This document shows, one piece after another, positions 1 through 64,000 of a stretch of DNA of 64,000 nucleotides. Numbering within the stretch: the stretch's first letter is position 1; every line of letters begins with the position of its first letter. Below the pieces are notes generated by a model. The model saw nothing but the letters and a program-made list of their open reading frames with translations, searched no databases and was not told the DNA's origin. The position numbers and the translations under genes are program-made. This DNA is from Escherichia coli (GTDB taxonomy: Bacteria > Pseudomonadota > Gammaproteobacteria > Enterobacterales > Enterobacteriaceae). The stretch lies in assembly GCF_048403405.1 (NCBI RefSeq), contig NZ_CP183129.1. One strand, given 5' to 3'.

Positions 1-526
1 CATTTGGCACCGTGCCGTTACGAATACGGCGCATAAAACGGGCATCACGCAAGCGCAGCACCGGCATTAAACGCACCAGATGGCGTGCCTGATCGTTAAT
101 ATCCTCGACATCAATCGGATGTCCGTCTTTATCGAGAAAACTGCGCAGTGTCATCACGCTGCCGTCTTCCGCACTCTCCCCTTCCAGACGATAAAAAATA
201 CGGTGATAGCCATCGGTGCATGGCATCCAGCACGCTTCCAGCGGCCGATAGCGGCGAACCCGATGTCGGCCTGGCAGCGATTCGCGGAAGGTCAAAATAA
301 TATGCAGATGATGTTCCCGACCGTTGATATCTCCCGGCGGGAACCAGAAATCGTCGCGCTCAAAATGGTAGAGATCTGATTCTGGCGATAGCAGCAGAGT
401 TAAGGCGTCCAGCAAGCTGGATTTACCCCACGCGTTCTCCCCAATCAGGACGTTGTTTTGTTCCAGCATCAATGACAAACGATTGATACCGCGAAAACCC
501 ACAATTTCAACGCGCTCAAGAATCAT
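1..526 (-). CDS. ybjD: OLD-family ATP-dependent endonuclease-like protein YbjD (DUF2813), N-terminal part; gene continues beyond the window start
   Basis: Reverse-strand translation from ATG at 524-526 reads MILERVEIVGFRGIN... with a Walker-A-like GENAWGKSS; GGAGGGG Shine-Dalgarno just upstream; runs off the window edge so it is absent from the ORF track. Confidence 0.8.
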   Translation of the reverse strand, partial: MILERVEIVGFRGINRLSLMLEQNNVLIGENAWGKSSLLDALTLLLSPESDLYHFERDDFWFPPGDINGREHHLHIILTFRESLPGRHRVRRYRPLEACWMPCTDGYHRIFYRLEGESAEDGSVMTLRSFLDKDGHPIDVEDINDQARHLVRLMPVLRLRDARFMRRIRNGTVPN

Positions 527-951
527 ATCCCCTCCAGAAATATGTGACTTATCCTTTACGCTGGCAGTATAACGGGAAAGGCCATGCTAATACGTGATGA
601 CATCACATTTAAGCATGGCAAATGTCTGAAAAATGAGCGAATAATCGCGTTATACTCCCTCTTGCTGATAAGCCTGCAAAAACAACAAAATCAAATAATT
701 AGCATGATAAATTATTTTTTATTACGCCTAAAGGATTAAATCTTTCGCTTGCACTACACTGTCAATCAGACAAATGACTATATGGGGCAACCCGCTGTTG
801 CCCTAAATCAAATTTACTGGATTTATTTATCTGGCGAATGATTTGCCTTCGTTTTTAAAATAGCCGCGCATTATTTCCGTCGTCACTTTTTTACGACGAC
901 CCTATAAAACGACCATATTTTTCACAGGGTCAATTTTTAATTGAGGTGGAT

Positions 952-1647
952 ATGTTCAGAAAATTAGCAGCTGAATGTTTTGGTACTTTCTGGCTTGTTT
1001 TTGGTGGCTGTGGTAGTGCCGTACTGGCCGCAGGCTTCCCGGAATTAGGCATTGGTTTTGCCGGCGTGGCGCTGGCATTCGGTCTGACCGTTCTGACGAT
1101 GGCCTTTGCTGTTGGTCATATTTCTGGTGGTCATTTTAACCCGGCGGTCACTATTGGTTTATGGGCTGGCGGACGTTTCCCGGCAAAAGAAGTCGTTGGC
1201 TACGTAATTGCCCAGGTTGTCGGCGGTATTGTTGCGGCGGCGCTGCTGTATTTAATTGCCAGTGGTAAAACGGGTTTTGACGCGGCAGCCAGCGGTTTTG
1301 CTTCTAACGGTTATGGCGAGCATTCGCCAGGCGGTTATTCCATGCTTTCCGCACTGGTAGTTGAACTGGTATTGAGTGCAGGTTTCCTGCTGGTGATCCA
1401 CGGCGCAACCGACAAATACGCTCCGGCAGGTTTTGCACCGATCGCTATTGGTCTGGCCTTAACCCTGATTCACTTAATCAGTATTCCGGTGACTAACACT
1501 TCTGTTAACCCGGCGCGCAGCACCGCGGTTGCTATCTTCCAGGGCGGCTGGGCATTAGAACAACTGTGGTTCTTCTGGGTGGTGCCAATTGTCGGCGGTA
1601 TTATCGGTGGTCTGATTTACCGGACTCTACTGGAAAAGCGTAATTAA
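952..1647 (+). CDS. aqpZ: aquaporin Z (water channel, MIP family)
   Basis: Translation [19 protein letters not shown]... contains both NPA motifs (HFNPAVT, NPARS); 231 aa from ATG 952 with GAGG RBS; track ORF 946 starts at an upstream GTG. Confidence 0.95.
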
Positions 1648-1657
1648 TTAACGCAGA

Positions 1658-1686
1658 AGGCCTGGCGCAATGTCAGGCCTTTTTTA
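1658..1686 (+). terminator. rho-independent terminator of aqpZ
   Basis: Hairpin aggcctg / caggcct followed by ttttt, 10 nt after the aqpZ stop. Confidence 0.7.
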
Positions 1687-1740
1687 AATATATTGATTCA
1701 TCTTCCTGTTGCGCTCCTTGATGTGTTAAGCCACATATAG

Positions 1741-1935
1741 TCACTGGCGCAGGGAGCGCGCAGGGGGCGGCCAATCGCCGCCGCCCCCTGCACCCCCAGG
1801 CTCTGGCGAACAAAATCGCCGCTGCGCGGTGCCCTCGACTTATCCCTTACGGCTACCGGGTCGGGCGCGAGGTAACATCCCTGTAAAACGCGCCCTCAGC
1901 CCACATCCATGTGGGCTGCCCCGGCCTTCAGGGAA
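1741..1935. repeat. cluster of GC-rich extragenic palindromic units (REP/BIME-like family not assignable)
   Basis: Perfect 10-bp inverted repeats cagggggcgg/ccgccccctg (1771-1800) and cagcccacat/atgtgggctg (1898-1919) plus further GC-rich dyads in a non-coding aqpZ-lysO spacer. Confidence 0.4.
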
Positions 1936-2130
1936 CGCCTCGGCGATTTTGACGCCACCAACACCGGTGCGGTTTGTAATTAAAGCGCAAGAATATCTTT
2001 AAATGAAAATGAATACCCTACCGATCCTTATGCATAACATTTCCTTTTAATTGCAACTTTACTCGCCCTTCCGCTTTCAGTAGTGTGTCATCGCGCATTT
2101 CGACTTCATCTTTGCAAGGACTGGGTTTTC

Positions 2131-3030
2131 ATGTTTTCTGGGCTGTTAATCATTCTGGTTCCCCTGATTGTGGGTTACCTCATTCCTCTTCGCCAAAAAG
2201 CTGCATTAAGAGTTATTAATCAGCTATTAAGCTGGATGGTTTACCTTATTCTCTTTTTTATGGGTATCAGTCTGGCGTTTCTCGATAACCTCGCCAGTAA
2301 CCTGTTGGCGATTCTGCATTATTCTGCCGTCAGTATTACCGTTATTTTACTGTGTAATATTGCCGCCCTTATGTGGCTGGAGCGAGGCCTGCCATGGCGC
2401 AATCACCATCAGCAAGAAAAACTCCCGTCGCGTATTGCGATGGCGCTGGAGTCGCTAAAACTGTGCGGCGTAGTAGTGATTGGTTTTGCCATTGGCCTGA
2501 GTGGACTGGCTTTCTTACAACATGCGACCGAAGCCAGTGAATACACCTTAATTCTGCTACTTTTCCTCGTCGGTATTCAGTTGCGCAATAATGGCATGAC
2601 CTTAAAGCAGATTGTCCTTAATCGCCGGGGAATGATTGTCGCCGTGGTGGTGGTTGCCAGTTCATTAATTGGTGGTTTAATTAACGCCTTTATTCTTGAT
2701 CTTCCCATCAATACCGCGCTGGCAATGGCCTCTGGTTTCGGCTGGTATTCTCTTTCCGGTATTTTATTGACTGAATCTTTTGGTCCGGTAATCGGGAGCG
2801 CGGCGTTTTTTAATGATTTGGCCCGTGAGCTGATTGCTATTATGTTGATCCCCGGGCTGATTCGCCGCAGCCGCTCTACTGCACTGGGCTTATGCGGTGC
2901 CACATCAATGGATTTCACCCTGCCCGTTCTTCAACGTACTGGCGGGCTGGATATGGTCCCGGCGGCGATTGTTCACGGTTTTATTCTTAGTCTGTTAGTG
3001 CCGATCCTCATCGCCTTTTTCTCTGCATAA
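2131..3030 (+). CDS. lysO: lysine exporter LysO (YbjE)
   Basis: Track ORF 2083-3030; product from internal ATG 2131 (MFSGLLIILVPLIVGY...) is 299 aa, a multi-pass membrane protein matching YbjE/LysO. Confidence 0.85.
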   Translation: MFSGLLIILVPLIVGYLIPLRQKAALRVINQLLSWMVYLILFFMGISLAFLDNLASNLLAILHYSAVSITVILLCNIAALMWLERGLPWRNHHQQEKLPSRIAMALESLKLCGVVVIGFAIGLSGLAFLQHATEASEYTLILLLFLVGIQLRNNGMTLKQIVLNRRGMIVAVVVVASSLIGGLINAFILDLPINTALAMASGFGWYSLSGILLTESFGPVIGSAAFFNDLARELIAIMLIPGLIRRSRSTALGLCGATSMDFTLPVLQRTGGLDMVPAAIVHGFILSLLVPILIAFFSA

Positions 3031-3063
3031 TACCTCTCTGGCGGTAGATCCCTGCCGCCAAAA

Positions 3064-3077
3064 TTGCGCTAAATCAA
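3064..3077 (+). promoter_or_regulatory. putative FNR binding site in the hcp promoter
   Basis: ttgcg-ctaa-atcaa matches the FNR consensus TTGAT-N4-ATCAA (perfect right half-site) about 100 nt upstream of hcp, an anaerobically induced gene. Confidence 0.4.
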
Positions 3078-3135
3078 TCTCCCTTAAAGTTGCACAAAAA
3101 ATCCCTTTTATCCCCGCGTTAAGCGTCTTAACCTT

Positions 3136-3158
3136 AAACATGCATATTAAATATAACT
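3136..3158 (+). promoter_or_regulatory. putative NsrR-type operator overlapping the hcp core promoter
   Basis: AT-rich imperfect dyad aacatgcatattaaatataactt containing an ATGCAT half-site, as expected for NsrR-repressed hcp. Confidence 0.3.
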
Positions 3159-3173
3159 TTAAAAGGTGTGATC

Positions 3174-4826
3174 ATGTTTTGTGTGCAATGTGAACAAACT
3201 ATCCGTACTCCGGCAGGAAACGGCTGCTCATACGCGCAGGGGATGTGTGGTAAAACGGCGGAAACCTCTGACCTTCAGGATTTACTCATCGCGGCGCTGC
3301 AAGGGCTTTCGGCCTGGGCGGTAAAAGCGCGTGAATACGGCATCATCAACCACGATGTAGACAGCTTTGCGCCACGCGCATTTTTCTCAACCCTGACCAA
3401 CGTTAACTTCGATTCTCCGCGTATAGTCGGCTACGCTCGTGAAGCGATTGCCCTGCGCGAGGCGCTGAAAGCACAATGCCTGGCTGTAGATGCCAACGCC
3501 CGCGTCGATAACCCGATGGCTGACCTGCAACTGGTGAGCGATGATCTCGGCGAGCTGCAACGTCAGGCAGCAGAATTTACCCCTAACAAAGATAAAGCGG
3601 CGATTGGCGAAAACATTCTCGGCCTGCGCCTGCTGTGCCTGTATGGCCTGAAAGGTGCGGCGGCCTATATGGAACACGCACACGTTCTCGGTCAATACGA
3701 CAATGATATTTACGCCCAGTACCATAAAATCATGGCGTGGCTGGGGACCTGGCCTGCCGATATGAACGCGCTTCTTGAGTGTTCAATGGAAATCGGCCAG
3801 ATGAACTTCAAAGTGATGAGCATTCTGGATGCAGGCGAAACCAGTAAATACGGTCACCCGACGCCAACCCAGGTCAACGTCAAAGCGACGGCGGGTAAAT
3901 GCATTCTGATTTCCGGTCACGATCTCAAAGATCTCTACAACCTGCTGGAACAGACCGAAGGCACGGGCGTTAATGTCTACACCCACGGCGAAATGCTGCC
4001 TGCGCATGGCTACCCGGAGCTGCGTAAATTCAAGCATCTGGTCGGTAACTACGGCAGCGGCTGGCAGAATCAGCAAGTGGAGTTCGCTCGTTTCCCTGGC
4101 CCCATCGTGATGACCTCGAACTGCATCATCGACCCAACCGTAGGCGCTTATGACGATCGTATCTGGACCCGCAGCATCGTTGGCTGGCCGGGTGTGCGTC
4201 ATCTGGATGGCGAAGATTTCTCTGCGGTCATCGCCCAGGCGCAACAAATGGCGGGCTTCCCGTACAGCGAAATTCCGCACCTGATCACCGTGGGCTTTGG
4301 TCGTCAAACGCTGCTTGGCGCAGCCGATACGCTGATTGATCTGGTAAGCCGTGAAAAACTGCGTCATATCTTCCTGCTTGGCGGCTGTGACGGCGCACGC
4401 GGCGAGCGTCACTACTTCACCGATTTCGCCACCAGCGTGCCGGATGACTGTCTGATCCTGACTCTCGCCTGTGGTAAATATCGCTTTAACAAACTCGAGT
4501 TTGGCGATATCGAAGGTCTGCCGCGTCTGGTAGATGCTGGTCAGTGTAACGATGCTTACTCAGCGATTATTCTGGCGGTAACGCTGGCAGAGAAACTGGG
4601 CTGCGGAGTCAACGATCTGCCGCTGTCGCTGGTGCTCTCGTGGTTTGAACAGAAAGCGATTGTCATTCTGCTGACACTGCTTTCTCTGGGTGTGAAAAAT
4701 ATCGTCACCGGCCCGACTGCACCAGGTTTCCTGACACCAGATCTGCTGGCGGTGCTGAACGAGAAATTCGGCCTGCGTTCTATCACCACTGTTGAAGAAG
4801 ACATGAAGCAACTGTTGAGCGCGTAA
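3174..4826 (+). CDS. hcp: hybrid cluster protein / hydroxylamine reductase
   Basis: Translation [28 protein letters not shown]... with N-terminal Cys cluster; 550 aa from ATG 3174. Confidence 0.95.
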
Positions 4827-4837
4827 GGAGTTTGTCG

Positions 4838-5806
4838 ATGACGATGCCAACGAATCAATGCCCGTGGCGGATGCAGGTTCATCACATTACGCAAGAAACG
4901 CCGGATGTGTGGACGATTTCCCTGATTTGCCACGATTACTACCCATATCGCGCCGGGCAATATGCACTGGTCAGCGTGCGTAACTCAGCGGAAACGCTGC
5001 GTGCTTACACCATTTCCTCCACGCCAGGCGTGAGTGAATACATCACCCTGACTGTGCGGCGGATTGATGACGGTGTCGGCTCCCAGTGGCTGACGCGCGA
5101 TGTAAAACGCGGTGATTATCTCTGGCTTTCGGACGCGATGGGGGAATTTACCTGCGATGATAAAGCAGAAGATAAATTCCTGTTGCTGGCGGCAGGCTGC
5201 GGCGTCACGCCGATTATGTCGATGCGTCGCTGGCTGGCGAAGAACCGTCCGCAGGCCGATGTGCAGGTGATCTACAACGTGCGTACGCCGCAGGATGTGA
5301 TTTTCGCCGATGAGTGGCGTAACTATCCGGTAACGCTGGTGGCGGAAAATAACGTTACCGAAGGCTTTATCGCTGGTCGTCTCACTCGCGAACTGCTGGC
5401 AGGTGTCCCTGATTTAGCCTCACGTACCGTGATGACCTGTGGCCCTGCTCCATATATGGATTGGGTAGAGCAGGAAGTGAAAGCGCTCGGCGTGACGCGT
5501 TTCTTTAAAGAGAAATTCTTCACCCCAGTAGCGGAAGCGGCGACCAGCGGTCTGAAATTCACCAAACTGCAACCGGCACGAGAATTTTACGCCCCGGTTG
5601 GCACCACGCTACTGGAGGCGCTGGAAAGCAATAACGTTCCGGTTGTCGCCGCCTGCCGCGCAGGTGTTTGCGGCTGCTGTAAGACGAAAGTGGTTTCCGG
5701 TGAATATACGGTGAGCAGCACAATGACGCTGACCGACGCCGAAATCGCTGAAGGTTACGTACTGGCCTGCTCCTGCCATCCGCAGGGGGATTTGGTTCTC
5801 GCATAA
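4838..5806 (+). CDS. hcr: NADH oxidoreductase for Hcp (FAD/2Fe-2S)
   Basis: Translation MTMPTNQCPWRMQVHH... with C-terminal CRAGVCGCCK ferredoxin motif; AGGAG RBS 7 nt upstream of ATG 4838; track start 4832 is a TTG two codons upstream. Confidence 0.93.
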   Translation: MTMPTNQCPWRMQVHHITQETPDVWTISLICHDYYPYRAGQYALVSVRNSAETLRAYTISSTPGVSEYITLTVRRIDDGVGSQWLTRDVKRGDYLWLSDAMGEFTCDDKAEDKFLLLAAGCGVTPIMSMRRWLAKNRPQADVQVIYNVRTPQDVIFADEWRNYPVTLVAENNVTEGFIAGRLTRELLAGVPDLASRTVMTCGPAPYMDWVEQEVKALGVTRFFKEKFFTPVAEAATSGLKFTKLQPAREFYAPVGTTLLEALESNNVPVVAACRAGVCGCCKTKVVSGEYTVSSTMTLTDAEIAEGYVLACSCHPQGDLVLA

Positions 5807-5815
5807 TCGCCTGAT

Positions 5816-5847
5816 GCCCGATGATATTCCTTTCATCGGGCTATTTA
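5816..5847 (+). terminator. rho-independent terminator of the hcp-hcr operon
   Basis: Hairpin gcccgatga / tcatcgggc followed by tattt directly after the hcr stop. Confidence 0.6.
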
Positions 5848-5938
5848 ACCGTTAGTGCCTCCTTTTTCTCCCATCCCTTCCCCCTCCGTCAGATGAACTA
5901 AACTTGTTACCGTTATCACATTCAGGAGATGGAGAACC

Positions 5939-7657
5939 ATGAAACAAACGGTTGCAGCTTATATCGCCAAAACACTCGAATCGGCAGGCGTGAAACGCAT
6001 CTGGGGAGTCACGGGCGACTCTCTGAACGGTCTTAGCGACAGTCTTAATCGCATGGGCACCATCGAGTGGATGTCCACCCGCCATGAAGAAGTGGCGGCC
6101 TTTGCCGCTGGTGCTGAAGCACAACTTTCAGGAGAACTGGCGGTCTGTGCCGGATCGTGCGGCCCCGGCAACCTGCACTTAATCAACGGCCTGTTCGATT
6201 GCCACCGCAATCACGTTCCGGTACTGGCGATTGCCGCTCATATTCCCTCCAGCGAAATTGGCAGCGGCTATTTCCAGGAAACCCACCCACAAGAGTTATT
6301 CCGCGAATGTAGTCACTATTGCGAGCTGGTTTCCAGCCCGGAGCAAATCCCACAAGTGCTGGCGATTGCCATGCGCAAAGCGGTGCTAAACCGTGGCGTT
6401 TCCGTTGTCGTGTTACCGGGCGACGTGGCGTTAAAACCTGCGCCAGAAGGGGCAACCTCGCACTGGTATCATGCGCCACAGCCTGTCGTGACGCCGGAAG
6501 AAGAAGAGTTACGCAAACTGGCGCAACTGCTGCGTTATTCCAGCAATATCGCTCTGATGTGTGGCAGCGGCTGCGCGGGGGCGCATAAAGAGTTAGTTGA
6601 GTTTGCCGGGAAAATTAAAGCGCCTATTGTTCATGCCCTACGCGGTAAAGAACATGTCGAATACGATAATCCGTATGATGTTGGAATGACCGGGTTAATC
6701 GGCTTCTCGTCAGGTTTCCATACCATGATGAATGCCGATACGTTAGTGCTGCTCGGCACGCAATTTCCCTACCGCGCGTTCTACCCGACCGATGCCAAAA
6801 TTATTCAGATTGATATCAACCCAGCCAGCATCGGCGCGCATAGCAAGGTAGATATGGCGCTGGTCGGCGATATCAAATCAACCCTGCGGGCATTGCTGCC
6901 ACTGGTGGAAGAAAAAAACGATCGCAAGTTTCTGGATAAAGCGCTGGAAGATTACCGCGACGCCCGCAAAGGGCTGGATGATTTAGCTAAACCGAGCGAG
7001 AAAGCCATTCATCCGCAATATCTGGCGCAGCAAATTAGTCATTTTGCCGCCGATGACGCTATTTTCACCTGTGACGTTGGTACGCCAACAGTATGGGCAG
7101 CGCGTTATCTGAAAATGAACGGCAAGCGTCGCCTGTTAGGTTCGTTTAACCACGGTTCGATGGCTAACGCCATGCCGCAGGCGTTGGGTGCGCAGGCAAC
7201 CGAGCCGGAACGTCAGGTGGTCGCCATGTGCGGCGATGGCGGTTTTAGCATGTTGATGGGCGATTTCCTCTCAGTAGTGCAGATGAAACTGCCGGTGAAA
7301 ATTATCGTCTTTAATAACAGCGTGCTGGGCTTTGTGGCGATGGAGATGAAAGCCGGTGGCTATTTGACTGACGGCACCGAACTACACGACACAAACTTTG
7401 CCCGCATTGCCGAAGCGTGCGGCATTACGGGTATCCGTGTAGAAAAAGCGTCTGAAGTTGATGAAGCCCTGCAACGCGCCTTCTCCATCGACGGTCCGGT
7501 GCTGGTGGATGTGGTGGTCGCCAAAGAAGAATTAGCCATTCCACCGCAGATCAAACTCGAACAGGCCAAAGGTTTCAGCCTGTATATGCTGCGCGCAATC
7601 ATCAGCGGACGCGGCGATGAAGTGATCGAACTGGCGAAAACAAACTGGCTAAGGTAA
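5939..7657 (+). CDS. poxB: pyruvate oxidase (ubiquinone-dependent, ThDP/FAD)
   Basis: 572-aa translation [32 protein letters not shown]... with ThDP motif GDGGFSML. Confidence 0.96.
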
Positions 7658-7693
7658 AAAGGGTGGCATTTCCCGTCATAATAAGGACATGCC

Positions 7694-8695
7694 ATGATTG
7701 ATTTACGCAGTGATACCGTTACCCGACCGAGCCGCGCCATGCTCGAAGCGATGATGGCCGCCCCGGTTGGGGACGACGTTTACGGAGACGACCCTACCGT
7801 TAATGCTCTGCAGGACTATGCAGCAGAGCTTTCCGGTAAAGAAGCCGCCATTTTTCTGCCTACCGGCACTCAGGCCAACCTGGTCGCTCTGCTCAGTCAC
7901 TGTGAACGCGGCGAAGAGTATATTGTCGGTCAGGCCGCGCATAACTATCTGTTTGAAGCCGGTGGCGCGGCGGTGCTGGGCAGTATTCAACCGCAACCCA
8001 TCGACGCGGCTGCCGACGGCACGCTACCGCTGGATAAAGTGGCGATGAAAATCAAACCCGACGATATCCATTTCGCCCGCACCAAATTACTCAGTCTGGA
8101 AAACACCCACAACGGCAAAGTGCTGCCGCGGGAATACCTGAAAGAAGCATGGGAATTTACTCGCGAGCGCAATCTGGCGCTGCATGTTGACGGTGCGCGC
8201 ATCTTTAATGCCGTGGTGGCTTACGGCTGCGAACTGAAAGAGATCACGCAATATTGTGATTCGTTCACCATTTGCCTGTCGAAAGGACTTGGGACGCCAG
8301 TCGGCTCGTTACTGGTCGGTAATCGTGATTACATTAAACGTGCCATCCGCTGGCGGAAAATGACAGGTGGCGGGATGCGCCAGTCCGGCATTCTGGCTGC
8401 CGCCGGGATGTATGCCCTGAAAAATAACGTCGCGCGCTTACAGGAAGACCACGACAACGCCGCCTGGATGGCGGAGCAGTTGCGTGAAGCAGGCGCGGAT
8501 GTGATGCGTCAGGACACCAATATGCTGTTTGTTCGCGTCGGGGAAGAAAATGCTGCCGCGTTAGGCGAATACATGAAAGCGAGAAACGTGCTGATTAACG
8601 CCTCGCCGATTGTCCGCCTGGTGACGCATCTTGACGTCTCGCGCGCTCAGCTGGCGGAAGTCGCCGCCCACTGGCGCGCATTCCTGGCGCGTTAA
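7694..8695 (+). CDS. ltaE: low-specificity L-threonine aldolase
   Basis: 333-aa translation [20 protein letters not shown]..., PLP-dependent aldolase family. Confidence 0.95.
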
Positions 8696-8705
8696 GGAGG
8701 GAGAC

Positions 8706-10136
8706 GTGCCGCAACGCATTTTAGTTCTCGGTGCCAGTGGCTACATTGGTCAGCATCTGGTGCGAACACTCAGCCAGCAGGGGCATCAGATCCTGGCGGC
8801 GGCACGTCATGTCGACAGGCTTGCAAAGCTGCAACTGGCAAATGTCAGTTGCCATAAAGTCGATCTCAGCTGGCCGGATAACCTTCCGGCCCTGTTGCAG
8901 GATATCGATACGGTCTATTTTCTGGTGCACAGCATGGGCGAAGGCGGCGATTTTATCGCTCAGGAGCGCCAGGTGGCTCTCAACGTCCGCGATGCGCTAC
9001 GTGAAGTCCCAGTTAAGCAATTAATCTTTCTCAGTTCGTTGCAGGCCCCGCCACATGAGCAGTCGGACCATCTGCGTGCCCGTCAGGCTACGGCGGACAT
9101 TCTTCGTGAAGCGAATGTACCAGTGACCGAACTGCGGGCCGGAATTATCGTTGGCGCAGGTTCAGCGGCGTTCGAAGTCATGCGCGATATGGTCTACAAC
9201 CTGCCAGTGTTAACGCCGCCACGCTGGGTACGTTCACGCACCACGCCCATCGCGCTGGAAAACTTGCTGCACTATCTGGTGGCGCTGTTAGATCATCCGG
9301 CCAGCGAACATCGCATCTTCGAAGCCGCCGGACCAGAAGTGCTCAGTTATCAGCAACAGTTTGAACATTTTATGGCGGTGAGCGGTAAGCGCCGCTGGTT
9401 GATCCCCATCCCCTTTCCGACCCGCTGGATTTCGGTGTGGTTTCTCAATGTGATTACTTCCGTACCGCCCACCACCGCCAAAGCGTTGATTCAGGGGCTG
9501 AAACATGATCTGCTGGCGGATGACACCGCGCTACGTGCACTCATCCCACAACGGCTGATCGCTTTCGATGACGCGGTACGTCGCACCCTGAAAGAGGAAG
9601 AAAAGCTGGTCAACTCCAGCGACTGGGGCTACGACGCTCAGGCCTTTGCCCGCTGGCGACCGGAGTACGGTTATTTCGCCAAACAGGCGGGGTTTACCGT
9701 TAAAACGTCCGCCAGCCTTGCGGCTTTATGGCAGGTGGTGAATCAAATCGGCGGTAAAGAGCGTTATTTCTTTGGCAATATTTTGTGGCAAACCCGGGCG
9801 TTGATGGACCGCGCGATCGGTCATAAGCTGGCGAAAGGCCGCCCGATGCGTGAATATTTGCAGACCGGCGATGCGGTGGATAGCTGGAAAGTGATTGTCG
9901 TTGAACCGGAAAAACAACTTACGCTGTTATTTGGCATGAAAGCGCCGGGGCTGGGACGACTGTGTTTTACCCTGGAAGATAAAGGCGACTATCGTACTAT
10001 CGATGTTCGCGCATTCTGGCATCCGCACGGTATGCCGGGGCTGTTTTACTGGTTATTGATGATCCCCGCGCATCTGTTTATTTTTCGCGGAATGGCAAAA
10101 CGAATCGCCAGACTGGCAGAAAAAAGCACAGATTAA
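8706..10136 (+). CDS. ybjT: putative NAD(P)-binding Rossmann-fold oxidoreductase YbjT
   Basis: From GTG 8706 ([19 protein letters not shown]..., GxxGxxG) with AAGGAGGGA RBS; 476 aa; track ORF 8631 extends upstream into ltaE. Confidence 0.85.
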
Positions 10137-10234
10137 TCGACAAAACCTGCGTTATTCTTTCATGTTTCCCATTGCATCATGGGGGAAATCACGGAAGAAT
10201 GCGCACGTCATTTTCTCAACAACAGTGGATTGAT

Positions 10235-11248
10235 ATGAAGGTACTGGTTACCGGCGCCACCAGCGGCTTAGGTCGAAACGCGGTAGAGTTTTTATGCCAG
10301 AAAGGCATCAGCGTGCGAGCGACCGGTCGCAACGAGGCAATGGGTAAATTGCTGGAAAAAATGGGCGCAGAGTTTGTTCCGGCGGATCTGACCGAGCTGG
10401 TCTCATCACAAGCTAAAGTGATGCTCGCGGGCATTGATACGCTGTGGCACTGCTCCAGCTTTACCTCGCCCTGGGGGACACAACAGGCTTTCGATCTGGC
10501 TAACGTTCGCGCCACTCGCCGCCTGGGTGAATGGGCTGTCGCCTGGGGTGTGCGTAACTTTATTCATATCTCTTCACCCTCCCTGTACTTCGATTATCAC
10601 CACCATCGCGATATTAAAGAAGATTTTCGCCCTCACCGCTTCGCCAACGAGTTTGCCCGCAGCAAAGCAGCCAGCGAAGAGGTGATCAATATGCTTTCGC
10701 AGGCGAATCCACAAACGCGCTTTACTATTCTGCGCCCACAAAGTCTGTTCGGACCGCACGATAAAGTCTTTATCCCCCGTCTGGCGCATATGATGCACCA
10801 CTATGGCAGCATTCTGTTACCGCATGGCGGCAGTGCGCTGGTCGATATGACCTACTATGAAAATGCCGTGCACGCCATGTGGCTGGCAAGCCAGGAAGCC
10901 TGCGATAAGCTACCTTCCGGGCGTGTGTACAACATCACCAACGGCGAACATCGCACACTGCGCAGCATCGTGCAGAAGCTGATCGACGAGTTGAATATTG
11001 ACTGTCGTATTCGTTCCGTCCCCTACCCAATGCTGGATATGATCGCCCGCAGCATGGAGCGTTTAGGTCGCAAGTCAGCTAAAGAGCCGCCGCTAACCCA
11101 CTACGGCGTCTCCAAGTTGAATTTTGACTTTACGCTGGATATTACGCGCGCGCAGGAAGAGCTAGGTTATCAGCCAGTCCTTACCCTGGATGAAGGTATC
11201 GAGAAAACTGCCGCCTGGCTGCGCGACCACGGAAAACTGCCGCGCTAA
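10235..11248 (+). CDS. ybjS: putative NAD-dependent epimerase/dehydratase YbjS
   Basis: From ATG 10235 ([20 protein letters not shown]...), 337 aa, SDR-type Rossmann motif. Confidence 0.88.
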
Positions 11249-21325: not shown

Positions 21326-22171
21326 TCAGCCACGTCTTGCACGCTGGATGTCGCGTATCCGCTGTTTTTCTGCGCGCGCCATCAGATACCAGGCGATAAA
21401 TCCGACAATTCCGACCGCACCGAGGATCAATGTTGCCAGGGCGTTGATTTCCGGATTCACCCCCATCCGCACGCTGGAAAAGACCAGCATCGGTAACGTG
21501 GTGGCTCCCGGCCCGGAAACAAAGCTGGCGATCACCAGATCATCAAGCGACAAAGTAAAAGCCAGTAACCAACCAGAAATGATCGCGGGCATGATCATCG
21601 GTAGCGTAATGACGAAAAACACTTTCAGCGGCGTCGCACCGAGATCCATCGCTGCTTCTTCTATCGAGCTATCCAGTTCCCGCAGACGCGACGAAATAAC
21701 GACTGCCACATAAGCCGTACAGAAAGTGACATGCGCCAGCCAGATGGTGAGCATACCGCGGTCCGCAGGCCAGCCAATGGCATGAGCAAGCGCGACGAAT
21801 AACAACAATAGCGACAAGCCCGTGATGACATCTGGCATCACCAGCGGCGCGGTGATCATAAAGGCAAAGCCATTTGATCCGCGAAACCTGCCAAAGCGCA
21901 CCAGCACGACCGCCGCAATCGTCCCGAGGATCGCCGCCGCCGTCGCCGCACAGGCCGCAATTGTCAGGCTTAAACCAACCGCACTCATCATTGCGTCATC
22001 GCGCAATAACTCACCATACCAGCGTGTTGACCAGCCGGCCCACACCGTCACCAGCTTCGAGCTGTTGAATGAATAGATCACCAGCATCAGCATTGGCGCG
22101 TAGAGAAAGGTGAAGCCCAGCAGCAAAATCACAATCCGCCAGGGCGAACGAACTACCGGTAAATTATTCAT
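21326..22171 (-). CDS. potI: putrescine ABC transporter permease PotI
   Basis: From ATG 22171 (MNNLPVVRSPWRIVILL...), 281 aa; overlaps potH stop by 4 nt. Confidence 0.93.
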   Translation of the reverse strand: MNNLPVVRSPWRIVILLLGFTFLYAPMLMLVIYSFNSSKLVTVWAGWSTRWYGELLRDDAMMSAVGLSLTIAACAATAAAILGTIAAVVLVRFGRFRGSNGFAFMITAPLVMPDVITGLSLLLLFVALAHAIGWPADRGMLTIWLAHVTFCTAYVAVVISSRLRELDSSIEEAAMDLGATPLKVFFVITLPMIMPAIISGWLLAFTLSLDDLVIASFVSGPGATTLPMLVFSSVRMGVNPEINALATLILGAVGIVGFIAWYLMARAEKQRIRDIQRARRG

Positions 22172-23121
22172 TCGTGTTCTCCCACGCTTTTTTGCTGATG
22201 CTTGTGGAACCACATTATCGGCACAATTAGCAGCAGCAACATGATGATCGCTACCGCTGAGGCCACCGGCCAGTCGCGATTGTTAAAGAACTCCTGCCAT
22301 AGCACGCGCCCGATCATGATGCTGTCCGGGCCACCGAGCAGTTCAGGGATCACAAACTCGCCCACTGCCGGGATAAATACCAGCATCGATCCGGCAATAA
22401 TCCCGCCTTTGGTCAGCGGCACGATCACAGTAAAGAACGTTTTCAGCGGTCTTGCACCGAGATCCAGTGCCGCTTCCACCAGCGAATAATCAATACGAAT
22501 CAAGGCGGTGTAGATCGGCAGCACCATAAACGGCACGTAGGCATAAACAATGCCGATATAAACGGCCAGATTGGTATGCAGAATGGTCAGCGGCTGGTCG
22601 ATAACCCCCAGCCACAGCAGAAAATTATTCAGTACGCCGTTATTTTTTAATATTCCCATCCAGGCATAAACGCGAATCAGAAACGAGGTCCACGACGGCA
22701 GGATCACCAGTAGCAATAAGATATTACGGGTCGAAGGCTTACTGTGCGCCACCGCCCACGCCAGCGGATAGCCGATCAGTAAACAGCAAATAGTCGAAAT
22801 CGCCGCCACCTGTAGCGACTGGAGATAAGCATCGAAATAGAGCGGATCGTCGGTCAGTTGCAGGAAATTACCGAGATTAAGAGTGATGGAAAGTTGCCCG
22901 TCAGCCCACTCCATCAGTTCGGTATAAGGTGGAATGGCGCGCGCCATCTCCGCCAGGCTTATTTTAAAGACAATCAGAAATGGCAGCAGAAACAGCAGGA
23001 TTAGCCAGATATACGGCAGCGCAATCACCAGTTTGCGCCCATGCTTCATTTGCAGCTGCGACAACCACAGCTTAAATCCGCCCGGCGGTTTCGACTGGGC
23101 AGCAGGTTCAAGTGTACTCAT
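22168..23121 (-). CDS. potH: putrescine ABC transporter permease PotH
   Basis: 317-aa translation MSTLEPAAQSKPPGGFKLWLSQLQ... Confidence 0.95.
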   Translation of the reverse strand: MSTLEPAAQSKPPGGFKLWLSQLQMKHGRKLVIALPYIWLILLFLLPFLIVFKISLAEMARAIPPYTELMEWADGQLSITLNLGNFLQLTDDPLYFDAYLQSLQVAAISTICCLLIGYPLAWAVAHSKPSTRNILLLLVILPSWTSFLIRVYAWMGILKNNGVLNNFLLWLGVIDQPLTILHTNLAVYIGIVYAYVPFMVLPIYTALIRIDYSLVEAALDLGARPLKTFFTVIVPLTKGGIIAGSMLVFIPAVGEFVIPELLGGPDSIMIGRVLWQEFFNNRDWPVASAVAIIMLLLLIVPIMWFHKHQQKSVGEHE

Positions 23122-23130
23122 TTTTGCTCC

Positions 23131-24264
23131 TTAAACCGTCAGCACCACACAGCTGTCCACTTCCCAGCACAAACGTACTTCATCGCCCCAGGTCGGTAAC
23201 CCTTTACGATGGCGATGGGCGTTTTGTAGCTGGGCGCTGATCATCTGCCCACTTTTCAGACGAACGTGATACACCGAAAGATCGCCGAGATAGGCAATGT
23301 GTAGCACCTCCCCCACCGCGAAGTTACAACCATTGGCGGGCGGCTCTTCGCAAAGCATGATTTTTTCCGGACGCAGTGCCACATGCACCGGCACGTTATC
23401 AACAACCGAAGCATCTACATCGACTTTCAGTGGATGCACCAGCCCCGGCGAATAAAGCACCAGACCATCTTCCTGACGCTCTTTGAGTACACCTTCAAAG
23501 ACATTAACCGAACCAATAAATTCGGCGCTGTAGCGGGTGGTCGGATGCTCATAGATCTCTTCCGGTTCGCCAATCTGGACAAATTTCCCACGATTCATAA
23601 TGGCGATGCGCCCCGCCATGGTCATCGCCTCTTCCTGATCGTGAGTAACCATCACGCAGGTCACACCGACACGCTCCAGAATATCCACCACTTCAAGCTG
23701 CATCCGGTCACGCAGCTTTTTATCCAGCGCGCCCATAGGCTCATCGAGCAGTAATAGTTTCGGGCGCTTGGCAAGGCTTCGGGCCAGTGCCACACGCTGT
23801 CGCTGACCGCCGGAAAGCTGATGCGGTTTGCGTTTGGCGAACTCCTGCATATGCACCAGGCCGAGCATCTCATTGACCCGGCTGGCAATTTCCGCTTTCG
23901 GTAGTTTGTCCTGTTTCAGGCCAAAAGCGATGTTCTGTTCCACGGTCATATGCGGAAACAGCGCGTAAGACTGAAACATCATATTGATGGGGCGCAGGTA
24001 AGGCGGAACCTGTGACAAATCGACGCCATCGAGCATAATCTGCCCGGCAGAAGGTTGTTCGAAACCTGCCAGCATACGCAGCAGCGTGGACTTGCCACAG
24101 CCGGATGCGCCCAGCAGCGCGAAGATTTCGCCTTTATAGATGGTCAGGCTGACATCATCGACCGCATGCTGACCATCGTAAGATTTAGTCAGATTACGGA
24201 TTTCTAATAGCGGCGTCAGCGCCTTACGGGTTTTCGCCTGCGGGCGAGGGATAGCGTCATTCAC
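23131..24264 (-). CDS. potG: putrescine ABC transporter ATP-binding protein PotG
   Basis: From GTG 24264 (NDAIPRPQAKTRK...), GGAGAG RBS, Walker A GASGCGKST, LSGGQRQR; 377 aa; track ORF extends 27 codons upstream. Confidence 0.92.
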   Translation of the reverse strand: MNDAIPRPQAKTRKALTPLLEIRNLTKSYDGQHAVDDVSLTIYKGEIFALLGASGCGKSTLLRMLAGFEQPSAGQIMLDGVDLSQVPPYLRPINMMFQSYALFPHMTVEQNIAFGLKQDKLPKAEIASRVNEMLGLVHMQEFAKRKPHQLSGGQRQRVALARSLAKRPKLLLLDEPMGALDKKLRDRMQLEVVDILERVGVTCVMVTHDQEEAMTMAGRIAIMNRGKFVQIGEPEEIYEHPTTRYSAEFIGSVNVFEGVLKERQEDGLVLYSPGLVHPLKVDVDASVVDNVPVHVALRPEKIMLCEEPPANGCNFAVGEVLHIAYLGDLSVYHVRLKSGQMISAQLQNAHRHRKGLPTWGDEVRLCWEVDSCVVLTV

Positions 24265-24358
24265 GGCTGCTCTCCGGCATTGAATGTGTGCAAGCGCACC
24301 ATAATGGTGCGAATTGCCGGCGGGTGTGGTGCGCCCGTCCGGCATCTACGACTGCGGA

Positions 24359-25471
24359 TTATTTTCCGCTCTTCACTTTGGTCCACGCGCGGGTGCGCAC
24401 ACGGTCTATTTTTGGATCCTGCACTTTCAGAGTGAACAACTTCGCACGAACGTCCGCCGGAGGATAAATCCCTGGATTATCACGCACTTCCGCGCTTACC
24501 AGCGGCGTAGCTTCTTTGTTCGCGTTGGCATAGAACACATGGTCGGAAATATGCGCCACCACATCCGGGCGCAGCAGGTAATTCAGGAACTGATAGGCTT
24601 CGTCTTTATTTTTGGCATCCGCAGGCATGGCGAAGACATCAAAGAACGCCATCGCCCCTTCTTTCGGAATCGAGAACGAGACATTAACGCCATTTTTCGC
24701 TTCCTTCGCGCGGTTTGACGCCTGCCAGACATCGCCCGCCCAGCCAATAGCGACGCAGATATCGCCGTTTGCCAGGTCGTTAATGTATTGAGATGAATGG
24801 AAATAACGAATGTTCGGGCGCAGCTTTAACAGCAGATCGGTTGCCGGTCCGGTGTAATCATCTGCTTTAGTGCTGTTGGGATCTTTACCGAGATAATTCA
24901 GCACGGTAGCAAACACTTCTTCCGGTGCATCAAGGAAAGAGACGCCGCAGCTTTTCAGTTTTTCCAGATTTTCAGGCTTGAGGATCAAGTCCCAGCTATC
25001 GACGGGCGCGTTTTCGCCCAGCACCGCTTTAACTTTATCAACGTTATAGCCAATCCCGGTCGTCGCCCACATATAGGGCATAGCAAATTTATTGTCGGGA
25101 TCGTGTTTGGCAACCAACTTCAGCAGCTCCGGATCGAGATTCTTCCACTCCGGCAATTTGCTTTTGTCCAGCGGCTGGAAAACTCCCGCAGTCAACTGGC
25201 GTTCAAGAAAGCTTGCTGACGGCACCACCAGGTCAAAGCCGGTGCTACCCGCCATTAATTTGCCTTCCAGTACTTCGTTAGAGTCGAAAACATCGTAGAC
25301 GACTTTAATACCGGTTTCTTTTTCAAAATTGGCCACCGTGTCCGGGGCGATATAATCAGACCAGTTATAAATGTGAAGTGTTTTTTGTTCAGCCGCGAGC
25401 GTGCCGACAGAGACGGCCATCAGAGCACCCGTAACCAGACCCGATAGCCATTTTTTATTTAAGGCGGTCAT
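24359..25471 (-). CDS. potF: putrescine-binding periplasmic protein PotF
   Basis: From ATG 25471 (MTALNKKWLSGLVTGALMAV...), 370 aa. Confidence 0.94.
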   Translation of the reverse strand: MTALNKKWLSGLVTGALMAVSVGTLAAEQKTLHIYNWSDYIAPDTVANFEKETGIKVVYDVFDSNEVLEGKLMAGSTGFDLVVPSASFLERQLTAGVFQPLDKSKLPEWKNLDPELLKLVAKHDPDNKFAMPYMWATTGIGYNVDKVKAVLGENAPVDSWDLILKPENLEKLKSCGVSFLDAPEEVFATVLNYLGKDPNSTKADDYTGPATDLLLKLRPNIRYFHSSQYINDLANGDICVAIGWAGDVWQASNRAKEAKNGVNVSFSIPKEGAMAFFDVFAMPADAKNKDEAYQFLNYLLRPDVVAHISDHVFYANANKEATPLVSAEVRDNPGIYPPADVRAKLFTLKVQDPKIDRVRTRAWTKVKSGK

Positions 25472-25530
25472 ATCTCTTTCCTTCTGAAAGTTCGTTAACA
25501 AACGAACAAAAGTTGTCACACTGAAAGATA

Positions 25531-25546
25531 TGCAATAAACGTGCAT
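25531..25546 (-). promoter_or_regulatory. possible sigma-54 (-24/-12)-like element upstream of potF
   Basis: Minus-strand reading aTGCACg-ttta-TTGCA approximates TGGCAC-N5-TTGCA (one G of the GG missing), about 60-75 nt upstream of the potF start; speculative. Confidence 0.25.
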
Positions 25547-25821
25547 ATTTTTTATCGGCGCGGTGTAAGAAAAGAGAACTCTCTCCCGGCCAGCACTGCT
25601 CGCTATATAAAAGCATCGCAAGAATAACTTTAGCCAGGGTTTGAGACTATAGCTCGGATTAAAAAACGGTATTTAACAAATTTTTATGCGTATTTGCTCT
25701 ATGTGATAAAGCCAAATCGGCACAAGAGAAGTGAAATAATCTTTAAGAAAAGGTTAAAAACAGCAGATAATTTTGCAGCACGCAGTCACTGCGGCAGCGA
25801 CTGCGTACTCGAAAGGAGTTA

Positions 25822-26298
25822 TCAGTGGAGGAAATAGTTTTCGGTAACGTTGTTTTGCCCTTCATCGTCAGTCGGTAACAGCAGTTGATGGGCATTAGCT
25901 TCAAGAATGACCATCGAAATCTGCTCTTCGCTCTGACGCACGAACCATGCAAACTGCTCATAGGTTACGCCATGCATAACGGATAAAGACTGGCAAACCA
26001 CCAGCTTTGGCAGATTATCATCCTGCATATCAAGAAATGCTTTCACGGTCAGCGAACTGGCATTGATGGCAGATAAATCTGCCGCCAGGGGCAATACGGC
26101 TGAAGGTCGGACTTCCGCCATGGCAGAAAACAGGATCGTGTTATCGATCAGATCGATTTTGGCATCAAAGACACCGTCGAAATTCTGCATATGGGGCAGA
26201 TGCAGAGCCTGACAGTTATCACATTCAAAAAAACTCATCCCCAGGTCATCGAGCCATTGACGCAGCGTATCCAGACCAGGAACGACCAGCGATGTCAT
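25822..26298 (-). CDS. ybjN: YbjN family protein (putative sensory transduction regulator)
   Basis: From ATG 26298 (MTSLVVPGLDTLRQWLDD...), 158 aa. Confidence 0.9.
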   Translation of the reverse strand: MTSLVVPGLDTLRQWLDDLGMSFFECDNCQALHLPHMQNFDGVFDAKIDLIDNTILFSAMAEVRPSAVLPLAADLSAINASSLTVKAFLDMQDDNLPKLVVCQSLSVMHGVTYEQFAWFVRQSEEQISMVILEANAHQLLLPTDDEGQNNVTENYFLH

Positions 26299-26385
26299 AA
26301 TTTTGTACAACCTCTTTCGATAAAAAGACCGGCACAGCTTACGCAAAAAGCGCAGGCAAAACCATGATCAGTAATGTGATTGCGA

Positions 26386-27288
26386 CTAACCACCCGTTTT
26401 CAGGCAATATTCCGTCGTAGCGTGGCGTTCGATCCAGCGGATCATTTTACCCGCGATGTCGATACCGGTGGTTTTTTCTATTCCTTCCAGCCCCGGCGAC
26501 GCATTCACTTCCATCACCAACGGCCCGCGATTAGCACGCAAAATATCTACACCAGCAACATCCAGCGCCATCGTTCGCGCGGCTTTTATCGCGATTTCAC
26601 GCTCCTGTGGTGTGATACTGGCGACGCTTGCCGCGCCGCCACGATGCAAATTGGAACGAAAATCGCCCTCTTTCGCCCGCCGTTCAATCGCAGCGACCAC
26701 TTCATCCCCAACAACCAGGCAGCGGATATCGCACCCTTGCGCCTCTTTGATATATTCCTGCACCAGAATATGCGCGTTCAGACCGCGGAAAGCGTCAATC
26801 ACGCTTTCCGCCGCCTGACGCGTCTCCGCCAGCACGACACCAATTCCCTGCGTGCCTTCAACCAACTTGACCACCAGCGGCGCACCACCGACCATGTCGA
26901 TTAAATCGCTGGTATCATCCGGCGAATGCGCAATGCCCGTGACAGGCAGGTCGATGCCCTGACGCGCCAGCAGTTGCATGGAACGCAATTTGTCACGCGC
27001 CCGGGCAATGGCGACCGACTCATTGAGCGGATAGCTCCCCAGCATCTCGAACTGGCGCAGTGCCGCCGTCCCATAAAAGGTAATGGCGGTGCCAATACGC
27101 GGGATCACTGCGTCAAAATGGGGTAACTTGCGGCCTTTGTAGTGAATAGAAGACGCCGCAGGATTTATGTTCATGTAGCAAGAAAGCGGATCAAGAATTT
27201 CAACCAGGTGACCGCGCTGTATAGCGGCTTCACGCAGCCGCTTACACGAATAGAGCGTTCCATCCCGGGACAATATGGCAATTTTCAC
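26386..27288 (-). CDS. rimK: ribosomal protein S6 glutamate ligase RimK (ATP-grasp)
   Basis: 300-aa translation [22 protein letters not shown]... Confidence 0.95.
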
Positions 27289-27348
27289 CCTGCACCTCTC
27301 TGTCAGACCTGGTCAAAAGCCCGCGTATCATACATCGGCGTGGCGGTT

Positions 27349-28071
27349 TTAGCGCGTTGCCCAACCCTGTTTGTGCAAATAATCCAGAATAAATGGGCGG
27401 CTTTCTTTAATGATTGTTCGGCGGATATGATCGCTCCAGGTATCCCGGCGATTATTGCTGCCACGTGTGAGGTAATATTCCGCCAGTTGCTCGTCATACT
27501 GCGCCAGTTCGTCTTTATCCAGCGGTTGATAGCTGTTTTCATGCACCAAAATGGAGGCCGGTAAACGCGGCTTAAGATCTGGATTATCCGCAGGCCAGCC
27601 AAGGCACAGCCCAAACAGCGGCAGAACATGCTGCGGTAATTTCAGAAGTTCCGTCACCGCTTCAATATTATTGCGCAGGCCGCCGATATATACCCCACCC
27701 AATCCCAGCGATTCCGCTGCGGTTAATGCATTCTGCGCCATCATTGCCGTATCAACGACACCGAGCAACAGTTGTTCCGCCAGGCCAAGTTGTGCATCCG
27801 GACAGATCTGTAAATGGCGATTAAAGTCGGCACAGAACACCCAAAACTCCGCCGCTTTCGCTACGTGTTTTTGCCCGCCGGTCAGCGTCACCAGTTCTTC
27901 ACGTAACGCTTTGTCGGTAATGCGAATAATGCTACTGCACTGCAAAAAACTGGAACTGGACGTCGCACGGGCGCTGTTAATAATCGCCTCACGCTGCGCT
28001 TCGGAAATGGGTTCATCAGTGAAATGGCGAATGGAGCGATGGCCACAAATAAGTTCAATGGTTGGCGTCAT
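27349..28071 (-). CDS. nfsA: oxygen-insensitive NADPH nitroreductase NfsA
   Basis: 240-aa translation MTPTIELICGHRSIRHFTDEPISEAQ... Confidence 0.95.
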   Translation of the reverse strand: MTPTIELICGHRSIRHFTDEPISEAQREAIINSARATSSSSFLQCSSIIRITDKALREELVTLTGGQKHVAKAAEFWVFCADFNRHLQICPDAQLGLAEQLLLGVVDTAMMAQNALTAAESLGLGGVYIGGLRNNIEAVTELLKLPQHVLPLFGLCLGWPADNPDLKPRLPASILVHENSYQPLDKDELAQYDEQLAEYYLTRGSNNRRDTWSDHIRRTIIKESRPFILDYLHKQGWATR

Positions 28072-28342
28072 TATCTTTTTCTCTTTCTGAACGTGAATAT
28101 TGCGGTGGACGGTTCATCAGCTGTGGGGCAAGACGTTTTGCCACCTGAAGAATAACCACCACCGCAGCGGGAAGCATGAGCAAAACACCGAGAAAAATCA
28201 TCAGAATCTGCACTTCTGGCCGAGAAAATGGCTCAGGCAGCGACAGGGAGCCGCTTACCGACAGCAGCGCCACCGCCAGCAACATCATTCCGATAAATTC
28301 CAGTATCAACACGCTTTTAGGCAATTTACCGATCGCGCGCAT
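28055..28342 (-). CDS. ybjC: small inner membrane protein YbjC
   Basis: 95-aa translation MRAIGKLPKSVLILEFIGMMLLAV...; overlaps nfsA start (ybjC-nfsA operon). Confidence 0.9.
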   Translation of the reverse strand: MRAIGKLPKSVLILEFIGMMLLAVALLSVSGSLSLPEPFSRPEVQILMIFLGVLLMLPAAVVVILQVAKRLAPQLMNRPPQYSRSEREKDNDANH

Positions 28343-28501
28343 ACGCTTCCCTCTGCAAAGTGAGCCTTCAGTCTAAAACTTTTCACTGTATTGTGTTTAA
28401 CAGTTATAGCTTTTAGCAATTAATGCAACAGGTTAAACCTACTTTCAGCGAATACATTTTAGCGTGATCATTACAGGCATAAATCTATGAGGAGAGAAAT
28501 A

Positions 28502-28759
28502 ATGCAAACCGTTATTTTTGGTCGTCCGGGTTGCCCTTACTGTGTGCGTGCAAAAGATCTGGCTGAGAAATTGAGCAATGAACGCGATGATTTTCAGTAT
28601 CAGTATGTAGATATTCGTGCGGAAGGGATCACTAAAGAAGATCTACAACAAAAGGCAGGTAAACCCGTAGAAACCGTGCCGCAGATTTTTGTCGATCAGC
28701 AACATATCGGCGGCTATACCGATTTTGCTGCATGGGTGAAAGAGAATCTGGACGCCTGA
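28502..28759 (+). CDS. grxA: glutaredoxin 1
   Basis: From ATG 28502 (MQTVIFGRPGCPYCVRAKDL...), CPYC active site; 85 aa. Confidence 0.95.
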   Translation: MQTVIFGRPGCPYCVRAKDLAEKLSNERDDFQYQYVDIRAEGITKEDLQQKAGKPVETVPQIFVDQQHIGGYTDFAAWVKENLDA

Positions 28760-28768
28760 TCGTCTGAC

Positions 28769-28800
28769 AAGCCCTCGCGTTGAGGGCTTTATTGATTTTT
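28769..28800. terminator. terminator hairpin between convergent grxA and ybjM
   Basis: aagccctc-gcgtt-gagggctt followed by a T-rich tract. Confidence 0.6.
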
Positions 28801-29166
28801 TCTGTGCTGTGGTTTAAACAAACTACTGATAAATAAGAAACACAGTGCCCCCAGCGCACACCAGAACACCGCACTTAATAACCATGCCAGCTCTTGCCAG
28901 AATGAGCGCGTCGGTGAAAAAAACAGCCGCATAATAAGCATGGAACAGGGTGCCGCCAGCATTGCGCCAAACAGAGGTTTCAGGACTTCTCTACGCTGTG
29001 AAAAGAAGCTGGCAACTGCTCCAGGAAGAATGAAAAACAGCAAGCCGATTTCAGGATGCCCGGCAGCCCGAAAAGCGCCTTTCATGTGCGTCGCCAGAAA
29101 AAGGCACACCACAATGAAGAGGACAAAACAGCAGATTGCCCCCGCCCAACGTTGTTTATGTTTCAC
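28789..29166 (-). CDS. ybjM: inner membrane protein YbjM
   Basis: 125-aa translation MKHKQRWAGAICCFVLFIVVCLF... Confidence 0.9.
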   Translation of the reverse strand: MKHKQRWAGAICCFVLFIVVCLFLATHMKGAFRAAGHPEIGLLFFILPGAVASFFSQRREVLKPLFGAMLAAPCSMLIMRLFFSPTRSFWQELAWLLSAVFWCALGALCFLFISSLFKPQHRKNQ

Positions 29167-29435
29167 TCGTTCCTCCTGACACTGCGTCTATCGAACACAT
29201 TTTTCGCCAGTGTGGCGTTCAGTAAGATAAAGCCGCTTCGCATTCCATGCTAATATAGGCCAACGCAATTCATATAGCCGTTGATACCTAATGTGATTAC
29301 ACTAGTAAAATATATTGTTACTTTACTATCGTTTAGGTGCGCTGAATGAATCTGCGCCCTGAATTCTGGTAAAAAACATTATCGTAAATTACCATTTCTT
29401 TCAACAGCTTACTAGTAAACAAGAAGTTAGCCTCC

Positions 29436-31121
29436 GTGAATATAAACGTCGCCGAATTGTTAAATGGGAATTACATTCTGTTATTATTTGTGGTCCTCGC
29501 GCTTGGGCTATGTCTCGGGAAATTACGACTTGGTTCGATCCAACTGGGTAATTCCATTGGCGTTTTAGTCGTATCGCTGTTATTAGGCCAACAACATTTC
29601 AGCATTAACACCGACGCGCTTAATCTTGGCTTTATGCTGTTTATTTTCTGCGTCGGGGTCGAAGCCGGACCGAACTTTTTTTCCATTTTTTTTCGCGATG
29701 GGAAAAATTACCTAATGTTAGCACTGGTGATGGTTGGCAGTGCGCTGGCCATCGCCTTAGGGTTAGGTAAGCTGTTTGGCTGGGATATTGGCCTGACGGC
29801 CGGTATGTTAGCAGGCTCTATGACGTCAACACCGGTTCTGGTCGGTGCTGGCGATACACTGCGTCATTCCGGCATGGAAAGCAGGCAGCTCTCACTGGCA
29901 CTGGATAATCTGAGCCTCGGGTATGCCTTAACCTATTTAATCGGTCTGGTGAGTTTGATTGTTGGTGCGCGTTACTTGCCGAAATTGCAGCATCAGGACT
30001 TACAGACCAGCGCCCAGCAAATCGCCCGCGAACGTGGCCTGGACACAGATGCCAACCGTAAGGTTTATTTGCCGGTGATCCGCGCCTACCGCGTCGGCCC
30101 GGAGCTGGTAGCCTGGACCGACGGCAAAAATCTGCGTGAACTGGGTATTTATCGACAAACCGGCTGCTACATTGAACGTATTCGGCGTAACGGGATTCTG
30201 GCAAATCCAGACGGTGATGCCGTGCTACAAATGGGCGATGAAATAGCGTTGGTAGGCTACCCCGACGCCCACGCCCGACTCGATCCCAGTTTCCGTAATG
30301 GCAAAGAAGTTTTCGATCGTGACCTTCTCGACATGCGTATCGTCACTGAAGAAGTGGTCGTTAAAAACCATAACGCTGTTGGCAAACGCCTGGCACAACT
30401 GAAGTTGACCGATCACGGTTGCTTCCTTAACCGCGTCATACGTAGCCAGATTGAGATGCCGATTGATGACAACGTCGTGCTTAACAAAGGTGACGTTTTA
30501 CAAGTCAGCGGCGATGCCCGCCGCGTAAAAACCATCGCCGATCGCATCGGCTTTATCTCGATTCACAGCCAGGTCACTGACTTGCTGGCATTCTGCGCCT
30601 TCTTTGTTATTGGGCTGATGATCGGGATGATCACCTTCCAGTTCAGCACATTCAGTTTCGGCATGGGGAACGCTGCCGGGTTGTTATTCGCCGGAATTAT
30701 GCTGGGCTTTATGCGTGCTAACCACCCGACCTTCGGTTACATTCCGCAGGGTGCATTAAGCATGGTGAAGGAGTTCGGCTTGATGGTGTTTATGGCAGGC
30801 GTTGGTCTGAGCGCTGGTAGCGGTATTAATAACGGCCTGGGCGCGATTGGCGGTCAGATGTTGATTGCCGGATTGATTGTCAGTCTGGTGCCAGTGGTTA
30901 TCTGCTTCTTGTTCGGTGCTTATGTATTGCGAATGAACCGCGCACTGTTGTTCGGCGCAATGATGGGCGCACGCACCTGCGCGCCGGCAATGGAGATCAT
31001 CAGTGATACAGCTCGCAGTAACATCCCGGCGCTGGGCTATGCGGGCACCTACGCAATCGCCAACGTCCTGCTGACGCTGGCAGGGACAATCATCGTCATG
31101 GTATGGCCAGGATTAGGATAA
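29436..31121 (+). CDS. ybjL: putative transport protein YbjL (two transporter domains flanking TrkA-C-like domains)
   Basis: 561-aa translation [24 protein letters not shown]... Confidence 0.93.
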
Positions 31122-31164
31122 AACTGAAGTTGCCCTGAAAATGAAATTTTTTTGCACAACCGCA

Positions 31165-31192
31165 GAACTTTTCCGCAGGGCATCAGTCTTAA
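31165..31192 (+). promoter_or_regulatory. sigma-E-type promoter of rybB
   Basis: -35 GAACTT (31165-31170), 16-nt spacer, -10-like gtctta, about 6 nt before the RybB 5' end. Confidence 0.55.
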
Positions 31193-31197
31193 TTAGT

Positions 31198-31276
31198 GCC
31201 ACTGCTTTTCTTTGATGTCCCCATTTTGTGGAGCCCATCAACCCCGCCATTTCGGTTCAAGGTTGGTGGGTTTTTT
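31198..31276 (+). ncRNA. rybB: RybB small RNA (sigma-E-dependent, Hfq-binding)
   Basis: 79-nt sequence gccactgcttttctttgatgtccccattttgtggagcccatcaaccccgccatttcggttcaaggttggtgggtttttt matches RybB as I recall it, with intrinsic terminator (ccaacc/ggttgg + U6); lies between ybjL and rcdA as in E. coli. Confidence 0.9.
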
Positions 31277-31295
31277 GTTATCTAAAATTTATCTA

Positions 31296-31832
31296 CTACC
31301 CTGCAACCCTCTCAACCATCCTCAAAATCTCCTCGCGCGATAGCGGCTTACGGTCGGTGACAAAATGCAGCGTCATCCCCTCAATAAACGCATCAAGCGC
31401 GCGGGCGGTTCCGGGTTCAAACCATTGTTCGAGCGTTTGCTGACTGCGCTGCATCCAGTTTTGCATTACCGTTTTTAATAGCGGTTTTCGGCTAGCCAGC
31501 GCGTAGAGCTGATACATCAGCTCCATATTATCCGGCGTTGCAACCTGTGAGCTGTAGATCATATCGGTGATAGCCTGGCATGCGCCTTGAGCATCACTAA
31601 CATCGCTAAAAAATGCCTGATATTGCCGGGACATGATCTCAGTAAAACTGCTGAACGCCTCCAGCAACAACTCATCAATTCCTGAAAAATAGTAGGTCAT
31701 CGATCCCAACGGTACCCCGGCAAGGGTAGCAATTTTGCGGTGCGTAACAGCATGTATTCCATAAAGTTTCACCGCCTCCAGCGTGGCCTGGATAATTTTT
31801 TCTCGCCGTTGCGGATCGTTAGCGCGACGCAT
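31296..31832 (-). CDS. rcdA: TetR-family transcriptional regulator RcdA
   Basis: From ATG 31832 ([22 protein letters not shown]...), 178 aa, N-terminal TetR HTH. Confidence 0.92.
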
Positions 31833-31852
31833 GTCATTTCCTCTCTCTGCAA

Positions 31853-31872
31853 TTGTGTACAAATGTACACAA
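31853..31872. promoter_or_regulatory. 20-bp perfect palindrome in the rcdA-ybjJ divergent promoter region; candidate TetR-type (RcdA) operator
   Basis: ttgtgtaca-aa-tgtacacaa: 9-bp arms, perfect dyad symmetry, 20 nt upstream of the rcdA start. Confidence 0.45.
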
Positions 31873-31915
31873 CCTTGCTAATGTTGTCTTCCCTCTTCTT
31901 ATTTTGACGTGATCT

Positions 31916-33124
31916 ATGACCGTAAATTCTTCACGTAATGCATTGAAACGCCGAACCTGGGCGCTGTTTATGTTCTTCTTTTTGCCGGGCCTGTTAATGG
32001 CGTCCTGGGCAACCCGTACGCCTGCTATCCGCGATATTCTTTCTGTTTCGATCGCTGAAATGGGCGGAGTCCTCTTTGGTCTGTCGATCGGTTCAATGAG
32101 CGGTATTCTCTGCTCGGCGTGGTTAGTGAAACGCTTTGGCACGCGTAATGTCATCCTGGTCACGATGTCCTGCGCATTGATCGGGATGATGATACTAAGT
32201 CTGGCACTCTGGCTGACATCGCCCCTGCTCTTTGCCGTTGGTCTCGGCGTCTTTGGGGCAAGTTTTGGTTCTGCGGAAGTGGCGATAAACGTTGAAGGTG
32301 CCGCCGTTGAGCGAGAAATGAATAAAACGGTTTTGCCGATGATGCACGGTTTTTATAGCCTGGGCACGCTGGCAGGCGCAGGTGTCGGGATGGCACTTAC
32401 GGCCTTTGGCGTTCCAGCAACGGTGCACATTTTATTGGCGGCGCTGGTAGGCATCGCGCCTATTTATATCGCCATTCAGGCAATCCCTGACGGTACGGGC
32501 AAAAATGCTGCCGATGGCACCCAGCATGGTGAAAAAGGCGTACCTTTTTATCGGGATATCCAGTTGCTGCTGATTGGTGTTGTGGTGCTGGCGATGGCCT
32601 TTGCCGAAGGTTCTGCCAACGACTGGTTACCCTTATTAATGGTTGACGGTCACGGTTTTAGCCCCACTTCCGGCTCGCTGATTTATGCCGGTTTTACCCT
32701 GGGGATGACCGTTGGACGCTTCACTGGCGGTTGGTTCATCGACCGTTACAGTCGCGTTGCCGTGGTTCGGGCCAGTGCGCTAATGGGGGCGTTGGGTATT
32801 GGGCTGATTATTTTTGTCGATAGCGCCTGGGTCGCTGGGGTGTCTGTTGTACTCTGGGGACTGGGTGCCTCGCTGGGCTTCCCGCTGACCATTTCTGCCG
32901 CCAGCGATACCGGCCCCGATGCACCAACCCGCGTCAGTGTGGTAGCAACGACCGGTTATCTGGCTTTCCTCGTCGGGCCGCCGCTGCTGGGCTATCTCGG
33001 CGAACATTATGGATTACGTAGTGCAATGCTGGTTGTACTGGCGCTGGTTATTCTCGCGGCTATTGTCGCGAAAGCCGTCGCCAAACCCGATACCAAAACG
33101 CAGACGGCGATGGAGAATAGTTGA
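31916..33124 (+). CDS. ybjJ: MFS transporter YbjJ
   Basis: 402-aa translation [25 protein letters not shown]... Confidence 0.93.
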
Positions 33125-33939
33125 TGAGCATTAAATTAATTGCGGTAGACATGGATGGTACTTTCTTAAGCGATCAAAAAACCTATAACCGTGAGCGGTT
33201 TATGGCTCAGTATCAGCAAATGAAAGCACAAGGCATTCGCTTTGTGGTCGCCAGCGGGAATCAATATTATCAGTTGATCTCTTTCTTCCCTGAAATTGCT
33301 AATGAAATTGCCTTTGTGGCTGAAAACGGCGGCTGGGTAGTGAGCGAAGGCAAAGATGTTTTTAATGGCGAGCTGTCGAAGGATGCATTTGCTACTGTCG
33401 TGGAACATTTGCTGACGCGCCCGGAAGTGGAAATTATTGCCTGCGGAAAAAATAGCGCCTATACACTCAAAAAATATGACGATGCCATGAAAACGGTGGC
33501 GGAAATGTATTATCACCGTCTGGAATACGTCGATAACTTTGACAACTTAGAAGATATCTTCTTTAAGTTTGGTCTGAATCTTTCCGATGAACTGATTCCA
33601 CAAGTACAAAAAGCATTACATGAGGCCATCGGCGATATTATGGTGCCGGTCCACACCGGCAACGGCAGCATCGATCTGATTATCCCCGGCGTACATAAAG
33701 CCAATGGCCTTCGCCAACTGCAGAAATTATGGGGAATAGACGACAGCGAAGTGGTGGTCTTTGGCGATGGCGGTAACGATATTGAGATGCTGCGTCAGGC
33801 AGGCTTTAGTTTTGCAATGGAAAATGCCGGCAGCGCGGTCGTCGCAGCAGCAAAATACCGGGCAGGCTCCAATAACCGTGAAGGCGTACTGGATGTGATC
33901 GATAAAGTTCTTAAACACGAAGCGCCATTTAACCAATAA
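33124..33939 (+). CDS. ybjI: HAD-superfamily Cof-type phosphatase YbjI
   Basis: From ATG 33124 ([15 protein letters not shown]..., DxDGT motif), 271 aa; start overlaps the ybjJ stop (TGATG). Confidence 0.92.
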   Translation: MSIKLIAVDMDGTFLSDQKTYNRERFMAQYQQMKAQGIRFVVASGNQYYQLISFFPEIANEIAFVAENGGWVVSEGKDVFNGELSKDAFATVVEHLLTRPEVEIIACGKNSAYTLKKYDDAMKTVAEMYYHRLEYVDNFDNLEDIFFKFGLNLSDELIPQVQKALHEAIGDIMVPVHTGNGSIDLIIPGVHKANGLRQLQKLWGIDDSEVVVFGDGGNDIEMLRQAGFSFAMENAGSAVVAAAKYRAGSNNREGVLDVIDKVLKHEAPFNQ

Positions 33940-34024
33940 AAACGGCAGCACGCCCGGCAACACAATGCCTGAATGAAGGCTGCATAATTCGCGGAAATTA
34001 ACCCGCTGCATTATTTCAGGCGAA

Positions 34025-34309
34025 ATGATTATGAAAAATTGTCTACTGTTGGGCGCGCTTTTAATGGGCTTTACTGGTGTGGCGATGGCGCAAAGTGTCA
34101 CCGTCGATGTGCCGAGTGGATACAAAGTGGTTGTGGTTCCTGAATCAGTCAGCGTTCCACAAGCGGTCAGCGTCGCGACTGTGCCGCAAACCGTCTATGT
34201 GGCTCCTGCGCCAGCTCCGGCTTACCGCCCGCATCCTTATGTTCGCCATCTTGCCAGCGTAGGTGAAGGGATGGTTATCGAACACCAGATTGACGACCAT
34301 CACCATTAA
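34025..34309 (+). CDS. ybjH: uncharacterized exported protein YbjH
   Basis: 94-aa translation MIMKNCLLLGALLMGFTGVAMAQSV... with signal peptide. Confidence 0.85.
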   Translation: MIMKNCLLLGALLMGFTGVAMAQSVTVDVPSGYKVVVVPESVSVPQAVSVATVPQTVYVAPAPAPAYRPHPYVRHLASVGEGMVIEHQIDDHHH

Positions 34310-34312
34310 TTT

Positions 34313-34348
34313 GAGAATGCCTGATCGCACAAAGCAATCAGGCATTTT
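34313..34348. terminator. terminator hairpin between convergent ybjH and mdfA
   Basis: aatgcctgat-cgcacaaagca-atcaggcatt followed by ttttttt. Confidence 0.65.
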
Positions 34349-34349
34349 T

Positions 34350-35582
34350 TTACCCTTCGTGAGAATTTCCCATCTGTTTATCTTTTAAAAAGATAACCAT
34401 CAGCGACAGCCACAAAATTCCGTTGACAAGGTTGAAGAGATTAAACAGTCCGTTGCCCCCGTTCAGCCAGGCATGTTTGCTGATTTCAATACCGACGGTA
34501 AAGATCAGCATTTGCAGCATTCCCATCGCCGCAGAAACCGTACCTTTACTCATATCGCTGGCAAACAGAGTTAATCGCACCAGTCCCGCATTCGCCAGAC
34601 CAATACCGAAAGCATAAATACTTAACCCGGCGGTCATCCATAAATACGCGTGCGATGAGATAACCGTTGCCGCAGCAGCGACAAACAGACCAATCATAAT
34701 CGGCCAGCCGCCCATAATAATCAGCGAACGTACGGTGCGGCGCGAGGTCAGACGCGCTAGCAGCAAGTTACCCGCAATTAACGCCCCGAAAATAGGCACT
34801 TGCAGCAAGCCATATTCATAGCTGCTCAACTGCTCACCGGTAATGATGATAATCGGCGACTGGGCGATCCACGCCAGCAACGGCAGGCTAACGAATCCCA
34901 GCGCCAGCGCCCCCGCCACAAAGCGACCGTTCTTCAGCACCAGCTTATAGTCACGACCGAGTTCTTTCAGCGACAGTTTCTCGCCTATACGCGTGGCGGT
35001 TTCAGGCATGGCTCGTTGCAGACCGAAAAAGGAGATCGCTGCCAATGCGGCAAACAAGACAAACATCCCTTCCCAGGGCAGCACATGGATCCACGCCGCG
35101 CCCACCAGCGGGCCAAGTAGTGGAGCAATCAGCGCCACGTTCGCCATCAGCGCGGTGATCTTGATACAAACCGCCTCTTCGAAGGATTCCTGAATTGCGG
35201 CGTATCCCACAGCGCCAATGAAACAGAGGCTTATGCCCTGCAAGAAGCGCAACAGGGTGAATTGTTCAATGTTTTGCGCCAGTAATATTGCCAGACAGGT
35301 GATGATAAACCACACCACCCCCGCCAGCATCACCGGACGGCGACCAATACGATCCGACAGCGGCCCCAGGAGCCATTGTAAAAACATCCCGCCCGCCAGA
35401 TACGCAGTCATCGAAGTAGGAACCCAATCAATGCCCGCCTGATATTGTTCCACCACGGCCAACATACCGGGTTGAATCATATCGTTGCCGATATAGGTTG
35501 AAAATTCGTAAAGCACCAGACAGAGAGGGAAAAGTAACGCCTGACGTCCAAGCCTGGCACCGGAAACTAATTTATTTTGCAT
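34350..35582 (-). CDS. mdfA: multidrug efflux MFS transporter MdfA (Cmr)
   Basis: From ATG 35582 ([27 protein letters not shown]...), 410 aa. Confidence 0.95.
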
Positions 35583-35866
35583 GCAATTTCTTCGCCAATA
35601 ATAATCGCGCAAAGTTTAATAAAAGCGCAGCTAACGAGAAAGCGAATTTTGTAGCTGAAACCACGGTTAAGCACATTCTTACATTATTGCGAGTATAGCT
35701 ACGCTTTCTTTAAGTTTTATTTAACCTATGCCCGTTACAATCACCCACCGTAAACAGGCCGCTTGAGGGAAATAAGACGATGCCGCTTTACCCAGTTTAA
35801 CCTGCACTTTATTCTCAACGACTTGCCTGTATTGGCTCCCTTTTAATCACTTTGCGTCGGGAAGTT

Positions 35867-36463
35867 ATGCTGGAAAATTTGAATCTCTCTCTATTCTCTC
35901 TTATTAACGCGACGCCAGACTCTGCGCCGTGGATGATCTCGTTGGCGATTTTTATTGCTAAAGATTTGATTACCGTGGTGCCGCTGCTGGCTGCGGTACT
36001 TTGGTTGTGGGGGCTTACAGCACAACGGCAACTGGTGATAAAAATCGCTATCGCGCTGGCGGTCAGCCTGTTTGTGTCCTGGACGATGGGGCATCTTTTT
36101 CCGCACGACCGACCCTTTGTCGAAAATATCGGCTATAACTTCCTGCATCATGCGGCGGATGACTCATTCCCGAGCGATCACGGTACGGTGATTTTCACCT
36201 TTGCACTGGCATTTTTATGCTGGCATCGCCTGTGGTCCGGCTCACTTTTAATGGTGCTGGCCGTCGTCATTGCCTGGTCGCGCGTTTATCTTGGCGTCCA
36301 CTGGCCGCTGGATATGCTCGGTGGATTGCTGGCAGGTATGATTGGCTGCCTTAGCGCCCAGATTATCTGGCAAGCGATGGGGCATAAACTCTATCAACGT
36401 CTGCAATCGTGGTATCGTTTCTGTTTTGCATTACCGATCCGCAAAGGCTGGGTGCGTGACTGA
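35867..36463 (+). CDS. ybjG: undecaprenyl-diphosphate phosphatase YbjG (PAP2 family)
   Basis: From ATG 35867 (MLENLNLSLFSLINATPDSAPW...), PAP2 motifs PSDH / SRVYLGVHWPLD; 198 aa. Confidence 0.93.
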   Translation: MLENLNLSLFSLINATPDSAPWMISLAIFIAKDLITVVPLLAAVLWLWGLTAQRQLVIKIAIALAVSLFVSWTMGHLFPHDRPFVENIGYNFLHHAADDSFPSDHGTVIFTFALAFLCWHRLWSGSLLMVLAVVIAWSRVYLGVHWPLDMLGGLLAGMIGCLSAQIIWQAMGHKLYQRLQSWYRFCFALPIRKGWVRD

Positions 36464-36520
36464 TCTCTGCTAAAAAGTGTAGTATTGAGCGGCTCGCTTC
36501 AATAACTATTCAGAGGGATT

Positions 36521-37279
36521 ATGGAAACACGTCGCGAAGAGCGTATCGGGCAGCTGCTGCAAGAATTAAAACGCAGCGATAAGTTACATCTTAAAGACGC
36601 CGCCGCCCTGCTTGGGGTTTCAGAGATGACGATTCGTCGCGATCTGAACAACCACAGTGCGCCCGTCGTTTTGCTCGGCGGCTATATTGTTCTGGAACCG
36701 CGCAGCGCCAGCCATTACCTGTTAAGCGATCAAAAATCCCGCCTGGTGGAAGAAAAACGCCGGGCGGCAAAACTGGCTGCGACGCTGGTAGAACCCGATC
36801 AGACCCTCTTTTTTGACTGTGGCACCACCACACCGTGGATTATTGAAGCGATTGATAATGAAATCCCTTTCACCGCCGTTTGTTATTCGCTAAATACCTT
36901 TCTGGCACTGAAAGAGAAACCCCATTGCCGCGCGTTTCTTTGCGGTGGTGAATTTCACGCCAGCAACGCCATTTTCAAACCCATCGATTTTCAGCAAACG
37001 CTGAATAATTTTTGCCCGGATATCGCTTTTTATTCCGCTGCGGGCGTGCATGTCAGTAAAGGCGCTACCTGCTTTAATCTTGAAGAGTTGCCGGTAAAAC
37101 ACTGGGCCATGTCGATGGCGCAAAAGCATGTGCTGGTTGTCGACCACAGTAAATTTGGCAAGGTGCGTCCGGCGCGCATGGGTGACCTGAAACGCTTTGA
37201 TATTGTGGTGAGCGATTGTTGCCCGGAAGATGAGTATGTGAAGTACGCGCAGACGCAGCGTATTAAGTTGATGTATTAA
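36521..37279 (+). CDS. deoR: DeoR transcriptional repressor of deoxyribonucleoside catabolism
   Basis: 252-aa translation METRREERIGQLLQELKRSDKLHLKDAAALLGVSEMTIRRDL... Confidence 0.95.
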   Translation: METRREERIGQLLQELKRSDKLHLKDAAALLGVSEMTIRRDLNNHSAPVVLLGGYIVLEPRSASHYLLSDQKSRLVEEKRRAAKLAATLVEPDQTLFFDCGTTTPWIIEAIDNEIPFTAVCYSLNTFLALKEKPHCRAFLCGGEFHASNAIFKPIDFQQTLNNFCPDIAFYSAAGVHVSKGATCFNLEELPVKHWAMSMAQKHVLVVDHSKFGKVRPARMGDLKRFDIVVSDCCPEDEYVKYAQTQRIKLMY

Positions 37280-37325
37280 TGACGTATTACCGGATGACGT
37301 TTCGCGCCATCCGGTTATCAGAAGA

Positions 37326-38528
37326 TTAAGAGAACCAGCTGCCGAACCACTGATGGAATTTCATCATCACGAAATCCCACATCCGCCCAAAGAATCCGCC
37401 CTCTTCCACATTTTCCATCACGATCAGCGGACGCTGCTCAATGGATTTACCGTTAAGCTGGAAATCAATGGTCCCGACAACCTGACCTTTTTTCAGCGGT
37501 GCGGTAAGCTGCGGTTCCGTTAACGTGTAGCTCGCTTTCAGGTTTTTCAGCTGCCCACGCGGTATGGTCACTGAGCCCGCTTCACCTGCCCCGAGATTCA
37601 CTTCGCTCTTATCACCAAACCAGACGCGCTGAGTCACAAAGGTGGCATCAGGTTTAATTGGCGTCACGGTTTCAAAGAAGCGGAAACCCCAGGTCAATAA
37701 TTTCTCAGACTCATTAAAACGGATACGGTCAGTTTTCGCACCCAGTACTACGGAGATCAAACGCATATCGCCCTGGGTAGCCGAAGCAACCAGATTATAT
37801 CCCGCGCCTGCCGTGGTTCCTGTCTTCATGCCATCAACATTCAGATTGCTGCTCCATAGCAGACGGTTACGGTTAGGCTGTCGAATTTTGTTGAAGGTGA
37901 ACTCTTTCTCTTTATGAATGGCGTACTCTTCCGGCACATCGTGGATTAATGCTTTACCCAGCAATGCCATATCGCGCGCGGTACTGAACTGCCCCGGCGC
38001 ATCCAGACCGTGCACCGTCTGGAAGGTAGTGTTGGTCAGACCCAGTTTTTTGGCATAACCATTCATCAGACCAATAAATGACTCCTGGCTCCCGGCAACG
38101 TAATCGGCCAGCGCAATACAGGCGTCATTACCGGACTGGATAATCACACCTTTGTTCAGGTCTGCCACTGAAACCTGATCGCCCGGTTTAAGGAACATTA
38201 CCGATGAACCACGCAGTGCCGGATTTCCCGTCGCCCAGGCATCTTTACCGACCGTCACCATATCGGTGAGTTTAATCTTATCGGCCTTAAGCGCCTGCCC
38301 AACCACATAGCTGGTCATGATTTTAGTCAGGCTCGCGGGGTCCAGTTTTTCATCCGCATTGCCTTCTGCCAGCACTTTACCGCTGGCGTAATCCATTAAA
38401 ATCCATGCACGCGCATCCACGCTCGGCGCTTCAACGGTTTGTTCCGCCGCGAATGCCGTTGGGGCAAAAAGGAATAAAAATGCAGAACCCGCTGCAAGAC
38501 CACGAAGGAGAGAGGAGTATTGCGTCAT
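37326..38528 (-). CDS. dacC: D-alanyl-D-alanine carboxypeptidase DacC (PBP6)
   Basis: From ATG 38528 ([20 protein letters not shown]...), SxxK (SLTK), SGN, KTG motifs; 400 aa. Confidence 0.95.
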
Positions 38529-38774
38529 AAATGCCACCCGAGTATCCATTCAAAAAAAATACGTTATATCGCCGTATGATAAGTTCGGTGATTAATAACG
38601 CACACACAAACTTAAAGAAACCGTAAGTTGGTAAAGTTTTTAAAGTTTATGCAATATCCTGCCGCTTCGCTGCTTCTGGTGTCATTTTTTTGCCAGCTGT
38701 TGCTTAAAAGTTAACTTTACTTCACCATCGGAGTCCTGTTCAGCCTGTGGCTGCCTGTCGGAAAAGGGGTGAGT

Positions 38775-39401
38775 ATGATTACGCTGTGGGGTCGGAATAA
38801 TTCAACCAACGTAAAAAAAGTATTGCTGACGCTCGAAGAACTGGAACTACCTTATGAGCAAATTCTCGCGGGCCGTGAGTTTGGGATAAATCACGATGCT
38901 GATTTTCTGGCGATGAACCCTAACGGGCTGGTGCCGTTGTTGCGTGACGACGAAAGTGATCTCATTCTTTGGGAATCAAACGCCATTGTCCGCTATCTGG
39001 CGGCACAGTACGGGCAAAAACGCCTGTGGATCGACTCACCGGCACGTCGTGCGGAAGCAGAAAAATGGATGGACTGGGCAAACCAGACGCTCAGTAATGC
39101 TCATTGCGGGATCCTGATGGGATTAGTCAGAACACCACCGGAAGAGCGCGATCAGGCCGCCATTGATGCCAGTTGTAAAGAGTGCGACGCCCTGTTTGCC
39201 CTGCTCGATGCGGAACTGGCAAAAGTAAAATGGTTCTCTGGCGACGAGTTTGGTGTGGGCGATATCGCTATCGCTCCGTTCATCTACAATTTGTTTAACG
39301 TTGGCCTGACCTGGACACCGCGTCCAAATCTGCAACGCTGGTATCAGCAACTCACTGAACGCCCCGCAGTGCGCAAAGTGGTGATGATTCCCGTTAGCTA
39401 A
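38775..39401 (+). CDS. gstB: glutathione S-transferase GstB
   Basis: From ATG 38775 ([22 protein letters not shown]...), 208 aa. Confidence 0.93.
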
Positions 39402-40513
39402 TTGCGTGGGCTAACTTTAAGTAATTCCCCACTGGACTCGTCGGTGAGAACGTATAAATAACCGTCGGGTCCAGTGCGAACATCACGAATTCGCTGCCCT
39501 CTGTCCGTTAAAATACGGCCATCTTCTGTCACTTTGTCGCCGTTGACGCTCATCACAATGACATCTTTATCTTTCAGCGCGCCAATAAATAATTTTTGCT
39601 GCCACTGGGGGAATTTATCGCTGTTATAGAAGGCCATGCCGCTCACGGCGGGCGAATCTTTCCAGTAAAAAACAGGTTGCTCGGTCCCGGCGACGATCTC
39701 CCCTTTCGCTTCCGGTATCTTAAAGCCTGAATAGTTGATTCCCCAGGTTGCCAGCGGCCAGCCGTAGTTTTTGCCTTTTTGCGGGATATTAATTTCATCG
39801 CCACCGCGCGGGCCATGTTCATTCAGCCATAGTGCATTACTCCACGGATTCATCGCCATTCCTTGCGGATTACGAATGCCATAAGACCAGATCTCGGCGC
39901 GCGCACCGGATTCCTTTATAAAAGGATTATCATCCGGGATTTCGCCCTGGTCGGTCAGACGCACCAGTTTGCCCTGTAATTTATTCAGATCCTGCGCCGT
40001 CGAGCGCTGATTGTTTTCGCCCAGAGCAATAAAAAGATAACCTTTACCGTCGAATACCAGCCGCCCGCCAAAATGGTTGCCGGTAGACAGTTTTGGCATC
40101 TGGCGAAAGACGGTGCGGAAGTCGGTCACCTTTGAGAGATCATCACTTATGCGGCCATAACCCACAGCAGTTCCGGCTTTGCCATCATCGCCAACTTCGG
40201 AATAACTTAACCAGATGCGGCGAGACTGAGCAAAATCAGGCGCTAAAACCACATCCAGCAGGCCACCCTGCCCGTGCGCCCAAACTTCCGGCACTCCGGA
40301 AAGCGGCGCAGATAATCCTTTTCCTGCTTGCCAGTGACGCAACTCGCCGCCGCGCAGAGTGATTAACATACCGTGATTGTCGGGTAAAAAGGCCAGCGCC
40401 CAGGGATGGTCGAGTTTGTCCTGCAGTACTTCGACATTTACCGTTGCAGGAGCCGCCCAGAGAGCGGAAGAAAGACAAATAAGGGGCACAAGGAAAAAGG
40501 ATTGTCGATGCAT
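39398..40513 (-). CDS. yliI: soluble aldose sugar dehydrogenase YliI (PQQ-dependent, beta-propeller)
   Basis: 371-aa translation [27 protein letters not shown]... with signal peptide. Confidence 0.93.
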
Positions 40514-40593
40514 AACGCCTCCGGATTGACTCTGGCTTAAAGCGTAGTCAGTGGAGGAGATAACAAATTCATTTTTACAAAAACTTAAACATG

Positions 40594-40618
40594 AAGGGGG
40601 AGACGCTTTCTCCCCCTT
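40594..40618 (-). terminator. probable terminator downstream of bssR
   Basis: Perfect hairpin aagggggaga-cgctt-tctccccctt immediately after the bssR stop; flanked by T-rich sequence on the minus strand. Confidence 0.45.
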
Positions 40619-40623
40619 AGTTT

Positions 40624-41007
40624 TCAGGCCTTCTCAAGCATGGCGTGCTTCTGCAGGCTCTGGATACTCAGCGTTAAGCTCATCAGACAATTTTCAAGCT
40701 TATCGGCGTTGACGGTAATAACAGTCGGGCAATCATGGTGCCCACTCATCAAACATACTGCGGCTGTCGCTAATGCTTCTTCAGCATGATGAAGAGCACT
40801 CCACTCTTCCTGATCCAGATGAAGATTCAACCGCAGCGATTTATCGTGCAGTTCGCGATTCAGTTTAAAAAAGTTATCTCGTAGATGATTGCTTTCGCTG
40901 ACGGACATGTATCCTTTTGCCTTCCTCAGTTGCACGTATGCGGCGAGGTCAACGCGTGCGTCGATCAACCGGTTCAGCAGGTCGATTCGCTGTCTGTCAA
41001 CGAACAT
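40624..41007 (-). CDS. bssR: biofilm regulator BssR
   Basis: From ATG 41007 (MFVDRQRIDLLNRLIDARVDL...), 127 aa. Confidence 0.92.
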   Translation of the reverse strand: MFVDRQRIDLLNRLIDARVDLAAYVQLRKAKGYMSVSESNHLRDNFFKLNRELHDKSLRLNLHLDQEEWSALHHAEEALATAAVCLMSGHHDCPTVITVNADKLENCLMSLTLSIQSLQKHAMLEKA

Positions 41008-41219
41008 ACTTCGATCCTCCTCTTTCCAGCCTTGTTGCAATTAAATAGTATGGCTATTTTTTGAGCAAAATGCTGTCCAGGATCAATTCTTCACGCCGAA
41101 TTAACAAAATTTACATTTCCTTCGCCTCCGCCAGCGAATGAGATTGCGATACAAATTTTATCCAGAACTCTGTAGAATCCCTGCCCTGACCTTTCCTGTA
41201 ACTGAATGTTTTTTAAGCT

Positions 41220-42545
41220 ATGAGCAAAGTAACTCCCCAGCCGAAAATCGGCTTTGTTTCCCTTGGCTGCCCGAAAAACCTTGTCGATTCAGAGCGTATT
41301 CTCACCGAACTACGCACTGAAGGTTATGACGTGGTACCGAGCTATGACGATGCGGACATGGTGATCGTCAACACCTGCGGCTTTATTGACAGCGCGGTAC
41401 AAGAATCACTGGAAGCCATTGGTGAAGCGTTGAATGAAAACGGCAAGGTAATTGTGACCGGTTGTCTGGGGGCAAAAGAAGATCAGATCCGCGAAGTCCA
41501 CCCGAAAGTGCTGGAAATCACCGGGCCTCATAGCTATGAGCAGGTTCTGGAGCATGTTCATCACTACGTGCCAAAACCGAAACACAACCCATTCCTGAGC
41601 CTGGTGCCAGAACAAGGTGTGAAACTGACGCCGCGTCATTATGCCTATCTGAAAATTTCTGAAGGCTGTAATCACCGCTGCACCTTCTGCATTATTCCGT
41701 CTATGCGCGGCGACCTGGTGAGCCGTCCGATTGGCGAAGTGTTAAGTGAAGCGAAACGTCTGGTAGATGCTGGCGTTAAAGAGATTCTGGTGATCTCGCA
41801 GGATACTTCCGCCTATGGCGTTGATGTTAAACATCGTACTGGCTTCCACAACGGCGAGCCGGTAAAAACCAGCATGGTCAGCCTGTGCGAACAGTTATCG
41901 AAACTGGGGATCTGGACACGTCTGCACTACGTTTACCCTTATCCGCATGTGGACGACGTCATCCCACTGATGGCAGAAGGCAAAATCCTGCCGTATCTGG
42001 ACATTCCGTTGCAGCACGCCAGCCCGCGCATTCTCAAACTGATGAAGCGTCCGGGTTCTGTAGATCGCCAACTGGCGCGCATCAAACAGTGGCGCGAAAT
42101 CTGCCCGGAACTGACCCTACGCTCAACCTTTATTGTCGGCTTCCCTGGCGAGACGGAAGAAGATTTCCAGATGCTACTCGACTTCCTGAAAGAAGCGCGT
42201 CTGGATCGCGTTGGCTGCTTTAAATACAGCCCGGTTGAAGGTGCAGACGCCAATGCCCTGCCTGACCAGGTTCCGGAAGAAGTGAAAGAAGAACGCTGGA
42301 ACCGTTTCATGCAGCTGCAGCAGCAGATTTCCGCCGAGCGCCTGCAAGAGAAAGTGGGCCGTGAAATTCTGGTGATTATCGACGAAGTGGACGAAGAAGG
42401 CGCGATTGGTCGCAGCATGGCAGATGCACCGGAAATCGACGGCGCGGTTTATCTCAATGGTGAAACCAACGTTAAGCCGGGTGATATCCTGCGTGTGAAA
42501 GTCGAGCACGCCGATGAGTACGATTTGTGGGGTAGCCGGGTTTAA
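41220..42545 (+). CDS. rimO: ribosomal protein S12 methylthiotransferase RimO (radical SAM)
   Basis: 441-aa translation [25 protein letters not shown]... with radical-SAM CNHRCTFC motif. Confidence 0.96.
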
Positions 42546-42729
42546 TTAATCTTAAGGCAGATCTAACAAGGATATTGTTCTTCGATCTGCCTCTGCTACC
42601 CTTCCCGATGTCCTACCCTTACGCACAAAATCCCCTGACGCATAAATCGAGAAAAATGAATCGTACTCGAGGCAACTCTCACTTTTTCACACCAAATTAA
42701 AGTTTTGATCGCAATTACTTGAAATAAGC

Positions 42730-42755
42730 GTAATGGTTACTATAGTAAACATTAC
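42730..42755. promoter_or_regulatory. 26-bp near-perfect palindrome; candidate operator for the downstream toxin-antitoxin operon
   Basis: gtaatggttactatagtaaacattac (single mismatch from perfect dyad symmetry) ending 15 nt before the toxin start codon. Confidence 0.5.
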
Positions 42756-42770
42756 CACAAGGATGGATGT

Positions 42771-43157
42771 ATGGGTGTGTATAAGGCAAGACGATTCAGC
42801 CAAAGCACGAAAAAACTTGGTATTCACGATAAAGTTCTCATGGCTGCCGCTGAAGAAGTGATGCAGGGCATATGGGAGGCTGATTTAGGTAGCGGTGTCA
42901 TCAAAAAACGTTTACCCCTCCAACAAGGAAAGAGTGGTGGAGCCAGAACAATTATCTTTTTTAAATCAGCAAATCATGTGTTTTTTTATGATGGTTGGTC
43001 CAAGAGTGGTCTAAGCAGTAAAGGAACCAAAGAAATCGAAGATGATGAACTGGCGGCCTACAAAAAAATGGCAAATGCATTTCTGGCCTTTAGCAATAAG
43101 CAAATAGAGGATTTGATCGAAACTGGCTTTTTGATTGAGGTGAAAAATGAGCGATAA
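42771..43157 (+). CDS. putative type II toxin, RelE/ParE superfamily (HigB-like; toxin-first operon)
   Basis: 128-aa basic protein MGVYKARRFSQSTKKLGIHDKVL...GKSGGARTIIFF...; AAGGA RBS; overlaps downstream HTH gene by 11 nt. Confidence 0.65.
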   Translation: MGVYKARRFSQSTKKLGIHDKVLMAAAEEVMQGIWEADLGSGVIKKRLPLQQGKSGGARTIIFFKSANHVFFYDGWSKSGLSSKGTKEIEDDELAAYKKMANAFLAFSNKQIEDLIETGFLIEVKNER

Positions 43158-43476
43158 ATTACAAATGATGCTGGAAGATGCAAAGGAACTGAATGCACTG
43201 GGCCTGATGTCTGATAGTGAAGTTGATGCCATTGCCGTCATGGTCAAAGCTCGTGAAGTCAGCGCCCGTATAGCCAAAGTCAAATCAATGACGGGTGAAG
43301 AGATCAAAGCCATCCGCACCCGATACGGCATGTCACAATCCGTGCTGGCACATACAATGGGAATGTCAAAAGAAAGTGTCTCGAAATGGGAACGTAATGA
43401 AATAAAACCGAGCGGCCCGGCATTACGTATTTTGAATACATTGGCAATAAAAGGGCCGGAAGTTTTTGCAAAGTAA
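43147..43476 (+). CDS. putative antitoxin with C-terminal XRE-family HTH (HigA-like)
   Basis: 109-aa protein; C-terminal GMSQSVLAHTMGMSKESVSKWERNEIKPSGPALRILNTL is a typical Cro/C1-type HTH; translationally coupled to the upstream toxin-like gene. Confidence 0.65.
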   Translation: MSDKLQMMLEDAKELNALGLMSDSEVDAIAVMVKAREVSARIAKVKSMTGEEIKAIRTRYGMSQSVLAHTMGMSKESVSKWERNEIKPSGPALRILNTLAIKGPEVFAK

Positions 43477-43504
43477 AATGTTTGCAAATGATTTACCACA
43501 TTCA

Positions 43505-43532
43505 TTAGTACCCCTTGATTAAGGGGTACTAA
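43505..43532. terminator. strong hairpin between the antitoxin gene and convergent dgcI
   Basis: Perfect 12-bp stem ttagtacccctt-gatt-aaggggtactaa. Confidence 0.5.
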
Positions 43533-43545
43533 CACTATTCTAATT

Positions 43546-44874
43546 CTACTGCCAGCTAATCTGCGCCCTGCCGTTTTTCTTACTCTTATACAGCCGCTCA
43601 TCCGCCAGCATTTTCAAGCGTTCGACGGTAGTACATTCATTTGAATGCGCTACACCGATACTGGTGCTTAAATTAATGCTTCCCACCTGGAAATGAACGA
43701 TTTCTTTTAGAATCGATAGCAACTCTTCCAGCGTTCCACCCGTATAAATCACCGCAAATTCGTCACCGCCGAAGCGGTAGACTTTACCTTTATCTACCGG
43801 GATCTGTGATTTAAGGATTTTCACCACTTTCATCAACACTTCATCGCCCAGCAAATGACCGAAGGTGTCGTTGATGTTTTTGAATTTATCGACGTCAAAC
43901 AGGCACAAATAACCGCCTTTTTCCGGTAGCGCTTTTAAATCTTCGTCAAAGGATTTTCTGCCCATCGCTTTGGTCAGGTCGTCCAGGAACGCCGAGTTAT
44001 ACAGACTGTAGAGTTTTTTGACATCGGCAGCCGAAAAGAAAAGCCCGCCATCCAGTACGCGTTCAAAATGGTTATTAATAATGGCTTCTTTCTCCACAAT
44101 ACCACGATTAATCACTCTGCGTACCAGATAGAGGCAACTGACACCCGATATCACTGCCACCAATGCGGCAAAGAAAATAATCAATGTACAGACCCGCAAA
44201 TAAACATCTTTTTTATACGCAAATACGTACAATCCGGTCGGCAAATAGGCGAAGTGCTCCATCGCTTCCGAAACGGTGAAGATGGCGTTTTTAGCATTAT
44301 ATTCATCACCGGTCACCGGTTTACCGTTCTTAAACAGAGAGAACATCAGGTTCTCGCTATCCATCGCCAGCGATTTTGACAGTAAAGAAAAACGCTCCAG
44401 ACCAAGCAAAAATATCAGACTACGATTATGAGTTACCGGATAGAGGTAATAGACGAAGGTTTTACCGTCAAAAGAGATAAACCCTGTATTTTTGACATGT
44501 CGATACTTCACAATCTGCATAATATCTGCACAATAATTTTTCTCGAACTCCTTTACCTGAATACATTCGTCACTGGAAATCAGATAAGGACCGACATCGT
44601 ACAAATAAGAGGGTGAAAGCGAGTCGGCGTAAGCTGTGCGTAAGCCAACCAACAGCTGTTCCTCCGTGGGGTTTAGCGTGTTGATAAGATCAATTGCCAC
44701 GCTACGCCGATATTCAGCAATATTTGCCACCGCAAAAGCAGTATCAATAACGGACTGTTTCAGGCCATACACCCGTTCCTTTACCATTTGAGTGTAGATC
44801 CCGCAGGCAACTGCTGAAATCATGATAAAAATCAGCAGACTGACTGTAAGTACGAACTTATTGATTCTGGACAT
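43546..44874 (-). CDS. dgcI: diguanylate cyclase DgcI (YliF)
   Basis: 442-aa translation [23 protein letters not shown]... with GGDEF motif (RFGGDEFAV). Confidence 0.93.
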
Positions 44875-44881
44875 ACGTAAA

Positions 44882-47230
44882 CTACTCTTTTACTAATTTT
44901 CCACTTTTATCCCAGGCGGAGAACGGCATGGGTTTCTGGTACAGATACCCCTGAGCCTGAACACATCCTAATTTGATTAATTCGCGCGCAACGTCTTCGC
45001 TCTCTACGCCTTCCGCAATCACCGGGATCCGGTTATAGCGTGCCAGATCGAAAATAATGCGCACAATTTTTCCCGCAGTACCGAAAATATCGCCGGTAAA
45101 TTGTGAGTCCACCTTTATGCTATCTGGATTAATTTCATAAAAACGTTTCAGGTTTGACAAACCGGTGCCAAAGTCATCAATCGATATCCGTACCCCTTGT
45201 TTACGCAGTTGTTCAATATTGAGATAAAAATGTTCATTAATTCGCTCGATCACGGTTTCAGTGATCTCAACACAGAGGCTGTTCGCCTTCAGGCCATTTT
45301 CTTTCATGATGGTGGTAAAACGCTCATGAAAGTGTGGTTCGTTTAACTGCCAGGGCGAAACATTAATATGCAGTAAGAAATCATCCTTCAGCGACGCACG
45401 CTGACTAAAATGTCTGAATTCACCCATTGCCGTTTTAATAATCTGATAACCCAGCTCATTGATAAACCCGATATCTTCAGCAATGGTAATGAACTTTAGC
45501 GGTGAAATGATCCCCCGCTCCGCAGACACCCAACGGCACAACGCCTCCGCGCCCAGAATGGCGCGGGTGTTAATATCAACGATCGGTTGATAGACGAGGA
45601 ATAGTTCGCCAATTTCCATTGCATGGCGAATATTACGCGCAATCCAGATATTCTCTTCTATTTCGTTGAGTTTCGCGTCATCACAGAAAATAAACTCGGA
45701 GAACATATGGTCACGGATACTGGAAATCGCCAGTTTCAGTTTTTCTGCGTAACTCCAGGCGTTTTCTCCCTGCAAAGGTTCACAAATGGCAGACTTATGG
45801 ATGCGCAGATTGCGGTAGCCAAAGCTGCTGTCAAAATCGTTTATCATCGCTATTTTACGGGTAAATGTCTGTACATTTTCCCGGCACAGAAGTAAATAGA
45901 GATCGGCATTGAATGTCACGATATCGCAGCATTGCGCATATTTCTCGGCAATTCGCTGACACAATTTCCTGACGATTTTATTGCGTTCATCAACACCAAA
46001 CACCGCTTCCACGGCTTCCAGACCACACAGTTTGATGATCCCCACAGCCAGATACTGATTATTGTTGGACTCAATAATCGCCATATTTTTAATAAAACCG
46101 CTTTCCTGATCGTAAGAGATCAGTGAGAGCAATTTATTTGACCGTTCAATTTCGGCATCTTTCATTTCCGCGATCGAATTTTTGATGCTGATAATCTCTT
46201 TCGCATCGCCTTCGCGAATTTTCAGAGCCTCGATCTGATCCGTTGAGTCGGGCAAAAACGCCAGCGTATTAACCAGCTCGGTCATTTCAGAAAATTGCCG
46301 ACGGAACACACGAGTGGTCATTAAATAAACCACCAGCAATACGATAATAATGAAAGCAAACGGCAGATAAAAAAGTTTATCTGATGCGTTCAATAAATTA
46401 CCGCCAGGATAATAAAAATAGATTTCGAATAATGCGTTGTTTGGCACCGCTGATGTTTTTTCGATATATTCAGTATCGACAGAATCAATAATATTATAAT
46501 TACCTTCGCTATTATAAATAATCAGTTTTTCACGCGCGAGTTGATTCTTGGCAATGATCTCATGGCCTTGTTTCAAAAATAGAACTTCATCATTAGCGCT
46601 GATTTGATCAAGATACTCGTTCAGATATCGCCAGTTTAAATCGACATGTATTTTATCCACCGCTAACAAATCGTGATCTTTGCCGTTGATGCGTAGCGTA
46701 AAAGAGATACATTTTTTACCCGGACGATCAAAGCAATTGTAGGCCGGATTCCAGCTGTTGTTAGAGTCATCTGAAGCCACCGACCATGGTCGTTTCGATG
46801 GATTAAAATCGGCAAAAATAACCCGCCCTGACTCGTCGACAAGCGGTCCATTTACTTCTTCCTGATGATAAACAACGATTTTATCATTCGCCCTCCGCGA
46901 AAAGAGATAATATTTATTATCATCAAGTACCAGTCCCACCGAGTCTAAAAATGGCATCATTTCCATTTTAAGGATCACAGCGCGTTGAATCTCCTCTGTA
47001 TTTTTTAATAAATACAGTGAGTCCTTTAATGTCAGGGCCGAACGTTCAATATCTTTAAAGAAATAGCCAACGTTTTTCTGAATAAGTTCAAAGCGGCTAT
47101 CGGCACGTTTTACCGCGCGTTCCGATACCAGTTGATAGTTAATGATGAAAAAAAGGCCAATAAATGACAGTGCTGCCAATAAAAATAAAATTATCAGCCT
47201 TATCTTTATCTTTTCGTATAAACTCAGCAT
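44882..47230 (-). CDS. pdeI: c-di-GMP phosphodiesterase PdeI (YliE)
   Basis: From ATG 47230 ([21 protein letters not shown]...), 782 aa, C-terminal EAL domain (EALCRW); track ORF extends 26 codons upstream. Confidence 0.9.
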
Positions 47231-47407
47231 GTTAATACATTTAACAAAATAACTGTCTGAACGCTGTGCCGCTGCAAAAACAGTCCCTTGCTGCGGCTTT
47301 TTAACCAAATTACCCGATTCTACAAAATCAGCAGAAAGTTACAACACTTGCTTAGGGCAATAATTTCCTGTGAGGTGATTACCCTTTCAAGCAATATTCA
47401 AACGTAA

Positions 47408-48319
47408 CTATCCTTTAATTTTCGGATCCAGCGCATCGCGTAAACCATCACCCAACAAATTGAACGCCAGTACAGTCAGAAAAATAGCCAGGGCCGGAAA
47501 AATAGCGACATGCGGCGCGATAACCATATCCGCTCGTGCCTCATTGAGCATTGCTCCCCACTCTGGTGTCGGCGGCTGCGCACCGAGGCCGAGAAATGAC
47601 AGGCTGGCGGCAGAGATAATCGAGGTACCGATGCGCATGGTGAAAAACACCACGATAGACGAGACGGTCCCAGGCAAGATATGACGCAATAAAATGGTCA
47701 TATCGCTGGCACCAATACTGCGTGCTGACTCAATAAAGGTTTGCTGTTTCAACACCAGCGTGTTGCCGCGCACCAGTCGGGCAAACGCGGGGATGGAAAA
47801 AATGGCGACTGCAATAATCACGTTAGCAATGCCGCTTCCCAACACCGCAACAACAGCGATCGCCAGTAAAATACCCGGGAAGGCAAACAGCACATCGCAA
47901 ATGCGCATGATCAGCCGATCCCACCAGCCTTCATAATATCCAGCCAACAAGCCCAGCAACGTCCCGATCGCCGCACCGATAAACACGGCAAACACGCCCG
48001 CCGCCAGCGAGATTTGTGCACCAACCAGGACACGGCTGAAAATGTCACGCCCCAGTGAATCAACGCCAAACCAGTGCTGCAAAGAAGGTCCGTTATTCAG
48101 ATTGTCATAATCGAAATAATTTTCGGCGTCATAGGGAGCGATCCAGCGTGCAAAAATGGCCACTACAATCAATAAAATAACGAATAATGCGGCGGTCATC
48201 GCCATATGCTGACGGCGAAATCGTCGCCAGAATTCATGCCACGGTGTACGTACCTGGTCAGGTTTGACCAGTGGCATGGCGTTTAACGCCGCCTGACGTC
48301 GCCAGTTAAATAGTCGCAT
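47408..48319 (-). CDS. gsiD: glutathione ABC transporter permease GsiD
   Basis: 303-aa translation [22 protein letters not shown]... Confidence 0.95.
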
Positions 48320-48321
48320 CC

Positions 48322-49242
48322 TTACTTGTACCTGATAGCCGGGTTAATGGCGGCGTAAAGCACATCCACCACTAAGTTGATAAGAATAAATTCCAGCGAG
48401 AAAAGCAGAATTTCCGCCTGAATCACCGGGTAATCGCGCATTTCTACGGAGTCAACGAGTAAGCGTCCAAGTCCGGGCCAGTTGAAAACTTTCTCCACCA
48501 CGATGGAACCACCGAGCAAAAAGCCAAACTGTAAGCCCATCATGGTCACTACCGGGATCATCGCGTTGCGTAGCCCGTGTTTGAGGACAACCCAGGTTTC
48601 GCTCACCCCTTTCGCCCTCGCGGTACGCATATAATCTTCGCTTAAAACATCGACAAACGACGCGCGGGTAAAGCGCGCCATCACGGCTGCCACTGCCGCG
48701 CCGAGCGTCAGGGAGGGTAAAATGTAGTGCTGCCAACTGTCTGCTCCCACGGTAGGCAGCCAGCCCAGTTCAACGGAGAATACCTGAATTAAAAGCATCC
48801 CCAGCGCAAATGCCGGAAACGAGATCCCCGACACCGCAATGGTCATACTCAATCGATCCGGCCAACGATTACGCCAGACGGCGGCGATAATTCCCGCCGC
48901 CATACCAAATATCACCGCCCAGACCATACTGGTTATGGTCAGCCACAGCGTTGGCATAAAGCGGCTGGCAATCTCATCGGCAACCGGACGACGCGACACC
49001 ATCGACAGGCCAAAATCCCCCTGCACAGCATTGCTGATATAGTGCCAGAACTGGTGATACAGCGGCTGATCCAACCCCAGCTGCTGACGCACCAGTTCTA
49101 TAACCTGCGCATCAGCTTCGGGCCCGGCAATCAATCGCGCCGGATCGCCGGGCAGCATATGCACAAATAAAAACACCAGCACCGAGACGATAAACAGCGT
49201 CGGAATCAACCCCAGCAAGCGTTTGATAACGTAATTAAGCAT
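48322..49242 (-). CDS. gsiC: glutathione ABC transporter permease GsiC
   Basis: 306-aa translation [22 protein letters not shown]... Confidence 0.95.
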
Positions 49243-49259
49243 TCCACTCCCTGCGTTGC

Positions 49260-50798
49260 TTATTGCAAATCCGCGTCTTCAAAGCTGAAGCCGGTGTCTG
49301 GCATGATCCAAAAACCGGTCAGGTTTTTACTGTGTGCCGACACCAGTTTTTCTACCACCAGCGGGATCCACGGCGACTCTTGCCAGATGATATCCTGCGC
49401 CGCCTTATATAAACGGGTCTTTTCTGCCGGATCATTAGTTTTCAGTGCCTGAGCCAGGAAATCATCCACCTGTTTATTGCTGTAAAACGCGGTATTAAAC
49501 AGCGTCGGTGGCCAGTTCTGCGAGGCAAACAGCGGCGATAGTGCCCAGTCCGCTTCGCCGGTTGAAGCCGACCAGCCAGTGTAGAACATCCGCACGCCGC
49601 TCTCTTTTTGCCCTTTACCTTCAACTTCTGCCGCCCGCTGTCCGGCATCCATCGCAGTCACCTGGGCTTTAATCCCGACCTGCGCTAACTGCTGCTGGGT
49701 AAATTGCAGCACTTTCTGCGCGGTGCTGTGGTTATGTGACGACCACAGCGTGGTACTGAAACCGTTGGGATATCCCGCCTCTTTCAGTAATTCGCGCGCT
49801 TTCACTGGATCGTAAGGCCACGGTTTATAACTTTGCGCGTAGGCGATACTCGGCGGTACCACACCAGTAGCTGGCGTTGCATAGCCCGCGAAGGCTACTT
49901 TCACCAGCGCCGGGCGGTTAATGGCGTAATTCAGCGCCTCACGGACCTTCGGGTTATCGAACGGCTTTTGCGTCACGTTCATACTGATATAACGCTGCAT
50001 AATTGACGGACTGGCCATCAACTCGATATTTTTGTTTTTCTCCAGCAGTGCGGCCTGCTCGTAGGGAATGGGGAAAGCAAACTGCGCTTCACCGGTTTGC
50101 AGCATTGCCGCGCGGGTATTGTTATCCGCCACCGGACGCCAGGTTATGCTGTCCAGTTTGGGCAATCCTGGCTGCCAGTAACCCGCGAATTTTTTCACCT
50201 TCACAAAATCGGTCTGATTCCAGGTATCCAGTTCATACGGCCCGGTTCCCACCGGATGAAAACCAATCTCCTTGCCATATTTTTCCAGCGCTGCCGGCGA
50301 AATCATCGCGGTCGCCGGATGGGCAAGAATATTAATAAACGCTGAGAACGGCTGTTTGAGGGTAATCTTTACCGTTGTTGGATCGATCGCTTCCGTTTTG
50401 GCAATATTCTTATACAGGTTGTAGCGTTTAAGATGATTCGCCGGATCGCTGGCCCGGTCCAGATTCGCTTTTACCGCCGCTGCGTTGAAGTCGGTGCCAT
50501 CCTGGAATTTAATGCCTTCCCGCAATTTCACGGTGTAAGTAAGGCCGTCATCGGAAACGGTATAACTCTCCGCCAGCACGTTTTTCAGTTTCATCTCTTT
50601 ATCGAGACCGAACAGCCCCTGGTAAAACGATTTCGCTACGGCCTGAGATAACGTGTCATTTGCGTCATACGGATCGAGCGTGGTGAAGTTCGATCCTACC
50701 GCCACCACCACATCTTTGGCAGCGAATGCACAAGATGCCATCAACGCTGTCGCAATGCCCAGCGCCACTAACCCACTACGGTGTACAGCTCTTGCCAT
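49260..50798 (-). CDS. gsiB: glutathione-binding periplasmic protein GsiB
   Basis: From ATG 50798 ([26 protein letters not shown]...), 512 aa; the 601-aa track ORF is an upstream over-extension. Confidence 0.93.
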
Positions 50799-50817
50799 TT
50801 TATTCTCCGCCTGAATG

Positions 50818-52688
50818 TTATCTACGCATGAATGCGTATTCTGATTGTGGTTGTGCGACGTAATGCCCCGGCCCGACGCATTGCAACGAGACGGCTGCCA
50901 CCTCTTCGCCACGCAGATGAATATTGCTGGGAAGATCGTCCGACAGCAGTACACGCTGCGGTCGTTGTCGGGACGGTTCAGCGACCGGAACTGCCGCCAG
51001 TAATTTACGCGTATAAGGATGCTGCGGGTTTTCGAAGACCGCGCGCCGTGGACCAATTTCAACAATTTGTCCGAGATACATCACCGCCACACGATGACTA
51101 ATCCGCTCTACCACGGCCATATCGTGGGAGATAAACAGATACGCAATGCCGAAATCACGCTGGAGATCGAGCAACAAGTTGATAATCTGCCCGCGAATAG
51201 AAACATCCAGCGCCGAGACGGCTTCGTCGGCAATGATCACTTTTGGATTCAATGCCAACGCGCGAGCAATGCAGATGCGCTGGCGCTGACCGCCGGAAAA
51301 CTCATGCGGGTAACGCCAGGCATGTTCAGGTAACAGGCCCACGCGCTCCAGCAACCACGCAACGCGTGCAGCCGCTTCTTTACCTGGCAATAAACCGTGT
51401 ACGCGCAGCGGTTCGATAATCGAATCACCGATGGTCTGACGTGGGTCCAGCGAAGCGTAAGGGTCCTGAAAAATAAACTGAATATCCCGGCGCAATGCCT
51501 GAAGTTTACCGGATGACAAGGTATCGATTCGCTGACCGTTAAAGATAATTTCGCCGCCCTGCGATTCGACCAGGCGCAGCAACGCCCGCCCGGTAGTGGA
51601 TTTACCGCTGCCAGACTCGCCCACCAGCGATAGCGTTTCGCCAGGCCAGAGATCAAAACTGACTTTCTCAACGGCATGCACTTCCCGCGTTACGCGATTC
51701 AACAAACCGCTGCGCAAAGGGAAACGGGTGACCAGATTACGCACCCGTAAAACAGGTTCGCCATCCACCACCGTTTTCTGCTCGATGGGTGGTTCCTGTT
51801 TGGCTGGATGTTCAAGCGATATCAATGGGAAACGTCGGGGATAATCTAACCCTTTCATCGCACCAAGTTGCGGAACAGCAGCTAACAGCGCACGGGTGTA
51901 AGGATGTTGCGGTGCATGAAAAATCTGTTCGACGCTACCCGTTTCCACCGCCTCGCCCTGATACATCACCAGTACCCGATCGGCAATCTCTGCCACCACG
52001 CCCATATCGTGAGTGATAAAGATAACGCCCATCGACATCTCTTTTTGCAATACTTTGATTAATTGCAGGATCTGCGCCTGAATAGTGACATCCAGCGCGG
52101 TGGTTGGCTCATCGGCAATCAGCACCGCCGGGCGGCATGACAGTGCCATCGCAATCATCACTCGCTGGCGCATCCCGCCAGAGAGTTGATGCGGATAACG
52201 TGAAAGAATGGTTTGTGCCTCCGGAATGCGTACCTGATCCAGCATCCGCTTCGCCTCGACCATTGCTTCTTCACGACTGGCGTTTTGATGCAGACGAATT
52301 GATTCGGCAATCTGTTCACCCACAGTAAATACCGGGTTCAGCGATGTCATCGGCTCCTGAAATATCATCGCCATATCCGCACCGCGCACATGGCGCATTT
52401 GTGCAGCGCTCTGCTCGCTAAGTTCAATCACTTCGCGACTGCGCCGCCGCAACAGCATTTGATCGCACTGCACTAAACCGCCCGCCTGTTCCAACAGGCG
52501 CATCAATGCCAGCGCAGTCACTGACTTACCGGAGCCAGATTCGCCAACAATTGCCAGCGTCTCACCGCGTTGCAGGCTAAAGAGAGATTGCGGACCGCAG
52601 CTATTTTCTGCTGGTCCTGCATAAAGGCAATATTCAGATTTTCAACCGCCAGCACATCACCGGCATCAAGTTCATCACTGTGTGGCAA
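50818..52688 (-). pseudogene. gsiA: glutathione ABC transporter ATPase GsiA, disrupted by a 1-nt frameshift near the 5' end
   Basis: N-terminal 92-aa ORF (52518-52796) reads ...[36 protein letters not shown] then goes out of frame; the remainder (50818-52521) resumes at ...[14 protein letters not shown]; restoring one A in the A3 run at 52579-52581 (plus strand) gives the continuous [24 protein letters not shown] Walker A. Confidence 0.8.
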
Positions 52689-53640
52689 CGGTGTCCCCTT
52701 TTTCACGGTAGATACCGGTGGTTGGCGTATCGCCTGCGTAGCCCCAGGCGCGATACATTCCTTCGGTGTTAAACGGTAGCGCGATATTACCTTCATGGTC
52801 GATAGCGATTAAGCCACCGCTACCGCCAAGCGCAGGGAGTTTTTCCATTACTACCCGCTCGCAGGCTTCCGCGAGACTTAATCCGCCGTAATCCATTAAC
52901 GCGGCGATGTCATATGCCGCCAGCGCGCGGATGAAGACTTCGCCCGTACCGGTACATGAAACCGCCACACTGGCGTTATTGGCGTAGCATCCGGCCCCCA
53001 CTAAGGGACTATCGCCAACTCGTCCGGGTAATTTATTGGTCATTCCGCCTGTGGACGTGGCTGCCGCCAGATTGCCGTCTAAATCCAACGCCACGGCCCC
53101 CACGGTGCCCATTTTCTGTTTTTCATCCAGTGGCGCACCGCTATGGTCGAGGACTGTTGCCCCTTCCTCACGCGCTGCCATTAGTTGTTCATAACGCAAA
53201 GGCGTGGAGAAAATCTCCGGTGAGACGCGCTCCATGCCATGAGCAAACGCAAAATTTTCTGCCCCTTCGCCAATCATCATCACATGCGGGCTTTGCTCCA
53301 TCACCAGCCGGGCGGCAAGAACCGGATTACGCAGATGACTAACGCCCGCCACCGCACCGGCTTTCAGGGTGTTACCATCCATCACACAGGCGTCCAGTTC
53401 ATGGGTTTCATCACGCGTAAAGACAGCGCCAATTCCGGCGTTAAACAGTGGACACTCTTCCAGCAGACGCACCGCTTCCGTCACCACATCCAGCGCACTT
53501 TCGCCCGCTACCAGCATTTTCTGCCCGGTTTCAACAATGGCAGACAACGCCTCGATGTAGCGTAATTCCTGTTGCAGACTCATCTGCGCGCGGCTAATTG
53601 CACCTGCGCCACCATGAATTGCAATGACTGCTTTGCCCAT
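52675..53640 (-). CDS. iaaA: isoaspartyl dipeptidase / L-asparaginase IaaA (Ntn hydrolase)
   Basis: 321-aa translation [23 protein letters not shown]... Confidence 0.95.
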
Positions 53641-53843
53641 AGTATTCGTCCATTAAGGGTGGCTCGCCACTTTTGCTATAAATATCAGAATTTTTATGAA
53701 TTACTCATTCAATTTTTGAATATAGAAAGATGGATATGGCATGTAAAGGCAGGAGCCAACGCTACGCCCGAGGTGGCATACAGTCTGTGGCGTTTTTCTG
53801 ACATAATAGGCAAATTCGATTTTGCCTCCGCAGGAGTGTTTTC

Positions 53844-55079
53844 ATGGAATTTACCACCGGATTGATGTCGCTCGACACCGCGCTTAATGAGATGCTTTCT
53901 CGCGTTACCCCACTGACCGCCCAGGAAACGCTGCCACTGGTTCAGTGTTTTGGTCGTATTCTGGCGAGCGATGTCGTTTCGCCGCTTGATGTCCCGGGGT
54001 TTGATAACTCCGCTATGGACGGCTACGCGGTGCGTTTAGCCGATATTGCCTCCGGGCAACCGCTGCCCGTTGCCGGTAAATCCTTTGCCGGTCAGCCGTA
54101 CCATGGTGAATGGCCTGCGGGTACCTGCATCCGCATTATGACTGGCGCACCAGTACCCGAAGGCTGCGAAGCGGTGGTGATGCAGGAACAGACCGAACAG
54201 ACTGACGCTGGCGTGCGTTTTACTGCTGAAGTGCGTAGCGGGCAAAATATTCGCCGTCGCGGTGAAGATATCTCTGCGGGTGCGGTTGTTTTCCCGGCGG
54301 GAACTCGCCTGACTACCGCAGAGCTGCCAGTAATTGCTTCACTGGGGATTGCCGAAGTTCCGGTGATTCGTAAAGTGCGTGTAGCGCTGTTTTCTACCGG
54401 TGATGAACTCCAGTTGCCAGGCCAGCCGCTGGGCGACGGCCAAATCTACGATACCAACCGTCTCGCCGTACACCTGATGTTAGAACAGCTGGGATGCGAG
54501 GTAATCAACTTAGGGATTATCCGCGACGATCCCCATGCCCTGCGCGCCGCATTTATTGAAGCCGATAGCCAGGCGGATGTGGTGATCAGTTCCGGCGGTG
54601 TTTCAGTGGGTGAAGCGGATTACACCAAAACCATTCTTGAAGAGCTGGGGGAGATCGCCTTCTGGAAGCTGGCGATTAAACCAGGTAAACCGTTCGCGTT
54701 CGGAAAACTTTCTAATAGCTGGTTCTGCGGCCTGCCGGGCAACCCGGTTTCAGCAACGCTGACCTTCTATCAACTGGTACAGCCTTTGCTGGCAAAACTA
54801 AGCGGCAATACCGCCAGTGGCCTGCCCGCGCGCCAGCGTGTACGCACAGCGTCCCGCCTGAAAAAAACGCCAGGACGCCTTGATTTCCAGCGCGGCGTGC
54901 TGCAACGCAACGCCGATGGCGAACTGGAAGTGACGACCACCGGGCATCAGGGTTCACATATATTTAGCTCCTTTAGCCTCGGCAACTGCTTTATCGTACT
55001 GGAGCGCGAGCGCGGCAATGTGGACGTGGGCGAATGGGTGGAAGTAGAACCGTTTAACGCATTGTTCGGAGGCCTGTAA
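53844..55079 (+). CDS. moeA: molybdopterin molybdenumtransferase MoeA
   Basis: 411-aa translation [24 protein letters not shown]... Confidence 0.96.
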
Positions 55080-55828
55080 TGGCGGAACTCAGCGATCAGG
55101 AGATGTTGCGCTACAACCGGCAAATCATTCTGCGCGGTTTTGATTTTGACGGTCAGGAGGCGCTAAAAGATTCTCGTGTGCTGATCGTCGGCCTCGGTGG
55201 ACTTGGCTGTGCAGCTTCGCAGTATCTGGCAAGCGCCGGTGTCGGCAATCTGACACTGCTCGACTTCGACACGGTTTCGCTCTCGAATCTGCAACGCCAG
55301 ACTCTGCACAGTGATGCCACGGTCGGGCAACCGAAGGTGGAATCCGCCCGTGACGCCCTGACGCGGATCAACCCACATATCGCGATTACACCCGTCAATG
55401 CACTGCTGGATGACGCAGAACTTGCAGCATTGATTGCTGAACACGATCTGGTGCTCGATTGTACGGATAACGTTGCGGTACGCAATCAACTGAACGCAGG
55501 CTGTTTTGCCGCGAAGGTGCCGCTGGTTTCCGGCGCGGCAATTCGTATGGAAGGTCAAATCACGGTCTTCACTTATCAGGACGGCGAGCCTTGCTATCGC
55601 TGCCTTAGCCGTTTGTTTGGCGAGAACGCGTTAACCTGCGTAGAAGCAGGCGTGATGGCACCGTTGATCGGCGTAATTGGTTCGTTGCAGGCAATGGAAG
55701 CGATCAAACTGCTGGCAGGTTATGGCAAACCGGCCAGCGGGAAAATCGTCATGTACGATGCGATGACCTGTCAGTTTCGCGAAATGAAACTGATGCTTAA
55801 CCCGGGGTGTGAGGTGTGTGGGCAGTAA
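55079..55828 (+). CDS. moeB: molybdopterin-synthase adenylyltransferase MoeB
   Basis: 249-aa translation [26 protein letters not shown]... with C-terminal CxxC pair. Confidence 0.96.
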   Translation: MAELSDQEMLRYNRQIILRGFDFDGQEALKDSRVLIVGLGGLGCAASQYLASAGVGNLTLLDFDTVSLSNLQRQTLHSDATVGQPKVESARDALTRINPHIAITPVNALLDDAELAALIAEHDLVLDCTDNVAVRNQLNAGCFAAKVPLVSGAAIRMEGQITVFTYQDGEPCYRCLSRLFGENALTCVEAGVMAPLIGVIGSLQAMEAIKLLAGYGKPASGKIVMYDAMTCQFREMKLMLNPGCEVCGQ

Positions 55829-55914
55829 TTGCCACCTCAGGCCAGATAAGACGTAGCAGGCATCGGTGCACTCCGCCACGTCATCAGCAATTTATGAGGA
55901 TGCAGAACGTCCGG

Positions 55915-56577
55915 TTAAATCGACGTTCTGCCAAACGCTCCCTGCCAGTCCTGCTCAAACTTCGCCACAGCGGCATCAACCGCCGGATAGCTAATCATCT
56001 GTTGTGCCACATCCAGCGGCAGAGTAATTGATTCACACCCTGCCAGTAAGCAGTCCAGCGCCTGACGCGGGGTTTTGAAACTCGCGGCTAACACTTTCGC
56101 CTGCGGCGCATGCATTTTCAATAACTGGTGTAAGTCGGTCACAGTCTGAATACCGCTACCGCCCTGAGCATCAATACGATTAACGTAAGGCGCAACATAT
56201 TCCGCACCTGCCAGCGCCGACAGTAGCCCTTGTGCTGCGCCATATACCGCGGTTCCCAGCGTCGGAATCCCTTCCGCTTTTAACATCTTAATAGCTGCCA
56301 GCCCCTCAGCGGTCACCGGAACTTTCACCACGATATCCGCAATAATAGAACGCAATTTACGTGCGTCATTCACCATCCCTTCAGCAGTGGTAGCCATTAC
56401 CTGGGCAAACAGACGCCCCTGACCGCCCATCGCCTCGTGAAGTTGCGGAAGCACAACCTCCAGCGGTTTTTTACCCGCTGCGATAATGCTTGGGTTAGTG
56501 GTTACACCCGCCAGCGGAAAAATACGTGACAGCGCCTTCACCGCAACAACGTCTGAAGTATCCAGATACAGTTCCAT
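55915..56577 (-). CDS. fsaA: fructose-6-phosphate aldolase 1
   Basis: From ATG 56577 ([30 protein letters not shown]...), 220 aa; track ORF is extended upstream. Confidence 0.93.

Positions 56578-64000: not shown

Follow-up and report, generated by a model that had tools for sequence, protein, structure and literature searches.

In E. coli, mRNAs terminated by Rho have their steady-state 3' ends directly after stable stem-loops devoid of a U-tract; these stem-loops block PNPase and RNase II, and rut sites follow immediately downstream (PMC6061677). Hairpins located between convergent genes position the polymerase collisions that drive bidirectional termination (10.1101/2022.10.23.513370), and REP palindromes act as combined terminator-stabilisers (10.64898/2026.03.23.713779). 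Here we analyzed a hairpin found between a toxin-antitoxin (TA) operon and the convergent gene dgcI in a stretch of 64,000 nucleotides of an E. coli genome (contig NZ_CP183129.1, hereafter the window), and we conclude that it is most likely a further instance of this well-known kind of element and as such an ordinary feature.

The left conserved flank of the locus is formed by rimO (41220..42545, + strand). A variable segment of about 996 bp (42551..43546) follows, replacing the spacer of about 41 bp that is present in K-12-type genomes. A left-hand hairpin, AGGCAGATC...GATCTGCCT (42555..42592, -15.5 kcal/mol), is found 10 nt past the rimO stop; its sequence is unrelated to that of the right-hand hairpin at 43505-43532 which is our subject. 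The TA promoter, TTGAAA-16-TATAGT, together with an operator palindrome conserved in the family, occupies 42719..42755 (+ strand), the palindrome itself, GTAATGGTTAC-TATA-GTAAACATTAC at 42730-42755, overlapping the -10 box. The operon is of the toxin-first type: a toxin of 128 aa (42771..43157, + strand; PF06296, E = 6.9e-33; HigB-2-type RelE family) precedes an antitoxin of 109 aa (43147..43476, + strand; HTH_3, E = 1.9e-9; weak MqsA/NadS-like similarity), and the two genes overlap by 11 nt. PF06296 we take to be the HigB-2-type family of ribosome-dependent mRNases. With a PF06296 toxin, an overlapping HTH antitoxin gene and a promoter carrying a palindromic operator, the operon would be a HigB-2-type type II module, toxicity and neutralisation being predicted. 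A right-hand filler specific to the E. coli allele (43477..43546), without a homologue in any of the TA relatives, occupies the stretch from the antitoxin stop to where K-12-type sequence resumes, and is followed by dgcI, encoding a GGDEF diguanylate cyclase (43546..44874, - strand). The gap from the antitoxin stop to the dgcI stop is 69 bp; the hairpin begins 28 nt past the former and lies 13 nt past the latter, in agreement with an earlier note on this DNA, whose placement of the hairpin between the two stops is borne out by the ORF coordinates. An 8-bp palindrome, TTTGCAAA, is also present twice in this region, at 43465-43472 and 43481-43488, 16 bp apart; its copies flank the antitoxin stop codon on both sides and are part of a 13-nt direct repeat. 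An Rfam scan of 42400-43800 at E <= 10 returned no match, our literature search found no paper linking rimO or dgcI to this TA module, and entries for rimO and dgcI are absent from the tables of Adams 2021.

The hairpin (43505..43532, both strands) consists of the arms TTAGTACCCCTT and AAGGGGTACTAA around a GATT loop, 43505-43516 pairing with 43521-43532. A repeat search recovered the two arms of 12 nt each with 100% complementarity and a spacing of 4 nt. The 28-mer RNA folds with -17.2 kcal/mol on either strand (z about -4.6, no shuffle folding equally well), and in folds of the entire 84-nt spacer the hairpin dominates. Of the 12 pairs in the stem 5 are GC, which makes it fairly AU-rich. Allowing up to 3 mismatches, the hairpin pattern occurs once in the 64-kb window and never in 100 shuffles; perfect stems of at least 12 bp with loops of 3-8 nt are found at only 3 sites in these 64 kb and in none of 30 shuffles. 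The hairpin is more than chance, and the perfect 12-bp stem with its gatt loop, as first described from the letters alone, is confirmed by repeat search, folding and shuffles. Among the other long hairpins of the window, that at 1760-1791 has a very GC-rich perfect stem of 12 bp without tail (-28.9 kcal/mol), that at 18699-18729 combines a 13-bp perfect stem with a strong T-tail (score 4.78) and is a canonical terminator, and that at 40594-40618, between bssR and yliI, has a tail-less perfect stem of 10 bp.

A 1301-bp query covering the locus matched 5425 of 5426 complete E. coli genomes, with full cover in 1128; in the remaining 4297 of the 5426 genomes 23% of the query was covered, within 347 bp, and the rimO-dgcI spacer measured 46 bp. 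This 46-bp distance between the rimO and dgcI stops was found in K-12 BW25113, in ATCC 25922 and in a third strain. The K-12-type gap, TTAATTCAGGCCGGGCAAAATCATTTGTCCGGCCTGCGAATAATGA, holds a different, GC-rich hairpin, AGGCCGGGCAAA-atca-TTTGTCCGGCCT, folding with -19.9/-16.3 kcal/mol. In the alignment the variable segment is bounded on the left directly past 42550, 5 bases beyond the rimO stop, and on the right between 43546 and 43547. The right boundary falls within the stop codon of dgcI, which is TAG in the filled alleles, including the present one, and TAA in K-12 and the empty alleles. From these boundaries it follows that about 996 bp replace about 41 bp. Their position at both stop codons points to recombination in the conserved flanks by which the intergenic region was exchanged as a whole. 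The hairpin belongs to the replacing segment, whose right edge is 13 nt away, and K-12-type genomes lack it. The comparison with K-12 downstream of dgcI, which the earlier note had called for, thus assigns the hairpin to the TA-bearing segment and shows that it is not native; the insertion described in the same note is too simple a picture, the native spacer of about 41 bp, with its own hairpin, having been replaced and not interrupted. An origin of the K-12 spacer from the antitoxin 3' region, with which it shares GGCCGGA and CAAATGATTT, was considered and rejected, the local alignment being no better than shuffles (p = 0.086).

Several variants of the locus were encountered along the way. 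In strain C10 (L005, 1748-2445) an IS1 is inserted directly past the antitoxin stop and parts the operon from the hairpin; in strain STK78-E (L004, 3294-3991) an IS1 is found just past rimO, pdeI-dgcI being missing and gsiD following the IS. Some E. coli (L034-L036, P0046) carry a shorter DgcI of 408 aa, 91% identical, next to a site of the empty type. Position 43564 in dgcI, near the right junction, is tri-allelic (C, A, T) among the aligned strains. A contig binned in a 'Collinsella sp.' MAG (L008, JAIJJM010000872.1) is 100% identical to the E. coli locus and its assignment is likely to reflect binning contamination, and two 4.9-Mb 'plasmids' among the PLSDB hits (H81, H83) are evidently E. 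coli chromosomes.

The region of the hairpin tail was recovered from 1138 E. coli genomes, as a single copy in each except in the IS-split cases. Position 43521, part of the loop-closing pair, is polymorphic: A in 697 genomes, giving the 12-bp stem and 4-nt loop, and C in 437 genomes, O157:H7 and ATCC 8739 among them, giving an 11-bp stem and a 6-nt loop with -16.3 kcal/mol. The two alleles differ in stability by less than 1 kcal/mol, and the loop-closing pair is the sole common polymorphism in the hairpin among the 1138 carriers. The expression "perfect 12 bp" thus describes only one of two common alleles. Carrier genomes are at least 98.8% identical, and the hairpin sequence has no homologue outside E. 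coli. A stem 'variant' (C-to-G) in L026 was discarded, as the metagenome assembly in question is of low quality and its antitoxin is truncated.

Mobility is common among TA modules, and in Vibrio those of HigB-2 type are found as integron cassettes. This background, the distance of only 13 nt between the hairpin and the right boundary and the presence of a subterminal hairpin at the left boundary too could speak for an element acting in recombination or at the insertion junction, be it a transposon end, an attC-like site or a different site-specific recombination site, through which the TA module was acquired. We nevertheless regard such an element as very improbable. The ends of the segment show neither terminal inverted repeats nor a target-site duplication, as a transposon or IS end or a MITE would, and the two end hairpins are unrelated. 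The native spacer was replaced, not interrupted, with boundaries at two stop codons, and no recombinase or transposase gene is adjacent. By inspection, the hairpin is a bulge-free perfect palindrome without the RYYYAAC/GTTRRRY cores, unlike attC, and neither integrase nor cassette array is found nearby. It is single-copy and confined to this locus in the 1138 genomes; with one copy in the window and one place per genome it does not behave as a REP or other dispersed palindromic repeat either. The relatives share homology only over the stretch from the -35 box through the antitoxin stop, and plasmid copies of the TA family lack the hairpin: when plasmids were searched with the whole insert, matches were confined to TA genes from distant relatives and never extended to filler or hairpin. 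The suggestion that the hairpin is part of the insertion junction itself fails on position as well, the junction lying 13-14 nt further right, within the stop codon of dgcI; the insert ends are free of inverted repeats and of a target duplication, and the hairpin of the other end is unrelated. A scan of metagenomes for AGTACCCCT-N6-AGGGGTACT gave 48 loci, 3 of which are the E. coli locus. A dispersed hairpin family was rejected as an explanation for the others, which are unrelated hairpins with differing loops and flanks on contigs of 30-73% GC. In this set, palindromes with 23-bp stems, TATACTAAATTTAAGTACCCCT...AGGGGTACTTAAATTTAGTATA, recur in freshwater contigs (L045, L047, L048, L059, L076, L084); they have only a 9-bp core in common with the E. 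coli hairpin and represent an unrelated repeated element.

The earlier note had also proposed a bidirectional terminator insulating the TA module from dgcI. In its canonical form this would be a Rho-independent element whose hairpin alone releases polymerase arriving from either side. A stable stem-loop in the nascent RNA, as required of an intrinsic terminator, is predicted on both strands, and the hairpin sits exactly between two convergent stop codons; moreover, at this same relative position the distant TA homologues of Morganella and Providencia possess a true intrinsic terminator. The 3' flanks nevertheless argue against it. A T-tail score in the style of d'Aubenton-Carafa was computed and a consensus terminator scan was run alongside. 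The sequences following the stem score 0.48 on the + strand (CACTATTCTAATTCT) and 1.21 on the - strand (TGAATGTGGTAAATC), and the score stays at or below 1.3 even when the tail is taken to include the AU-rich base of the stem; the Morganella TA terminator scores 2.85-4.5 and that at 18699-18729 of the window 4.78. The uridine-rich tract expected directly 3' of the stem is lacking on both strands, as is an A-tract upstream of it, and GC pairs make up only 5 of the 12 in the stem. The consensus scan did not call the hairpin, though it called two other sites nearby. With these tail scores and no U-tract the hairpin is not a canonical bidirectional intrinsic terminator, and it is unlikely to release RNA polymerase alone; we consider the canonical reading improbable. 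The K-12 hairpin that was replaced is likewise tail-less, with scores of 0.11 and 0.48. A looser insulating role is likely, in which the hairpin would pause polymerase and protect 3' ends, with Rho or polymerase collisions assisting.

Antitoxin relatives were recovered at 17 loci from species-representative genomes and at more from metagenome assemblies. In the nearest relatives (antitoxin 74-81% identical) DNA homology extends from the -35 box (about 42715) to the antitoxin stop (43477); it ends exactly there, and the hairpin is therefore located in E. coli-specific filler. Even so, in most TA relatives a strong hairpin follows the antitoxin stop within about 30 nt, every time with an unrelated sequence: CCCGTCAGAA-14-TTCTGACGGG (-18.6 kcal/mol) in L009, AGCCCGGCC-11-GGCCGGGCT (-20.4 kcal/mol) in L010, GGCGCTGCGTA-9-TACGCAGCGCC in L027/L028, AGCGAAGGCGGG-7-CCCGCCTTCGCT in L029, and in L013/L014/L007 AAAGCCCCT-5-AGGGGCTTT (-13.4 kcal/mol) with a true U-tract, the Morganella/Providencia intrinsic terminator reading AAAGCCCCT-aaatc-AGGGGCTTT followed by TTATCTTTC. 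No perfect hairpin was found downstream of the antitoxin in L025 and L006. The rimO-dgcI site of a diverged Escherichia-like genome (L033, DgcI 78% identical) is empty and holds a hairpin at 4330-4369, ACCCGGCGA-gttgt-TCGCCGGGT (-17.0 kcal/mol), which is followed by TTTTCCTTTATT and thus forms a proper intrinsic terminator for rimO; an apparent 109-aa 'antitoxin' beside the diverged dgcI in the same contig proved to be the C-terminal part of RimO, truncated where the contig ends. Conserved position and stability combined with a complete turnover of sequence are what would be expected of a generic transcript-end structure and not of a sequence-specific site.

The history of the module itself can be glimpsed from some of these loci. 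TA homologues with antitoxins 74-78% identical are present at the syntenic site in the uncultured Enterobacteriaceae genome UBA5654 (L009 1625-2330, rimO-TA-gsiD) and in Kluyvera sichuanensis (L010 1624-2330, bssR-TA-gsiD), both of which are without pdeI-dgcI. The module may therefore be long-standing or recurrent here, an old resident or recurrent visitor rather than a recent insertion in E. coli. In L027 (1388-1830) and L028 (601-1043) an antitoxin homologue, 72% identical, adjoins gsiD and only the 3' part of the toxin gene is alignable, from window position 43034 onwards; this looks like an orphan antitoxin left after decay of the toxin.

The same comparisons have to be weighed against the absence of any function, that is, a neutral palindrome hitch-hiking in the filler of the TA-bearing allele. 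The filler that holds the hairpin has no homologue in any relative, the carriers are so similar (at least 98.8%) that no selection can be read from the conserved stem, and tail-less hairpins are common in the intergenic regions of the window. Against this, a perfect 12-bp palindrome never arises in shuffles, all other alleles and most relatives have a similarly stable hairpin at the same spot, and the sole common change among the 1138 carriers falls at the least damaging position of the stem. Neutrality appears unlikely to us.

A recognition site for the antitoxin was the other sequence-specific role to be weighed. MqsA binds ACCT...AGGT palindromes and the HTH of the antitoxin is MqsA-like; one arm of the hairpin has TAGTACCC in common with the operators of the Morganellaceae homologues, and the hairpin can be read as two abutting GTAM-N3-KTAC-like sub-sites. 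It might on these grounds be a second operator, acting as a roadblock or looping partner downstream of the antitoxin's own operon. The true operator, GTAMYNNTTAC-TATA-GTAANNRKTAC, is conserved from E. coli to the Morganellaceae upstream of the toxin at 12 loci (L006, L007, L009-L013, L017-L019, L022, L029; window 42730-42755) and consists of two 11-bp sub-palindromes (GTAM-N3-KTAC) on either side of the -10 box, an arrangement which suggests that two antitoxin dimers may bind, 15 bp apart. The hairpin does not match this operator consensus. A position weight matrix was built from the operators of 11 relatives and used to rank 127,980 positions: the true sub-sites obtained 16.4 and 13.6 bits (ranks 1 and 8), as opposed to -0.3 and 4.6 bits (ranks 1227 and 190) for those of the hairpin. 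The hairpin sub-sites are moreover spaced by 11 bp and not 15 bp, and the downstream hairpins of the relatives bear no likeness to their own operators. We hold a second operator to be extremely improbable.

We favor, with somewhat more than even confidence, a hairpin that serves as a 3'-UTR stem-loop common to the convergent TA and dgcI mRNAs, protecting their 3' ends and pausing polymerase while Rho or collisions complete termination. As expected of such an element, a stable stem-loop without a U-rich tail lies past the stop codon and, being a perfect palindrome, it forms the same stem-loop of about -17 kcal/mol in either transcript. The stretch directly downstream of it on the TA transcript (43533..43612, + strand) is rich in C and poor in G (35% C, 12% G); its C-minus-G value is at the 99.6th percentile of the window for 80 nt. 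This stretch is antisense to the dgcI 3' end, is common to K-12, and constitutes a candidate rut region. On the dgcI transcript the 80 nt past the hairpin are AU-rich, with 19% C and 14% G (70th percentile). Rut-like composition directly downstream is thus present on the + (TA) transcript and absent from the - (dgcI) transcript. Polymerase would pause at the nascent hairpin, and transcription running into the untranslated antisense of the opposite gene would then be ended by Rho, which on the TA transcript could act at the C-rich, G-poor run starting immediately after the hairpin, and/or by head-on collision with a converging polymerase. Exonucleases working from 3' to 5' would trim the RNA to the base of the stem, fixing and stabilising the mature 3' end, with the net effect of limiting antisense read-through from the antitoxin gene into dgcI and the reverse. 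On sequence grounds, the best-supported interpretation is that the hairpin would be the functional counterpart of the K-12 hairpin that was replaced.

A more regulatory scenario, to which we give very little credence, would make of the hairpin a leaky gate coupling c-di-GMP signalling to the TA switch, with the A/C polymorphism tuning the leak. Transcripts of dgcI passing the hairpin would run antisense through the antitoxin gene and lower antitoxin expression, the first terminator-like site on the dgcI-sense strand being encountered about 85 nt further in (43421-43407); the HigB2-type toxin would then be freed whenever dgcI is strongly induced. This site (43407..43421, - strand), a 6-bp stem followed by TTTATTTCAT, is located inside the antitoxin gene and could be a backstop against dgcI read-through; it is to be noted that terminator-like sites in the region are no more numerous than chance predicts.

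Taken as a shared 3'-UTR stem-loop, the hairpin is of slight importance beyond annotation, where it should not be entered as an intrinsic terminator. In the gap between these convergent genes a hairpin of about -16 to -20 kcal/mol is invariably present, however freely the sequence is replaced: at least 3 unrelated hairpins occur at this junction across Escherichia, others follow the TA homologues in other genera, and when the spacer was swapped for the TA module the incoming DNA brought one hairpin per side. About one E. coli strain in five, O157:H7 and ATCC 8739 among them, differs from K-12 in the 3' UTR and stop codon of dgcI, and this could affect comparisons of dgcI expression between strains.

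Set beside known systems, the hairpin resembles the Morganella and Providencia TA terminators in its position past the antitoxin stop and in a similar CCCCT/AGGGG core, but these possess a U-tract (score 2.85-4.5) and an upstream A-tract. With REP elements (10.64898/2026.03.23.713779) it shares the nature of an extragenic, tail-less 3'-UTR palindrome of strain-variable presence and the proposed ability to limit read-through and block decay, whereas it is present in one copy per genome, without REP sequence similarity or an Rfam match. The overlapping bidirectional terminators driven by collision, identified by SEnd-seq (Ju et al. 2019) and known to us as presented in Wang et al. 2022 (10.1101/2022.10.23.513370), likewise consist of a single hairpin element between convergent stops, and the present hairpin could similarly pause polymerases from both sides and fix the point of collision; in that account both genes must be highly expressed for them to work efficiently, whereas the TA operons and dgcI are probably weakly expressed. 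The stem-loops of Dar & Sorek 2018 (PMC6061677) resemble it in being stable, shortly past the stop and without a uridine-rich tail and, on the TA side, in being followed directly by a C-rich, G-poor, rut-like stretch. The present hairpin differs from them in having no rut-like composition on the dgcI side, and in that one palindrome would serve two converging mRNAs.

Follow-up and report, generated by a model that had tools for sequence, protein, structure and literature searches.

The 64,000-nucleotide stretch of Escherichia coli DNA analysed here (the window) carries the genes iaaA-gsiA-gsiB-gsiC-gsiD on its minus strand, in the order that is also found in K-12 and in strain MS 69-1, so that gsiA retains its usual operon context. 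GsiA (YliA, b0829) is the ATP-binding subunit of the E. coli GsiABCD glutathione ABC importer and its only ATPase. The upstream operon gene, iaaA (52675–53640), is intact and, at its 3′ end, shares 14 nt with the start of gsiA. Downstream of gsiA, gsiB (49260–50798), gsiC (48322–49242) and gsiD (47408–48319) are also intact, as had been claimed for gsiBCD in an earlier reading of the sequence alone (the sequence-only reading), and all four of these proteins are identical to those of MS 69-1.

The gsiA reading frame spans positions 50818–52688 on the minus strand, from a TTG start codon (52688–52686) to a TAA stop codon (50820–50818), and is interrupted at a run of three T on the coding strand (AAA on the plus strand) at 52579–52581. 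The relatives carry TTTT at this site, which has the context AATCTCTC-TTT-AGCCTGCAAC; the coding strand around the lesion reads CGC AAT CTC TCT TTA GCC TGC, with the TTT at 52581–52579. The lesion is a one-base length change inside a mononucleotide run (T4 to T3), the form that a homopolymer error takes. Translation from the TTG start shows that the native frame ends after 36 residues (..AAVRNLS) and is followed by 20 out-of-frame residues and a premature TGA at 52520–52518, giving an N-terminal fragment of 56 codons (52518–52688, minus strand). The first Walker A motif, the P-loop GESGSGKS of nucleotide-binding domain 1 (NBD1), was placed at 52522–52545 on the minus strand by comparison with the K-12 and MS 69-1 translations. 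Its codons are out of frame with the gsiA start and lie 5′ of all possible restart codons. The downstream open reading frame (50818–52521, minus strand) encodes 567 amino acids from a GTG at 52521, which overlaps the premature TGA as GTGA, or 561 amino acids from an ATG at 52503, and contains in frame the second Walker A motif (GESGSGKS) of NBD2 at 51598–51621 on the minus strand. No single uninterrupted frame of the window gsiA therefore includes both Walker A motifs. These results bear out the sequence-only reading, which had described gsiA as split across two frames by one missing base and had mapped the break to an A3 run at 52579–52581; all of its coordinates and peptides proved correct.

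The 567-aa open reading frame contains two ABC_tran and two oligo_HPY domains, with the second ABC_tran match at residues 285–435, and no Pfam domain was found in the 56-codon N-terminal fragment. The exact peptide of that fragment is absent from a collection of 15 billion proteins, and the 561-aa product is present there (entry P0001, with NCBI and Logan sources). Adding one T to the window gsiA yields the gsiA of MS 69-1, a protein of 623 aa identical to WP_001445743.1. The claim that one extra A on the plus strand restores the frame and the Walker A motif holds in this comparison, because that base is the sole difference from MS 69-1 in the region. The restored protein matches the NCBIfam equivalog NF007613 end to end (model positions 1–623) with 1378.7 bits against a cut-off of 1077, and the 567-aa open reading frame of the window matches model positions 58–623 with 1268.5 bits. 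By its sequence, the window gene is a plain GsiA orthologue. The restored protein resembles the known GsiA in having two fused NBDs, each consisting of an ABC_tran plus an oligo_HPY domain, whereas the gene as it stands in the window differs from the known GsiA in that its frame is broken after residue 36 and its first P-loop is out of frame.

A 401-base query served to place the allele among relatives. Of the 5,426 complete E. coli genomes, 5,425 matched it, and strain Ch1 aside the ten top matches extend over 402 bases, one more than the query; the comparison with other isolates proposed in the sequence-only reading thus returned the T4 allele in all ten of the nearest complete genomes. GN02461, MS 69-1 and TUM1226 differ from the window over 25 kb essentially by the gsiA base alone. 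Over the full 64 kb, the window and MS 69-1 are separated by four single-nucleotide polymorphisms (SNPs; positions 9846, 10122, 22172 and 41208) and one indel, the gsiA T. TUM1226 has the MS 69-1 allele at all five window-private positions, as does GN02461 at the two that it covers.

The private SNPs comprise YbjT V381M, YbjT Q473K (a C>A change that makes an A7 run), PotH G317E and one change in the bssR-rimO intergenic region. The three coding changes are all non-synonymous, and PotH G317E falls in the final potH codon, 1 nt before the potI start. The YbjT and PotH variants of the window occur once each in the 15-billion-protein collection, and each (XPL99274.1 and XPL99286.1) lies on one NCBI chromosome; these accessions are very recent, which suggests a long-read-era assembly. 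On look-up in other backgrounds, single-SNP intermediates and a K-12 PotH G317E were absent. A K-12-type YbjT Q473K is present in three draft assemblies, on contigs of up to 213 kb, and looks like ordinary variation.

The distribution of the T3 allele was examined with 41-mers centred on the run, for which megablast seeds only if T3 is present. With the window flanks, one of the 5,426 complete genomes matched (Ch1), and with the K-12 flanks none of the 5,426 did, with the caveat that a T3 genome carrying another nearby SNP could escape this test; the complete K-12 RefSeq genomes are all without T3. Metagenome scans gave no match to the T3 pattern and only six to the T4 pattern, a small denominator. 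The T3 allele is private among the close relatives and is inherited by no lineage, as would be expected of an artefact.

Ch1, the single complete genome with T3, is 98.5–99% identical to the window in the gsiA region and belongs to a different lineage. Comparison of Ch1 with its close relative TUM1886 revealed three single-base indels in 45 kb, namely pdeI C5 to C4, a T inserted in gsiB and gsiA T4 to T3, each of which frameshifts its gene, and all three genes are labelled ‘frameshifted’ by the NCBI pipeline. Substitutions cluster beside two of the three indels, those in gsiB and gsiA. Judged from these features, the Ch1 assembly looks error-rich.

The same deletion was then sought in raw-run assemblies (Logan) and long-contig GenBank assemblies. 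Counting these and Ch1, T4 to T3 occurs in four backgrounds that are unrelated to one another (window-like, 15.TR.026_OXA-like, Ch1 and K-12), mostly in assemblies that bear further single-base homopolymer deletions at recurring sites in moeA, gsiB and pdeI. Logan contigs that encode the 561-aa product were retrieved from seven runs (ERR10498726, ERR10749407, SRR18681637, SRR15989534, SRR30949551, SRR30949584 and SRR15989589), one contig from each, and all seven carry T3. As these contigs were retrieved by the truncated product, a lesion in 5′ gsiA was selected for, and the informative features are its position and the errors that accompany it. Two of the seven are of the window type (0–1 mismatch). 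The other five are of another type, identical to that of many complete genomes (for example, 15.TR.026_OXA), which carry T4. The contigs differ from their nearest complete genomes almost only by one to three single-base homopolymer deletions per 3–8 kb. Recurring companions are moeA T7 to T6, moeA C5 to C4 and gsiB G4 to G3 within CCAGGGG, the last of which lies in CCAGG, a Dcm site. If the gsiA site is left out of the count, the contigs together have 7 further deletions over some 36 kb, and comparison of MS 69-1, TUM1226 and the window with one another reveals no deletion in 44–64 kb. The combinations of deletions vary among runs of one background, which is the behaviour of noise and not of descent. 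Two pairs of runs have close run numbers (SRR15989534/SRR15989589 and SRR30949551/SRR30949584), and each pair supplies one T3 contig per background; the presence of T3 in both backgrounds within each pair fits a shared method and not a shared ancestry.

At least 24 contigs carry the 561-aa product in its K-12 version, and those in which the lesion site is not covered begin inside gsiA. T4 to T3 is the 5′ gsiA lesion in the K-12 sequences SRR28534369, SRR28534534, ERR15602647 and GenBank GCA_047157725.1. The K-12-like ERR15609830 instead has A4 to A3, and the K-12-like ERR3330179 has AA to A 11 nt downstream. A nonsense change is present in ENA ERZ2271712, and the bases at the site are N-masked in GenBank GCA_977028675.1. 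With 9 single-base gaps in 21.7 kb, GCA_047157725.1 is, on the face of its sequence, plainly error-rich. The contig from SRR28534369 differs from MG1655 at exactly two places in the 21.7 kb, gsiA T4 to T3 and pdeI G5 to G4 (K-12 position 874,439), and the shortened pdeI run is the one that is also shortened in Ch1. The two identical deletions that the unrelated Ch1 and SRR28534369 have in common point to a systematic, context-specific base-calling error; a biological origin of the pair is very hard to explain. In the window lineage the pdeI run is interrupted and reads GGGAG (45758–45781), so that this second trouble spot cannot show there, and over those 21.7 kb the error pattern of the window matches that of the cleaner K-12 data set, SRR28534369. 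Recurrence of this kind, in unrelated data sets that bear errors, is what an artefact would produce.

Taken together, a private allele and an identical deletion that recurs in unrelated, error-laden data favour an artefact, and the recurrence marks the gsiA T run as a preferred error site. We consider the missing T to be most likely a residual homopolymer consensus error of a long-read assembly. The sequence-only reading had left the choice between genuine inactivation and a sequencing error; the private allele and its recurrence in four backgrounds favour the error side, and the inactivation side fares less well. Under the artefact reading, a long-read assembly, probably nanopore, would have kept a residual consensus error at the gsiA T run, and the pyrimidine-rich stretch CTCTCTTTTAG(C/T)CTGCAAC would constitute a reproducible base-calling trouble spot. 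The true sequence of the strain would be TTTT, with iaaA-gsiABCD intact and encoding an ordinary ABC importer. The platform is probably nanopore, judging from the error profile, which consists of homopolymer deletions only, and the source assembly of the window appears by inference to share the error mode of the T3 data sets. Homopolymer-length and systematic errors are known to persist in bacterial assemblies built from long reads only (Polypolish, 10.1101/2021.10.14.464465; Homopolish, PMC8011154). The window lesion resembles the errors described there in being a one-base homopolymer deletion that makes a false pseudogene, but differs from them in that the run has only 4 bases and is the sole such change in 64 kb.

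Several observations count against an artefact. The other 920 runs of at least 4 bases in the window, 303 of them of at least 5 and 17 of at least 7, agree with MS 69-1, and the window is intact at the sites of the recurring companion deletions, moeA C5 (54644–54656), moeA T7 (54857–54871) and gsiB CCAGGGG (50613–50624). A run of 4 bases is also short for a classical homopolymer error. In addition, the four private SNPs define a branch of its own, real or apparent, on which a genuine indel could lie. An error model in which long homopolymers fail first was ruled out, since all window runs of at least 5 bases are correct; the artefact would instead reflect a site-specific trouble spot. A methylation motif was likewise rejected as the cause, as inspection of the 41-mer revealed no GATC, CCWGG or EcoKI motif.

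A real, strain-private slippage from T4 to T3 with loss of gsiA function is the alternative that fares best, and we regard it as unlikely. It would entail truncation after 36 native residues, with restarts at GTG 52521 or ATG 52503 that lack the NBD1 P-loop and leave GsiABCD inactive. The window sequence as given encodes exactly such a truncation, the deletion is the sole indel in 64 kb while longer runs are intact, and the four other private changes in the same genome are compatible with a branch of its own. Yet nothing would direct a real private indel to this run among the 921 of at least 4 bases in the window, and the run that was struck is the very one that is shortened in error-laden data of four unrelated backgrounds. 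No relative carries T3. Contigs of 50 kb–1 Mb have the size expected for short-read drafts; none in this range carries the window-type truncated product, and the K-12-type product occurs on only two contig blocks of this size, of which the one examined is N-masked at the site. Were the source of the window found to be Illumina-polished, the deletion would probably be real.

Also in favour of a real loss, Gsi is dispensable in the laboratory: Opp imports reduced glutathione (GSH) and Gsi is needed only for glutathione disulfide (GSSG; PMC11719327). Furthermore, a K-12 range-expansion experiment gave rise to gsiA loss-of-function mutations in more than one line, and these were associated with larger colonies (bioRxiv 10.1101/355404); this preprint was the only report found in a literature search for gsiA and frameshift. 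The lesion is like the homopolymer-slippage pseudogenes of E. coli and Shigella in that it frameshifts a dispensable transporter ATPase early in the gene, and unlike them in that no lineage inherits it and the site is artefact-prone.

A real deletion would leave a 56-residue peptide and, at best, a restart product lacking residues 1–56 or 1–62. In Salmonella, gsiA is required for Gsi-mediated uptake (PMC5485302), and in E. coli Gsi is essential for GSSG import while Opp carries most GSH import (PMC11719327). With the sole ATPase deprived of its NBD1 P-loop and Opp carrying GSH, Gsi-dependent GSSG import would probably be abolished and GSH import retained. Polarity arising from the untranslated stretch might also reduce expression of gsiBCD. 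Such a loss of a dispensable importer, private to the strain, would be ordinary, a minor metabolic note.

The T run of CTCTCTTTTAG could instead be a genuine recurrent mutational hotspot, with gsiA really inactivated in the window strain, Ch1, the K-12 stocks and the 15.TR.026_OXA-like background, a proposal that we find improbable. If it were true, loss of Gsi-dependent glutathione disulfide import could be advantageous in some conditions, an idea that draws on the link between gsiA loss of function and larger colonies in the K-12 range expansion.

Rescue of gsiA by programmed −1 frameshifting, by transcriptional slippage at the T run or by a phase-variable switch can be dismissed almost entirely. 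In its favour are only the short T run preceded by CT repeats and the GTGA overlap at the premature stop, which is of a type that can permit termination-reinitiation. The sequence C TCT TTA does not fit the X XXY YYZ pattern of a slippery heptamer, and a run of 3–4 bases is far below the known lengths for phase variation or transcriptional slippage. The NBD1 Walker A motif would be lost even with reinitiation. The shifted arrangement is conserved in no lineage (5,425 complete genomes are in one frame or without T3). Lacking a heptamer, a long tract and conservation, the site was rejected as a programmed frameshift or phase-variable locus.

The lesion belongs to a known class of assembly error or else is an ordinary private pseudogene. 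If it is an artefact, its use lies in quality control: the run at K-12 867,624–867,627 would yield false ‘frameshifted gsiA’ pseudogenes, at least in Ch1 and GCA_047157725.1 and probably in the window genome, and surveys of pan-genomes or pseudogenes should then not score T3 at this run as a gene loss. A nanopore read pile-up would be the wrong check of the gsiA run, as it would probably repeat the deletion.

The window differs from K-12 and from some of its relatives in several other features. Between ybjQ and ybjP is a pseudogene of a pentapeptide-repeat protein (13170–14408, minus strand; annotated as ‘incomplete, missing C-terminus’) that is common to MS 69-1 and TUM1226; in K-12 only a short intergenic gap separates the two genes. 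In GN02461 a P2-like prophage adjoins rcdA (21807–44001 of its L015 locus, corresponding to about 31,260 of the window, between rcdA and ybjL); the window, MS 69-1 and TUM1226 are without it. Between rimO and dgcI, a RelE/ParE-family toxin is paired with a helix-turn-helix antitoxin (42771–43476, plus strand); this pair is common to MS 69-1, Ch1 and TUM1886, and K-12 is without it at that position. At the end of the window (62390–64000), ybiU is adjoined by a LacI-family regulator (62390–63550, minus strand) and, from 63788 on the plus strand, by the beginning of an MFS transporter. A GH31 glycoside hydrolase comes next in Ch1 and TUM1886, whereas in K-12 ybiT follows ybiU directly, a difference that marks the locus as a small accessory sugar-utilisation island.
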